Origin: a virus
Taxonomy: Duplodnaviria; Caudoviricetes
IMG/VR virus record: IMGVR_UViG_3300020421_000016
Location: 1-59,226 of that record
Strand: one strand, 5' to 3'
Length of the DNA: 59,226 nt
The notes under the pieces are model-generated. The model ran no database searches. It was not told the origin of the DNA and was given only the letters and a program-made list of their open reading frames with translations. How positions within the stretch are numbered: the stretch's first letter is position 1; each line of letters opens with the position of its first letter. The position numbers and the translations under genes are program-made. Positions 1-59,226 of the stretch are shown here, piece after piece.

Positions 1-17
1 TTTATTTTATCCTTTAT

Positions 18-1358
18 CTATCCTATTAGGTGACCGCTAAAGCCTGGATAATGTATTTGCCCACTCACATAGTTATTTGTCCATAGGCAAGTAACATAAT
101 CGCCAACGGCTAACTCACAGTTCATATGATGCACCATAGGCACACGATTTGTCTGTTGATTGAATTGCATATATGATTTTGTACTACCGTTTATGTTCAT
201 ATAAAACCAAAGGTATCCAGAACCAAAATCAGATGCCATACATTGAAACTCGAAGTGATATTTACCAGCTACAGGTGCCGTAAATCTACCATTACTTGCA
301 TTAAAATGACTACCGTTATTAAACGCATGATTAACACTTGTAGACCATACATTACCACTAGTCATTGTTTGAGTTCCAGTTGTAGTAATACTATGTGATC
401 TTGATCCCAACCATGAGAACGCTGGTATATAAGGCGTTGTTACATAACCGCCTGCAATCTTCATCATTTGAGTACCACCAATTTCAAAGTGTATATTATC
501 ACTAGCAGCATTTAATCCTAACTGTCCACCTGTACCTCTTATCCAGTTTGCTGTATTTGTTCCTGGTGTTCCTGTATTTCCTAAAGAAAGTCTTATTTGA
601 CTATCAGATGTTAAATCAAGGTATCCTGTTTCTTGCAGTTGCATTTTTGTTGACCACGTTATTGATGAATCAGCAACATCTGACACTGCTGTTTCCCATA
701 CATGATCTCCACCGTTTTGATAGTATCTAAGTGCATAATCATTAGTTAAACGTTGGTATGCACTACCGTTATAACGCCAGTTATTACCTAACTGAGTAGA
801 AGCAGATGTTGTTCCAACAAATCCAGTAGCTCCTAGCCTTAATCTTCCATCAAATACGGTACTCCAATTATCTAGATCGGACGTACCAATGCCAACTGTA
901 CCTTCAGAATCAATTGTTAATCTTCTAGTTGCAGTTCCACTTTGTGGCCTAGTATCTAAACCAATACCTCCCCAAGAAGCACCTTCAGCAGTTCCTTGAA
1001 TTCCTGAAAAAGGATTTAATGCACTAGATGCACCTGTTGCAAATCTAATAGACCCGCCATTTCCATTTGCAGTTGTTGTATCAGTAATAACAAGATGCCC
1101 CCAGTTATTATCATTTACATTGTTACCTTCAATAAGTGCCACTGTACCATACGGAGATCCACTTGACCAACCAGTATCTTTAATATGTGACCTTGCAAAA
1201 GGAGTAGTTGTTCCAGCACCTATATTACCTGCTGAATTTATATTTCCAGTTACACTAATTACATTACCAACAACTTGTATATTACCTGCATTATCTAAAA
1301 CTAATGCATCAGTGCTTGCATCTTCGTGTCTAATATTTTCTACTAATAATCTACTCAT
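18..1358 (-). CDS. Tail fibre / receptor-binding protein with C-terminal C1q-like domain
   Basis: 446-aa ORF with fibre-shaft repeats (GNIGAGTTTP, RLTIDSEGTVGIGT) and a C-terminal C1q signature (FNNGSHFNASNGRFTAPVAGKYHFEF...LAVGDYV...FSGHLIG). Confidence 0.8.
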   Translation of the reverse strand: MSRLLVENIRHEDASTDALVLDNAGNIQVVGNVISVTGNINSAGNIGAGTTTPFARSHIKDTGWSSGSPYGTVALIEGNNVNDNNWGHLVITDTTTANGNGGSIRFATGASSALNPFSGIQGTAEGASWGGIGLDTRPQSGTATRRLTIDSEGTVGIGTSDLDNWSTVFDGRLRLGATGFVGTTSASTQLGNNWRYNGSAYQRLTNDYALRYYQNGGDHVWETAVSDVADSSITWSTKMQLQETGYLDLTSDSQIRLSLGNTGTPGTNTANWIRGTGGQLGLNAASDNIHFEIGGTQMMKIAGGYVTTPYIPAFSWLGSRSHSITTTGTQTMTSGNVWSTSVNHAFNNGSHFNASNGRFTAPVAGKYHFEFQCMASDFGSGYLWFYMNINGSTKSYMQFNQQTNRVPMVHHMNCELAVGDYVTCLWTNNYVSGQIHYPGFSGHLIG

Positions 1359-1543
1359 GTTTCAAGTTCCCAATGATCTTCTACAAACACAAAATTCCAA
1401 CTTTGTCCACTGATACTATCAGTAAGTGTATATGTATCATTTTCTACAGGGTCAGTATCAAATACAATACTTCCGTTCATCCACATTAAAGCATATCTGT
1501 CTGTTGCATAATCTAGTGTACAATTATTTGTTTCGTCTGTCAT
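1355..1543 (-). CDS. Small hypothetical protein (62 aa)
   Basis: Fills the gap between two fibre genes with an ATGA overlap at 1355-1358. The ATG at 1543 (MTDETNN) avoids overlapping the upstream gene and follows AGGA. Confidence 0.55.
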   Translation of the reverse strand: MTDETNNCTLDYATDRYALMWMNGSIVFDTDPVENDTYTLTDSISGQSWNFVFVEDHWELET

Positions 1544-1551
1544 CTTTAATC

Positions 1552-3216
1552 CTAAGTATGTGTAATATTTGATGGTGTACCATAATAGCATCTTATAGTT
1601 AATGTACTATGACTATAACTACCACTTCCATAATTTTCATCTATATGTAATCTTCCATTTGGACTACCACTACCACCGCTATGGTCAGTTGCACTAATAC
1701 TTAAACCTATGGACCAGGTATTACCACTGTCATGATAAGGTGTCCAAGTGTGAGTAGTATGGTTGTTTGCCCACTTACCCTTAATAAATCTGTGAATATC
1801 TGATCCACCATTTGTTTGGTGACTTGTATAAGTAACATCTGCCATAAAATAACTTGCACAGTACAAGTATGTGTCATGATCTGAATTACCACCCCAAGTA
1901 TATTGATATTCTGTATATGCTGGAGTTTGTTTAACTATACCGCCACCAAATCCTGTACCACTATTTTGAAATGTTTGGTCACTGTCTAATCTAATTGCAC
2001 CATCTATATGTAAATGGCGTGCTGGACTTGTAACATTAATACCAACATTGCCGTTGTCCATTAATGTCATCCTTGCATCGGATAGTGTAGCTTCACTACT
2101 ATCATTATTTGAATCCATTAAAAAATGGAATTTGCCTCTGGAATAACCTTGGTTTATTCCTTCTGCTACAATAGCCATTTTATTCCTACTACCATATCCT
2201 TCAGGATCAAACCCAATTCCAGCTGCATAAGATGCTACGTGGCTTGATCCACCGACACTAATTGGATAATGAACACTAGAGGCATCTGTGGACGATTCTC
2301 TTACTTGTAATTTTTGTTGTGGACCTGAAGTACCAATACCAACATTACCATCATATCGAACTGTAAACAAATCTCCTAGATAATTTGTACCACTAGTCAT
2401 TTCTCCTACACCAAAAAGTGAACCAGTTGAACTTGCGTCTGCTGGCCCAAATGCTCTTACACCATACTCGTTTGAAATGCTAAACCCTGTTCTTGAATTG
2501 CCATTTTGTCTAAGCAATAATACTTGTGCACCGGTATTGGTAACTCCAAAATCTAAAGGTGCTTGTGGATCTAACTCATTAATACCAACTTTATTATTTC
2601 GTATAACTAGATTACTAGCACCACTGCCGCCCATATGTATGCCATCAGTATGATAAGATGTTATTAAAAGTTTCCTATTAGCATCAGCTTCGATTCTGTG
2701 GTTAGTACCGTCCCATAAGCCTAAATTTAATTGAGCTGAACCGTCTATTAATTTAATTCTACTAGTGTTAAGAGAACCATTTAATTCTAATCCTACTGTA
2801 GCATCAATACCATCACCAATACCAACACCATTATCTGATACTCTCATACGTTCTGCACTGCCAGTAGCAAAGCGTATATCTGTAGCTCGCATGCCCATTG
2901 CAACATTGGCACTACCTGCTGTGTTCATTGCTTGAAATCCTGCTACATTTCCAATTTCGCCTATACCACCTTGAAAGGCTATTCGCTTGTCAGTGCCAAT
3001 TCTAATATCTACACCATTATCTCCGCCTTCAAAAATAACATCTTCTGTAAAAGTTGTTACTGTGTTGCTGGTTACAACATTGTTTACATCTAGTGTTGTT
3101 GCGGAACCAGTGCTGGTTATAACTTTGCTTAAATCAATAGTAGTACTACCAGCGGCATCTGGTGCTACTAGATCTATATATCCGCTTACATCGCCTTTGA
3201 TTCTTAAATCTGCCAT
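1552..3216 (-). CDS. Tail fibre protein
   Basis: Repeated shaft motifs (ERMRVSDNGVGIG, GNVGIGTSGP, GNVGINVTSP). Start placed at 3216 (MADLRIKG) because it forms a TAATG overlap with the upstream stop. Confidence 0.75.
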   Translation of the reverse strand: MADLRIKGDVSGYIDLVAPDAAGSTTIDLSKVITSTGSATTLDVNNVVTSNTVTTFTEDVIFEGGDNGVDIRIGTDKRIAFQGGIGEIGNVAGFQAMNTAGSANVAMGMRATDIRFATGSAERMRVSDNGVGIGDGIDATVGLELNGSLNTSRIKLIDGSAQLNLGLWDGTNHRIEADANRKLLITSYHTDGIHMGGSGASNLVIRNNKVGINELDPQAPLDFGVTNTGAQVLLLRQNGNSRTGFSISNEYGVRAFGPADASSTGSLFGVGEMTSGTNYLGDLFTVRYDGNVGIGTSGPQQKLQVRESSTDASSVHYPISVGGSSHVASYAAGIGFDPEGYGSRNKMAIVAEGINQGYSRGKFHFLMDSNNDSSEATLSDARMTLMDNGNVGINVTSPARHLHIDGAIRLDSDQTFQNSGTGFGGGIVKQTPAYTEYQYTWGGNSDHDTYLYCASYFMADVTYTSHQTNGGSDIHRFIKGKWANNHTTHTWTPYHDSGNTWSIGLSISATDHSGGSGSPNGRLHIDENYGSGSYSHSTLTIRCYYGTPSNITHT

Positions 3217-5441
3217 TATACTATTACCCACCTGCTTCCACTACTTATAGTGACTGTTGCACCACTGTCAATTGTTACTGGACCTGCAGCCATTGCACTA
3301 TCACCAACAGCAATAGTGTAGTTTTCTGTTACTGTTTGACTGTTTACAAAAAACGGTTGTGATGTACGTACTCTGGTTGTTACTAAATCTCCGGTCATAG
3401 TATCGCCAGTTTTACTTACCTTTGTTGCAATATTATTTGCAGTTGTTGTTGCAAAATTAGGATCGTCTCCCAATGCCGCAGCCAACTCGTTTAAAGTATC
3501 AAGTGTTGTTGGCGCACTATCAGTAATAGTTGCAATAATATTTGTAGCAGTATCATATCCGTTATTTGATAGATATGTACCTACATCACTGTTTGTATAG
3601 CCTGGTTGTCCGTCTAATGTAAGTGTTCCTGCTACTGCATCATAAGTTGCTGTAATATTATTTCCACCTACAATTAAATTATCTACATCTGCATCAGTAT
3701 AACCAGGTTGTCCATCTAGTGTCAATGTACCAGCTGCATCGTCATAAGTTGCTGTAATGTTGTTGCCACCTACTACTAAACTGGCTACACGGTCATCTAC
3801 ACGTTCATTTGTTAAAAATAAATTTGTTGTACCTTCTGTTAAGTCATCACTGTTGCTTGCACCTGCTTGTTGCCAAGCAGTGCCGTCCCAAATATAAAGG
3901 ATGTTATTGTCTGTAGCAAACGCCTGGTCTCCTGCGTTATTACCAGTAAGTGGCAAATATGTACTGTCGTCATATACATTAACCTTAGCAACTACAGTGC
4001 TACCATCTTCCACAACTAATTCTGCTGTACCAGCAACTTCTCTAATCTTGTTTTCGAACGAAGGTGTATTCTCTACATAAGTTGCTAAGTCCTGTGGTAC
4101 AAACTTATTTGTTCCTGCATCATATACAAGACACATCTGATTAACTAATGATGGGATAGGACGTATCTCTACTGGAGTCTTGTGTCCTTCTTGTGTATGC
4201 TGGAAGTATACTACATAGTTACCGTTATTATTTGTCTCAACTGCAAGGTCCTTGATAGTAATTGCACCACGCATGCTACTATGATTACCACATTGGTAAT
4301 ATAATGTATCTGGTGCATTACTTGGTACTACAAAAGTAACATTGCCACTATCTGATCTTGAACCTGTAACACCAGTTGTGTACTCTCCAAAGTAAGTACC
4401 TGCGCTATAATTTGTTCCGTTGTCTGTTGTTAGGTAGAACGGGTGTCCACTTGCATTGACACTAAACGTATATGTACCACCTCTATATACAGGTCCTAAG
4501 TTTGGATTATCTCCACTTGCTGGACCACTAAAAGTGTAAGCACCATTTGCATTGTTTGTTACAGTGTATGTAACACTTGGATTAGTTAGGGTTGGTGGTG
4601 TAACAGTTGCCGGTACATTAACACTTATACGTTGTACATTTGTTGCAGTTCCGCCGTTAATACTAGGATGTGTGTCACTAATAGGATTACTAGGATTATC
4701 TGTTGCCCAACTTACAAGGTTGTCCGTTCCTGAACCATCTACCCATTTCAAATACAAACTATGTGTTTGAGTCATGTTGCCATGAGTTGTGTAAGCCGCA
4801 AAGTTATTAACTGTATATGTTCCTTGTTTATATAAAGGAACACTTACTTCCGGCGAATTTGTAATAGTTCTACGTGCATAAGGAAGTGTGCTTTGCTCCC
4901 ATGTCCATAGCCAGGCTGTGTCTTGTCCAGCCGCTGGAGCATCAACTTGTATTTCTAGTGTTTCTGGTGCAATACTTAAATTAACGTCAGGAATATTATC
5001 CTGTGTAATTTGTCTAGTGCCTAGTTGTATACTACTGCCACTTAAATATAGATCTCTAAATTTATAGGTACTGCTTCCTAAATCATACGCAACGTCTGTA
5101 TCTGGTATAATATCACCACTTACATTGCCCAATTTAGTTTGTACACGGGCATCAGTATAATAAAGGTTGTTTGTACCCTCAGTAATTTCATCTGTGTTGT
5201 CAACGCCTTGTACTGCGCTGTCTACATACGATTCAGTTGCATAACTGTTTGTTGTGAGATAGGTGTTTACACGAGCATCTGTGTAAAATTTATTAGTACC
5301 TTCTATTAAGGTATCAGTATCAATAGTAGTACTATTGATAATACTTTTCCATGCACCGCTGGTGCTGTCATAAAACCAGCGACGGCCTTTTTCATTATGA
5401 ATGTCGCCATTGGTAGGGGTAGTTGGAAAGTTTACTGCCAT
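3216..5441 (-). CDS. Virion fibre/structural protein with cupredoxin-like domain
   Basis: 741 aa with MAVNFPTTP N-terminus, TDxLTEGTxNLYYTDAR repeats, APTTLDTLNELAAALGDDPNFATT fibre motif and GHPFYL...YYQCGNHSSM. Confidence 0.75.
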   Translation of the reverse strand: MAVNFPTTPTNGDIHNEKGRRWFYDSTSGAWKSIINSTTIDTDTLIEGTNKFYTDARVNTYLTTNSYATESYVDSAVQGVDNTDEITEGTNNLYYTDARVQTKLGNVSGDIIPDTDVAYDLGSSTYKFRDLYLSGSSIQLGTRQITQDNIPDVNLSIAPETLEIQVDAPAAGQDTAWLWTWEQSTLPYARRTITNSPEVSVPLYKQGTYTVNNFAAYTTHGNMTQTHSLYLKWVDGSGTDNLVSWATDNPSNPISDTHPSINGGTATNVQRISVNVPATVTPPTLTNPSVTYTVTNNANGAYTFSGPASGDNPNLGPVYRGGTYTFSVNASGHPFYLTTDNGTNYSAGTYFGEYTTGVTGSRSDSGNVTFVVPSNAPDTLYYQCGNHSSMRGAITIKDLAVETNNNGNYVVYFQHTQEGHKTPVEIRPIPSLVNQMCLVYDAGTNKFVPQDLATYVENTPSFENKIREVAGTAELVVEDGSTVVAKVNVYDDSTYLPLTGNNAGDQAFATDNNILYIWDGTAWQQAGASNSDDLTEGTTNLFLTNERVDDRVASLVVGGNNITATYDDAAGTLTLDGQPGYTDADVDNLIVGGNNITATYDAVAGTLTLDGQPGYTNSDVGTYLSNNGYDTATNIIATITDSAPTTLDTLNELAAALGDDPNFATTTANNIATKVSKTGDTMTGDLVTTRVRTSQPFFVNSQTVTENYTIAVGDSAMAAGPVTIDSGATVTISSGSRWVIV
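3595..3780 (-). repeat. Intragenic tandem repeat, 102-bp (34-aa) period, 2 copies
   Basis: LxVGGNNITATYDxxAGTLTLDGQPGYT occurs twice. The homologous gene at 12067..16134 has one copy. Confidence 0.8.
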
Positions 5442-5469
5442 TGTGTAATAATCCTATCGTTATTACACT

Positions 5470-5476
5470 TATTTAT
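5470..5476 (-). promoter_or_regulatory. Putative late promoter (ATAAATA)
   Basis: T4 late-promoter-like (TATAAATA) motif in the short intergenic gap upstream of the start at 5441. Confidence 0.65.
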
Positions 5477-5479
5477 GCT

Positions 5480-6520
5480 CTATAGCAGGAGTGTAAGTCC
5501 TCCAGCACCAATTACTAAACCTCCCCACATGCCTAATATTGTAATATAATATCTAAGTTTTGTACCAAAATACAGCATGCCAATTGTAACGCATTTGTGC
5601 ATTGGACTAATAAGATAACCCACAAAGTCAACAGCAAAAAACCAAGGTAAATATTCTATTCCGTAAATGCTTGCAAGTATAACAGTAATAGCACCAAATC
5701 TACTGCTTGACCCCAGTGCAAACGCACCTGCAAAACTAAACAAACTCAGCAGTGTAAATCCAGATACTGTTTGTATATCTAGCCCTGTGTTACCTAAAAA
5801 CTCTTTAATTTCGTTTGTGTTTGTTCTTGCAAAGTTTGCCGCTATAATAATTAATGCAACCCAACCAATCAGTTTCCAATCTACAAAACGCAACAATTTA
5901 GGAATATCAAATGTACGTGTAACAAACATATAATATACTGTAAGACTACCAAACGCCCATAAAAAATCTATACCGTATATTATTGCGGCAACACCTGCAA
6001 TATAAGGTAATACATAACGTGTAATTCTACTTACTTTGATTTCCTTGCCTGCGCTGTTTAGTTCTACATCAGATTCTTTTACACCCCAAATTAAATATGC
6101 AAGTATAAATGCAACTGACACTGCTAACAAAGGCCACAACATACCCATTAATTGTGCGTATGTCAAGCCAAAAGCGGCCATGGGTAGAATAATAGTTTTT
6201 TCCAGTGGGCTCCAAAAGTAATAATGATGTGTACTTACATAGTCAATAGGGCCAAACTTTTCTCTACCACAACAACCTTTGTCAGGTGCAAGTGTTTCTA
6301 GTAGTCCTGCACTGACTGTAACTCTGCCTTTGATAGGTAGTAATCCAGTAATTGCACTTACAATTGCAACGACTGCTTTTTTACTTTTTAAGTTTTGCTG
6401 GAAGAAACAAAACACATCATCAAACAATTTGTTTTCTTTTACCATTCCTGCAATCATCATTACAAAAACAATTAAGAACAAGTACACTTGTCCTTTTAAA
6501 ATTAAATCTATGTATTCCAT
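5480..6520 (-). CDS. Polytopic membrane protein, DUF401/ion-transporter-superfamily-like
   Basis: 346 aa with many hydrophobic segments. The C-terminal GYLISPMHKC...YFG resembles the SPxHxC motif I associate with DUF401. Confidence 0.55.
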   Translation of the reverse strand: MEYIDLILKGQVYLFLIVFVMMIAGMVKENKLFDDVFCFFQQNLKSKKAVVAIVSAITGLLPIKGRVTVSAGLLETLAPDKGCCGREKFGPIDYVSTHHYYFWSPLEKTIILPMAAFGLTYAQLMGMLWPLLAVSVAFILAYLIWGVKESDVELNSAGKEIKVSRITRYVLPYIAGVAAIIYGIDFLWAFGSLTVYYMFVTRTFDIPKLLRFVDWKLIGWVALIIIAANFARTNTNEIKEFLGNTGLDIQTVSGFTLLSLFSFAGAFALGSSSRFGAITVILASIYGIEYLPWFFAVDFVGYLISPMHKCVTIGMLYFGTKLRYYITILGMWGGLVIGAGGLTLLL

Positions 6521-6521
6521 A

Positions 6522-8156
6522 TTATCTCTTTTCTATTATAGCTATATAAAGCCCATTCCACCACTGCGTGGCATCTTCTACATCATTTATCAGTATTTTT
6601 TCATACCGTAAATATAATCCAGCATCTAGTATACCTTTTTGTGCACCTTGTACAACACCATTAAAGTTGGCATCATCTACAATAATTATTGCTTGGTCAG
6701 CTAATGCATCTTTATAATAATTTATTGCACGACAAGTTGTTTCCGCATCATGTGGACCATCATAAAAGAATAAGTCCACTGGTTCTATTTGACTAACATC
6801 AACATCAAACATATGACTATTAAATAGTTTAATGTCTGCTTGCTCATGTTTGTACTTCTTTATATTTTTTATAAAAACTTCTTTACTGTTGGGAGGTAAC
6901 TGTATGTCGTCTCTAAATGCATCTACATCCTGTGCCCAGTTATCTACAAAGTATGCTTTAACTGGATTTTTAACTACTGCGCATCCTGTTGCACCCAAAT
7001 AGCAACCAACTTCTAAATAACTATCAACATGTCTAGTTAAGTAGTTTAGAAAACGCTGTACACGTTTACTAGTCAACCCTGGTACTTGATATATTTTTAA
7101 GTCGGGCTCGTTAACACTATCAGCTAATCCATTTACAATTAAATCTTCGATGTTGTCAACATGTTCACCATTTTTTGCTGTGTAAAGTTTATCACATTTA
7201 TTACAATCCCAACAATCAAATTTACAGTTTTTAATAAACTGACGCCAAGCATTAATGGGTTTGCCTTGTAAGTTTGTATTTTCCAAATAAGGATTAAAAT
7301 CGTCAAACAGTATTTCCTGATTACGTTTATATCTATCTATAATACTGATTGTGTTTGCTGTTTGTTCAACACTTTCTCTACCATGCATTTTAAATATATC
7401 AACATATTCTAATAGTTCTACCCAATCTTCTCGCCATGGTGGAATGTTTGCAGTTTTTAATGCTGTACTGGGATCAGTAATATCCCATTTGGGACAACTT
7501 ATTCTACTAATGGGATCCGTAAAGTATTGAGAACCAGCTACTCGATTATTATTAAACTCAAAGTGTTCTGACATTACAGGACACCCTCCCAAGCATCCTT
7601 CATTTGCTAACAGAGCAATCTTAATACCATATTTTTCTTTGACACGTTTAATTTTTTTAAGTGTGTCACGATCACGCATTAAGTCTCTGTCTATATTAAT
7701 GTAATGAAATCCTGCTTCCGCTTGCTTTGCAATATCGCTGGCTGTGTTGACTTCTCTAAGTATTGTATTTTTAATTTGTAACTCTGGAAATGCTTTTTGT
7801 ATTTGACCAGTCATTACCCAGTGGGTATGTGGTATAGTAGCACTGCGTATACCTCTACTATACAAAGGTGCAAACTGTGTAATCCAAGTATCTAAATTTT
7901 TCTGTGTTGGTGGTACAGTAGTGTTGTTAAATGTCGCACTTAATTGTACTCCGGTTTCTTTCTGGAGTATTAGCGCATTTTCAATTAAGTCTCCTATATC
8001 ATTTACAAATAAGTCGCCCATTGCATCTTGTAAAAAAGGTGCGATACGACATGTAAAATACACATCATATATTAGATCACGATGATCCTTTATGAATTTT
8101 ACTAAGACATTAAATTGATTCTGGTTTAATTTTGGGTTTAGCGGAATGCTGAACAT
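6522..8156 (-). CDS. Fusion: peptidase-U32-like (Fe-S) domain plus class I SAM-dependent methyltransferase (Methyltransf_24-like)
   Basis: N-terminal part has INIDRDLMRD, LLANEGCLGGCP, DIFKMHGRE (U32 FKIEGR-like) and CKFDCWDCNKC. C-terminal part has YLEVGCYLGAT, DLFFYDGPH and IIIVDD. Confidence 0.7.
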   Translation of the reverse strand: MFSIPLNPKLNQNQFNVLVKFIKDHRDLIYDVYFTCRIAPFLQDAMGDLFVNDIGDLIENALILQKETGVQLSATFNNTTVPPTQKNLDTWITQFAPLYSRGIRSATIPHTHWVMTGQIQKAFPELQIKNTILREVNTASDIAKQAEAGFHYINIDRDLMRDRDTLKKIKRVKEKYGIKIALLANEGCLGGCPVMSEHFEFNNNRVAGSQYFTDPISRISCPKWDITDPSTALKTANIPPWREDWVELLEYVDIFKMHGRESVEQTANTISIIDRYKRNQEILFDDFNPYLENTNLQGKPINAWRQFIKNCKFDCWDCNKCDKLYTAKNGEHVDNIEDLIVNGLADSVNEPDLKIYQVPGLTSKRVQRFLNYLTRHVDSYLEVGCYLGATGCAVVKNPVKAYFVDNWAQDVDAFRDDIQLPPNSKEVFIKNIKKYKHEQADIKLFNSHMFDVDVSQIEPVDLFFYDGPHDAETTCRAINYYKDALADQAIIIVDDANFNGVVQGAQKGILDAGLYLRYEKILINDVEDATQWWNGLYIAIIEKR

Positions 8157-8910
8157 CGTTAATTAATTCTTCTACCATTAGTTTATCAGTGACATTTGGA
8201 ATATCATACTTGGGAAGGTTATTTTGTTGTTCTAATAGTCCATTAGAAACTGCTTCTCCAATTTTTGCCATACCTTCACTTAAACGTTGTGTATATTGTA
8301 GTGTACGAGCAAGTGTTGCAACTTGTGCTTCGTCATCCATCATAGCAATGCTATCTAAATTACCAGTTCCAATTCTGCCTGAACTCATCATATCCATTGC
8401 GGCTTGTTTTGACATACGTGCAATCCAATATTCACGTTCTTCTTCTTCATCATAACCATATGCTTTTTGCAATAGCGTATTGTCGTCTTTTGCAATCTCT
8501 TTAGCTAATTCCATAAACGTAACAACTTCTTCAGCAGCTTGTTTAATTTTTCGATCCCAAACATCAATATCATGTTGCATTGATTCAATGTCTACTAAAA
8601 TTAATTCTTTCTCCAGTTCTTCATCTGTTTCATCATGTCGCTTTTGTGCAATTTTAATTTCAACTCTTTTACGTTTGAGTTTATTTTTCATATCAAAATA
8701 ACTCTGATGTCTTGCTTCTAGTTCCAGCAAGCATTGTTTTAACATTCGATATGGTGTCAATTGACTATTTGCAACGAAAAATTTACTTTGAAATGTACTC
8801 TGTCCACTGTTTAAATTTAACGCACCAGATAGTATTTCTTTTTCTTTTTCATTAAAATTAAAGTTATTTTCAAAGTCAGAGTCTGGTTTAATTACTGGGT
8901 ATTCTTCCAT
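8110..8910 (-). CDS. Hypothetical coiled-coil protein
   Basis: 266 aa with an E/K-rich helical core. Strong SD (AGGAGG) upstream at about 8915-8921. Confidence 0.7.
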   Translation of the reverse strand: MEEYPVIKPDSDFENNFNFNEKEKEILSGALNLNSGQSTFQSKFFVANSQLTPYRMLKQCLLELEARHQSYFDMKNKLKRKRVEIKIAQKRHDETDEELEKELILVDIESMQHDIDVWDRKIKQAAEEVVTFMELAKEIAKDDNTLLQKAYGYDEEEEREYWIARMSKQAAMDMMSSGRIGTGNLDSIAMMDDEAQVATLARTLQYTQRLSEGMAKIGEAVSNGLLEQQNNLPKYDIPNVTDKLMVEELINDVQHSAKPKIKPESI

Positions 8911-8922
8911 ATTTTCCTCCTT

Positions 8923-9747
8923 TTAAAAATTTAGTTTATTTCCGTAACGTGGATTATTTATATCCCACATTTTTTTACCGTCCTCGTCATAGAAGATTCT
9001 TGCACCATGCTCGTCTTGTGTTCCCATCTCTGCACTTTGAAATGCAGGAACCATGATACCAAAATACTCCTCGTACAATAAATTCATATCCCACACTGTA
9101 TTTGCAATTTCGAACTTTTTAAGCAATGTTTGATATTTGACTAGTTCTGTACTTAGACGATCCTGATACTCTTCAGCCTTCTGTAGTATTTTAACAGCTA
9201 GAGCTGTTTTGTCAAGACTTTTTTGTGTTGACAAGTAATCTAAAAATGGAGTAACATGATCTGGATCTGCTCCATATGTTAGCCATTCTCTAGCTTCATG
9301 TTTTTGTATTTCCCAACTTGCTTGTTCAAGTTCAGTAGTATTACGTATACGTGCAAATCTAAAATTGTATTCTGTTTCAATAATCTCTTTGGCAAACTTA
9401 TACATAAATGCAACAATATGATCACGAATTTCGTCAGTTATTGTAAACTGTATTTTTTCGCTTTCTGGTATGCCAACTGTTTCGTGCATCATACTTTCAG
9501 GATTCATAATCTTAACTGTATCACGTACTTCACTAAAAAATAAACTACCAAATTTTGCTTCATCTTCTGTTACTTCTTCGTAACCCACTGGGATAAGTGG
9601 ATAGATTGTATCAAACAATGGCTCTGCTATCTCAACACAGCTTAAATCAAAAAGTGTGTATAAGTCTCTGCAATACATTGTTGCATCTGCACCACTCATA
9701 CTAAAGTATGGACGTAGTGGTTCTGTTTTTGTAATAATATATTTCAT
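8923..9747 (-). CDS. Hypothetical protein resembling tail-fibre-associated (assembly-type) helical proteins
   Basis: 274 aa. EQASWEIQKHEAREW...TPFLDYL...LAVKILQKA resembles the ExxxWxxQxxEA...TPxL...KIxxKA pattern of fibre-neighbour proteins. Confidence 0.5.
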   Translation of the reverse strand: MKYIITKTEPLRPYFSMSGADATMYCRDLYTLFDLSCVEIAEPLFDTIYPLIPVGYEEVTEDEAKFGSLFFSEVRDTVKIMNPESMMHETVGIPESEKIQFTITDEIRDHIVAFMYKFAKEIIETEYNFRFARIRNTTELEQASWEIQKHEAREWLTYGADPDHVTPFLDYLSTQKSLDKTALAVKILQKAEEYQDRLSTELVKYQTLLKKFEIANTVWDMNLLYEEYFGIMVPAFQSAEMGTQDEHGARIFYDEDGKKMWDINNPRYGNKLNF

Positions 9748-9757
9748 CGTATTTTTC

Positions 9758-10921
9758 CTAGAATGATGTGTTTAGAGCAGTAATAGTAGCAGCACCAGTG
9801 CTACATGCACCACTACTCTGACCATAATGTCCTTTTGGTTGTGCGGCCGCTCCTAATGTTGTTTGTGTATCTGAACTATAACTTTGTCTAATAGTGTGAT
9901 TGTTTTGCTGACCATCATAATGACCTAAGCAATATCCATTATCTTGTCCATCACAATAATTAGCTTCTCCATAGGCACGTACTTTATTAAAAGTACTTAT
10001 CGTTGCTCCAGATGTTTGATTTAATTTAGCAATAGGAGAGGATACATTACTACCAGGACTAAAGTAAAAATGTCCTTTTTTACTGCCCAGCATTTTACAC
10101 TGATAGTCTCTACCAGTCCAACCGCCCCAACCACCAGTACTGTAAGAGTCATTGCTGAATGTCATAACAGAATAAAAATCTTGACTATTAACCCATGCTT
10201 TGGTTTCTCCATATGAGCTATCTCCTCGTCCACTAGTACCACTTGCAGTTGTAGTATACATTACTTCTGTTGGAAAATGCATCTTTTGCGTACTGGTATC
10301 TCCGCCACCTGTATAATATCCGTCCTGTCCAATAATATTTTGTGTTGCACAGCCATCCAACTTTGGTACACTCATACGCATACCACCAACATCTCCCCCA
10401 TATCCAGCACTACCATAATCTAGTCCTTGATTTTTAGGATCATTTCCTTCATATCCGTATGTTACACCAACAGAGGAAAATCCATCAAGGCTAAATGTTC
10501 TAATTGTTCCTGTATGTAAACTATAACTGCACACTACACTTGTAGTAACATTAAAACCGCCGCCATCGCCTGACCCGCCTCCTGCAATAATATATGCAGC
10601 ATAGTCACTCCAAAATCCGTTTGTATATCCTTGTGTGTAAGCAATTTGTTCACCGCAATATCTAGTTGTTTCTGTACTAAACCAAATCTGATTTACTGTA
10701 CGCCAAGGATTACTTCCTTTGTAACCACCAGCTAGAAATCCATGTGTATATATTGTTCTAAATTCCCAACTATTGTTATTAATTTGACCAGCAGTTGCCG
10801 TATTACCTGGATATACCCAAAAAGATCCGCCAACACCATCACTTGCTAGATAACTTCCTTGATCAGGATTAGCTGTTGCTTCTATGTTTGCTTGTGTTGT
10901 ACTGCTAATTTTAAAAGCCAT
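9758..10921 (-). CDS. Gly/Tyr/Ser-rich virion protein, propeller/Kelch-like (paralog B)
   Basis: 387 aa with MAFKI N-terminus and repeated G[FY]xxGG blades. Paralogous to 10931..12067. Confidence 0.6.
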   Translation of the reverse strand: MAFKISSTTQANIEATANPDQGSYLASDGVGGSFWVYPGNTATAGQINNNSWEFRTIYTHGFLAGGYKGSNPWRTVNQIWFSTETTRYCGEQIAYTQGYTNGFWSDYAAYIIAGGGSGDGGGFNVTTSVVCSYSLHTGTIRTFSLDGFSSVGVTYGYEGNDPKNQGLDYGSAGYGGDVGGMRMSVPKLDGCATQNIIGQDGYYTGGGDTSTQKMHFPTEVMYTTTASGTSGRGDSSYGETKAWVNSQDFYSVMTFSNDSYSTGGWGGWTGRDYQCKMLGSKKGHFYFSPGSNVSSPIAKLNQTSGATISTFNKVRAYGEANYCDGQDNGYCLGHYDGQQNNHTIRQSYSSDTQTTLGAAAQPKGHYGQSSGACSTGAATITALNTSF

Positions 10922-10930
10922 CTGGACCCT

Positions 10931-12067
10931 CTATGCTAGTTGCGCTGTAATTGTTGCGGCACCAGTGCTACATGCACCACTACTTTGGCCATAGTGACCT
11001 TTTGGCTGAGCGGCTGCAGGTAACGTTACTTCTGTATCTGAACTATAACTTTGTCTTATTGTATGATTATTTTGCTGACCATCGTAATGGCCCATACAGT
11101 ATCCGTTATCTTGTCCGTCCTCATAGTTTGCTTCACCGTATGCTCTTACTTTATTAAACGTACTAATTCTTGATCCAGTACTATCATTAAATTTTGCTTT
11201 TGGTAATGTAACGTTGGCACCATCTTCACTATAAAAATGTCCTTTTTTACTACCCAGCATTTTACTGTGTACATCAGTAGTATTTCTACTCCATCCACCA
11301 CTTGTCCAAGAATCATTACTAAATGTTAAGTATGCTGTGTTTGCAGCAAATGCAAACCATCCACGTGTTTGGCCGTAACTAGCATCTCCTCTACCAGTAA
11401 ATGCAGCGGCAGTTGTAACGTACATTACTTCTGTTGGAAAATGTAATTTTTGCGTACTTGTATCGTTGCCTCCACTTACGTATCCGTCCTGTCCAATAAT
11501 ATTTTGTGTGGCTGGAGGATCCAGTTTAGCTACGGACATTTTCATACCACCAACATCTCCTTGATATCCAGCAGTACCATAGTCTAGGCCTTCGTTTTTA
11601 GGATCATTTCCTTGATATCCATATGCAACACCGTCTGATGAAAATCCATCAGCAGTAAAGGTTCTTATAGTACCATTATGTAAACTATAACTACATACAA
11701 TATCAGTTGCGTTATTGAACCCAGCACCTGCTATACAATATGCATGTTGATCACTCCACATTCCATTTGTATATCCTTGTGTAAATGCAATTTGTTCTCC
11801 GCAATACATAGTAACTTCAGTTGCATGCCATGTTTTATTAACTGTACGCCACGGGTTACTTCCTTTATATCCAGCGGCTAAAAATCCATGTGTATATACA
11901 CTGCGATATTCCCAACTACTGCCATTAATCTGTGTTGCGCTTTGTGTTCCGCCTAGATAACTCCAATATGCTGTACCATCTCCTGCTGAAACTAGATAGC
12001 TACCTCTGTCAGCACTTGCTGTGGCTGGAATATTTGCTTGTGTTGTGCTACCAACTTTGAACGCCAT
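10931..12067 (-). CDS. Gly/Tyr/Ser-rich virion protein, propeller/Kelch-like (paralog A)
   Basis: 378 aa, collinear with 9758..10921 over its whole length. TAATG overlap with the upstream fibre gene. Confidence 0.6.
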   Translation of the reverse strand: MAFKVGSTTQANIPATASADRGSYLVSAGDGTAYWSYLGGTQSATQINGSSWEYRSVYTHGFLAAGYKGSNPWRTVNKTWHATEVTMYCGEQIAFTQGYTNGMWSDQHAYCIAGAGFNNATDIVCSYSLHNGTIRTFTADGFSSDGVAYGYQGNDPKNEGLDYGTAGYQGDVGGMKMSVAKLDPPATQNIIGQDGYVSGGNDTSTQKLHFPTEVMYVTTAAAFTGRGDASYGQTRGWFAFAANTAYLTFSNDSWTSGGWSRNTTDVHSKMLGSKKGHFYSEDGANVTLPKAKFNDSTGSRISTFNKVRAYGEANYEDGQDNGYCMGHYDGQQNNHTIRQSYSSDTEVTLPAAAQPKGHYGQSSGACSTGAATITAQLA

Positions 12068-15000
12068 TATTTGTTTCCTTTTAATTCATCTACTTGTTGT
12101 TGTAGATCTTTTACTGCTTCAACCAATAGTGCAATAACACCTTGATAGTTGACTGATTTGGTACCCATTTCGTCATTTGCAGTATGCACTAATTGAGGTA
12201 GAACTTCTTCTACTTGTTGTGCAATAAATCCGATTTGGTTTTCTTTATCATCTTTTGTATATAATTTTCCACTTAACCCTGCTATTAACTGTCTTGGATT
12301 ATCTATTGTTCTAATATCACTCTTGAGTCTTTCATCAGAGTTTGTAATTACGTCACCACCACTAACAATATCCCCAACCGCTGTAAGAGTACCGCCCTGC
12401 CAAGTATTACCGTTATTACCGTTAACTGACCACTTAGTATTATCACTTCCTACAAAAACAAACTCGTTGGGATTAGAAGAGTTACTCCAGATATCGCCAG
12501 GACCACCATTTCCATTTGTTCCGTATCTTGCTCCACTATTACCTGCCCAAAACAGACCCCATGTTGCAGGATTATTTGCAACACTAAACATATAAGAACT
12601 ACGATCATAATCTAATCTAAATGGGCTGTTAAGTTGTCCATCTGTATTTGATGCAGATGTATATCCACTAAAAAATCCACCTGCAAGATTATGTAAAGCA
12701 CCGTCATTTTTTAGTTCTAGTTTTTCTACAGCTGCATTTGTGGTGTCTCTTACTGCAAATTTCATATCCGATGGGGCATATGCCCAACTTGGACGGTCAA
12801 CTTTAATGTATGCAACTTCACTATCTGATTCTTGACTCCATCTAATACCTACTGATTGACTATGATCTCCAGTTGTTTGTTGACTTGCTTGTAGCCTAAT
12901 GGAACCATCTTTAATGTGTAATTTATTAGTTGGTGTAAAGTAGTTGCCAGCATTATCACCTAATCCTAATTTGCCATCGCTAGTAAGATTTAACTGATGA
13001 TCCCAACCACTACCATTCCAGTTCCAGAATTTATGTCCTCCACTTGAGCCTACTCCACTTGCAACATAATGTATATCGCCTTCCCAAACACCTCCTTGTG
13101 TTTCTCCAAACATATTAATACTATTACCACTGCTACTGTTGTTAGCATTATTGGCAATTCTTAGGTTTTGGTTGTCTACGCCTGTGCTTACGTAGGGTGT
13201 AGGATAAGTTAGTAGCATGTTGCCGTACAATGTTAAATTGCCGCTCATTGTATCTGCTGTGTCACTACGTAAAAATTGTAAACTATCTAGTCCATCTAGT
13301 GTATCAGCATCAACATTAAGACCGTCTATTACACTTTTTGTAATACGTGCGTCTGCTCTAGCATCAGTATAATATAAGTTTGTACCTTCAGCTAAATCAC
13401 TTGTTGACTTACTACTTAAATCTAAATTTGCACCAACTTGTAGTGCAATACGTGCATCTGCTCTAGCATCAGTAAAGTAAAGATTTGTTGATCCTTCACT
13501 TAGATCATCTGTATTTGCCGCGGCTATACGTGCATCTGCTCTAGCATCGGTATAGTATAAGTTAGTTCCTTCGCTTAGATCGCTAGTAGATTTAGTAGCA
13601 ATCCAAGTGTCTGCTGTACTAGTGAAATCTGCTATAGCTAGTTTAGTTGCAATGCTATTTGTTATTGTAGTTGCGAAGTTGGGGTCATCTCCCAAAGCTG
13701 CTGCTAATTCATTAAGTGTATCCAATGTAGTAGGTGCGCTATCTGTGATCGATGCAATAATATTAGTTGCTGTATCGTATCCGTTATTACTTAAATAAGC
13801 CCCAACATCTGTATCAGTATATCCTGGTTGTCCGTCTAGTGTTAGCGTACCAGCCGCATCGTCATATGTGGCAGTAATATTATTTCCACCTACTACTAAA
13901 GCCGCTACCCGATCATCAACTCGTTCATTAGTAAAATATAAATTAGAACCTTCAGTTAGATCTGCTGTGGTTGCGGCCGCTATACGTGCATCTGCACGTG
14001 CATCTGTAAAGAATAAGTTTGTTGTTCCCTCAGTTAAGTCATCGCTATTTGCAGCCCCAGCCTGTTGCCAAGCACTGCCGTCCCAGATGTACAAAATATC
14101 TGTATCAGTGGCAAATGCCTGATCGCCAGCATTGTTTCCTGTTAATGGTAAGTATGTGCTATCATCATAAACATTAACCTTAGCGATTACTGCACTTCCA
14201 TCTTCAACTACTAGTTCTGCTGTACCTGCTACTTCACGGATCTTGTTTTCAAAACTAGGTGTGTTTTCCACATAAGTTGCCAAATCCTGTGGCACAAATC
14301 TGTTTGTAGTGTTGTCATAAACAAGACACATCTGATTAACAAGACTTGGAATAGGTCTTAGTTCAACAGGAGTTCTGTGTCCTTCCTGTGTATGCTGGAA
14401 GTAAATTACATAATTACCATTAATATTTGTTTCTAATGCTAAATCCTTTACAGTAATTTCACCACGCATTGCGCTGTGATTACCGCACTGGTAATAAAGC
14501 GTATCTGGCGCATTAGCAGGAACAGTAAATGTTACACTGCCTGAATCACTACGTGAGCCTGTAACTCCAGTTGTGTATTCACCAAAATATTGACCAGCAC
14601 TAAAGTTAGTTCCGTTATCTGTTGTTAAGTAAAAAGGATGTCCTGTTGCACTTACATTAAATGTATACGTACCACCGCGGTATATTGGACCTATGTTTGG
14701 ATTGTCTCCCTTTGCACTTCCGCTAAATGTATATGCACCTGCACTGTTGTTTGTTACAGTGTATGCTACACTTGGATTATTTAAAGTTGGCGGAGTAATT
14801 GTTGCAGGAACACTTACAGTTATACGTTGTACGTCTGTTGCATTACCGCTGTTTATATCTGGATGTGTGTCACTTATAGGACCAGCACTGGTTGCCCAGG
14901 ACACCAAGTTGTCTGTACCTGCTCCGTCTATCCATTTTAAATACAGACTATGTGTTTGTGTCATACTGCCGTGTATGTCGTATGCTGCAAAGTTATTGAC

Positions 15001-16134
15001 TACATATGTACCTTCTTTGTATAGTGGCACTTGAAGTTCGTTAGAATTAGTAATAGTACGTCTTGCATAAGGAAGGGTACTTTGTTCCCAAGTCCACTTC
15101 CACATTGTGTCTTGACCCATGTCAGGGGCGTCAACTTGTATCTCTAGTGTTTCTGGAGCAATTGCTAAATTAACTTGTGGTGCTTCTGCTCCGCCAATTG
15201 TACTACCAGTAGGTAATTCTACTTTTGTTCCTGTGCTGGTAATATCAGCATCGCCAATGTGTAATGTATTTGATCCCAAATACAAGTCTCTAATTTTATT
15301 TGATGCACTACCAATGTCATATGTATCATTTGTGTCGGGTAAAATGTGTCCGCTTATATTACCAAGTTTTGTTTGTACTCTTGCATCTGTATAATATAAA
15401 TTTGTAGTACCTTCAGTAATATCATCTGTATTACCGCCCAGTGTACCAAGCGTCATATATTCTGCTTGACCGTGTAACATAACCTGTATAACATCATTTA
15501 AAGCTGGTGCTGTTACAAATGTTACATCGCCATTTGCAAAACTATAGTCAGAGGTTTCTTTAAGTAAAACACCGTTTACATATACAAATGCACTTACATT
15601 ACTGCCTACACCTGTACTAAAAACTGTTGTTGTGTTATCGCCAGTAAAGTCACGCATTGTAAATGCGGCTTGATCGCCACCAGTAGTACTGATCCATTCA
15701 GTACCTGTCCATATAAACAGTTCAGCATTTGTACCACTGTCGAACCAAAGGTCTCCGCTTTGTGGTGTACTGGGTGCAGCGTCACTAAATGTTACTGCGG
15801 CTAAGTCAGCAAACTCTACAGCGTTTTCTGCTGTGTTTACTTGTACAACTTTTCCTGCTTGTCCAGTAAAACTATTTGGAGTAACATCAGTTAAGCCTAA
15901 AAAGTTGGTAGATATTGTTGTGAATGATAAGTTGCCAGCACCGTCAGTTTTAATGACTTGCTCTGCTGTTCCATCTGCTGTTGGAAGTGTGTAAGCACTG
16001 TCTATTTGAACAGCACCTACTAAATTACTGATATGTGCATTCGCAAACTTACTAGTTGCGTGACCTAAATCTTGGTCGTTATGCGTCTGTGGTACCAGAC
16101 CACTTTTGACTATGAATGGTTTATTATTTGCCAC
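12067..16134 (-). CDS. Long tail fibre with cupredoxin-like module and C-terminal peptidase S74 intramolecular chaperone
   Basis: 1355 aa, GTG start with GGGGAAAG SD, six TxDLxEGxxNLY/F repeats, and the S74 motif SDERLKSDIRTI...IGFIAQQVEEVLPQLV...VNYQGVIALLVEAVKDL. Confidence 0.85.
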   Translation of the reverse strand: MANNKPFIVKSGLVPQTHNDQDLGHATSKFANAHISNLVGAVQIDSAYTLPTADGTAEQVIKTDGAGNLSFTTISTNFLGLTDVTPNSFTGQAGKVVQVNTAENAVEFADLAAVTFSDAAPSTPQSGDLWFDSGTNAELFIWTGTEWISTTGGDQAAFTMRDFTGDNTTTVFSTGVGSNVSAFVYVNGVLLKETSDYSFANGDVTFVTAPALNDVIQVMLHGQAEYMTLGTLGGNTDDITEGTTNLYYTDARVQTKLGNISGHILPDTNDTYDIGSASNKIRDLYLGSNTLHIGDADITSTGTKVELPTGSTIGGAEAPQVNLAIAPETLEIQVDAPDMGQDTMWKWTWEQSTLPYARRTITNSNELQVPLYKEGTYVVNNFAAYDIHGSMTQTHSLYLKWIDGAGTDNLVSWATSAGPISDTHPDINSGNATDVQRITVSVPATITPPTLNNPSVAYTVTNNSAGAYTFSGSAKGDNPNIGPIYRGGTYTFNVSATGHPFYLTTDNGTNFSAGQYFGEYTTGVTGSRSDSGSVTFTVPANAPDTLYYQCGNHSAMRGEITVKDLALETNINGNYVIYFQHTQEGHRTPVELRPIPSLVNQMCLVYDNTTNRFVPQDLATYVENTPSFENKIREVAGTAELVVEDGSAVIAKVNVYDDSTYLPLTGNNAGDQAFATDTDILYIWDGSAWQQAGAANSDDLTEGTTNLFFTDARADARIAAATTADLTEGSNLYFTNERVDDRVAALVVGGNNITATYDDAAGTLTLDGQPGYTDTDVGAYLSNNGYDTATNIIASITDSAPTTLDTLNELAAALGDDPNFATTITNSIATKLAIADFTSTADTWIATKSTSDLSEGTNLYYTDARADARIAAANTDDLSEGSTNLYFTDARADARIALQVGANLDLSSKSTSDLAEGTNLYYTDARADARITKSVIDGLNVDADTLDGLDSLQFLRSDTADTMSGNLTLYGNMLLTYPTPYVSTGVDNQNLRIANNANNSSSGNSINMFGETQGGVWEGDIHYVASGVGSSGGHKFWNWNGSGWDHQLNLTSDGKLGLGDNAGNYFTPTNKLHIKDGSIRLQASQQTTGDHSQSVGIRWSQESDSEVAYIKVDRPSWAYAPSDMKFAVRDTTNAAVEKLELKNDGALHNLAGGFFSGYTSASNTDGQLNSPFRLDYDRSSYMFSVANNPATWGLFWAGNSGARYGTNGNGGPGDIWSNSSNPNEFVFVGSDNTKWSVNGNNGNTWQGGTLTAVGDIVSGGDVITNSDERLKSDIRTIDNPRQLIAGLSGKLYTKDDKENQIGFIAQQVEEVLPQLVHTANDEMGTKSVNYQGVIALLVEAVKDLQQQVDELKGNK

Positions 16135-16166
16135 GGTTCACTTTCCCCTATAACAATTGTTATATG

Positions 16167-16173
16167 TATTTAT
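16167..16173 (-). promoter_or_regulatory. Putative late promoter (ATAAATA)
   Basis: Motif lies in the gap upstream of the start at 16134. Confidence 0.6.
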
Positions 16174-19100
16174 TAAGAAGCGTTACCTGACATAGCACTA
16201 TGTTGACCATTTGTATTAGCCACTGTATCTCCAAAGTCTGTAGCATTACCTGGTGTTGCTATAGTTATTTTAACTATAGAATTATCTGCCGTGTTTTGAT
16301 AACCATTTGCAAAAATACCTGTAATACCGTCTGTGGTTGCACCTTGTCTTTCTTTAGCTACAGTAAGATCTCCAAAATCACTAGAATTACCTGGAGTTTG
16401 TATAGTTATTTTGGTTATAGCATCTGTTGCATTATATGTAGTGTCGAACATTCCACCTGCAATTACACCTATAGTATTATTACTAACAACGCCTGTTGAT
16501 GGTGCATATGAGCCATCGCCATTATGTAAATCTCCAAAGTCTTGTGCATTTCCAGGAGTAGCCATAGTTATATAATCTATAACATTTGTATAGCCTCCTG
16601 AAGTAAGTCCACTTATAAACACGCCTCTGGTATCATCATTAGTAGATCCACCTGAGTGTTTAGCCTGTGTCATATCTCCAAAGTCGACACTATCTCCTGT
16701 AGTATCAGCAGTTACATAATCTATAAAGTTATTACCGTTATTATAACTTCCTGACGCTGTTCCCCCTTGGCCACCTGCCCATATAACTTTAGTTCCATCA
16801 GCAACACAATAGCTAACGCTTGTTCTATTAGCCCTATTACCAAAGCTACTAGCATTACCTAATGTAGCACATGTAAAATACTCTAAACCAGTTGACCAAC
16901 CCGGAGGATAACTTTGTCCTGAAATAGTACCATAGTTAGTTATTCCTCTAGTCTTATTACCACCACTTGTATGACTTTCAATAGCTGTAACTAAATCACC
17001 AAAATTGCTAGCATTGCCAGGACTTTGTATATTTAAATATTCAATGTTAGTTGATCGAGCGCCGTTTGCATTACCACCAATTAAAAAGCCTCTAGTTCCA
17101 CCCCAAGCTAAACTAGAGCTACCGCCACCGCCACCGCTACTGATTACAGTAAGTGACTCAGTTAGTGTAGGTGTAGTTATAGTGTCATTGTAAGTACCAC
17201 TATTGTAATTAGTTGTCTGAAATTGTCCACCTATTGAAGTAACAGTACTATAACTAGCATAATTTACATCTGTTGCGCCATATGTGTAATCAGTTCCTGT
17301 GCTTGAACTTTCACTAATTATTAGTTGTCCAAATGTTCCCGCTGTTATAGTAGAAGGAAATTTTATAATTGTATTCTCATAAGTTCCAGAAGCATTTCCA
17401 TTAGGACTTATTATCATTATAAGATTACCATCTCTGTTTACTTGTAGGCCTCGCTGATGCGAAGTTTCAAATCTCCAAGCAGCACCATTACTAGCAGTGC
17501 CAGTAAAATCTAGTTCATATACATTTTCTGTAGATCCATCGCTTGAATCTATTTTTCTCATCCATAGATTGTAATGTGTGTAATTTGCATTGTTCGTGTC
17601 ACCAGTAAAGTATATATTATCACTTCCATCAACTGCCATGTTTATCGCAGCTTTACCGAACTGTTGATCGTATCTTTTTTTCCAGATGAAATTTCCATTA
17701 GTATCATCTAGTTTCATAAGAGTTGCATAATTATCTTGACCTGCGCCTTGATTATCTGTATATCCTCCGACTATCAAATTACCATCAGATGTTTTTGCTA
17801 ACATATTACCCACATCATAATGCGTTCCACCAGATCCCATTCCGTATTCTTTGACCCAAGTATATGTAGGCGAACCTGTTGCGCCTGGGATATTCATTTT
17901 TGCTATAACACAATGAGGACCTTGAGCACCGTACACTGTATCATATTGAGTCCAGCCAATATACATATCAGTACCATCAACCAGTATATCTGTAGGTGCG
18001 TTACTGGTGTCTACATTAGATGGTAGATACCATACTCCACTCAGTGCTCCTGATGAATCTACTTTAAACAATGTTACAGTTTGTGAACTATTACCTGTAA
18101 CTGACGCACTGTTAGATCCAACCATCCAAAGATTTCCGTAAGAATCTATTTCAATTTGATTAGTATATGTGGTATTTCCACTACTGGAAATATTATTATA
18201 TCTTAGAATTTTAGACCACTGCCTAGCTCCGGCATCATTGAATTTTGCAATATATAAACATTGGGGATCATAAGTTCCGCCTGCCGCTTGCAAGTTTTCT
18301 CCATATCCATAATCAGAACCTGCTACATATACATTATTAGAATCATCAGTTACAACATCTTCAGACCTTAAATAATAACTTCCATATTCTTTTGCCCATT
18401 GGAAAGCACCTGATTCATTATATTTTGTTAACCATCCACCTTTACTATAAACTTCACCAGTGACATAGTAAGACTTATCTGCTGCTTGTGTAATTTTATT
18501 AGCAGGAAGAGATACATTAGCTGTGTTAGATTGGTTTACTGTGCCTGTACCAGCTGCCACGGCCCAATCGGTAGTAAAGTTAATAAATCCGTCAGCACTT
18601 GCGCTGCCGCCGCCAGATCCGCTAGTCCCTAGTGTATACTTCCACATTCCGTATTGACCGCTTGGAGTTCTTAGACCTGAAATATAGAAATCAGTATCAT
18701 TTACAAGAACCATATGTTGGAATTCAGCAAAATTATTAGATGCACCAATGGTTAGACTTGAAGTTTTTGTTGCTGTGCTTAAATCATATGGTGTTGAAAG
18801 ATTCCATTGATGAAGTTCTGGGTCAGCACCACCACTTGGATTAAAACCTACATAGAGCCTTGTTCCTGTTGAATTCATTTGAATTCCGTATTGTGCACCG
18901 TTTCCTAAAGCGGTAGTTAAATCTATTTCATTAGAACTACCGACCACTGAAGCAGTTGAAAGATCTCCTGCAGTCGAAACATTATATTCTCTAAGTATTC
19001 CACCAGAGCTCTGTTGCATAAGATACAGCTTTGCTCCACTATTAGCATAGGTTCCGTTAGTCCATTCTCTATAAGAAGGATCATTATTAATCGTTGCTGA

Positions 19101-22100
19101 AGGTGTATTTGATGCTACACTAGATACATCATAAGGTGTATTTAAATCATATTGTTTACAAGCCGGATTACCATTATTTTCAAAGATAAGTATCTTTGTT
19201 CCATCATGATTGAATATAAAACTTTTAGGGACTACAATAATGTTGGAATTGGTGTATGTTGATGCATTTGAAGTAGTTGTTGGATCGTAGTTAGTACCTA
19301 AATCATATGTAATAATTTCATCATAAGATCCAGCATTGTTCTCCGGAAGATAAAGTTTTGATCCATCATTATTAAATTCGAACCAGTAAGCATTAGTATG
19401 TTTAGCGTCTATAGCACTAAATTGTATAAGAGATCCTGTGCTACCAGTTGCGCTATCAACATCACCTGACCCACTATTTGCAGGAGTTAAATCTTTAAAC
19501 ACTAGATATTCTGCTCCAGTACTATTATTTTCTTCATAAGCAACTAGTTTACCGTTTTTAATATCCCAACTGTATCCAAAATATGTGTTGGTTGCATCAG
19601 CATTACCGTGTTCTTTAAATGCTTCGATATTTTCTACATGTGTACTATCGGACAGTTTATACTTCATAATTCTACCAACATTATTTTTACTATCTACTAC
19701 ATAGCCACTATCGGATGTGTATATAAAGTCGCCGTCTCTTACTAGTTTATAACCTGGGTAAGCGTTACCCTCAGTAATTTGATCGCTACTTAATTCAGTA
19801 AAATTGTTTGTTATATCTAATGCTTTTATATATGCTGCATAATTTGGTGTAACTTGGGTACTATTAGTTTTTGTATATAGGAATCTATCTCCATCCAAAA
19901 CGTTATTAGTTGATGAATTGTTTTGAGGATAAAATTGTTCGTTCAGTGTTAGATTTTGGCTCCAGCTTCCACTACTATAGTCCCACACACTTAGGGTTCC
20001 ATAATATGTACTTGCAAAACGATTATTTTCTATTGTTAATCCGTTACCAAAACCTCTTTGTGGGAATGTTCCACTGTTAGGTACAGGTTGCCATGGTGTA
20101 GCATTTGGGTTTGGATTTTCTATAAATTGGTATGTCCAATTAGCAGGATCTGCATCTGAAATATCATATGCTACTACTGCTCCGGCTTCAGCAGTACCGC
20201 CAACATTATGTTTACTGGCTCCTACTAATAACCAATTTGCATTACATACCATTTCTGAAGCACCAAACTGTGTTCCTGCTGCAGGATAAGCTGGTGCACC
20301 TGCTCCACTAAGTTGTGTAGGCATATCAAATGTTCGTGCATGTGACATATCACTAAGTTTAATTACAACAATATAACCTCCATTATTGTAATTATTTCCT
20401 GTGCTACCATCATAAGAAAGTGGTGCTGATATAAATGCATAATCATCATTTATAGCTGTATTATACCCAAAGCCCATATAGTGGTATTTGCTTGTACCAC
20501 TTGCTGTTGATGTGTAAGCATTTAAACTACCATCGTCAGGTGCAGTACCATCAAGTATACTGTTCCAGGATTTCATTTCCTGTCCGTCACTGTTGCGGTA
20601 AATCCAGGCCCATCCAGGATTGTTTACATTTTGTCCATTATGGACAATATCCATTCCTGGATCTCCAACTACAGTATAAGTTCCGTTTGTACTTAAACGC
20701 TCCATGTGACCCCAGTCATTACTTGTAGATGATCCCCAAATATTACTTGGCAATGCTGGTGTAACTTGTATAGATGCACCTCCGCCTCCACTGCTGGGAG
20801 TTGTACTGCTATCTGTTATTGTAATAGCAATATTTCCTGCACCGTTATCTAATGTCAATGTAAGAGTTTCATTGCCCTCAGTTGTTGTATCTTCAGCAAG
20901 TGTAAATGTTGCTGTTGCAGTGTTACTGGCGATTGTAAAGTTACCAGTAAGTGTACCTGCTGTTAAATCATTTGCATCGACACCTGTTACTGTATATGCT
21001 ATATTAGTAGCATCAGGTACATCAGTTGTTGTAAGTGTAATTACAACACTTGCACCTTCATTAATTGTAGTGTTATCTGCACTCAATGTGTATGTTGGGT
21101 CTAAACTTGTATCGCCAATTGTTACTGCGGAACTTGCAAGTCCATTATCAAGTGCAAGTGTAAGTGTTTCTGCACCCTCTGTTGTTGCGTCTGCTGATAA
21201 AGTAAATGCATTTGTAGCAGTATTATTGTTGACTGTAAAGTTACCAGTCAAACTACCTACACTTAGGTCAGCACTTTGTATACCTGTAATAGTATAAGGC
21301 ACCGCTGTTCCGTTTGATACTTGTGTTGTTGTAAGTGTAAATGTTACGGCATCACCTTCGTTAATACTTGCACTGCTACTGCCAAGAGCAAATGTTGGTT
21401 CTGGTGTAAGTGCATTACGGCTAAATTTAAAGTTTGTATTATTTGTACTTGCTGGTGTGGCAAGTAAGCGTACACTATTACTGTTGACATCTACATCATA
21501 ACTTGCTAATGGATTAGCACCAGTGTGTATTGTTCCATACTCTGTTGCAAATGCTGATGTGCCGTTATGAACAACCATAAGTTCACTTATGTGATATTCA
21601 CTACTTACAACATCAATTGCTTGCAACATATATTTTGCAGTGCGGTACTCAGTTATACTCCAGTTATCTAATGCTACTTGTGTTGTAGCAGTTGTTGTTA
21701 CTTCACCTGTAATTGTTGCTTGTAGTCCTAGTTCTAGCCCACCATTAAAGTTGATGTTGCCAGTACCGTCTATTGTCATTCTTTCTACACCAGCAGTGTA
21801 AAATCTTAGTGTATCATCATCAGCACTTTGTTCTGCTTCAATATATGTGTCTTGGTCTACATCTTTTACACCACCTAGTGATCCCCATGCACCACCATCA
21901 TATCCTTCAAATGTACTATCGTCTGTATTATAGCGGATCATACCTTGTGCTAAACTACCTGGACGTTCGGCAGTTGTTCCTACTGGTACAACAATTGCAC
22001 CAGTACTGTCAAAACTAACATTTTGGTCACTACCAACTGTTACTGCAAGCGAACCACCAGTGTACATTTTTAATGTATCTGCATCGGTTGTTTCTTCTGC

Positions 22101-22706
22101 TGTTATATAAGTGTCTTGGTCGACATCAATGAGGCCGCCAAGACCACTCCAGTTTGCTCCGTCATACCCTTCAAACTGACTTGTGTCAGTATTGTAGCGC
22201 ATGTGACCTTGTAACGCTGATGGGCGGTCTGCTGTTCCACCCACAGGTATTTTAATTGCAGTGTTTCCACTGAATGTTGCATCGCTGAATAATACACTTC
22301 CTGGTGTTCCAGAAAATACTTCGCCTGTGTTTGTGGCATCAGGAATATAAGTTAATTGACCTGTGCCATTATCAAATCCAAAAAATCCTACTTTTGCGTT
22401 AGCACCATCGTGCCAACGAAATTCTATACCTCTGTCTTTATTATCATCACTTATTGGTGCAGTGTCGCCTCCAAGTGTAAAAACAGGATCATCAACTGTA
22501 ATAGTTGTACTATTAACAGTTGTAGTTGTTCCATTTACAATTAAGTTGCCGGGGATTGTTAAGTTGCTTACTGTAAGCCATTGTGCATTGGCTACATCAT
22601 ATTGCAGTAGATCTCCGTTTTCTGCAATATCATTAGCATCTAAAACTAAATCATCAAAATTAAAATTAACATCAAATGTGTTAAAGGCCGGGCCCATATA
22701 TGCCAT
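16173..22706 (-). CDS. Giant modular virion fibre/adhesin (2177 aa)
   Basis: N-terminal DVDQDTYIxAE repeats, two INEGxxVxxTLTTT Ig-like repeats, then several distinct propeller-type repeat blocks separated by Ser/Gly linkers, ending in IDY[IV]TxxTPGNAxDFGD[LM] repeats. Confidence 0.75.
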   Translation of the reverse strand: MAYMGPAFNTFDVNFNFDDLVLDANDIAENGDLLQYDVANAQWLTVSNLTIPGNLIVNGTTTTVNSTTITVDDPVFTLGGDTAPISDDNKDRGIEFRWHDGANAKVGFFGFDNGTGQLTYIPDATNTGEVFSGTPGSVLFSDATFSGNTAIKIPVGGTADRPSALQGHMRYNTDTSQFEGYDGANWSGLGGLIDVDQDTYITAEETTDADTLKMYTGGSLAVTVGSDQNVSFDSTGAIVVPVGTTAERPGSLAQGMIRYNTDDSTFEGYDGGAWGSLGGVKDVDQDTYIEAEQSADDDTLRFYTAGVERMTIDGTGNINFNGGLELGLQATITGEVTTTATTQVALDNWSITEYRTAKYMLQAIDVVSSEYHISELMVVHNGTSAFATEYGTIHTGANPLASYDVDVNSNSVRLLATPASTNNTNFKFSRNALTPEPTFALGSSSASINEGDAVTFTLTTTQVSNGTAVPYTITGIQSADLSVGSLTGNFTVNNNTATNAFTLSADATTEGAETLTLALDNGLASSAVTIGDTSLDPTYTLSADNTTINEGASVVITLTTTDVPDATNIAYTVTGVDANDLTAGTLTGNFTIASNTATATFTLAEDTTTEGNETLTLTLDNGAGNIAITITDSSTTPSSGGGGASIQVTPALPSNIWGSSTSNDWGHMERLSTNGTYTVVGDPGMDIVHNGQNVNNPGWAWIYRNSDGQEMKSWNSILDGTAPDDGSLNAYTSTASGTSKYHYMGFGYNTAINDDYAFISAPLSYDGSTGNNYNNGGYIVVIKLSDMSHARTFDMPTQLSGAGAPAYPAAGTQFGASEMVCNANWLLVGASKHNVGGTAEAGAVVAYDISDADPANWTYQFIENPNPNATPWQPVPNSGTFPQRGFGNGLTIENNRFASTYYGTLSVWDYSSGSWSQNLTLNEQFYPQNNSSTNNVLDGDRFLYTKTNSTQVTPNYAAYIKALDITNNFTELSSDQITEGNAYPGYKLVRDGDFIYTSDSGYVVDSKNNVGRIMKYKLSDSTHVENIEAFKEHGNADATNTYFGYSWDIKNGKLVAYEENNSTGAEYLVFKDLTPANSGSGDVDSATGSTGSLIQFSAIDAKHTNAYWFEFNNDGSKLYLPENNAGSYDEIITYDLGTNYDPTTTSNASTYTNSNIIVVPKSFIFNHDGTKILIFENNGNPACKQYDLNTPYDVSSVASNTPSATINNDPSYREWTNGTYANSGAKLYLMQQSSGGILREYNVSTAGDLSTASVVGSSNEIDLTTALGNGAQYGIQMNSTGTRLYVGFNPSGGADPELHQWNLSTPYDLSTATKTSSLTIGASNNFAEFQHMVLVNDTDFYISGLRTPSGQYGMWKYTLGTSGSGGGSASADGFINFTTDWAVAAGTGTVNQSNTANVSLPANKITQAADKSYYVTGEVYSKGGWLTKYNESGAFQWAKEYGSYYLRSEDVVTDDSNNVYVAGSDYGYGENLQAAGGTYDPQCLYIAKFNDAGARQWSKILRYNNISSSGNTTYTNQIEIDSYGNLWMVGSNSASVTGNSSQTVTLFKVDSSGALSGVWYLPSNVDTSNAPTDILVDGTDMYIGWTQYDTVYGAQGPHCVIAKMNIPGATGSPTYTWVKEYGMGSGGTHYDVGNMLAKTSDGNLIVGGYTDNQGAGQDNYATLMKLDDTNGNFIWKKRYDQQFGKAAINMAVDGSDNIYFTGDTNNANYTHYNLWMRKIDSSDGSTENVYELDFTGTASNGAAWRFETSHQRGLQVNRDGNLIMIISPNGNASGTYENTIIKFPSTITAGTFGQLIISESSSTGTDYTYGATDVNYASYSTVTSIGGQFQTTNYNSGTYNDTITTPTLTESLTVISSGGGGGSSSLAWGGTRGFLIGGNANGARSTNIEYLNIQSPGNASNFGDLVTAIESHTSGGNKTRGITNYGTISGQSYPPGWSTGLEYFTCATLGNASSFGNRANRTSVSYCVADGTKVIWAGGQGGTASGSYNNGNNFIDYVTADTTGDSVDFGDMTQAKHSGGSTNDDTRGVFISGLTSGGYTNVIDYITMATPGNAQDFGDLHNGDGSYAPSTGVVSNNTIGVIAGGMFDTTYNATDAITKITIQTPGNSSDFGDLTVAKERQGATTDGITGIFANGYQNTADNSIVKITIATPGNATDFGDTVANTNGQHSAMSGNAS

Positions 22707-23029
22707 TACGATAACTCCAGTACACTGGCGACAGCATCACAGTTAGCACTGCTTGCAGTTGCTTGTAAACTATCATTGGGCTCCAAGTTTATAGGTTTAT
22801 CTACGCTAAGTGTAGTGTTGGGAGGCACTGGCACTGCGTCTAATATTTTCCTACTTGTTCCGCTACTACTGTCTACTAATTCTAATGTTACATTTACGTT
22901 TGCACTACCATGTGTATTTGCAAAAAACATTCCATGTATTACACTACTGTTAAGTGCACCACCACATGTATAAACTGTGGTTGCGCTTGTTCCTACTGCG
23001 GTGTGTGCGTTTTTAAAACTACTCGCCAT
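22706..23029 (-). CDS. Small virion structural protein (107 aa)
   Basis: MASSFKNA...TTVYTC...INLEPNDSL...ASVLE beta-rich protein with a TAATG overlap to the next gene. Confidence 0.6.
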   Translation of the reverse strand: MASSFKNAHTAVGTSATTVYTCGGALNSSVIHGMFFANTHGSANVNVTLELVDSSSGTSRKILDAVPVPPNTTLSVDKPINLEPNDSLQATASSANCDAVASVLELS

Positions 23030-23033
23030 TCAT

Positions 23034-23531
23034 TTAACTCCCAAGTGCAATCGCGAACGCAATTGCATCTCCTTCACTTATGCCACTACCAGCACTTGCA
23101 GTATTATCTGTTCCTGGTACCCATTGAGAACCGTCCCATTTTAATACTTGACCTACGTTAGGTGCTGTGTTACTTACATCGGTTAAATCACCAATTGCTG
23201 TTGCACCACCGCCACCGCCACCACTTACGAACTCGGTCCAGTTTCCTGCGGCATTAGGCATATCTCCAGTAGATGTATTTCTTTGTTCTCCAACTAGCAG
23301 ACTGTATTTGTAAAATTTATTACCTGTAACACTACCATATGTGTTTTTAACATAAACAAGCATACCTTCTTGTAAACGTTGGCCTGTAATATCAGTTAAC
23401 TGATCTCCAGAATCTCCACTTATATAACGTAACCCACCACGTATTTCTGTATCAAGTACAATAGGATGGTCACCACTAGGGCTCCAAGTACCTGTCCATG
23501 CGTTTCTGGTTAAACCATTATAATCTGCCAT
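23034..23531 (-). CDS. Virion structural protein
   Basis: 165 aa with a DLTDV...GQVLKWDGSQWVP fibre motif and C-terminal AIAFAIALG. Confidence 0.6.
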   Translation of the reverse strand: MADYNGLTRNAWTGTWSPSGDHPIVLDTEIRGGLRYISGDSGDQLTDITGQRLQEGMLVYVKNTYGSVTGNKFYKYSLLVGEQRNTSTGDMPNAAGNWTEFVSGGGGGGATAIGDLTDVSNTAPNVGQVLKWDGSQWVPGTDNTASAGSGISEGDAIAFAIALGS

Positions 23532-23532
23532 G

Positions 23533-25029
23533 TTATGTTATCCTCACATAAGTTTGTCCTGGCTGAAGCGTTATTCCATAGAGTGTATAACTCTCGCCGT
23601 TGTAACCACTAGGGGCTGTCGTAGGTTCTAAATTTAATGTGTTACCTGATGTAACATTTGTATCACTTAACAATGCACTGCTGGGTCCTGTTTGAAATAC
23701 AGTTGGTTGACTAACAGTAGTTCTAACACCAAACCAAAATGCTCTTGGATTTGCATCAGTGTTGTCGATTGTTGTATTAATACTATTTGCTTGATTTCCT
23801 AGCTCTGTTACGTCTGCATGAAAATCATTACTGTCTACTACTTCACTATTTGTTGGTACTGTAGTTACGTCAGCAGTCCATACATAAAAACTAGGATATG
23901 TAAAACTTGCATTTATACTACTGTCAGATGCTGTATCTGTTACAGTATAACTGGTTCCCACTACCCCTACAGGTCTAGTAAACACTGTGCTTACATCTAC
24001 ACTTCTACCTGTGTTGTTGTCTTTATGTATTGCATCTGTAAATGTAAATGTACCACTTCCGTTTGCATTACTTACTGTACCACCAGTAGGTGTTACTGTA
24101 CTAGCCGCATTATTGTTATCATCTAGTCCTGTAATATTGATTGTGTAGTTTACTGTTGTGTATGTTTCTAAAAAGTTTTTACCCGATAAATTACCGAAAT
24201 TTGCCGTTACGTTTGCATTTTGCCAACTATAACTAATACCATCTGTATCTGTCCACGTGGCACTTTGATCATCTGCAAATCCTATTGTAGCACTTGCACT
24301 ACCACCTGTTAAACCATTTCCGTTACTATAGATAGTTGCTGTTGAGTTTGTTGTAAATGTTTGTGTCCAATCAACACCACCTGCTGGTGTAACGTTAGGA
24401 CCACTTGTTGTGTAATCTGCAAGTGTTGTGTAAACACCAGTTGCACTTGTAATTGATTCTACACTTGCAATCCATCTATCTGTAAAGTCTGTAGGGTTAT
24501 CTACTGATACACTAAATTGTGTAGCAGGCTCGTCCCATTTTAAACTTTGTCCACTTGCACTAACTACTGGACTAAAGTTTGCAAGTTCTACTTCTAGTTT
24601 ATTGTCATTATTAATTGCAACACTTCTAACAGTATATGTAGTACCTGTTTCTAACCATTGCTCACTAACTCTTAATTCGTTATTGGCTCCTGATGTTACC
24701 CATTGGATCTTTTCTCCAACTATTGTGCTTGGAACAAATGCAGTGCCGTTCCATTCTAACACTTGTCCAGTTGTTATGCCAGTTGTATTAACATCACTTA
24801 AACTACCTATTACATTATCTTCTAGAGCACCTAAACTTAGCCAATCAGTACCATCGTATCCTTCAAATATATTATTTGTACTATTAAAACGTAGCTCCCC
24901 ACCAGCCAAAGTGCTAGTACGTTGTGCAGTTGTGCCCGCAGGAAGTTTGATACTTCCTGTAATATCAAAGTTGATATCACTTGTACTAGTGTTTACCTTG
25001 TTAAACTGATGATCTAAGTTAATTGCCAT
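23533..25029 (-). CDS. Virion structural/fibre protein
   Basis: 498 aa with LPAGTTAQR...GELRFNSTNNIFEGYDGTDW and LSDV...GQVLEWNG motifs and a Thr-rich beta body. Confidence 0.65.
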   Translation of the reverse strand: MAINLDHQFNKVNTSTSDINFDITGSIKLPAGTTAQRTSTLAGGELRFNSTNNIFEGYDGTDWLSLGALEDNVIGSLSDVNTTGITTGQVLEWNGTAFVPSTIVGEKIQWVTSGANNELRVSEQWLETGTTYTVRSVAINNDNKLEVELANFSPVVSASGQSLKWDEPATQFSVSVDNPTDFTDRWIASVESITSATGVYTTLADYTTSGPNVTPAGGVDWTQTFTTNSTATIYSNGNGLTGGSASATIGFADDQSATWTDTDGISYSWQNANVTANFGNLSGKNFLETYTTVNYTINITGLDDNNNAASTVTPTGGTVSNANGSGTFTFTDAIHKDNNTGRSVDVSTVFTRPVGVVGTSYTVTDTASDSSINASFTYPSFYVWTADVTTVPTNSEVVDSNDFHADVTELGNQANSINTTIDNTDANPRAFWFGVRTTVSQPTVFQTGPSSALLSDTNVTSGNTLNLEPTTAPSGYNGESYTLYGITLQPGQTYVRIT

Positions 25030-25053
25030 TTGTATTAATTACCTTGTTTTATG

Positions 25054-25060
25054 TATTTAT
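25054..25060 (-). promoter_or_regulatory. Putative late promoter (ATAAATA)
   Basis: GAGCATAAATA, the same flank as the copy at 5470, upstream of the start at 25029. Confidence 0.65.
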
Positions 25061-25064
25061 GCTC

Positions 25065-26705
25065 TTACTTTCTTATTGTGACGCCTGGCAAGTCAATTGT
25101 ATTAGTATATACATTTGACGTACGAAATGGCATGCTTAAAAACTTATTACTGCTTCCTTGTCCGCTTTTGTATGTTGTATAATCTGTTTCTGTATTACCG
25201 CTATTGCTATCAAAACTTGCAGCTTCTGCACCTATTTCAGTGTCAACAGCATTAGATCTCAAGTATGCTAACATACCAGTATTGTTAATCCAAGGACGCA
25301 TTGCTGCGACACATGCCGCATATCCACAAACCTGTGGGCTTGCCATACTTGTGCCACTATAATATGCTAAACTGTTGTTGCCATATCGTGTACTTGTAGT
25401 GCTTCTTGTTGCTGGAATGCTACTTAAAATATAACTGCCCGGTGCCCAAATATCTACTCTTGTTCCACAGCTACTACTATTTCTTTTTGCTACTGTGTAT
25501 CCGTTTGCACTAACACTACGTGAGCTAATTTCACAGTTACCTACGCTTATTACACCGGTAGCCGCTGTTGGGCTACTGCCTCTGTGATAATATCTATTAG
25601 CACCACTCCAGTAATCTCCACTATACCAGTTATCGTATCCTGTTTCGCCTAATCTATATGCTCTGTGATAATCGTTTCCTGCAGCACCTATTACAATTAT
25701 TCCGTCTGCAACCATTTGTTCTACTTCTGCATCTACACTTGCTACACGTGATGGGTGCCTGTGTCCACTTGGCCAACGATATGCCGCATCTAACATTCCA
25801 TACTCTTTTCTATGAGTTGTTGGATTACTACTATCGTCCCATGCAGTACCCATATGATTTCCGTACATGCTATTAATGTAAGAACTTGTATATCCCCAAC
25901 TCATGTTAACAATAGTAGGACGTCTATATCCTGTATTAGGATCTATATTTTTTTGATTATGAAATGCTCTTATTAAATCAAAAGCATGTGTCATACTAAT
26001 ACCACCAGTGCCTAGTCCTGCAAGTTTTTGTGCATAAATTCTTGCTTCACTTGCCCAGCCTTGATATCTACCTGCAGCTGTGCCTGCTACATGTGTACCA
26101 TGTCCATCAGTATCTGTATAAAAATCACTAGCTTGAGAACCTAATCCGCTGTTACCTGTACCTGCATACCAGTCAATTTCATATACTCTACTACCGTTTT
26201 GGTCGTTAGTAAATTCAATATGATCTGGTCTAATACCTGTGTCTTGAATTACAACATCTGCACCTTTGCCCTGTAAAACATATGTTTGATCTACTGTAAG
26301 TCCTGTATTTTGAACAAAGTTGTCTCTTATATTACTTGCTTTATAACAGGCATGAGTACCCCATTGTATTTCGTTTTCATAATCTATACTACCTTGCCCA
26401 TTACTTTTTGTTGTGCCTACCCTACGTCCAAATAATTCTATTTCTACATCGTCTCTTTGCTCAGCGGGTACTTCAACTGCTTCTATTCTGGAGTCATTAT
26501 TCAGTGCTTGTGCTTCACTATCAGTTAAGTTATAATGAGTATTACGACTGTTTGTTGGCTTTTCATGTATTACATCTACTGTTCTGTCAGGAACAATATT
26601 GCTGTCAACATCTGACGCTGTTGATGTATCTCGTGTTAATTCATTATGCAACTCTTGCCAATTTGCATTTGATTTTACTGTTACAACGTATTCTTTTTCA
26701 CTCAT
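25065..26705 (-). CDS. Subtilisin-like serine protease (peptidase S8)
   Basis: Catalytic motifs VVIQDTG, GHGTHVAGTAAG, AAGN (oxyanion Asn) and SGTSMASPQVCG, plus an N-terminal prodomain-like segment. Confidence 0.92.
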   Translation of the reverse strand: MSEKEYVVTVKSNANWQELHNELTRDTSTASDVDSNIVPDRTVDVIHEKPTNSRNTHYNLTDSEAQALNNDSRIEAVEVPAEQRDDVEIELFGRRVGTTKSNGQGSIDYENEIQWGTHACYKASNIRDNFVQNTGLTVDQTYVLQGKGADVVIQDTGIRPDHIEFTNDQNGSRVYEIDWYAGTGNSGLGSQASDFYTDTDGHGTHVAGTAAGRYQGWASEARIYAQKLAGLGTGGISMTHAFDLIRAFHNQKNIDPNTGYRRPTIVNMSWGYTSSYINSMYGNHMGTAWDDSSNPTTHRKEYGMLDAAYRWPSGHRHPSRVASVDAEVEQMVADGIIVIGAAGNDYHRAYRLGETGYDNWYSGDYWSGANRYYHRGSSPTAATGVISVGNCEISSRSVSANGYTVAKRNSSSCGTRVDIWAPGSYILSSIPATRSTTSTRYGNNSLAYYSGTSMASPQVCGYAACVAAMRPWINNTGMLAYLRSNAVDTEIGAEAASFDSNSGNTETDYTTYKSGQGSSNKFLSMPFRTSNVYTNTIDLPGVTIRK

Positions 26706-26732
26706 TTTTTTTCCATTCTAAGCCATATATCA

Positions 26733-26739
26733 TATTTAT
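26733..26739 (-). promoter_or_regulatory. Putative late promoter (ATAAATA)
   Basis: Lies in the gap upstream of the subtilisin gene. Confidence 0.6.
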
Positions 26740-26740
26740 T

Positions 26741-27931
26741 TTAAGTAGTTGCTCCATAGATTGTGCCACTATTGTTTAAAGTATATGTATTTGAACTATC
26801 TTCTACTGCTTTTCCTCCAGCACCACCTTGACACTGGGTAGATGTAAAAGCACCACGGTATCCTTTTCCGCCTGCGGCTCCCCAGCCGCCACCTCCGCCT
26901 GATTGACCTGAGTTACCTCCTGCTCCACCGTCTGCTCCAGCTTCGCCGCCACCGCCACCATAAGGGCCATAAGCGGGACTGTGCCTAAGTCCTGGAATCA
27001 TTCTACCTCCACCTCGTCCTGATGCAGATGTTTGGTCCTCTCCACTAGAAGATACACCAGATCCACCAGCGTAGCCATGAGAGAAATTTTTTGTCCAAGT
27101 GTAGTAGCCGCCACTTGAGTGTAAAGATGTAGTAACCCACCAACCTCGTTGGTTTAATTCACCAGCATAACCAAGTCCAGGACCGTTACCACAGTTTGTT
27201 CCAACTATACCAAATTCAGAATACTGTGGTCCTTCAGTGGTATAATTAGGCCAACCTGAACCTCTATTATCACTAAAAGAGTTTGGCCCTACTCTGAAAC
27301 CACCTTCGCCGCCTCCAGCACCGCCGCCACCTCCAGAACAGGTGTTTTGCGGTTCAACGCCAGAAGCACCACCGCCTCCACCGCCGCCGGCTATATAAGC
27401 ACCTGTGCTATTTGTAATTGTTACCCCACTAACATTGGAGTTTATTTTAATAGCAGGTCCGCCATCAGAACCAGTACCTAAATCTACTGTATTATATCCG
27501 GAGTTATATGCACCAACAGTTGGATGCGGTAAATTTTTAATTCTTATACCCGAACCACCTTGTCCACCTTTACCAATAATTTTACCCTCGTTTATAATAG
27601 TACAAGGTATGTCAATTGTTAATGCCGCTTTTGATGTGTTATCTGACCAAATCCACATATTTGACGGAATACGTAAAGTACCTCCAGAATCAATAAAGTC
27701 ACTAGCTGTAATTTCTTTTCTTTGATTTATTCCGTTAATAGTGCCGCCTGATGTTAATTCTACTTCATTAGAAGCACCATAGTATTCACTAATAGCATTC
27801 TGTGTACTTACTGCTTTGTTTATCAAACCTCTTACATCTACTTCATTTAATGAACAGGAAGTTCCACTAGTGCCACCGGCCTCTACGTGTATTTGATTAA
27901 GACTTAATGGGCCACTTAGAGGTAATGCCAT
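26741..27931 (-). CDS. Glycine-rich receptor-recognising adhesin, T-even gp38-like
   Basis: IIGKGGQGG, GGPAI, YIAGGGGGGG, further poly-Gly motifs, GGGWGAAGG and a C-terminal GTIYG match the gp38 polyglycine-sandwich pattern. Confidence 0.7.
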   Translation of the reverse strand: MALPLSGPLSLNQIHVEAGGTSGTSCSLNEVDVRGLINKAVSTQNAISEYYGASNEVELTSGGTINGINQRKEITASDFIDSGGTLRIPSNMWIWSDNTSKAALTIDIPCTIINEGKIIGKGGQGGSGIRIKNLPHPTVGAYNSGYNTVDLGTGSDGGPAIKINSNVSGVTITNSTGAYIAGGGGGGGASGVEPQNTCSGGGGGAGGGEGGFRVGPNSFSDNRGSGWPNYTTEGPQYSEFGIVGTNCGNGPGLGYAGELNQRGWWVTTSLHSSGGYYTWTKNFSHGYAGGSGVSSSGEDQTSASGRGGGRMIPGLRHSPAYGPYGGGGGEAGADGGAGGNSGQSGGGGGWGAAGGKGYRGAFTSTQCQGGAGGKAVEDSSNTYTLNNSGTIYGATT

Positions 27932-28719
27932 TACACACTACCATAAGCTGTTACATCACCAGTAACTGTTAAATTACCATTGGGATCAAGTTTCATCTTT
28001 GTAACTCCACCTGTTTGAAATAATAGATCAACGCCGCTTTCTATAACTCTCCAGTTTCCAAGAACTATACCGCCAGAAGCATCATAAATTACAGCTTTAT
28101 TGTTTACAACTGTACCTGCAGACGCTCCATCAAGCAACGCAGTTGCAGTATCTGTATATGTGTTAGCATTTGATTCTGCTGTAGTTATATCACTTGTTAG
28201 TGCAACTGTACCGTCAATATTATTTTGTAAACTTATTGTATTGCTAGTTACACTATTTTGGAATTGTAAAACTCCACCAACTTCTACAATACTCCAGTTT
28301 GTTAAATTGCTTAGTACACCTTGTACAAGTAAATTACCTGTAACTTCCATAGCACTTGTAACATTTACCTGTCCAGTTGGATTAATTATAATATCACTTC
28401 CACTTGACAGCGTTGGTGTTCCTGTGCTAGTACTAATGAATTCCTCTGCTGTAACACTGTTTGTAATGACTGCTGAATCAGCAGTCAATCCTGATTCCAA
28501 GTTTAGTGCATCTCCAAAAATATCGTCCCATCTTTTGGTTAGTGTGCCTAAACTGTATATTTTGTCTGCGTCAGGAATAATATGACTACTTACATCAGCA
28601 TTAAATGTAACACTGTCCGTATCTGTATCTCCTGAAATGGTATTACCACCAACAACAATATTGCCCGTAAGCGATACGTTTCCTGCTACATCCAATCCTT
28701 GTTCAAAATTTGTACTCAT
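27931..28719 (-). CDS. Short tail-fibre protein
   Basis: 262 aa ending KMKLDPNGNLTVTGDVTAYGSV, coupled by TAATG to the gp38-like gene. Confidence 0.65.
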   Translation of the reverse strand: MSTNFEQGLDVAGNVSLTGNIVVGGNTISGDTDTDSVTFNADVSSHIIPDADKIYSLGTLTKRWDDIFGDALNLESGLTADSAVITNSVTAEEFISTSTGTPTLSSGSDIIINPTGQVNVTSAMEVTGNLLVQGVLSNLTNWSIVEVGGVLQFQNSVTSNTISLQNNIDGTVALTSDITTAESNANTYTDTATALLDGASAGTVVNNKAVIYDASGGIVLGNWRVIESGVDLLFQTGGVTKMKLDPNGNLTVTGDVTAYGSV

Positions 28720-28730
28720 ATTTTATTCCT

Positions 28731-30278
28731 TTAACCAAATATCTGATATGTTATAGTTCTAGCCTGACTATTTGTCGTGCTACAACGCCCATAAACTACT
28801 ACTGGACCACCACTATTATTAGTGTATGGATTTCCATAATTTGTCCAGTTTAGTACTGAACCTTGATAATTGTCGTACCATTGGCTTCCACTGTTAGTAT
28901 CACTGGACCATCCAAATATTGTTTGTCCATTTTGTACTGTTACAGGAGTATTAAATGATAATGCAGTTTGTGTGCCATTGCCTCCAATAAGTGTACCGCC
29001 AGTGATAAATCCACCACCACCACCACTATTAAGCAATCCTCCGTTATCTGTAAGATCGCCTAAGTCCGTTGGTATAGTTGGTTTACCTGTTAAATCTGCC
29101 CATGCTCCTGAAAACAAAGTTGGAAGTCCTGTAAGTGAATTATAATCTCCATCAAAATCTGCTCCAAACTTCATAACAACTATTCTACCTACACCGCCAC
29201 TATTTGATATACCGCCTCTTATATAAACATCTTTAGTAGTACCTGTTGTATTAGCCCATCTTATATGTGCATTTGTTGTGTTTGCAAGTACTGTACTACT
29301 AGGATTAAATCCTACCCAACCATCTTGATCCCAAATTTGCATAAAAGTGCTTGTATTACTAGTTGCATGGTCTGCTAGCCATGTAACAACTACTTGGCCA
29401 TCTTCAACGCCTGTTAAATTTATACTACCTTGTGTAAGTCCTGTCAAAATTACTTCAGGGGCGGCGGCAATAGATGCACCTCCACCTCCACCGCCTGCGT
29501 TAGCGGCAACATAATTTTGCACATATAATTCTGATGCTAAACCTGCTGTGTCTGTTGTAATTTGTTGGCTTACATATGCTTGTGTTGCAATTGTACTATC
29601 AACACTTATAGTTAAAGTGTTACCACTACCAACTGTGTCTATACCTGTGCCTCCAGCAATAGTTAAAACTTCACTATCTAAATCTATCTCAAGAGTTCCG
29701 CCAGTATCTCCTGCAAAATCTAAATTTTCCGCAGTAATTTGTTGATTTACATATGCCTGTGTTGCAAGTGTATCTGTTACATCAGGTAATGTAACTGTAT
29801 TTCCTGATACGCTGTTAACAAATGTTAATACTCCGCTTGATTCTACAATACTCCAATTAAGTAGATTGCTTAATACACCTTGTACAAGTAAGTTTCCTGT
29901 TACTTCTATATCGCTTGTAACGTTAACTTGTCCTGTGGGATTAATTATAATATCACTACCACTACTAAGAGTTGGTGTACCAGTGCTTGTACTAATAAAT
30001 TCTTCTGCTGTAACACTTGTTGTAACTACTGCACTTGCGGCACTTAGACCGCTTTCTAAGTTAAGTGCATCTCCAAAAATGTTATCCCAACGTTTTGTTA
30101 TTGTACCCAAGCTATAAGTTTTATCTACGTCTGGAATAATATCACTGCTAACATCTGCATTAAATGTTACATTGTCAGTATTTGCATCTCCTGCTACTGT
30201 ATTACCACCGACTATTATGTTTCCTGTTAGATTAACATTGCCCTCAACATCTAGCCCTTGTTCAAAATTGGTACTCAT
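28731..30278 (-). CDS. Virion fibre/structural protein, N-terminus paralogous to 27931..28719
   Basis: 515 aa. The first about 150 aa are nearly identical to the neighbour (MSTNFEQGLDV...NWSIVE); Gly linkers separate the C-terminal domains. Confidence 0.65.
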   Translation of the reverse strand: MSTNFEQGLDVEGNVNLTGNIIVGGNTVAGDANTDNVTFNADVSSDIIPDVDKTYSLGTITKRWDNIFGDALNLESGLSAASAVVTTSVTAEEFISTSTGTPTLSSGSDIIINPTGQVNVTSDIEVTGNLLVQGVLSNLLNWSIVESSGVLTFVNSVSGNTVTLPDVTDTLATQAYVNQQITAENLDFAGDTGGTLEIDLDSEVLTIAGGTGIDTVGSGNTLTISVDSTIATQAYVSQQITTDTAGLASELYVQNYVAANAGGGGGGASIAAAPEVILTGLTQGSINLTGVEDGQVVVTWLADHATSNTSTFMQIWDQDGWVGFNPSSTVLANTTNAHIRWANTTGTTKDVYIRGGISNSGGVGRIVVMKFGADFDGDYNSLTGLPTLFSGAWADLTGKPTIPTDLGDLTDNGGLLNSGGGGGFITGGTLIGGNGTQTALSFNTPVTVQNGQTIFGWSSDTNSGSQWYDNYQGSVLNWTNYGNPYTNNSGGPVVVYGRCSTTNSQARTITYQIFG

Positions 30279-30297
30279 CCTCGTCTCCTGTTACCAA

Positions 30298-30304
30298 TAT
30301 TTAT
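30298..30304 (-). promoter_or_regulatory. Putative late promoter (ATAAATA)
   Basis: Lies just downstream of the gp23 terminator and upstream of the start at 30278. Confidence 0.65.
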
Positions 30305-30314
30305 CGAATTAGTC

Positions 30315-30347
30315 AAAGAAAAAGGAACCCAGGTTGCCCTGGGTTCC
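30315..30347 (-). terminator. Rho-independent terminator after the major capsid gene
   Basis: Minus strand reads GGAACCCAGG-GCAA-CCTGGGTTCC-TTTTTCTTT: a perfect 10-bp stem, GNRA loop and U-tract. Confidence 0.92.
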
Positions 30348-30377
30348 GGTCTCCACTGTCATTCTGTGGTAACGTAC

Positions 30378-31535
30378 TTAGCTGAAGCTTAGTGCGTTTG
30401 ATGTAACTGCGATTTTGTTTAAGTAATCTGCAGCATTACCAAGAGATGAAGCTGTGTTGCTTAGTTCTACATAACCATAACGTGTCATGAAGCTAACAAC
30501 TGGCTCAAATGTATCAGGATCAAGTACTGTTCCTGAGCTCATTAGCGGTACGTATGGGCAATAGAATGCCGGTGCGTCTGATTCGCTTGAACCTTTGTAA
30601 CCAACTAGGATGTCGTCGTTGGCTGCATACTGGTTTACATAAACCTTCATGCTGTTGTTTAGAGTACCAACTAGTTTTGTGTTTGTTGGTGCTTCAAAAG
30701 GACCTTCAGTTGTACGTGCAAATGCTGATGTTGTAGCACTTTGTAGAACTGTTAGTACTGTTGGGCTAACAACGGCGTAGTTACCTGCACCACGGCGTGT
30801 TCTTGCCGCAATGTCGTTAGCTGCTTTGTTGATTAGAACTGCAAGAGCTGCATGCTCGTCACCAACAAATGTTGCTGTACCAGATACTGCATTTTGTGCA
30901 TATGTTGCACTTGCTGTACCTGCTAGTGTAGTTAGGCTACCAATGATCTCTTGATCGATTTCAGCAGTAATCTCTTGAGCCAATGCGGCCATGATTTCTG
31001 CTTCAACGTCTAGACCATGCATAGACTGAGCGTCTTGAGCGGCTTCAAAAGTCCAACGAGCTGATAGCTTGCGTGATTTTGCTTCCACTGTTTGCTTCAG
31101 GATTTGGATGCTGAGTTTACGTCCAGCTTCACCTTCTAGTGCTGCTGTACCATCTGCTTTTCCTGTTGCGGCATTACCTGCATAACCGTTTGCAATAGCA
31201 AATGGTGATAAAGCTTCATCACCAGCTGTTGCACCAGCTGCAGTTTCTGCGTAACGCACACGTAGTGTGTGGATTTGTCCAACTGGACCAGTCATTGGCT
31301 GAACACCAACAAGCTCATTTGCGATGACTGTTGGCATCACACGGCGGATAACTGGAAGGATAACTTTATTAAGCGTAGCAACGTTGCCAGCCATAGTAGC
31401 ACCAGCAGTTGCACTTTCAGTAAGTGCTCTTTTGGTGTTTTCCATGACAGTATCCATTACTGTCTTTTTGTTACCTGCCAAGCCGTCAGTTAGAGCTTCT
31501 TTGGTTGCGTCCCAATTTTCAAATAGGTTTGCCAT
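30378..31535 (-). CDS. gp23: Major capsid protein (T4 gp23 family)
   Basis: IRRVMPTVIANELVGVQPMTGPVGQI, EAKSRKLSARWTFEAAQD, AFYCPYVPL and FMTRYG. Confidence 0.97.
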   Translation of the reverse strand: MANLFENWDATKEALTDGLAGNKKTVMDTVMENTKRALTESATAGATMAGNVATLNKVILPVIRRVMPTVIANELVGVQPMTGPVGQIHTLRVRYAETAAGATAGDEALSPFAIANGYAGNAATGKADGTAALEGEAGRKLSIQILKQTVEAKSRKLSARWTFEAAQDAQSMHGLDVEAEIMAALAQEITAEIDQEIIGSLTTLAGTASATYAQNAVSGTATFVGDEHAALAVLINKAANDIAARTRRGAGNYAVVSPTVLTVLQSATTSAFARTTEGPFEAPTNTKLVGTLNNSMKVYVNQYAANDDILVGYKGSSESDAPAFYCPYVPLMSSGTVLDPDTFEPVVSFMTRYGYVELSNTASSLGNAADYLNKIAVTSNALSFS

Positions 31536-31546
31536 TATAAGTCTCC

Positions 31547-32638
31547 TTAATTAATTCCGGCTAACTTTTTCAAGTTAATAATTTCGGCAGTTCCAGTCTC
31601 TGACTGGCTTGTAGCTTTATCACCAGTTACCACTTTAGTGTTTTCGGTGAGCTTTGCCTTTTCTTTCTTAGAAACCGTTGCATCTTCTGATAATACATTT
31701 GGAAGATACTTGTTGAATGCATCACGTAGTTTTTCTGTTTTTACACTTTCTAGTAATGCGCCCATGATTTCTTTTTGGTCCTTACTTAGAGGAGCCATCA
31801 TTTCGTTTAAACTTGCTTTGCGATCTGTCATGTCTTTTGCAATCTTTGCTTCACGCTTGGCCTCCATAATAGCTACTTCTTTATCAGTAATGACCTGATT
31901 AGCTTCGTCTAATTGAGTTTTATGTTCCTCAATTTGACGAGAGAGTTTAGCAACTTGTGTGCCTTCTGCTAGAGTACTAGTCATAAACTCTGCACTAAAT
32001 GTTTCAAAGATTTTACGGCCAAATTCGTTTTCTTTGGCTTTCTGAATATCCTCTTTAAGTGTTGTTAATTCACCTGTAAGAGCATTTTCGATAATCTTCT
32101 CAACTTTTTCCGCAGCGTTTTTAACAAAAGTTTCTTTAGCTTCAGCAATTACTTTCTTGCCTTCGGTTACCATTTTGACTTTTTGTTCAACTAGTGAACG
32201 CTTGTCTTCATGGAATTCGTTTAGCTCTTTAGTTAACTGTTCTAATACAAAATTTTCCAGCTTTCCAAAGTTTGCCTTCTGTGCTTCACGATCCTCTCTG
32301 AGTTCTGTGATTTCAGTTTTTAGTGTCTGCATAATAAATGCGTCAAGCAACTTTGCATGTTCCTTTACTGCTTTTTTATAAGCAACTCGGTCTTCTGCAA
32401 GTTTAGCTTTATCTTCTGCGAACTCATTAAGTTCAGACTTGATAGTGTCGTTTAACATTGCTTCCATTGCTTCTACGATTTGCGTTTTGTCATTTTCATA
32501 ACGTCCTGCAAATTCTTCACGTAGTTCAGCAGTAATGTCTTCACGTGCTTCTGCTAATTTAGCATTCCACGCTTCTGTAACACTTTCTTTCACTTCTTCA
32601 GACAGTACCTCAGAGCCGAGAATTTTTTCAATATCCAT
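31547..32638 (-). CDS. gp22: Prohead core scaffolding protein (gp22-like)
   Basis: 363-aa E/K-rich coiled coil located between gp21 and gp23. Confidence 0.8.
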   Translation of the reverse strand: MDIEKILGSEVLSEEVKESVTEAWNAKLAEAREDITAELREEFAGRYENDKTQIVEAMEAMLNDTIKSELNEFAEDKAKLAEDRVAYKKAVKEHAKLLDAFIMQTLKTEITELREDREAQKANFGKLENFVLEQLTKELNEFHEDKRSLVEQKVKMVTEGKKVIAEAKETFVKNAAEKVEKIIENALTGELTTLKEDIQKAKENEFGRKIFETFSAEFMTSTLAEGTQVAKLSRQIEEHKTQLDEANQVITDKEVAIMEAKREAKIAKDMTDRKASLNEMMAPLSKDQKEIMGALLESVKTEKLRDAFNKYLPNVLSEDATVSKKEKAKLTENTKVVTGDKATSQSETGTAEIINLKKLAGIN

Positions 32639-33274
32639 TTAATCTCTCCCTAGGTCTTTAATGAAGTTGAGCACTTCGTTTTTTAAGTGCTTCTGCGCCT
32701 TGGTGTCATATCTTACTGCGTCGGCTACGTCCCAAATTTTACTTCCACGTCTGTGGTTCATAATCTGTTCATAAATTGGATCTGGATAAGCATCTGGAGC
32801 ACTTGGATTAGCTACAATATCCACTGTAATAATCTCAAAATCCGATACGTTTCCACTTCCATCGACATTGCCGCTACCTCTTGAGCTGACACCTAGTCTA
32901 ACGCCACTTTCTAGTAACGTTTTACAAATATTACCCATAGGGGTGGGTAACATTTTTAGTTTTCCGATTCCGTCATTGCCTTTCATACTCATGTTAGTAA
33001 TCATATGACTAACACGATCAAGGTTAATGTTTAAATCGTCGGGGTGATCTGCTTCACCTAAAACAGTGTTTCCGTTTTTAATTTTTTCTTGCAGTGAATT
33101 TACTGCATTGGAAATTTCACTTACTGGATACACTCGTTGATTCTGGTTTTTCACACCACCCTGAATAAAAATTCCTTCCATGTAAAGACTCTTGCTACCA
33201 TCTTTCTCCTCAACGGATTCAGTAGTAACATGTGCATTACCTGGTTGGATAACTTCTCTCAGTGGTGTAAACAT
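32639..33274 (-). CDS. gp21: Prohead maturation protease (gp21)
   Basis: EGIFIQ...KNQNQRVYP, LGEADHP, LGVSSRGSG and TVDIVANPSAPDA. Confidence 0.95.
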   Translation of the reverse strand: MFTPLREVIQPGNAHVTTESVEEKDGSKSLYMEGIFIQGGVKNQNQRVYPVSEISNAVNSLQEKIKNGNTVLGEADHPDDLNINLDRVSHMITNMSMKGNDGIGKLKMLPTPMGNICKTLLESGVRLGVSSRGSGNVDGSGNVSDFEIITVDIVANPSAPDAYPDPIYEQIMNHRRGSKIWDVADAVRYDTKAQKHLKNEVLNFIKDLGRD

Positions 33275-33280
33275 AGTGCC

Positions 33281-34051
33281 TTACCCCTTCACCGCACGAG
33301 GTTCGCCGGCTTCTTGTGGACCGTCTACACCCATTGGTTTTGCAGCTGGAGCACTACCACCTGACTCTTCTGAACCAGCAATATCAACAGCTTTTCCGCC
33401 CATGTCTTCACCTGGACCTACTGGTGATTTTGCAGCACTGTCTGAACCGTCAGCATGACTTACGCTAACTGCTTTCATATCAGCACCTTCTTCTAGTTCT
33501 TCTGTTTCTTCTGATGTTTCTTCAGCAACAGGCATTTCCATAGCTTCTTCTGCAGGCATTTCGATTTCCATCTCTTCACCTTCATCTTCAGCTTCGTCGC
33601 CCATGTCGTCGCCAGTTAATTCAGCAAAAGCAGCTTTTAGTTCTGCTAGCGCATCGTCAACATTCATCATGGCTTCTTTAGCATCTGCTTCTGCTTCTGC
33701 TTCGTCGCCACCTTCGTCAGCAAGTTCTGATGCAAGATCTTCTTCAGCTTCTTCTTCGTCGGCTTCGCCAAACGCTTCTTCTGCTTCAATTTCGTCTGTT
33801 GCATCAGCGATATCTTCGATGAAGTCATCTTCTTCGTCGCTAACGTCGATTGTTTCTTCAAGGTCTTCTTCTTCGACCTTATCCTCGTCTTCTTCGATCA
33901 CGTCTTCTACAGCAGCGTCTTCGTCGATTAAATCAGCGTAAATATTACGTGATTTTTCTACGAAAATGTCGTGTAGTAGATCGGAGGCCTTTTCGGTCTC
34001 CTCGTTGATCACCAACTCGAGGACTTGTTCTAGTTTTTGTTTACTATCCAT
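33281..34051 (-). CDS. Highly acidic prohead-core-type protein
   Basis: 256 aa, extremely D/E-rich, in the position T4 gp67/gp68 occupy between portal and protease. AGGAG SD. Confidence 0.6.
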   Translation of the reverse strand: MDSKQKLEQVLELVINEETEKASDLLHDIFVEKSRNIYADLIDEDAAVEDVIEEDEDKVEEEDLEETIDVSDEEDDFIEDIADATDEIEAEEAFGEADEEEAEEDLASELADEGGDEAEAEADAKEAMMNVDDALAELKAAFAELTGDDMGDEAEDEGEEMEIEMPAEEAMEMPVAEETSEETEELEEGADMKAVSVSHADGSDSAAKSPVGPGEDMGGKAVDIAGSEESGGSAPAAKPMGVDGPQEAGEPRAVKG

Positions 34052-34101
34052 TTGCTTTACTCCTCAATGATGACACAGCAATAATGTTACAAAGTCAATG
34101 A

Positions 34102-34108
34102 TATTTAG
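34102..34108 (-). promoter_or_regulatory. Putative late promoter variant (CTAAATA)
   Basis: TAAATA core upstream of the core-gp21-gp22-gp23 block. Confidence 0.5.
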
Positions 34109-34192
34109 TAACCAAAGCATTTTACTATGAAAAAAGCATAGAAAAATGCAAAAAGTGGTGTTTTTATGAACTGACCACTGTGCTAAGTATTC

Positions 34193-34390
34193 TTATTCAG
34201 CTGGTTTGCCGTAGATTTTACTGAGATTTTGTTGACGTTCACCGTCTTCTAGCTTGTCTAATTCACGTTTTTTACGTAATTTATTAAGATGTTTGAGCGT
34301 TATTCTGGCTCTACGTGTGTCATTTACTTTAAGCGTATTGATGTTATCATCTTCCGCTTCATAATATTCTCTCAATTCCTGAAATCTCAT
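34193..34390 (-). CDS. Small basic head-module protein (65 aa)
   Basis: ATGA overlap with the portal stop, AGGAG SD, and the sequence DTRRARITLKHLNKLRK. Confidence 0.7.
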   Translation of the reverse strand: MRFQELREYYEAEDDNINTLKVNDTRRARITLKHLNKLRKKRELDKLEDGERQQNLSKIYGKPAE

Positions 34391-36087
34391 GTTTCATCTC
34401 CTGTATCCGTATCAGCGTCATCGCCGCTGATTGGAGATTCTCCAGTGTCTAATGCATCTGCATCAGCTTCTGGATCGTCATCAGTGTTTAAATCAAAGTC
34501 GCCACCGCTGTCTAAATCGGGTCTAACTCCTACACTGCTTAGTCCTGCGCCTTCTCCACCTGCACCGCTACCGGATGCATCTGGATTTTCTTCTAACCAC
34601 TGGCTTTCATTATCTAGGATTTCGTCCTCTGTTAAGCCTAAGTATTTCTTAAGTATAAATCTACGTGATAGATATTCACTTCCGTCAACTTGGTTAAACA
34701 CACCAGCACGTGCATTGTCTATTTCAATTTCTCTGTACTGGCTAAAGCTCTGTGGTTCGATAAATCGTAAATCAAACAAACTGCTTTCAATCTGAAAGCC
34801 TCTGTTTCTCAAAAACAATTTAAACTCTTTATCAAATGTTGGCTGAATCATATTCTGCAAACGCTGACAATATTTTGTAAATCTAAATTCTTGAATAAAA
34901 GCTGTGCCTACACGGCCATCATTATATGTACTTGATCCATCTTCAGGACCTGTAGGTAAATAACTGCTTGGTACACGCAATGCCCTTAGCATTTTATTTG
35001 TAAAGTAACGTAAATCGTCTATCTCACCTAAGTTTTGTCCACCTGGTAAAACATCAACTTTACTTCCTCTGCCCTCAGCAGTTTGTGCAAAAAAGTAATC
35101 TTCCATAATGCTTAATGGATTGTATTGTGCATCCATAACATTTTGTCCGCCACCTGTTTTGTTAGGTATACGGCGTTGGTGTATTTCGTTTTTAACTCTT
35201 TCCACAAAGCCCATTGCTTTGTGTGGAGGCATGTTACCAACATCTACATAAAACACACGTCTTTCAGGCGCACGTTGTACACGGTAGATAATAATAGCAT
35301 CTTCCAATAATTCTTTTTGTTTGTAAGTTTTAAAGATAGGATCAAGTATACTTGTACCAAACGGCCAGTTTACATCCATTCCTTCTGTCATAGCAACATG
35401 CATCATATGCTCATTGTTGACTGCAAATTCTTGCTCTTCCATTCCACTACCGCCACTGTTGCTTGTGGCACCGTAGCTACGACCTTCCATACTAGCAAAT
35501 GCACCAGCATTACTGCCGCCACTAAATGTATTGTTGTGCTCTAGTGGTTCAGTTGCAGTTTTATTTTGTAGATTTAAGTCTAGGTTTTTCATAATGTACT
35601 GCTCGGGCTTTTTGCCTTCGCTTTCATTTACCACAACTTTTAATACGTCTTGTGGATTTACATACATTAGTTCCCATGTTTCAGGATCACGAATAAAAGG
35701 TTGATCGCCATACTTAATAACATTACGGAATGTTTTAAACATGCGTCTATCCCAATCATTTAAGTTACACCATTGTCGTAGTGCTTGCTCTAGGATTTTG
35801 CTTTCGCTTTCGCTTGGTTCTGATTTGTATACAACATTAAAGGGAATACCAGTTTCTTCATCAAACTGTGTACTGAATTCCGCAATTGTATCCAATGCCG
35901 CATTAATTTCGCTATCCATGTCCATTTGGTCATATTGCATATAACGCTCGACACGGTTAGGCATACCACTATAAACTTCAGGAAGCCAGCTCTGAAATCG
36001 GCTTGTACTACCACTGCTACCAGAACTACGCCCTTTAGACTTTACTTCCTTGCCTTGGTATACTGTAAAATGTTTTTTCCAACTCAT
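34387..36087 (-). CDS. gp20: Portal vertex protein (gp20)
   Basis: LLEDAIIIYRVQRAPERRVFYVDVGNMP, MEDYFF, LPGGQNLGEIDDLRYF and ALRVPSSYL. Confidence 0.97.
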   Translation of the reverse strand: MSWKKHFTVYQGKEVKSKGRSSGSSGSTSRFQSWLPEVYSGMPNRVERYMQYDQMDMDSEINAALDTIAEFSTQFDEETGIPFNVVYKSEPSESESKILEQALRQWCNLNDWDRRMFKTFRNVIKYGDQPFIRDPETWELMYVNPQDVLKVVVNESEGKKPEQYIMKNLDLNLQNKTATEPLEHNNTFSGGSNAGAFASMEGRSYGATSNSGGSGMEEQEFAVNNEHMMHVAMTEGMDVNWPFGTSILDPIFKTYKQKELLEDAIIIYRVQRAPERRVFYVDVGNMPPHKAMGFVERVKNEIHQRRIPNKTGGGQNVMDAQYNPLSIMEDYFFAQTAEGRGSKVDVLPGGQNLGEIDDLRYFTNKMLRALRVPSSYLPTGPEDGSSTYNDGRVGTAFIQEFRFTKYCQRLQNMIQPTFDKEFKLFLRNRGFQIESSLFDLRFIEPQSFSQYREIEIDNARAGVFNQVDGSEYLSRRFILKKYLGLTEDEILDNESQWLEENPDASGSGAGGEGAGLSSVGVRPDLDSGGDFDLNTDDDPEADADALDTGESPISGDDADTDTGDET

Positions 36088-36117
36088 TAGATATCTCTTT
36101 AATGTTTTATACTATTA

Positions 36118-36124
36118 TATTTAT
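36118..36124 (-). promoter_or_regulatory. Putative late promoter (ATAAATA)
   Basis: Lies in the gap upstream of the portal gene. Confidence 0.65.
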
Positions 36125-36143
36125 CAGGATATGTCAATCTTTA

Positions 36144-39100
36144 TTAATTGCTTTCAATTGCATCTGTTTGTTGTTTAAGCAATCTGTTTGTTTCTCGAAG
36201 TTCTCTAAGCATATCTTCGTTAGGATTTCCAGTAGAAAGGCTTTGATTATCACTACTAGACGATTCTGATTGTGTTTCTGTTTGTATCTGGGTACTAACA
36301 GGATTACGTAAATTGTTCATTTCATTTCGTAAATTAGTTGCAGCTTGCTTATTTCCACGCTCTCTGTCTGTTAAAAATTCATCTGCTACTGCTACACCAT
36401 TAATGTTAGTAGGTGCACCACCTACAAAAGTTCCTTTAACATTGTACTCATTTTCGTCAATAATACCCATTGCTCTGCCAACTTCTCGGCCTCTGGCGGC
36501 ACGGTATCTAGGATCTCGTTCTATTTTGCGTAGTTGATTTTCTGCCCTGTTACTGATAGTTTTAGCATGCTGATATTTTTTGTTTATATCTTCATCTTCA
36601 TAACCGTATATTGTAGCCATTTTAGTGGCTTCTTCGTCAGTGCCTGCAATACCAGAATCTAGTAAACTTTGTTTTTGTTCTTCGTTAACACCAATGGCTT
36701 TTGCTTCTCCATATTCAGCTTCTATAGCAGCTTTCAATTCATTTGCTTTTCGTTGCGTGGCGGCAATAGTTTTATGTTGTGCTAATACCTTATCACTTGG
36801 TAAACTAGTAGCACCTTTTGTTAGTGCTTCTTTAACCTCTTTTGCGGCAGTATCAGTAAGTTTACTTAAATTAAGTTCACTTAAATTAATTCTTTCACTC
36901 ATTTTGCCTTCGTTAAATTTTGCTAGTTCAGGATTTCTTGTGCGTTCTTCTGCAGTCATTTGCCTTTCGTTTAGTGCTGATACAATATATTTTCCAGTTG
37001 CTTCTCCGTTTTCATCAAGTTGCTCCCTGATGTTAACGCTGTCTACTTGATCTGCAAAACTTTTTTGTAAGTTGTTGCCTAACGCAACTGCTTCTTTATA
37101 ACTTTGTGCAACTAAACCTTGCCCGTCCTCTGTTCCCATTGTTTTCAATATATCTTTAGATTTTATTTTTTCTAAAGACTCTTTCATTTGCGCTAACTGT
37201 TCTGCTTCTTTTTCAGTTAGTGTATTTCCTGCGGCTTGTAGTTCATTTAATCTCTTTATTTCTGCAAGCATTAATGCTTGAATATTGGCTTGATCTTCTG
37301 CAATACCCTTGCTTTCTCTACCCCAATATACATTCTCTCCGTCTTCACTTCGTTTAATTCTATCTTGTGCTTCTGCTATTTTTAAGTTCATAGCGTCTGC
37401 ACTTGCTCTACGTTTAGCTTCTTCTGGGTCTAACCCTTCTTTTTCGTATACTTTAGCAATATCCCTAGCAAGTAATCCAGCATCTATAACTACACTTGCA
37501 GCTGTTCCTGCAACTGGAATTGTGCCTGCTATACCACTTCCAACTTCTCCAGCGGCTCCTAGAAAATCACCTTCCAGTAATCTATCTAAGCCAAATGCAA
37601 GTCCTGCAATTATACTGACACCTGGTATCTTTTTAGCAATGCTTTTACCTACACTTTTTGCTGATGTTTCTGCAACTTGTTTGGCAACTGATTTTCCAAC
37701 TTTTTCTGCTGTTTCTTTAGCAGTAACTACAGCAGTGCTTTTTGCAACGTTCTTTGTTGCGTCTTTGGCAACGTTGGCAACAGTTTTAGCAGTATTTTTT
37801 ACTGTATTTGCGGCGGCTGGTGCTTTTTTAACAACGCCTGGAGTTGCTTTTACTACATTTTTTGCACCTTGAAACAGTTTTCTGCCGGCCATAAATCCGC
37901 CTCTGCCTAACATTGCTAATGGACCAAGTGTTAGGGCAGCACCTACACCTACAATAGCGCCTAGTATAAGTTTAAGAGTACCGTTAGCGTCTCCTAGGCT
38001 TGTTAAAATACCGCCCAACAATCCATCTCGCATAACATTTTCGCCAAGTTTATCTATAGCAGTAACTAATCCTTTTCCGTCATCTCGCTCTGCACCTGTT
38101 AGATCCATGAATGCTTCCATACCTGCGGCTTTAAGTTTATTACTTGTATCTTCTATTGTAGCGGATAAATCAACAAATGTGTCGTCATCCATAGTTTCAC
38201 GTTGTTTTTTAATTCCTTTTAATAACGCTTCTTGTTCTCCGTTAATACCTACCAATGCAGATACAAAATTCAGCGATTGTTTATCTTGTTCATCTGCACT
38301 GTCTCCTAAATTATTAACACGGTCTTCTAACATTCTAAGAGTGCTTTCTGGAACAGAGTCCTTTAATGCAACTACTTTAGATATTAGTGTTGTGTTTAAT
38401 TCATCAAGAGCAGCCGTATCATTAGGGTCTATATTAACTGCTGAATTGACAAGTCCATCGATTTCCTGAAGTAACTGTTGTGCATTTGGACCAAGTCTAG
38501 CAAAAGTATCAGCTAGTTCACCCCCTAAGTTGCCTTGAAATATACTAAATTTTTCTTGACCTCTAGCACTACGTAAAAGTTGAGTACTAAGATCTTTACC
38601 TAAAGGACCAAGCGCACTAAAAATACTAACAACACCGTTTAATTGTGGTGTGCTTGCGGCAAATCTACGTAAACCTGGATCATCTGCAAGTTCAGTACGT
38701 GCTCTTAGCATTTCCCTACGGTCAGCACCTGTAATACTTGCTAGTGCAGTTGTTTCCTGTACAAGATTTCTAAAACTATTGTTAACACCTTGTGAAATTT
38801 GACGTTCAGTTTGTCCAGCACTTCTGCGAAGTTCGATTTCTTCGCTTAACAAATCATTAAATTCTGTATTAGTAAGACCCATTTGGGTTCCTGATTGACG
38901 GATCTGGTTGCTGAGTCTTGCAAAAGCCATCATTCCTTCAGTTGTGTTACTACCCAATGCCTTAAATGTCATAGCGTTGGCTTGTGCAATCTTAGCTAAA
39001 CCTTCAAGCCCTGTACCAGCAAGTGCAGCAGTAGATCTTAAATCTACTAAACCTACACCAAATCCACTACCTACATTTGTTAACTGACTAAGATTATTAG

Positions 39101-39626
39101 CAAAAGTTACTGTGCTTTTAGCAGCAAATCCTGCTACTGCACCTAATCCTACAATGCCACCTGCGGCTTTTGCAAATCCTTCAAAATCTCCGCCAGCAAT
39201 GCCTTTGATTCCATCTTTAAAGTTACTGCCTAAACTGTTAAAGTGTTTTCCTAAATCTCTAGACAAGTCTTTGTATGCTTGTCTAAATTTAAGTGCTTCT
39301 TTTAAGTCTTGTTTGCCTCGTTTTTCACTTTGTTTGTTTTGCTTATCGCCACTTTTGCCAACAGCGTTCGCTACGTCTTCTACTGCCGCTTCTAAATCTT
39401 TAATTACTTTGGTATTTTCTCTAGATATTTTACTAGGCATTCTTTCTTGTGCCTTGAGCATTGCATCTAAAGTTTTAAAACTTTGCTTGTTTGCAGTAAA
39501 TAAATTCTTAAGCAGAGCATTATTATCTTTATCTAAATCAATAACTCTATTAAGTTGCTCTTCACTAGCCCATTTTGGTACACGAATGCTTTGTCCACCA
39601 AATTCTATTTCATGCATGTCAGCCAT
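36144..39626 (-). CDS. Tape-measure / baseplate hub-like protein (gp29-like)
   Basis: 1160-aa helical A/K/G-rich protein with hydrophobic GxxG segments (KKIPGVSIIAGLAFGLDRLLEGDFLGAAGE...), divergent from gp26. Confidence 0.65.
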   Translation of the reverse strand: MADMHEIEFGGQSIRVPKWASEEQLNRVIDLDKDNNALLKNLFTANKQSFKTLDAMLKAQERMPSKISRENTKVIKDLEAAVEDVANAVGKSGDKQNKQSEKRGKQDLKEALKFRQAYKDLSRDLGKHFNSLGSNFKDGIKGIAGGDFEGFAKAAGGIVGLGAVAGFAAKSTVTFANNLSQLTNVGSGFGVGLVDLRSTAALAGTGLEGLAKIAQANAMTFKALGSNTTEGMMAFARLSNQIRQSGTQMGLTNTEFNDLLSEEIELRRSAGQTERQISQGVNNSFRNLVQETTALASITGADRREMLRARTELADDPGLRRFAASTPQLNGVVSIFSALGPLGKDLSTQLLRSARGQEKFSIFQGNLGGELADTFARLGPNAQQLLQEIDGLVNSAVNIDPNDTAALDELNTTLISKVVALKDSVPESTLRMLEDRVNNLGDSADEQDKQSLNFVSALVGINGEQEALLKGIKKQRETMDDDTFVDLSATIEDTSNKLKAAGMEAFMDLTGAERDDGKGLVTAIDKLGENVMRDGLLGGILTSLGDANGTLKLILGAIVGVGAALTLGPLAMLGRGGFMAGRKLFQGAKNVVKATPGVVKKAPAAANTVKNTAKTVANVAKDATKNVAKSTAVVTAKETAEKVGKSVAKQVAETSAKSVGKSIAKKIPGVSIIAGLAFGLDRLLEGDFLGAAGEVGSGIAGTIPVAGTAASVVIDAGLLARDIAKVYEKEGLDPEEAKRRASADAMNLKIAEAQDRIKRSEDGENVYWGRESKGIAEDQANIQALMLAEIKRLNELQAAGNTLTEKEAEQLAQMKESLEKIKSKDILKTMGTEDGQGLVAQSYKEAVALGNNLQKSFADQVDSVNIREQLDENGEATGKYIVSALNERQMTAEERTRNPELAKFNEGKMSERINLSELNLSKLTDTAAKEVKEALTKGATSLPSDKVLAQHKTIAATQRKANELKAAIEAEYGEAKAIGVNEEQKQSLLDSGIAGTDEEATKMATIYGYEDEDINKKYQHAKTISNRAENQLRKIERDPRYRAARGREVGRAMGIIDENEYNVKGTFVGGAPTNINGVAVADEFLTDRERGNKQAATNLRNEMNNLRNPVSTQIQTETQSESSSSDNQSLSTGNPNEDMLRELRETNRLLKQQTDAIESN

Positions 39627-39654
39627 ATGCTAAAAATACCCATTATATACGTAG

Positions 39655-39661
39655 ATAAATA
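39655..39661 (+). promoter_or_regulatory. Putative late promoter (ATAAATA) for gp26
   Basis: Plus-strand motif upstream of 39716. Confidence 0.6.
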
Positions 39662-39698
39662 CTTTTATCGTAGTAAGGTTATAGAAAACCGTTACTAC

Positions 39699-39705
39699 TA
39701 TTTAT
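39699..39705 (-). promoter_or_regulatory. Putative late promoter (ATAAATA) for the tape-measure-like gene
   Basis: Minus-strand motif upstream of 39626. Confidence 0.55.
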
Positions 39706-39715
39706 GAGGTAGAAA

Positions 39716-40555
39716 ATGAGCGAAAATCCACTAAAGCATTTATATAGAAGTAAAACAGTATATGTAGAACTTCCAAGTAAAGGAAAATTTTATAAAAAGC
39801 CGCCAAAATTTTCAGTAGACGGAGAAATAGGTGTAATGCCTATGACTACTAATGACGAGCTAAAGTTAAAAAGTCCAGATGCATTATTTAACGGTGAGGC
39901 TATGTTTGATATGCTATCAAGTTGTGTACCAGACATTGAAAATCCACGTGAAATACCTGCATGTGATTTAGATGTATTGGTATTTGCAATACGTATTGCA
40001 ACATCTGGAGATGAAATGGAAATAAGCAGTGAATGTCCTCACTGTGAAAAAACACATGAATATGAAGTAAATCTAACACGGTTTATGGCAAGTGCTAAAG
40101 AAATGGAATTGGATCCTACTGTGCAAATAGACGAAAACACTACTGTACATGTAAGACCCTATAGTTTAGAAAGCAGAATGAAAACACAAATCCAACAATT
40201 TCATGCTTACAGAATGGAAAGTATGTTAAATGGAGGAGATATTTCTCAAGATCGTAAAGTAGAATTATTTAATGATGCACTAGCGGCGGCTAGCAGTATA
40301 AGTGTAGAACTTGTAGCATCAAACATTACAAAAGTCGAACTTAAATCTGGAGAAGATGTTACTGCCGTAGAAGAGTACGATCACATATATCAATGGGTTA
40401 TGAATATGGATAGCAACACATACAAAAAAATTATTGGCCATATCCGTAAACTAAGTGATGCTAATATAGAAAAAGAAGTTGTATTAAACTGTGCTGGATG
40501 TAATAAAGAATATCGTAGCGATATAGATTTGGATCCCACAAATTTTTTCACATGA
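39716..40555 (+). CDS. gp26: Baseplate hub assembly protein (gp26-like)
   Basis: VELPSKG, PMTTNDE, DLDVLVFAIRIATSG, two CxxC motifs (CPHC, CAGC) and a C-terminal NFF. Confidence 0.85.
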   Translation: MSENPLKHLYRSKTVYVELPSKGKFYKKPPKFSVDGEIGVMPMTTNDELKLKSPDALFNGEAMFDMLSSCVPDIENPREIPACDLDVLVFAIRIATSGDEMEISSECPHCEKTHEYEVNLTRFMASAKEMELDPTVQIDENTTVHVRPYSLESRMKTQIQQFHAYRMESMLNGGDISQDRKVELFNDALAAASSISVELVASNITKVELKSGEDVTAVEEYDHIYQWVMNMDSNTYKKIIGHIRKLSDANIEKEVVLNCAGCNKEYRSDIDLDPTNFFT

Positions 40556-40782
40556 GGGCAATTAGAATGACTCCTCAAGAATTGCAGGAGTATACTAAAA
40601 AACTAGTTGCCCAGCAAAAGAATTATCAAAATATTATATTAGAAACAGTTGCTTATAGTAACGGAAGTCTATCATATAACGAAGCATTACAAATGTCAAG
40701 TAGTGCATTTAACCAATTCGAAAAGACACTTGTTAAAAAGATTAAACAGGATAAAGGAATATCTGAATCCAATATGTTATAA
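40552..40782 (+). CDS. Baseplate assembly protein, gp51-like
   Basis: 76 aa with an ATGA overlap with gp26 and LSYNEALQMS motif. Synteny matches gp26-gp51. Confidence 0.55.
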   Translation: MRAIRMTPQELQEYTKKLVAQQKNYQNIILETVAYSNGSLSYNEALQMSSSAFNQFEKTLVKKIKQDKGISESNML

Positions 40783-40789
40783 TCTTGTT

Positions 40790-41203
40790 TACGTTGTCTA
40801 ACGACAACGGATTTATTCATTTCATTCATAAATCATTTATTATTATTAGAAGTAATTATCTTTAGCTTTACCATGATGTCAGTCACACTTAGCCTGATTA
40901 AGGCCAAGTGCATCTGAAAAACTTTACCAGTCAATCGCGCCACACTACATATCGAAAAACCTTTATAACGTAAGGTAAGGGCGGTTGTGCGGTACCCTTT
41001 TACATTCTGCTTACAACGCAGGAACACAGATGGCCATATGTAGCGACCCATCTGCTACCCGTGAGTTCCAATAGTCAGGAGAGCTCACTCATTTTGGTTT
41101 GTCAAACCAACGTATAGACTGCAACACACCACGCCATCGACATCAGCTCACACTGGCAGAATCTTGGTGAGTCGAGAATCCCCGACCAATCAAAGTTGCT
41201 ATA
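40790..41203 (-). ncRNA. Putative large structured non-coding RNA (about 400 nt) directly 3' of the GIY-YIG gene
   Basis: Longest intergenic gap in the window and visibly more GC-rich than other gaps. It holds many stems (40886-40910, 40959-40976, 40977-40999, 41005-41024, 41027-41054, 41061-41088, 41094-41110, 41164-41189) and a 10-bp loop pairing 41036-41045 with 40943-40952. G-U wobbles favour the minus strand. Confidence 0.65.
40792..40809. terminator. Hairpin at the convergence of gp51-like and the structured region
   Basis: CGTTGTC-TAAC-GACAACG perfect 7-bp stem. There is no strong U-tract, so a terminator role is uncertain. Confidence 0.4.
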
Positions 41204-41665
41204 TTATTTGGAGTTTATATTAGCCTGAGTTTTGCGGTGCTCTAATAGACGTTCTCTTAATATATTACTGCCTCCAACTCTTACGTTGATAATGCCATTG
41301 TAATATTCGTCTGTTTCCAGCACACTGCGATCAAATTGTTCTTTTGCTTCTAAGTAACTGAGTTCGCCTTTGCTTTCACAATAATAAAGTATTTGCCTTG
41401 TAAAATTGTTTTCGCCTAATTCTTCTACATCTCTGTTTAGTTTATCACTTGAGCCCCAATAGGTGCGCCAATCACTTTCTTTAGTGCTTCGTCTTTTGTT
41501 CTTTTTGCCTTTTAGAGGTTTTTTTGTAACTTTAAATCTTGCTAATTTTTTGCCTATATATTTTCTATCATTCGTCAGATTGGTAATTATGTAGACAAAT
41601 CCTACACAAGTTTCCGGAAGTTCTTCAACTTTTATTCCGTTATAAGTCCAATCACTTTTTGCCAC
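41204..41665 (-). CDS. Small GIY-YIG endonuclease-domain protein
   Basis: GFVYIITNLTNDRKYIGKK, YWGSS, LSYLEAKEQ (catalytic Glu position) and YYNG (conserved Asn). Confidence 0.85.
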   Translation of the reverse strand: MAKSDWTYNGIKVEELPETCVGFVYIITNLTNDRKYIGKKLARFKVTKKPLKGKKNKRRSTKESDWRTYWGSSDKLNRDVEELGENNFTRQILYYCESKGELSYLEAKEQFDRSVLETDEYYNGIINVRVGGSNILRERLLEHRKTQANINSK

Positions 41666-41954
41666 GTTTGCTCATTTTCTCCAATGTATGTATACCAATA
41701 TTGCTGATATTATCTATTTTTCTATGGCCTGTGTATCTTTGCCTAATAGTTTTGTCGCTTGGTCTTTCATATATTGAAGTTAAATCGCTTGAATCAATTA
41801 TTCCACTATCCACAATCCATTTGTAACTATCATTTTTAACAGAGACGTCATAGCCGTCCCAATTAGTTACTTTAGATTCGGGTACTTTTAATGTAACACC
41901 CGTATCAGGATCTGTCAATGTGATTGTTACACGTTCATTTTTATTCTTCGACAT
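41652..41954 (-). CDS. Hypothetical protein
   Basis: ORF between gp46 and GIY-YIG. ATG at 41954 (MSKNKNE) chosen over the upstream start that lies deeper inside gp46. Confidence 0.55.
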   Translation of the reverse strand: MSKNKNERVTITLTDPDTGVTLKVPESKVTNWDGYDVSVKNDSYKWIVDSGIIDSSDLTSIYERPSDKTIRQRYTGHRKIDNISNIGIHTLEKMSKRGKK

Positions 41955-43716
41955 AATCTGTATCTGCGTTAAACGTAGTAAAACCATTCTCTTTTAGTAC
42001 TTGCAGAGTATGACTAACTCGTCCTACAAGTTCGTCTCTGTGACTAATTAAGAAAATGTTTTTATCTCTTTCACGTACCATTTTCTTTAGTACGCTCAAC
42101 GATGATTCTACACCGTTGCTATCCATGCCTGAGTCTACTAATTCATCTATTGCCAAAAAGTTTATAGGAGTGTTCATGCTTTCGAACACATCTCTAAAGG
42201 ACCAAGATAAGCCAAGGATAAGCCTGTTACGTTCGCCGCGAGATAAGTTGTCAAAGTCTAGTTCCCTACCCAGCTCTGTGATTTCAACAGTCAAGTCGGG
42301 TTGGAATTGTACTTCATGTGGTAAGCCTAGTTTAGTTAAGTAATAGCCTAGTCGTGTATTTAAGTATGATAAGTTTTGTTCTATAATTCGCTTTCTAATA
42401 AAGCTGTCTTTATTAGTTAGCAGTTTCATAAGAAAATCCTGGTGTTCACGTAGAAGATTTAGCTGATTCATATTTTCCCAACTGATCTCCTGAATACCTT
42501 CGTTTTGTAATGCCTCTATTTGATCTGTGTAAGGGTCCTGTTCAGCCTCTTTAGTTTCCAATTGTGTTTTTAATTGCACCACTTTGTTTCTGTGATCGTG
42601 CGCATCGCTCACATTTTCGTAAAAAGTTACTGGTGCTGTGCCTAAGTCTCCAAGTGCATCCAAATTTATTTCATGCTCTTGTAGCTGTGTAAGATTTTCT
42701 TGCAGTGTTGTTTCAGCATCTGCTTTTAAATCTTGTTTTGTTTTGAGAATTTCTTCTTGCTTATCGTCATGTATATCCTGACCACAAGCATGACACTTGT
42801 TATCAACTAATAATGCGATTTCTTTTCCTAGCTTCTCGACTAGCTTGTCTTGTTTTACATTATCCTTTCGGATAGTACTAATGTTATCTTCTAGCTGTGT
42901 TCTACGTTGTAAGTTTACATGGAATACTGCCAAGTCTCCATGTGTAGATAGTTCAGCTTCGATATCTAAATGTTCTAGTTCACAAATTGCTTCATCGAAC
43001 GCTACAATGTCTGCAGATTTTTTATCTTCCCAAACTTTACGTCTGCGTTCTAAGTCTTTAATACTTTTTGCAATTGTTGAATTTGCTTCTTCTACACCCT
43101 TGATGCGATATTCTTCTTCTTTTATTGCATCTTTTGTGTCTTTCATTTGTTCTTTAAGTACGTTTGCTTTTTCACTAAGCATTGTGATACCCAGCAATTG
43201 CTCAATAATATCACGTTGATCATTTGCTCGCATACTAAGGAACGGTTCTGTGTAAGTGTTCAGTGCCATAATATGTTTAAACATAACGTGGCTCATACCC
43301 AACAGGCGTTCTATTTCCTGCTGAGTAAGGCGTCCTTCGCCTTGTCCTTCATCAGTACCGTCTTCCAACATTTCATTATTGTTTACCATAAATTTAAAAA
43401 TGTTAGGTTTACGTCCTCTTTCAATTCTGTACTCTATTCCGTTAACTTCAAAGTCAACTGTAACCAACATACCTTTGTTGTTGGTTTTGTTTATTAAGTT
43501 ATCCTTGCGGATATTTGTTAGTGCATTGCCATACAGTGCATAGCTAAGTGCATTAATTATTGTAGTTTTGCCAGTACCATTACGGCTACCGTCTCCGCCC
43601 AAATCTACATTGTTTCCTAGTACAAGTGTAAGTCCTGCATCAGTAAAACGCACGGCTTGCGTTACGTTACCCACACTCATAAAGTTTTTTATGGTTACGT
43701 TGTTAATATTAATCAT
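41941..43716 (-). CDS. gp46: Recombination endonuclease ATPase subunit (gp46, Rad50/SbcC-like)
   Basis: NFMSVGN, Walker A NGTGKTT, zinc hook CHACGQ, signature LSRGE, Walker B AIDE and ISH. Confidence 0.95.
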   Translation of the reverse strand: MININNVTIKNFMSVGNVTQAVRFTDAGLTLVLGNNVDLGGDGSRNGTGKTTIINALSYALYGNALTNIRKDNLINKTNNKGMLVTVDFEVNGIEYRIERGRKPNIFKFMVNNNEMLEDGTDEGQGEGRLTQQEIERLLGMSHVMFKHIMALNTYTEPFLSMRANDQRDIIEQLLGITMLSEKANVLKEQMKDTKDAIKEEEYRIKGVEEANSTIAKSIKDLERRRKVWEDKKSADIVAFDEAICELEHLDIEAELSTHGDLAVFHVNLQRRTQLEDNISTIRKDNVKQDKLVEKLGKEIALLVDNKCHACGQDIHDDKQEEILKTKQDLKADAETTLQENLTQLQEHEINLDALGDLGTAPVTFYENVSDAHDHRNKVVQLKTQLETKEAEQDPYTDQIEALQNEGIQEISWENMNQLNLLREHQDFLMKLLTNKDSFIRKRIIEQNLSYLNTRLGYYLTKLGLPHEVQFQPDLTVEITELGRELDFDNLSRGERNRLILGLSWSFRDVFESMNTPINFLAIDELVDSGMDSNGVESSLSVLKKMVRERDKNIFLISHRDELVGRVSHTLQVLKENGFTTFNADTDYVEE

Positions 43717-44735
43717 AGGTTCGCATAGATATCCATTAGCATTTTGCTGTTAATCATGTCACTATCAACAGCCTTTAATTGATTATACACTATTTGGTCC
43801 ACATTTTCAACCTCTATTTCATTGTCAGTTTTCCAATCTGTTGCATGCTCTTCTTTTTTAGCAGGCATAAGTGCAATCTCTCGTAGTTTATATTGTTTGG
43901 CAAAAGTTTCCTTTATAAAGTTTGCCTCCTCATAACTAATGGGTACATCTAATGTAACCCTACAATAAGTATTTTCGCTCAAATACTTGTCAGGAGTGTC
44001 AATAAGTTTACTTAGTGGCAGTGTCCTGTACTTTGGACCGTCAGGCCAGTCAATATATTGTGGCTCTCCGTCCCATTCCAATATCATCATACCTCGATCA
44101 TCGTCCCATGCATCTGCATAATTGTGTGGGAAAGGACTACCCAAGTAATGGATATTGTTGTTGTTTTGTCGTTTGTGGAAATGTCCACTAAACACATATT
44201 CTGGTTTCTTAAAGTCTCCAGCAGTTAATCCGCCATGATCTGGCATAGTAACCATTGCGTTCATTTTAAAATGCGGTAGCTCAAAATGTCCAAAAACATA
44301 GCGGCTTTTCAGCTTTGCCATCTTTTTCCATTCATCTTCTACCAGCCAAGGCACAAGTGTAACGCCTCCACTTTCCATCATTTTATCATTGATTAAGTGT
44401 ACATTTTCGTGTAATCCTGCATAAGGAATACTGTGGATTTCACGCTTTTCTCTGTAGTATAAGTCATGATTTCCCATGATCATATACACATTTTCAAATG
44501 CTTCGCTTAGCCTTTTAATGTTTGGCACTGTATAATTTAGTGTGCTTACGTTTACACTACTGCGATGGTGGTGCCAATCACCAAGGAAAATACATGTTTC
44601 ACATCCTTCAGCTTTGGCTTTATCAATAAACCAATAGATAAACCGTTCACAATCATCATTGTGCATACGACTATTGTTTTTATTACCAAAGTGTATATCT
44701 GTAAAGCATGCAACTTTATTAAAAAATTGACTCAT
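43713..44735 (-). CDS. gp47: Recombination endonuclease nuclease subunit (gp47, Mre11/SbcD-like)
   Basis: Metallophosphoesterase motifs TDIHFG, LGDW, GNHD, GHFE and SGHFHKR. Confidence 0.95.
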   Translation of the reverse strand: MSQFFNKVACFTDIHFGNKNNSRMHNDDCERFIYWFIDKAKAEGCETCIFLGDWHHHRSSVNVSTLNYTVPNIKRLSEAFENVYMIMGNHDLYYREKREIHSIPYAGLHENVHLINDKMMESGGVTLVPWLVEDEWKKMAKLKSRYVFGHFELPHFKMNAMVTMPDHGGLTAGDFKKPEYVFSGHFHKRQNNNNIHYLGSPFPHNYADAWDDDRGMMILEWDGEPQYIDWPDGPKYRTLPLSKLIDTPDKYLSENTYCRVTLDVPISYEEANFIKETFAKQYKLREIALMPAKKEEHATDWKTDNEIEVENVDQIVYNQLKAVDSDMINSKMLMDIYANL

Positions 44736-45637
44736 GGTATAATATTGTATCCTGCGTCTTTCATATCTTGTTCCATTTTGTCATGATATTCGGATTGTTT
44801 CTCTTCCCTTGCTTTGCGTTGTGCAGTTTCGTCATCTATTTGACGAGTAAAGCTAGGCGTTTGTCCTGCTTCCTGTAGCAAGTCATCACGCAAGTTCTGG
44901 TTTCGTTTCTCCAAGTTCAAGACTCTCGTAAAGCTATTTGTAATAGCCGCTGTGTAATATGCAAAAGGATTTGCAGATTTACTTTCGTCAAAATACAAAC
45001 CTATCTGCGATAGTTGAACCAACGCATGGCTACGCATTTCATCTACATACGTATAGCCTCGCCAGTTACTTCGCATACTGTAACGCTGGCATAGCATAAT
45101 CATCATGCTTGCTAACTTTTCAGTAATCTTACCCTTTTTAACACTAAATTGTCCATTTGTCAAGTCCCCAGTCCAGTGACTACGTACAACTTCGTCCCAT
45201 TTGTTGTTTCTCCATGCAATATGGATAAACGGGGGGAAGTTACATTTTGCGTGTCTGTCTGCTACTGTTTTGGGCTTGTTCTTTCTGCCAGGCTCTTCTG
45301 GAACATGTTCGAAAGTCATTTTACGGATCACAATATCTTCCAATGGTATTTCACTACCATCAAATTTGTATGTGATCAAACGTGGTTTGTCTTTTGCTTT
45401 CCTACCTGGTGTATTTTCCCATAATACTAAATCTGTTGCATGTCGTTCATTAGCAATGCGATCTGCACGTGTTTGTTTTGCATCTGCAATAACTTGGTCC
45501 GTTAAATCGTCCATGCTGTGAATAATGCCGTCTATTAGATAGTATTGTTTGTCTTCAATATAACAAAAACTTAACTTACTTTTGTGTATTTCTTTTAATA
45601 ATTCTTTATTATTTAAATAATTTTGTCTTTTTGGCAT
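44732..45637 (-). CDS. gp55: Late-transcription sigma factor (gp55-like)
   Basis: NYLNNKELL N-terminus, NWRGYTYVDEM and FDESKSANPFAYYTAAITNSF. Synteny with gp47-gp46. Confidence 0.88.
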   Translation of the reverse strand: MPKRQNYLNNKELLKEIHKSKLSFCYIEDKQYYLIDGIIHSMDDLTDQVIADAKQTRADRIANERHATDLVLWENTPGRKAKDKPRLITYKFDGSEIPLEDIVIRKMTFEHVPEEPGRKNKPKTVADRHAKCNFPPFIHIAWRNNKWDEVVRSHWTGDLTNGQFSVKKGKITEKLASMMIMLCQRYSMRSNWRGYTYVDEMRSHALVQLSQIGLYFDESKSANPFAYYTAAITNSFTRVLNLEKRNQNLRDDLLQEAGQTPSFTRQIDDETAQRKAREEKQSEYHDKMEQDMKDAGYNIIP

Positions 45638-45659
45638 AGATCATTCCTTATGTTCCACA

Positions 45660-45688
45660 ATTATAGCAATATTATTGCCCTGTGTCAA
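45660..45688 (-). promoter_or_regulatory. Consensus sigma70 (early) promoter for the gp55-47-46 operon
   Basis: TTGACA (45688-45683), 17-bp spacer, TATAAT (45665-45660), with a TGn extended -10. Confidence 0.85.
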
Positions 45689-45714
45689 CCAGAAAAACAA
45701 CACTATTTCAAGTG

Positions 45715-45722
45715 TATAAATA
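45715..45722 (+). promoter_or_regulatory. Late promoter TATAAATA
   Basis: Exact T4 late consensus at the head of the plus-strand baseplate operon. Confidence 0.75.
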
Positions 45723-45739
45723 GTTGTGGAGATGTTAAT

Positions 45740-46366
45740 ATGTTGATAACTGAGATTGTAAATTTAGCTGAAGCTGTTGCTAATCGCACTATTGCTATCT
45801 ATCCTGGTCGTTTTCACCCTTTTCACAAGGGCCACAAGTTCGTATACGACTATTTAGCTAGCAAATATGACGCAGTTTTTATTGCTACAAGCGACAAACA
45901 AGAAGATGGTTCGCCCTTTAGTTTTGATGATAAAAAACGTATGATGATGCTTACTGGTGTTCCAGCAAGCAGTATTGTGTTTACGAAGCAACCATATGTG
46001 CCAAATGAAATATTTGACAAACTAGATGTAAGCAATACAGCAGCAGTTTTTGGCGTAGGCAAAAAAGACATGGATGAAGGTAATCCACGCTTTAAGGTAG
46101 GACTAAAGAAAAACGGAGAGCCTACATATTATCAACACAATACAAATAATAAAGAAACATTTGACAAGCACGGTTACTTGGAAGTTGTGCCTACACAAAA
46201 ATTTAAAGTATTAGGCCAACCAGCAACTAGTGCTACAGAATTACGTAAACAATATGCTACACTAAATGATCAACAAGCACAAGCATTTATAAATGATTTG
46301 TTTGGCAGTTTTGACAAAGATGTAATGACAATTATGGATAAAAAATTAGGAAGAAACAATGGCTGA
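45740..46366 (+). CDS. HIGH-motif nucleotidyltransferase (cytidylyltransferase/NMNAT-like)
   Basis: YPGRFHPFHKGH, PFSFDDKKRMM and SATELR. Start reassigned to the ATG at 45740 (GGAG SD, downstream of TATAAATA). Confidence 0.8.
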   Translation: MLITEIVNLAEAVANRTIAIYPGRFHPFHKGHKFVYDYLASKYDAVFIATSDKQEDGSPFSFDDKKRMMMLTGVPASSIVFTKQPYVPNEIFDKLDVSNTAAVFGVGKKDMDEGNPRFKVGLKKNGEPTYYQHNTNNKETFDKHGYLEVVPTQKFKVLGQPATSATELRKQYATLNDQQAQAFINDLFGSFDKDVMTIMDKKLGRNNG

Positions 46367-46946
46367 CACCAGAGCAAAACTTTTATGTAAAGCAGGATAT
46401 AGTGAAGCTCTAAATGGTCCTGCTTCAGTACTAGGAACAAAAGGCGGTATAATATTTCCTTATACTCCTGTTATAACAACACAAACACAGGTTGGATATA
46501 ACAAATATGATTTAACACATACAAATTATCAGCCCATGGCTTTTAGTCATAGCCAGGCACCTATGTTACAAGTTACTGCAAATTTTATTCAACAGTCAAC
46601 AGAAGATGTTGATTATCTATTAGGCGCACTACATTTTTTCCGTGTAGTAACAAAAATGAATTTTGGACAAGAAGATCCACAGCGAGGAACACCACCGCCT
46701 GTACTAGAGTTTAGTGCATATGGTCCAGTCAACTTTAGTAGAGTTCCAGTATTAGTTCAGGGTGTAAGTACAACTTACCCTGATGATATAGATTATATTT
46801 TAGACAGTAGTGGAGAAAATCGTGTTCCAGCAATGATGACAATTGCAATAGATTTAGCTGTACATTATAGTCCTAGTAAAACTAGAAGTACATTTAGTTT
46901 AAATGGATTTGCAAGTGGTGAACTTTATAGTAGAGGATTTATTTAA
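46359..46946 (+). CDS. Baseplate tail-tube initiator/cap-like protein (gp48/gp54-like)
   Basis: GIIFPYTP, LHFFRVVTKMNFG and GTPPPVLEFSAYG (the PPxxxF motif of tube-initiator proteins), located upstream of gp53. Confidence 0.65.
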   Translation: MADTRAKLLCKAGYSEALNGPASVLGTKGGIIFPYTPVITTQTQVGYNKYDLTHTNYQPMAFSHSQAPMLQVTANFIQQSTEDVDYLLGALHFFRVVTKMNFGQEDPQRGTPPPVLEFSAYGPVNFSRVPVLVQGVSTTYPDDIDYILDSSGENRVPAMMTIAIDLAVHYSPSKTRSTFSLNGFASGELYSRGFI

Positions 46947-47251
46947 TGGCATATGAAAGCATGCAAAAATACGATTCTAATAGTAACTATAGAAATACAG
47001 CAATAGGTAAAAAATATCTGGATATCTATGAACCTGCTGTAGTAGTAGAATACGACAACACATATGAATTCACACTAACAAGCAAATACGAACATAGACC
47101 TGATTTACTTGCGCAGGATCTTTATAGCAATAGTAAATTATGGTGGGTGTTTACACTATATAATAGAAACAAAATACTAGATCCAATTTACGATTTTGTT
47201 CCTGGATTAACTATTCGTGTTCCAAATAATGCTAGCTCTATAGGAGTATAA
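46946..47251 (+). CDS. gp53: Baseplate wedge protein gp53-like (LysM-like)
   Basis: YEHRPDLLAQDLYSNSKLWWVFTLYN...GLTIRVP. Confidence 0.85.
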   Translation: MAYESMQKYDSNSNYRNTAIGKKYLDIYEPAVVVEYDNTYEFTLTSKYEHRPDLLAQDLYSNSKLWWVFTLYNRNKILDPIYDFVPGLTIRVPNNASSIGV

Positions 47252-47252
47252 A

Positions 47253-49445
47253 GTGGCAGAAGAAATCAATAACGTTAGCGGATTGTACAACGAAAATGGT
47301 GAAAGCAAAATCAACAATGGTTCTGATACCACTCGTGTTTACAGTAGCGACCCGCAAAACAATCCCCTAAGCATTTATTTAAATAATCCTTTAAATAATT
47401 TTGACATATATTCTTATAATATACAAATACATCAGTGCCATCCTAAAGATGTTAATGATTTAGAAGTTGCTATTGCAGACGGTAGAACAGTATTGTTATG
47501 TGATAACAGCCAGGAAAGCAGATACAATATTACAAATATGGAGCAAACTTTTGTTTTAGGACACAGCCAAGTTAGAGAATCATTTAGTAATAAATTTACA
47601 ATTCAAGTTGCAGAACCCAATGGTGCTACATTTTTAAATGCACTTGCAAGTAGCGCATTTGTTAATCTAGGAATAGAAGCACCTATGCAAGCACGTTATA
47701 TAATGGTAGTAGACTTTAGAGGCAGGGATAGTTCAGGTAGAGCTGTTAAACTTCCACAGACTTTTTACTACAGAATATTTTTTCAGAATGTTGAGATGCA
47801 AGTCACAGGAGACGGAAGTCAGTATAATATTACAGCTACAGAAGAAGCCGCAATGGCTTACAACTATTTAGAAAATGTTATCCGTAGTCAGATTACATTA
47901 GAGTGTTCAACAGTAGGTGAGTTTGTAGCAGAGTTTATTAAAAAACACAGAAGAATGTTGCAGTTAGAACTAGATGCCAATCCTAATCAAGCGTTTGCTG
48001 ATACATATGAAATTGAATTTGATAGGGAAACTGGCACAACAGAATGGCTTAAATGGAAAATACAACAAAGTGATACTGGATTAAAAACACTTGGACCAAG
48101 TAGGGTAGGTGACAAAATAGCTTTCAACATTCCAAATGGTAGTAACTTTACTACGATCTTTGGATTAATATTACAATCAACAGCTGAGTATAAAAGTATA
48201 CAAATTGCAAGTGGAGGCACAATGAAGCCTACTCCAGCAGAAGCTGCAAATCAAACAATCGCAGAACTTCCTGTATTTCATAAAGTATTAGGACACATAG
48301 AGTACGGACAATATGATCCCTTACGAGGCGATTATGTAAAAAATATTGTTTATAAATTAAAAAAGCATATTGTTGTGGATACTCCTATAGATAGTATTCA
48401 GTACAACAGTGGAATTACAGAACCTACAATACAAAACAAAAGATTATCAAATATAATTCAGGAAAATTTATTACGTAAAAGATATGATTATATTTTTACT
48501 GGACTTAACACAGAAGTTTTAAATTTTGATATTAAATTCAACAGGGCATATTATGTAATGAGTGTTTTAGGACAAGGTATGACTGGTGACAGTAACCCAA
48601 TAAGCAGTACAGCAGGAAAAAGTGCTACAACAATTGAAACACAAATGCAAGAAGTAAAAAAGCGCATGAGTAAATTAGTTAGAGAACGAGAAAAAATTAT
48701 TAATGCAAGCAAAGACAAAGAAGGCAATATTAAACAACTAGATCCACCTGACGAAGCAGCAGTACAAGAATTACAAACTAATATTGAAGCACAACGTAGC
48801 GAATTAGAAGAGCTATTAGAAAAGTTTGCAGAACGAAGTAAAAATCGTGTAAAACCAGATGCTACTTTTGACAGTGTAGCAACAGGAGATTTTATAGCCG
48901 CTTCTAATGCAGAACAAGAGGTTGTACAAAGACTAAGATTTGCCGCAGACGTTGTTGACGATAGTGATATATATGGTCCTGAAAACGATTTAGAAGGTGG
49001 TACTATTCAGTTTGGTGCTATAAAAGCAAACTTAGAAAACAGTAGCGACTTAATGACTATAGAATTACATATTAAAGGAGATCCATATTGGTTGGGCGCA
49101 CCTGTGTCCTTTTTGCGTAGACAAAGTGATCCTGAATTAGTGGATTATGAAAAAGGCGGTCCGCTATTCTTCTTAAATATGCACTTGCCTATAGATGAAA
49201 ACAGCGCAGGGCGCAGAGTACCACGCAATGATTATCGTGTAAGTGGCTTATATAGAGTACAACATGTAATAAGTCAATACAAAAATGGAACTTTTGAACA
49301 ATATTTAAAAGCAGTCAGAGATCCACTTACTAATACTCCAACAGTATTAAATAGATTACTTGAAGCACAGCCAGTAACTCGTAGAGGGCAAGCATCGCTT
49401 GTAGGCAGAGTAGATAATGCAACTAACCAGGAAAATTTTAGATGA
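47253..49445 (+). CDS. Baseplate hub protein (gp27-like, enlarged)
   Basis: 730 aa between gp53 and gp5, with C-terminal IELHIKGDPYWL and SGLYRVQHVISQYKNGTFEQYL. Confidence 0.65.
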   Translation: MAEEINNVSGLYNENGESKINNGSDTTRVYSSDPQNNPLSIYLNNPLNNFDIYSYNIQIHQCHPKDVNDLEVAIADGRTVLLCDNSQESRYNITNMEQTFVLGHSQVRESFSNKFTIQVAEPNGATFLNALASSAFVNLGIEAPMQARYIMVVDFRGRDSSGRAVKLPQTFYYRIFFQNVEMQVTGDGSQYNITATEEAAMAYNYLENVIRSQITLECSTVGEFVAEFIKKHRRMLQLELDANPNQAFADTYEIEFDRETGTTEWLKWKIQQSDTGLKTLGPSRVGDKIAFNIPNGSNFTTIFGLILQSTAEYKSIQIASGGTMKPTPAEAANQTIAELPVFHKVLGHIEYGQYDPLRGDYVKNIVYKLKKHIVVDTPIDSIQYNSGITEPTIQNKRLSNIIQENLLRKRYDYIFTGLNTEVLNFDIKFNRAYYVMSVLGQGMTGDSNPISSTAGKSATTIETQMQEVKKRMSKLVREREKIINASKDKEGNIKQLDPPDEAAVQELQTNIEAQRSELEELLEKFAERSKNRVKPDATFDSVATGDFIAASNAEQEVVQRLRFAADVVDDSDIYGPENDLEGGTIQFGAIKANLENSSDLMTIELHIKGDPYWLGAPVSFLRRQSDPELVDYEKGGPLFFLNMHLPIDENSAGRRVPRNDYRVSGLYRVQHVISQYKNGTFEQYLKAVRDPLTNTPTVLNRLLEAQPVTRRGQASLVGRVDNATNQENFR

Positions 49446-51175
49446 GGCACAGTAGTACAAATAATTTTAGCAAAAAAGTTCGTGATGCGTATAATCAAAA
49501 TGTAATGAACAAAAGCATTAAAATCCCTGCTGGTGTTTATAGAGGACATATTATTGATACTGCCGATCCAAGGGGAATGGGCCGAGTAAAAGTAAGCATT
49601 GCAAAGTTTTATGGGCTTGCTCCTAGCGAAGAAGTATTAAGTCCAGAAGAACATATTGGTGCAGTTTGGTGTAGATTTATGACGCCTTTTGGTGGTACAA
49701 CTCCTATTGCAAATGGCGGACAGCGTAGTTATGGTATGTGGGGACAACCACCAGATCTAGATACAGAAGTACTTGTTGCATTTAGTGGCGATAGTGATAA
49801 AGGAATTGTATTAGGTACACTACCAGATGAATCACGTAACGGTAGTTTAGCAGGTCCACAGGCTGGATTTAGTAAAGATAATAAATTTACTCTAGTAGAA
49901 GAAAAACCAAAAGACCGAGATAACGACTCTGTACCTAATAATCCTCCAGAGCATCCACAAGCAACAAATTTAAAAGAACAAGGTCTTGAGTTAGACAGAA
50001 TACGTGGACTAAACTTTAGTAACCCACGCAGAGAAAACATGAGCCGTGTTTTTGGTATGAGTACACCTTCAGGGCATGCAGTGGTAATGGACGATGGTAG
50101 TCCTGAAGATCAGAGTTTCGAACTAATAAGGATACGTACAGCCAAGGCTGGACAAATACTTATGGACGACACAAATGGATTAATTTACATAGTCAGCCAA
50201 AGTGGTAAAACATGGATAGAAATGAATCGCGAAGGGGATCTAGATGTGTATAGTGAAAAAAGCATTAACTATAGCACTGAAGGAAACTTTAATGTACAAG
50301 CAGGCGGTGAGATAAACATGGAGTCAAAGCTGGGATTTAATATGAAAAGCCTAGGAGCGGCAGGTATTAAAATGCATGCAAGTACTGGCACTATTGATAT
50401 TAAAGCTCACAGTAATTTACAAATTGAAACAGAAAGTAACGGAAATTTAAGAGTTGCTGGCAGTTATAGAGAAACAGCAACACGTATTGATATGAACGGT
50501 CCACCTGCATTAGCCGCAACTATACCCATTATAACACAACATACTGGTAACGAAGAAGTTACAGAAAGTATTAGTAAACGTGTACCTGAACATGAGCCCT
50601 GGAGTGGACACTTAGATGTACAAGTTGTAAATCAAAGCAGTACAGCAGGTGTAACAGACCAAGGAAATAGTGTTAGCTTTTATGAAGGTAAACCACAAAA
50701 CCCAACTGCTGGAGAAAATGTGGGAGCATATGATTTAGGTAACTTTGCTGAAGCTGCTGAAACAGATCCTAGTGGATTATTAGAATGGCGTAATGGTGTA
50801 GATAGACGTGTTAATCCTGCACTTATAGAAAAAGTACGTAATGTTGCTCGTAAGTTTGGGCAAACACTTACAATTACTAGTGGATACAGAAGTCCAGCAT
50901 ATAACAAAAAAGTAGGCGGTGCAAGGAAAAGTCAACACATGCAAGCTAATGCTGTTGATATAAGTGGTTCAAACTTTACAGATCGAGAACGTTTGACTTT
51001 AATTGCACTAGCAAGTGCAGAGGGTATTACAGGTATTGGTGTTTACAACGATAAAAGTTTACACTTTGATGTACGTGCAAATCCCGCAGGCTGGGGAAGT
51101 GGATTTTCTTACGCTGGTATACCAGGTTATGCAAAACCTACAATAGATAAACATTTGGCAGGTGGATATGCTTAA
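49442..51175 (+). CDS. gp5: Baseplate central spike gp5/VgrG-like with C-terminal peptidase M15 domain
   Basis: OB-fold DPRGMGRVKV, TPSGHAVVMDD, beta-helix repeats ending IDMNG, then the M15 motif ITSGYRSPAYN...SQH...AVDI...GIGVY...LHFDVR. Confidence 0.88.
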   Translation: MRHSSTNNFSKKVRDAYNQNVMNKSIKIPAGVYRGHIIDTADPRGMGRVKVSIAKFYGLAPSEEVLSPEEHIGAVWCRFMTPFGGTTPIANGGQRSYGMWGQPPDLDTEVLVAFSGDSDKGIVLGTLPDESRNGSLAGPQAGFSKDNKFTLVEEKPKDRDNDSVPNNPPEHPQATNLKEQGLELDRIRGLNFSNPRRENMSRVFGMSTPSGHAVVMDDGSPEDQSFELIRIRTAKAGQILMDDTNGLIYIVSQSGKTWIEMNREGDLDVYSEKSINYSTEGNFNVQAGGEINMESKLGFNMKSLGAAGIKMHASTGTIDIKAHSNLQIETESNGNLRVAGSYRETATRIDMNGPPALAATIPIITQHTGNEEVTESISKRVPEHEPWSGHLDVQVVNQSSTAGVTDQGNSVSFYEGKPQNPTAGENVGAYDLGNFAEAAETDPSGLLEWRNGVDRRVNPALIEKVRNVARKFGQTLTITSGYRSPAYNKKVGGARKSQHMQANAVDISGSNFTDRERLTLIALASAEGITGIGVYNDKSLHFDVRANPAGWGSGFSYAGIPGYAKPTIDKHLAGGYA

Positions 51176-51929
51176 ATATATTTCAGATCCTAGGTTAAGA
51201 ACCAATTGGAGTGACTTTGTTGTAAAAGACGAATTTGCTGTGGATTTTCTAGTGGACACAACACAACGCAGTGCTAGTGAATCTATGATTTTATTAATGC
51301 TAGCACAAACAAGATTCAGCATGTTTAATGATGAAGGACATATTGGTTATGGTGCAGGAGACGTAACAAAACCTTTTGGATGTACAGAACAAGAAGCATA
51401 CAGTGAATGGCTTAAACAACTACGTAAAAAAGATAAATCTTTTCAAAGTAGTTTGCCGTTGCGCAGTGTAAGTCAAACACAATATGATGCATTGTTTAGT
51501 GTGTTCTATCACACAGGTAGTTGGAAAAGATTAAATGGTATGGAAGGCGTTTATGATTTAGAATATGCAGTTTTAAGTGAAAACTGGACTCTAGTTGCAG
51601 ATATAATTAATAACGGAATAGACGATCTACCAGACACTCGACGTTTAGAAGCTCGTGTGCTACAATTAGCAGATTACAGTACAGAACGCACAAGAGGTTT
51701 TATGCGCAACAAAGGTATTGCACGTGCTCGTAGGATATACAAAGCAGGCAATATAACAGACCAGTCTATTGTAAGGCAACTTGAGTTTGCATATTATAGA
51801 CAGACAGGAGCATTTCTTCCACGTATGACAGAATTACGTAAAAGAGAGCTATTGTTAAAAGTTGGTAGTACAGTTGATGCCAACACAGGAACAGTATCAG
51901 GTGGTACAGGTTCCAATACGTCCTATTAG
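51168..51929 (+). CDS. Lysozyme-like (GH24-like, possibly degenerate) baseplate-associated protein
   Basis: IGYG, VSQTQYDALFSVFYHTG and RRLEA resemble phage lysozyme motifs. The ATG at 51168 overlaps the gp5 stop. Confidence 0.55.
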   Translation: MLKYISDPRLRTNWSDFVVKDEFAVDFLVDTTQRSASESMILLMLAQTRFSMFNDEGHIGYGAGDVTKPFGCTEQEAYSEWLKQLRKKDKSFQSSLPLRSVSQTQYDALFSVFYHTGSWKRLNGMEGVYDLEYAVLSENWTLVADIINNGIDDLPDTRRLEARVLQLADYSTERTRGFMRNKGIARARRIYKAGNITDQSIVRQLEFAYYRQTGAFLPRMTELRKRELLLKVGSTVDANTGTVSGGTGSNTSY

Positions 51930-51935
51930 TTGTAC

Positions 51936-51942
51936 ATAAATA
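51936..51942 (+). promoter_or_regulatory. Putative late promoter (ATAAATA)
   Basis: Lies in the gap upstream of the HNH gene. Confidence 0.55.
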
Positions 51943-51975
51943 TTTGTGTAGCAACACAAAAGGGAAAACCACTGG

Positions 51976-52524
51976 ATGTCTACCTTATATTTGAACGCTG
52001 ATTTTCAGCCTATGGAACTGAGCCCGCTCAGTGTACTAAGTTGGCGAGATAGCATCAGCGCATACTTTAAAGATAGCGTGTATATCTATAAAACACACGA
52101 CAATTGGATGGTACGTAGTCCTAATCTACAACTAGAAGTACCCAGTATTGTAGTAGCAAAACAATACCATAAACGTAAAACCAACGCAAAACTAAGTCGT
52201 AAAAACTTGTTTATACGAGACAATTACCAATGTCAATACTGTAATGTACGTTTTTATCATCATGAACTTACTTGGGATCATGTTGTACCACGCAGTGCTG
52301 GTGGTAGAGGTAATTGGAATAATATTGTAGCCGCTTGTAAGAGTTGCAATTGGAAAAAAGGCAGTCGGCAAGATATACATCCTGTGCGAAAGCCATACAC
52401 ACCTAGTTGGCGAGAAATATATAATCAAAGTAAATGCTATAGAATTACAATTCCTGACCCAGCATGGCAGGAATTTTTAGATTGGCCTGAGGAATTGCTT
52501 ACAATTAAAACGCCAGTTTACTAA
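51976..52524 (+). CDS. HNH endonuclease (McrA/HNH_5-like)
   Basis: SRKNLFIRDNYQCQYC...TWDHVVPRSAGG..NWNNIVAACKSCNWKKG. Confidence 0.92.
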   Translation: MSTLYLNADFQPMELSPLSVLSWRDSISAYFKDSVYIYKTHDNWMVRSPNLQLEVPSIVVAKQYHKRKTNAKLSRKNLFIRDNYQCQYCNVRFYHHELTWDHVVPRSAGGRGNWNNIVAACKSCNWKKGSRQDIHPVRKPYTPSWREIYNQSKCYRITIPDPAWQEFLDWPEELLTIKTPVY

Positions 52525-52528
52525 ACTA

Positions 52529-52535
52529 ATAAATA
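52529..52535 (+). promoter_or_regulatory. Putative late promoter (ATAAATA)
   Basis: Ends 5 nt before the gp25 ATG. Confidence 0.6.
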
Positions 52536-52540
52536 GTATT

Positions 52541-52924
52541 ATGGCAACGTTTATAGGTTATAGCACAATAGACAGAAGATTTGGTAATTTTACGTTGAAA
52601 GACATAGAATTAGCCAAACGTGATCTATTAAATCATTTTTACACACGTAAAGGAGAACGTCTTGGAGAGCCAGAATTTGGTAGTATTATCCAGGACCTAG
52701 TGTTTGAACCTCTAGATGATCGCACAGTAAATGCAGTAGAAGATGATGTAAGAGATGTTGTGGCAAATGATCCTAGATGGATTTTAAATACTCTTAACAT
52801 TACTACTGGACAGCATACTATTGAATGTATATTAAATTTAACATATAAACCAGATAGTACACCTGACGAATTATATTTAAAATTTACTGCGGAAGAAGAG
52901 GAAAAAGATGGCACAGAGTACTAG
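52541..52924 (+). CDS. gp25: Baseplate wedge subunit gp25
   Basis: TRKGERLGEPEFGSIIQDLVFEP...DPR. Confidence 0.92.
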   Translation: MATFIGYSTIDRRFGNFTLKDIELAKRDLLNHFYTRKGERLGEPEFGSIIQDLVFEPLDDRTVNAVEDDVRDVVANDPRWILNTLNITTGQHTIECILNLTYKPDSTPDELYLKFTAEEEEKDGTEY

Positions 52925-55900
52925 ACAACGAAATTTGTTTGCTGCTGAAGACTTTACAGTTGTATATGATAGTTTTAAACAAGCAAACTTTAAAGCCTAT
53001 GACTACGATAATATTCGTAGTGCAATGGTGGATTATCTAAGAGATAATTATCCTGAAAACTTTAATGACTGGATTAGTTCAAGTGAATTTGTAGCACTGA
53101 TAGAATTAATTGCATTTATGGGCCACAACATTGCATTCCGCACAGATTTAGCAAGCAGAGAAAACTTTTTAAGTACAGCAGAACGCCGTGCCAGCGTATT
53201 GCGTATTGCAGATTTTCTAGGCTACAAACCAACACGTGCATTGCCAGCACGTGGATTATTAAAAATTAATTCTATTAAAACAACGCAGAATGTTTTTGAT
53301 ATTAATGGTGAGAGTCTTAAAAATCAGGAAATAGATTTTAATAGTGACCAGGATCCTGACAGTTATCAAAACTTCCTACTAGTGTTAAACGAAATAGTTG
53401 ATTCTACAAATAAATTTGGTAAACCAAAAGCAAGTCAAGATATTGCAGGTATTAAAACAGAAGTATATGGTACAAGTATTAGTGAAGATAAAATAACATT
53501 TCCTTTCAGAGGCACAGTAAACGGTGTTGCAGAAGATTTTGAAGTTGTAAACTATTATATAGGCGAAGATAAAGTATTAGAGGAACTGTCTCCAAATCCA
53601 GGAAGTAGTTTTAACCTAATTTATCGTAATGATAACCAAGGTCTTGGTAGTAACAACACTGGTTTTTTTGTGGGCTTTAAACAAGGACAGCTAAAGTTTA
53701 GTGATTACACAGCAGACAGTGCTATTAGTAATTTAAGTTTAAATGTTCCAAGTACAAATATAAACGAACTGGACTTATGGGTGCAAAACATAGACAATGC
53801 TGGAGATGTTTTACAAAACTGGACAAAAGTTGATACAACTTTTGGAGTAAATGCTATCTTTAATAGTATACAAAACCGTGTACGTTCATTGTATGCACAG
53901 CGTACACTTGATAACGACAGCGTTAGTGTAGAGTTTGGAGACGGTGTATTTGCAGACATTCCACGTGGTATTTTACGTATTTGGTATCGTGAAAGTCTTA
54001 ATGAAAGTTATACATTAAACACAGATGACATTGGTACAATACAATTTAACTACAGCTACACTGCAAGTGATGGCAACGAATATCAAGCAGTGTTTAGTGC
54101 GCAACTTATGGAGCCTGTTGCAAATGCAAGTCAGAGAGAAAGCGTACAGAGTGTAAAAACAAATTCAGGTCGTGTGTTTGCGGCACAAGACCGTATGGTT
54201 ACAGCAGAAGACTACAGCATTTATCCACTAACAGTAAGCAATAATGTTCGTAAAATTAAAAGTGTAAACCGTACACATAGCGGACATAGCCGTTTTATAG
54301 ATATAAATGATCCAACTGCACAGTATCAAAATGTAAACATGATTTCAGAAGATGGTTATATTTACAGCGAAGGTGTTTTGAATAGAATTAGTTGTTCACT
54401 ACCTACTACACTTACAGACGATCAAATATTCGATACTTATATTAATGAGCTAATACAAAATCCAGAAACTATTAACTTTTATTATGAAAACTTTACACCT
54501 ATTTCTATTGGGTTTACAAGCAATACTGCTAGTTTTAATTGGAATCAGGTCAGTAAAACAACAAATGAAAGTAGCGGATACTTTACACGTAATGGTGTAA
54601 TTGAAAGAACAGGACCTGCTAACAGTAATGCACTAAAAGATGTAAAAATAGGCAGTATTTTAGAATTTATAGAAAGTCCTTATAATGACGGAAGCATAGG
54701 TAATGTGGGAGATCAACTTACTGTTGCTAATGGTGGTACAGGATACACAAGCACACCAACTGTAACAATATTAGGTACTGGTACAGGTGCACAAGCACAA
54801 GCACAAATAGATGCTAATAGTGGCACTGTAACAAGTGTACAAATAGTTAATGGTGGCCTTGGTTATACAAATCCAGTGGTTGTACAAATTACCGGAGGCG
54901 GTGGACAAGATGCTGTAGCGTTAGCAACTGCAACAAGTGCTGAGGCTGAATGGGCACGTGTAGTAAGTATGAACGAAGAAGGACTAGGCATAGATGATAT
55001 TACAGGTAGTCCAACAGGTAGAGACAGCAAAGGTAAAGGTGCTATTGTATTAAGTAAGCCTATACCAAACAACGCAAGAATTAAAGCAATATTCCAACCA
55101 TATAATACAAAATTTACTACAAGCGAAAAGTCTGCAGCTAAAGCACAGATTGCACTTAAAAATAGTTTTGGTTTGCGTTTTGACAACGAACAAAGTATGT
55201 GGAGAGTAATTTTAGGTAATGACCTTGCACCAGAAAGCACAAACAATCCTGTAAATTGGAATACAACTTATGCTGGTAATAGCACAAGCCAAAATTTAGA
55301 TAATAGTTGGATTGTACGTGTTAATTATACAGCAGACAAATGGGAAATGATTACAAGACGTTTCCGTATAGTATTTGGCAGTGACAAAGCAGTACGTTTT
55401 TATAATCAAAACAATAAAATTAAATTTAACCAGGAAACAAACAAACCTGAAAGAGACGAAATTAAATTATTTAAAACAAACAGTCGTAGTGGCAACAGTC
55501 CGTATAGTTTAGGTAAAGATGTTAAACTATATGCATACAAGTATTATGCAGAGCCAGATGGATACAGTGATGATCATAAAATTATTGCTACTATAAGTGA
55601 TTTAAACAATGACTTATATCCAGACAACCCTCTTGCCTATAGAGATTTAGTGGGTGTGGATACAGTTGCACTTACTACAACAACTGAAGAAGGCTTTGAA
55701 TACACAGTTGTAGATCAAACTGCAAATAACGGAAACATAAGCGGGCGTAAAGATTTAAGTTTCCAATGGAAGCGGGTTGCTAATAGTGAACAACGTATTG
55801 ATCCAAGTATTAGTAATATTATTGACACTTTTGTATTGACAGACACATATGACTTGTTATATAGAAACTGGCTTACAAGAGACAGGTTAGAAGATACAGA

Positions 55901-56375
55901 ACCTAAAACACCTACTAGTGATGAGCTTAAAGAACAGTTTGCAACACTAGACAACAAGCGTAGTATAAGTGATAGCATTATATATCGTAGTGCTAGATAC
56001 AAAGTATTGTTTGGAGATGCCGCGGATGAAGAACTACAAGCAAAATTCCGTGTTGTAAAAATTAAAGGCACAACACTAACTGATACAGAAATTAAAAACC
56101 GTGTACTTACAAGCATAGATGAATTTTTTAATGTAGATAACTGGGACTTTGGAGAAACATTTTACTTTACAGAGCTAGCCGCATATGTACATAATGAAAA
56201 TTTAGGTATTATTAGTAGTATTGTTATTGTACCAACACAACAAAACAGTGCATTTGGTACACTATTCCAAGTAACACCAAACAGTGATGAACTATTCATT
56301 CCAGATGTAAATTTAACGAGTATTGATATTGTAAATAACTTTACAGGTGTCAATTTAAGAACAAGTATAGCGTAA
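52908..56375 (+). CDS. gp6: Baseplate wedge subunit gp6 (enlarged)
   Basis: YDYDNIRSAM, ENFLSTAERRASVLRIADFLGYKP, VEFGDGVF and QDRMVTAEDY. Confidence 0.9.
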   Translation: MAQSTRQRNLFAAEDFTVVYDSFKQANFKAYDYDNIRSAMVDYLRDNYPENFNDWISSSEFVALIELIAFMGHNIAFRTDLASRENFLSTAERRASVLRIADFLGYKPTRALPARGLLKINSIKTTQNVFDINGESLKNQEIDFNSDQDPDSYQNFLLVLNEIVDSTNKFGKPKASQDIAGIKTEVYGTSISEDKITFPFRGTVNGVAEDFEVVNYYIGEDKVLEELSPNPGSSFNLIYRNDNQGLGSNNTGFFVGFKQGQLKFSDYTADSAISNLSLNVPSTNINELDLWVQNIDNAGDVLQNWTKVDTTFGVNAIFNSIQNRVRSLYAQRTLDNDSVSVEFGDGVFADIPRGILRIWYRESLNESYTLNTDDIGTIQFNYSYTASDGNEYQAVFSAQLMEPVANASQRESVQSVKTNSGRVFAAQDRMVTAEDYSIYPLTVSNNVRKIKSVNRTHSGHSRFIDINDPTAQYQNVNMISEDGYIYSEGVLNRISCSLPTTLTDDQIFDTYINELIQNPETINFYYENFTPISIGFTSNTASFNWNQVSKTTNESSGYFTRNGVIERTGPANSNALKDVKIGSILEFIESPYNDGSIGNVGDQLTVANGGTGYTSTPTVTILGTGTGAQAQAQIDANSGTVTSVQIVNGGLGYTNPVVVQITGGGGQDAVALATATSAEAEWARVVSMNEEGLGIDDITGSPTGRDSKGKGAIVLSKPIPNNARIKAIFQPYNTKFTTSEKSAAKAQIALKNSFGLRFDNEQSMWRVILGNDLAPESTNNPVNWNTTYAGNSTSQNLDNSWIVRVNYTADKWEMITRRFRIVFGSDKAVRFYNQNNKIKFNQETNKPERDEIKLFKTNSRSGNSPYSLGKDVKLYAYKYYAEPDGYSDDHKIIATISDLNNDLYPDNPLAYRDLVGVDTVALTTTTEEGFEYTVVDQTANNGNISGRKDLSFQWKRVANSEQRIDPSISNIIDTFVLTDTYDLLYRNWLTRDRLEDTEPKTPTSDELKEQFATLDNKRSISDSIIYRSARYKVLFGDAADEELQAKFRVVKIKGTTLTDTEIKNRVLTSIDEFFNVDNWDFGETFYFTELAAYVHNENLGIISSIVIVPTQQNSAFGTLFQVTPNSDELFIPDVNLTSIDIVNNFTGVNLRTSIA

Positions 56376-56384
56376 GGACTGTAA

Positions 56385-59226
56385 ATGTCATATCATAATC
56401 AAAATCAAGGCGGTCAAGGTGGAGGTAATAATAACTCTAACAACGCCAATGCAAGTGAAAAGTTTGAAGCTAATCCTAAAGAGCTAAAAAACTTTACACA
56501 AGCTGATGAAGATAAAATACATATTGGACGTCGTGATTTAGTAGAACAATTACCTGCTATATTACAAACAGACACCAATAAAAAATTCCTACGAACAACG
56601 CTAGATCAATTGTTTAGCAGTGGTAGCACTGAAACACTTGATACTTTTTATGGTAGAATTACTGGTAAAGATTATATTAACGAACAAGATTTATTTGCTC
56701 CTGAAACTCGCAGTGGCAGATTAAATTATCAACTTGCACCAGGCTTTAGTATTAAAAACGGACTAGAAACAACAACAGCATTAACTTATGTAACAATAGG
56801 TAATCAACTAAAAAAGTTTGGAAGCAGTAATACCAACCATGACCAGATTGGTAGCGAGCCAGGATATACACTGGACTTGCCTATTAATATTGACATGTAT
56901 ATAAACTACAAAAACTATTATTGGTTGATGGACAATATACCTACTTGTTTAATCACACCAACCGCAAGTAATCCTATTGATATAGACAATATTACTTTAA
57001 TGAGTAACTATACAACTCCAGTGTTAACAAACGGAAAAACATTGGAATTTTTAAACGGCATGCGTGTTATTTTCAGTGGTGCAAACGTTAGCAGTACTAG
57101 TGGAAACTATGCAGTAGACAGAACATATTTTGTAGAAGGTGTTGGCACAGAAAATATAAAACTTGTATTAGCAGTAGATGAAAATGATGTTGTAAAGTTT
57201 AAGCATTTACAACATTATACACCTAGAATTCCAAGTGACTGGGATATTGATGCATGGGACAGTGAGCCCTGGGACTATAGTGAATTTAAACTACCTACAA
57301 AAGAATATGTAGTAATGGATCGTTCAAGCGTAGATATGAACCCATGGTGTAGAGCAAATCAGTGGTTTAGTATATACGCTTTACGTAACACAGTTGCATA
57401 TAATGAAGACATTTTAGAAGATTATCAGCGCAGTATATACAGAGCGCAACGTCCTATTATTGAGTTTGACCCTAATATAGAACTATATGATAGTGGTTGG
57501 AACTTTATAGATAATGTAACACACATAATAACTGGTGTTGATCCAGCGACAGCAATTGTTGGTCAGTCTAGTTATGTAAATGCGCTTATTGGACTAGAAG
57601 ATGACGACTTAGTTTTATTTTTAGACAGCGGTAGTTATAGTAACAGCATCTACACAGTAAGTGGACAGCAAAATGGCAATATAGTGCTTACGCAAACTAC
57701 AGCAAGTAGTAGCCTTAGTATAGGCGACAAAATATTAGTAGAGCATGGTCCAGATAATATTCCAGGACGTGTAGGTTATCCTGGTATAGAATTATGGTGG
57801 GACGGCACACAATGGAAATACGGACAGCAAAAAATATTCCGTGGAGATGCTCCTAAATTTAATCTATATGATGACCGTGCAACGGATTTAGCAAATTATA
57901 CTGATACAGATTATGAAGGCGATCATATTTTTAATTATGTATACAATGATGCTGGAGTAACTGATGCAGAACTAGGTTTTGCTCCTAGATTTTTAGAAAG
58001 CAATAACAATAATGATCTAGACTTTGATACTCCTATTGTAGGTAAAAGATATAGTACAGACTTAGGCGAAGTAAGTGCAAGAGAAATTGCAGGTTATTAC
58101 TATTGGAAAGACAGAATTACTGGCATATACCATAACGGCTGGGCGCAAGTTAGAGAAAATCAGCGTGTGCCTATTATACAAACACATGTTGCTAGTGCTG
58201 GAGAAGCTGTAGAATTTGATCTAAAAACAACAAACTTGGAATATTCCAAGCATTATGACATTACATTTAACAACACTGCACTAGAAACAGGATACATGTT
58301 TACAAGTAGAAATGTATACGATTATGTCCAAGACGGTGAATCAAATGGAATGTTATTGTTTAAAACAGATACTGCTTATACTTTACAAACACACTTTTAT
58401 CTTGCCGCAAACAACATAGAGTTTAGAGATCCTTTTGGTAATGCACATGCGGATATTGTAGTTGCTACCGCTGGCAATACAATTACATTAACTATTAATA
58501 GCAGTTATCCTTATACTACAGTAAGATATCAGAACACTACAGATAACAATATTAGTGGTAGAATTTATTTAAGTAACGAAAACCAAAAGCGTATAATTGT
58601 CAAGCACAAAGGAAATGTGCTAGACGAAGGTGTACATTTTAATGTAGTGGCAAACAAAGTAGTAATAGTAGATCCTGCTGAAGAAAATGATGTTTACGAA
58701 GTAGAATATATTACAGATGATAAACTAACAGATGTAGTATATGATGTTGCTCCTAATTTTAAATATAATCCTACAAATGAAATTTTTACAAATGCAAGTT
58801 TTAGTAACTTGTTTAAGCATTTCCAAAATCAGTTATTAACTATGCCTGGCTTTGAGGGTGCATATTTTGGAGAAAACAACTTCCATAAAACTGCACGTGT
58901 TACAAATTATGGCGGAACTTTCCGTCAACAGTATATTAGCCCTGCAAAACTAAGTTATATGATGAGCAAGCAGGAAACTAATCCGCTAAACAATCTAAAA
59001 CGTACAGCAATAGATTACGAAAACTTTAAAAACTATTTTAAAAACAAAGTATCACAAGTTTGGCAAGACAATAGTGGATACACTGTACGTGAAATTGTTA
59101 ACGATGCATTAAGGCAAATACACATTGGTAAAAATTCTACATTCCAATACAACCGCAGTGATATGGCCTATTACGATAACTTTGGAAAACAAACTATTAA
59201 TGTTGCTACTAACGATAAAGTTTTTA
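56385..59226 (+). CDS. Large baseplate wedge protein (gp7-like), truncated by the window end
   Basis: ATG at 56385 after an AGGA SD. I translated MSYHNQ...LPAILQTDTNKKFL...INYKNYYW and later WDIDAWDSEPWD. It is probably absent from the ORF track because no stop occurs before the window end. Follows gp6. Confidence 0.7.
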   Translation, partial: MSYHNQNQGGQGGGNNNSNNANASEKFEANPKELKNFTQADEDKIHIGRRDLVEQLPAILQTDTNKKFLRTTLDQLFSSGSTETLDTFYGRITGKDYINEQDLFAPETRSGRLNYQLAPGFSIKNGLETTTALTYVTIGNQLKKFGSSNTNHDQIGSEPGYTLDLPINIDMYINYKNYYWLMDNIPTCLITPTASNPIDIDNITLMSNYTTPVLTNGKTLEFLNGMRVIFSGANVSSTSGNYAVDRTYFVEGVGTENIKLVLAVDENDVVKFKHLQHYTPRIPSDWDIDAWDSEPWDYSEFKLPTKEYVVMDRSSVDMNPWCRANQWFSIYALRNTVAYNEDILEDYQRSIYRAQRPIIEFDPNIELYDSGWNFIDNVTHIITGVDPATAIVGQSSYVNALIGLEDDDLVLFLDSGSYSNSIYTVSGQQNGNIVLTQTTASSSLSIGDKILVEHGPDNIPGRVGYPGIELWWDGTQWKYGQQKIFRGDAPKFNLYDDRATDLANYTDTDYEGDHIFNYVYNDAGVTDAELGFAPRFLESNNNNDLDFDTPIVGKRYSTDLGEVSAREIAGYYYWKDRITGIYHNGWAQVRENQRVPIIQTHVASAGEAVEFDLKTTNLEYSKHYDITFNNTALETGYMFTSRNVYDYVQDGESNGMLLFKTDTAYTLQTHFYLAANNIEFRDPFGNAHADIVVATAGNTITLTINSSYPYTTVRYQNTTDNNISGRIYLSNENQKRIIVKHKGNVLDEGVHFNVVANKVVIVDPAEENDVYEVEYITDDKLTDVVYDVAPNFKYNPTNEIFTNASFSNLFKHFQNQLLTMPGFEGAYFGENNFHKTARVTNYGGTFRQQYISPAKLSYMMSKQETNPLNNLKRTAIDYENFKNYFKNKVSQVWQDNSGYTVREIVNDALRQIHIGKNSTFQYNRSDMAYYDNFGKQTINVATNDKVF

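What the first reader, a model, noticed from the sequence alone, without database searches (positions are those of the whole stretch)
40790..41665. Minimal GIY-YIG nuclease gene followed immediately by a ~400-nt pseudoknotted RNA: candidate nuclease-RNA (RNP) system
Seen: other intergenic gaps in this window are about 140 nt or less and AT-rich, but about 420 nt of GC-richer non-coding DNA begins at the GIY-YIG stop. On the minus strand it forms consecutive stems: GCAAC/GTTGC enclosing TTGGT/ACCAA, TTGGTTT/AAACCAA, GTGAG/CTCAC, CAGATGG/CCATCTG, CTGC/GCAG, AAGGG/CCCTT, ACCTT/AAGGT and CACTTGGCCT/AGGCTAAGTG. The loop CGCTACATAT (41045-41036) is complementary over 10 bp to ATATGTAGTG (40952-40943), giving a long-range pseudoknot. 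In this pairing and in the 40886-40910 stem the imperfect pair is G-U on the minus strand but A-C on the plus strand, which points to a minus-strand RNA co-transcribed with the nuclease. TGGTAAAG is repeated on both sides of the last large stem. Known: HEARO/omega RNAs with IscB and reRNA with TnpB set a precedent for nuclease ORF plus adjacent structured RNA. Inference: this may be an undescribed GIY-YIG-associated ncRNA acting as guide/scaffold, ribozyme, or replication/recombination RNA linked to gp46/47.
Basis: partly seen in the sequence, partly recalled or inferred. Interest (0 to 1): 0.85.

Follow-up and report, generated by a model that had tools for sequence, protein, structure and literature searches.

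The report
Large pseudoknotted phage RNA beside nuclease gene
The non-coding stretch after the small GIY-YIG nuclease gene encodes a real, large, doubly knotted RNA of unknown function that is widespread in uncultured marine giant phages, but it keeps its place whichever nuclease gene sits before it, so it is probably not that nuclease's guide.

Summary
Window 40783-41203 (minus strand) is the only long non-coding stretch in the window. It is GC-richer than its surroundings and encodes a structured RNA. A covariance model of its 262-nt core (40861-41122) found 107 of 120 motif-selected viral loci. On 69 distinct sequences, 44 of 67 pairs show compensatory changes. A second loop-loop contact (GUUG/CAAC) covaries too. 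G-U pairs fix the strand as minus.

The window gives no Rfam match. In a sister clade, and in three small Burkholderiales genomes, the same core follows Rfam's orphan Polynucleobacter-1 motif (RF01718).

The RNP reading is not supported:
- The RNA always lies between the gp46-nuclease unit and the converging baseplate genes.
- The nuclease is GIY-YIG in some phages and an unrelated PDDEXK_15 enzyme in others.
- RNAs up to 82% identical follow either nuclease.
- GIY-YIG genes in other contexts lack the RNA, and the bacterial RNA copies lack a nuclease.
- One clade carries its own sigma-70-type promoter.

Best reading: an independent, new, large ncRNA family of unknown function.

The parts
41204..41665 (-). 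GIY-YIG nuclease gene, 153 aa, catalytic domain only
   Evidence: Pfam PF19835 SegE_GIY-YIG, E 7.8e-35, residues 6-126 on profile positions 1-123 of 123. PHROG 447 and homing-endonuclease PHROGs. Weak TIGR01453 match.
41121..41203 (-). Variable 5' domain of the RNA: closing helix GCAAC/GUUGC, hairpin 41170-41187, CACC/GGUG helix and an inner hairpin
   Evidence: Alignment A4. Hairpin 41170-41187 has 7 pairs, with double changes in 4. The domain is shared with type-2 and type-3 relatives.
40861..41122 (-). Conserved core modelled as R1 (264 positions, 56 nested pairs)
   Evidence: The core scores 289 bits against its own model. 89.4% of cells are paired, 35 of 56 pairs show double changes, and 0 of 500 shuffles reach the observed value.
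41094..41110 (-). Hairpin UUGGUUU-GAC-AAACCAA
   Evidence: Helix 2. All 6 pairs show double changes. It is absent or short in some clades (68% of cells paired).
41061..41088 (-). Hairpin GUGAG...CUCAC with inner UCC/GGA and the conserved GCUCU internal loop
   Evidence: Helices 3 and 4: 100% paired, 6 of 8 pairs with double changes.
41021..41060 (-). Long hairpin whose terminal loop (41036-41044) forms pseudoknot 1
   Evidence: Helices 5-8; loop pairing.
41007..41021 (-). Hairpin CUGC-GUUGUAA-GCAG. Loop GUUG (41014-41017) kisses the loop of the next hairpin
   Evidence: GUUG/CAAC 24, GUUA/UAAC 21, GUUU/AAAC 11, GUCU/AGAC 8, GUUG/UAAC 4. helix 11: 100% paired.
40977..40999 (-). Hairpin AAGGG...CCCUU with a near-invariant loop. 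CAAC (40984-40987) is the kissing partner
   Evidence: Helix 12.
40959..40976 (-). Hairpin ACCUU/AAGGU, variable in length
   Evidence: Helix 11: 5 of 5 pairs with double changes, 71% of cells paired.
40943..40952 (-). 3' strand of pseudoknot 1 (AUAUGUAGUG)
40920..40932 (-). Small variable hairpin carrying copy 1 of the covarying motif (UGGUAAAG, 40922-40929), followed by a U run
   Evidence: hairpin read by eye from the rows.
40880..40916 (-). Long conserved terminal helix CAG-A-UGCACUUGGCC...GGCUAAGUGUG-A-CUG
   Evidence: Helix 12 (14 pairs, 7 with double changes).
40866..40873 (-). Copy 2 of the covarying motif, single-stranded, 3' of the terminal helix
40792..40809 (.). Terminator-like hairpin at the convergent junction. 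Its T-rich tail serves the plus-strand baseplate genes
   Evidence: Equivalent hairpins occur in relatives (by eye).
41652..41987 (-). 111-aa ORF of no known family between gp46 and the nuclease gene
   Evidence: Conserved only in the window's close clade.
41941..43716 (-). gp46-like Rad50/SbcC recombination nuclease subunit, heading the same-strand unit
   Evidence: 49% identity to the jumbo phages PA5oct and Phosso.
39716..40782 (+). Converging baseplate-hub gene (279 aa) and a 76-aa ORF
   Evidence: Pfam PF12322 and PHROG 150. This is the conserved downstream neighbour.

Best explanation
The stretch is the gene of a self-contained, large structured non-coding RNA. It has three parts: a variable 5' domain, a 262-nt core locked by a loop-to-strand pseudoknot and a loop-loop kiss, and an A/U-rich tail that runs to the convergent terminator.

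The RNA is a fixed feature of one locus in a lineage of uncultured marine giant myoviruses: the end of the gp47-gp46-nuclease unit, facing the baseplate-hub genes. In the window it abuts the GIY-YIG stop codon, so it is most likely made as the 3' part of that transcript. This is inferred. In a sister clade it has its own near-consensus sigma-70 promoter.

Its adjacency to GIY-YIG reflects conserved gene order, not a specific partnership.

Inferred mechanism: it acts in trans as a folded RNA, either a protein- or RNA-binding scaffold or a catalytic RNA. The near-invariant unpaired nucleotides would form the active surface. The twin covarying 7-8-nt motif, shown once in a hairpin and once in the 3' tail, would be a base-pairing specificity element for an unknown target.

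Shown: the fold, the strand, family membership, the locus, and independence from the nuclease type. Inferred: transcript ends, action in trans, and the role of the twin motif.
For: - Covariation: 44 of 67 pairs show double changes, 88.8% of cells are paired, and 0 of 500 shuffles reach the observed value. The pseudoknot is kept in 69 of 69 sequences, in 28 versions. The kissing loops occur in 4 Watson-Crick versions.
- Family size: 107 of 120 motif-selected viral loci are members.
- Locus: gp46 lies upstream on the same strand and the hub gene downstream on the opposite strand.
- Nuclease exchange: GIY-YIG or PDDEXK_15 upstream. All four nuclease-by-RNA-type combinations occur. There is 82% RNA identity across the exchange.
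- Own promoter: TTGACA-N17-TATAAT-like in 10 of 67 loci, with the hexamers kept while the spacers vary.
- Bacterial copies: the core follows RF01718 in 3 of 151 sampled Burkholderiales genomes, plus 1 weak case. It lies beside a DUF6641 gene, and in one locus an integrase fragment, with no nuclease homologue.
- Expression hint: contigs from RNA libraries of three studies cover the RNA region.
Against: - Every RNA locus with enough upstream sequence has a nuclease gene directly 5' on the same strand: 82 of 82 (76 GIY-YIG, 6 PDDEXK_15), with 4 more not assessable. Gene order may explain this, but it would also fit a functional link.
- Both nucleases are catalytic-domain-only proteins.
- No function is shown.
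- Transcript ends are unknown. The RNA-library contigs may be DNA carry-over, and they also cover the GIY-YIG gene.
- No partner for the twin motif was found.
- The A3 alignment was fitted to the nested model, so nested-pair counts lean towards it. The two tertiary pairings were not in the model.
Confidence: 0.6

Rival explanations
1. Nuclease-RNA RNP. The RNA scaffolds or guides the catalytic-only nuclease encoded just upstream, and the twin motif or another segment gives target specificity.
For: - 82 of 82 assessable RNA loci have a nuclease gene directly upstream on the same strand.
- Both nucleases lack a DNA-binding domain.
- The RNA starts at the stop codon.
- The layout resembles TnpB with its reRNA (recalled).
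Against: - Two unrelated folds occupy the slot before near-identical RNAs, and all four combinations occur. Known guide RNAs co-evolve tightly with their protein (recalled).
- GIY-YIG homologues of 70-80% identity work in other contexts without the RNA.
- The bacterial RNA copies lack a nuclease nearby.
- One clade transcribes the RNA from its own promoter.
- There is no long hypervariable segment.
Confidence: 0.07
2. Homing-endonuclease hot spot. The RNA gene is an independent conserved gene. The GIY-YIG and PDDEXK_15 genes are free-standing mobile endonuclease genes that repeatedly lodge beside it, perhaps cutting nuclease-less alleles near or in the RNA gene. This reading is compatible with the best explanation.
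For: - The GIY-YIG family occurs in at least three contexts and in both orientations.
- GIY-YIG identity of 72-80% exceeds that of gp46 (58-67%) in the same loci, as after recent spread.
- The nuclease was replaced cleanly between the upstream ORF and the RNA 5' end in L183 compared with the window.
- Hits to homing-endonuclease families.
Against: - No nuclease-free allele was seen among 82 assessable loci. Homing genes are usually sporadic.
- The proteins lack the DNA-binding domains of Seg and I-TevI enzymes.
- High conservation could equally mean an essential enzyme of the gp46/47 recombination module.
Confidence: 0.2
3. Cis-acting element: a 3' UTR structure that stabilises or tunes the gp46-nuclease mRNA. 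The bacterial copies would instead act as a 5' leader regulating the downstream gene, as first guessed for Polynucleobacter-1.
For: - The RNA abuts the stop codon in the window clade.
- Bacterial copies lie 70-190 nt upstream of a same-strand ORF.
- The table row for Polynucleobacter-1 in PMC2864571 marks it as a likely cis-regulator.
Against: - In the phage loci examined, and in the window, the next recognised gene is the converging hub gene, with no same-strand gene in between.
- The downstream bacterial ORFs looked unrelated by eye (not compared by a tool).
- One phage clade has its own promoter.
- A 400-nt doubly knotted fold is far more than a 3' stabiliser needs.
Confidence: 0.1
4. Replication-origin or primer RNA. 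The folded transcript forms a persistent hybrid in the A/T-rich stretch downstream and primes DNA synthesis, as ColE1 RNA II or the phage T4 origin transcripts do.
For: - An A/T-rich tract follows the core.
- The locus joins recombination and baseplate genes, as T4 ori(uvsY) does (recalled).
- The RNA occurs both in phages and in bacterial loci, one of them with an integrase fragment.
Against: - There is no direct evidence.
- The A/T-rich tract is explained as the T-tail of the converging terminator.
- The cumulative GC-skew turn at this point only mirrors the change of gene strand.
Confidence: 0.06

Closest known systems
Polynucleobacter-1 RNA motif (Rfam RF01718; Weinberg et al. 2010, PMC2864571, one table row seen)
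   Same: In a sister clade (L128, L129, L144, L148, L160, L163, L167, L186, L200, L201, L353-L355), and in small Burkholderiales genomes, this 141-nt motif lies directly 5' of a homologue of the window's core. The known motif is therefore one 5' domain of the same large RNA family.
   Different: The window's own 5' domain gives no RF01718 match, even at E up to 10. The 262-nt core with its two tertiary pairings is not in Rfam. The phage copies are not 5' leaders.
IscB with HEARO/omega RNA, and TnpB with reRNA (recalled)
   Same: A small nuclease gene sits next to a pseudoknotted RNA of 200-400 nt. The RNA begins at the 3' end of the ORF, as in TnpB.
   Different: There is no RuvC or HNH protein, no HEARO match, no transposon ends and no variable guide. 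The RNA stays while the nuclease fold changes.
GOLLD and ROOL large ornate RNAs of phages and prophages (recalled; both in Rfam)
   Same: Large, modular, phage-borne RNA of unknown function, with a variable half and a conserved half.
   Different: No sequence or model match. It is smaller, and it holds a fixed syntenic position beside recombination genes.
Free-standing GIY-YIG homing endonucleases of T4 (SegA-G), and I-TevI in group I introns (PMC2988022, search listing only; otherwise recalled)
   Same: The catalytic domain matches SegE_GIY-YIG, and the gene lies between conserved phage genes.
   Different: The protein has 153 aa and no C-terminal DNA-binding domain. The adjacent RNA is not a group I intron: there is no Rfam match and no flanking exons.

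Membership tests
Any Rfam 15 family (window RNA) | Covariance-model match at or near the gathering score | tested here: not met
   Nothing reaches gathering. The best E-values (0.29-6.8) are eukaryotic snoRNA and RT-17 noise outside the core.
Polynucleobacter-1 (RF01718) | Match of 37 bits or more to the 141-position model | tested here: not met
   The window has no hit at E up to 10. Relatives and bacterial copies score 38-82 bits, directly 5' of the shared core.
R1 core family (defined here) | Full-length match to model R1 on the nuclease strand, with pseudoknot 1 and the GUUG/CAAC-type kiss | tested here: met
   Window 40861-41122, 289 bits (it is a seed sequence). Both tertiary pairings are present.
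IscB/TnpB-type guide RNA | RNA scaffold co-evolving with one nuclease family | tested here: not met
   two unrelated nucleases, four combinations, and 82% RNA identity across the swap.
IscB/TnpB-type guide RNA | Hypervariable guide segment of about 15 nt or more at one end | tested here: not met
   Alignments A1-A3. The variable parts are structured hairpins. Only a 7-8-nt twin motif covaries.
Group I intron with a GIY-YIG homing gene | Intron core match and a split host gene on both sides | tested here: not met
   No Intron_gpI hit. No same-strand ORF lies downstream before the converging genes.
SegE-like GIY-YIG nuclease domain | Pfam PF19835 over its cut-off | tested here: met
   E 7.8e-35, 120 bits against a cut-off of 25.
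Seg/I-TevI-type homing endonuclease (full architecture) | C-terminal DNA-binding domain after the catalytic domain | tested here: not met
   The protein has 153 aa, and the catalytic profile covers residues 6-126. TIGR01453 matches only profile positions 2-86 of 215, below its cut-off.
Seg/I-TevI-type homing endonuclease (full architecture) | Site-specific cleavage and sporadic presence among close relatives | not testable with these tools
   Cleavage needs a bench assay. No empty allele was seen in 82 assessable loci.
Type III toxin-antitoxin RNA | Tandem RNA repeats upstream of an endoribonuclease toxin | tested here: not met
   The RNA lies downstream and is not a tandem array. The neighbour is a DNA-nuclease family.

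The most novel reading that the evidence does not exclude
The RNA is a fold-agnostic targeting or licensing cofactor. Whichever catalytic-only nuclease is encoded upstream (GIY-YIG or PDDEXK_15) would be recruited to nucleic acid chosen by the RNA's twin covarying 7-8-nt motif. That would be an RNA-directed nuclease system unrelated to the Cas, IscB and TnpB lineages. It would explain why no RNA locus with enough upstream sequence lacks an upstream nuclease gene (82 of 82).
Probability: 0.06. Interest if true: 0.95.

Novelty: new member of a known kind. Interest (0 to 1): 0.62.

Why it matters
Large RNAs with several covarying tertiary contacts are rare, and they have repeatedly turned out to be ribozymes, RNP scaffolds or RNA-only assemblies.

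This family has well over a hundred members in uncultured marine giant phages. It sits at a fixed place beside the Mre11/Rad50-like recombination genes.

It turns an orphan Rfam motif from 2010 (Polynucleobacter-1) into one module of a roughly 400-nt RNA. If such strains can be grown, there is a system in which to test it.

The result also removes a tempting but probably wrong candidate for a GIY-YIG RNA-guided nuclease. It leaves one sharp residual question: why does a catalytic-only nuclease gene always come first?

Tried and rejected
- Known RNA families: tRNA/tmRNA scan of the whole window found none. Rfam on the window and on 35 relative loci gave only RF01718, and only in one clade.
- Decayed ORF: rejected.
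- Thermodynamic strand call: the z-scores are alike on both strands.
- Isolate phages: blastn with three family members found only the GIY-YIG gene of the Melnitz phages. PA5oct and Phosso, the nearest isolates by gp46, show no GIY-YIG, no PDDEXK_15 and no credible R1 match; the best is 12.6 bits in a hairpin-rich PA5oct spacer.
- Cellular genomes: 120 motif matches, 0 of them real by profile HMM.
- Internal partner for the twin motif: none consistent. The motif is not enriched in the window: 4 matches against 3 expected. A link to the -35 hexamer of the L021-clade promoter was rejected by eye.
- Alternative pairing of the hairpin's 5' strand with copy 2 of the motif: fits some clades but not others (by eye).
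- Expression: the runs are Logan contigs, so they give no ends, strand or level. Contigs of three studies break at 40908-40927, which I do not interpret.
- Literature: four full-text searches found no description of this RNA or of a GIY-YIG-linked RNA. PMC10690425 and the 2026 preprint 10.64898/2026.09.22.753630 were read only as passages. Their supplements, and those of PMC2864571, are closed and might list this motif.
- Relatives of a virus record cannot be drawn.

Full report
**What is there.** The window is a 59-kb IMG/VR virus record rated about 16% complete. Its gp46-like protein is nearest (49% identity) to those of the jumbo phages PA5oct, Phosso and Atu_ph07.

On the minus strand the order is gp47-like, gp46-like (41941-43716), a 111-aa ORF, and a 153-aa GIY-YIG protein (41204-41665). 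The GIY-YIG protein matches Pfam SegE_GIY-YIG at E 7.8e-35 and consists of the catalytic domain only. Then come 421 nt without a credible gene (40783-41203). Beyond that lie the converging plus-strand genes for a 76-aa protein and a T4-type baseplate hub protein.

The stretch reaches 46-49% GC against 30-35% around it. It is the only long gap in the window.

**Is it an RNA?** Single-sequence folding does not decide: z is -3.4 on the minus strand and -3.7 on the plus strand. Comparison does.
- Homologues of the GIY-YIG protein in viral contigs (594 of 600 candidate stretches, best 80 kept) carry the same non-coding element downstream in 15 loci by nhmmer. Compensatory changes are visible by eye.
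- I built a covariance model, R1, of the 262-nt core, 40861-41122.
Of these, 107 match R1 at 57-292 bits (87 of 100, 20 of 20).
- On 69 distinct sequences, 89.4% of cells pair and 35 of 56 nested pairs show changes on both sides. No shuffle in 500 reaches this, and sliding the partners by one to three columns drops pairing to 31-51%.
- The alignment was fitted to the model, so nested-pair counts lean towards it. The two tertiary pairings below were not in the model.

**Tertiary pairings and strand.**
It is kept in 69 of 69 sequences as at least 6 contiguous pairs (mean 9.1) in 28 distinct versions, for example CGCCGUAUCU/AGAUACGGUG and UGCCUCCUAU/AUAGGAGGUG. The cross-sequence control mean is 5.6. 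All 7 columns show double changes.
- I found a second contact. GUUG in the loop of the CUGC/GCAG hairpin (41014-41017) pairs with CAAC in the loop of the AAGGG/CCCUU hairpin (40984-40987). It covaries as GUUA/UAAC, GUUU/AAAC and GUCU/AGAC, and is paired in every sequence that has letters there.
- Near-invariant G-U pairs, which would be A-C on the other strand, fix the RNA on the minus strand. Opposite-strand model hits are only partial and weak.
- The 72-aa ORF inside the stretch stays open in only 6 of 69 relatives.

**Ends.**
- The 5' domain (41121-41203) starts within a few bases of the stop codon. In some relatives the stop lies inside the conserved CAUAGC (by eye).
- The 5' domain is structured and shared with other RNA forms.
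- The terminator-like hairpin at 40792-40809 has its T-tail on the plus strand. This explains the conserved GAAAUGA-like run as its complement.
- In the L021 clade, a promoter follows the GIY-YIG stop about 250-290 nt before the core. It reads TTGACA, a 17-nt spacer that varies, then TATTAT, TATAAT or TATATT. It occurs in 10 of 67 loci.
- Contigs from RNA libraries of three studies cover the RNA region. This is a weak hint only: they are contigs, DNA carry-over is possible, and one also covers the GIY-YIG gene.

**Relation to the nuclease.**
- Among 86 distinct RNA sequences, 76 have GIY-YIG directly upstream on the same strand. Six have an unrelated 170-178-aa protein, Pfam PDDEXK_15 (E 5e-27). 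Four have too little upstream sequence, and none has an empty slot. Part of this set was seeded with GIY-YIG, but the 120 motif-derived loci were not.
- A search seeded with the PDDEXK_15 protein gave 80 loci, mostly in the same gp46-to-hub setting. Of these, 32 carry an R1-family RNA, 16 carry a second form (type-2), and 32 have neither by my two profiles.
- I read 8 of those 32. Seven show a third form by eye, sharing the 5' domain and the UGCGUUG and CAACCG motifs. The eighth (L353) carries RF01718.
- Of the first 80 GIY-YIG loci, 31 carry the R1 family (including distant forms found by chaining), 20 carry type-2, 6 are too short, and 23 have neither. In 22 of those 23, the gene is in another context or in the opposite orientation.
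- So all four nuclease-by-RNA combinations exist. RNAs after PDDEXK_15 are up to 82% identical over 339 nt to RNAs after GIY-YIG, and this holds in several RNA clades.
- The GIY-YIG homologue of phage Melnitz sits beside ribonucleotide reductase genes with only about 150 nt downstream.

**A known relative.**
- In one clade, the domain 5' of the core is Rfam's Polynucleobacter-1 motif, RF01718, at 38-69 bits against a gathering score of 37.
- In a sample of 151 Burkholderiales genomes, three small genomes (1.8-1.9 Mb) have RF01718 over its cut-off, and one has a weak match. In all four, an R1 match follows directly on the same strand: 50.7-60.8 bits, and 21 bits for the weak case.
- There the RNA lies divergent from a DUF6641 gene and upstream of ORFs that look unrelated by eye. 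One locus also has an integrase fragment. No GIY-YIG or PDDEXK_15 homologue lies in the held flanks.
- The 2010 paper lists the motif only in a table row, as a likely cis-regulator from Burkholderiales and fresh-water or estuary samples. Its supplement is closed.

**Unexplained.** A 7-8-nt, mostly GNRA-like motif stands once in the small hairpin before the long terminal helix and again about 6-12 nt after that helix. The two copies change together across the family: UGGUAAAG, GGCAAGUU, UGUCAAG, UGCCAAG, UGUGAAGU, GGGUAAU, GGGGAAUA, GGAAAAU. The mean shared run is 6.7 nt, against 5.1 when copies are paired across sequences. No internal complement exists. Type-2 RNAs show an analogous twin (ACAUGAAG, ACAUAAUG, ACAUGAUG) by eye.

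**Verdict.** The stretch encodes a new member of the class of large phage-borne structured RNAs. It is related to the orphan Polynucleobacter-1 motif RNAs, and its function is unknown.

A specific GIY-YIG RNP is unlikely (about 0.07). The constant presence of some catalytic-only nuclease gene upstream remains unexplained. Conserved gene order, or a homing-gene hot spot, are the simpler readings.

Noticed in passing
L030:3488-3725, L053, L058, L080, L081 and others (alignment A5): A second conserved non-coding form, 'type-2', follows GIY-YIG or PDDEXK_15 in 20 + 16 loci. It shares the window-type 5' domain but has a different 3' body (GAUGUCGACGUAGGUUGGGAAAGGUCAGAGCCC ... GGUUCCGUCUGAC). Rfam gives no match.
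   Followed up: partly
L378, L389, L391, L397, L387, L392, L400, about 3010-3700: A third form, 'type-3', follows PDDEXK_15. It has the shared 5' hairpin plus CUCC...GGAG, and UGCGUUGCC pairing with GGCAACCG. Seen by eye only.
   Followed up: no
L003:3700-3930, L016, L018, L026, L055, L058, L080: An extra upstream module (CACAUAAGGUUGGCGGGCCAG ... CCGCUGUGGAAAAA ... ACACGUA) precedes either R1 or type-2 cores. The RNA is therefore built from interchangeable modules.
   Followed up: no
L405:1796-2263, L406:1466-1966, L408:1806-2240: In the small Burkholderiales genomes, the RF01718-plus-core RNA is always divergent from a DUF6641 gene (40% identity among the three). L405 also has a phage-integrase fragment at 1-291.
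   Followed up: partly
L005:3001-3585; L036, L039, L040: In these loci the GIY-YIG reading frame runs on for 188-194 aa into the first part of the RNA region. The stop codon is lost or shifted.
   Followed up: no
L203 (PA5oct) 7868-8530: A 663-nt gene-free spacer near the hub gene folds far better than shuffles (z -9.1) through several perfect hairpins. It has only a 12.6-bit R1 match.
   Followed up: partly
L021:3430-3590 and clade: Between the clade's own promoter and the RNA 5' domain lies a conserved A/T-rich leader (UAAUAAUUAAAGCAUCAGAUAAUUAAUAGU) of unknown role.
   Followed up: no
L035, L042, L049, L051, L065, L074, L075, L079; L369-L375, L401-L404: In some phages, either nuclease gene lies between hub and gp46 but co-oriented with the hub gene. 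No RNA of the profiled forms was found there.
   Followed up: partly
window 34052-34192: This is the only other gap of 100 nt or more in the window (141 nt, GC 0.31).
   Followed up: no
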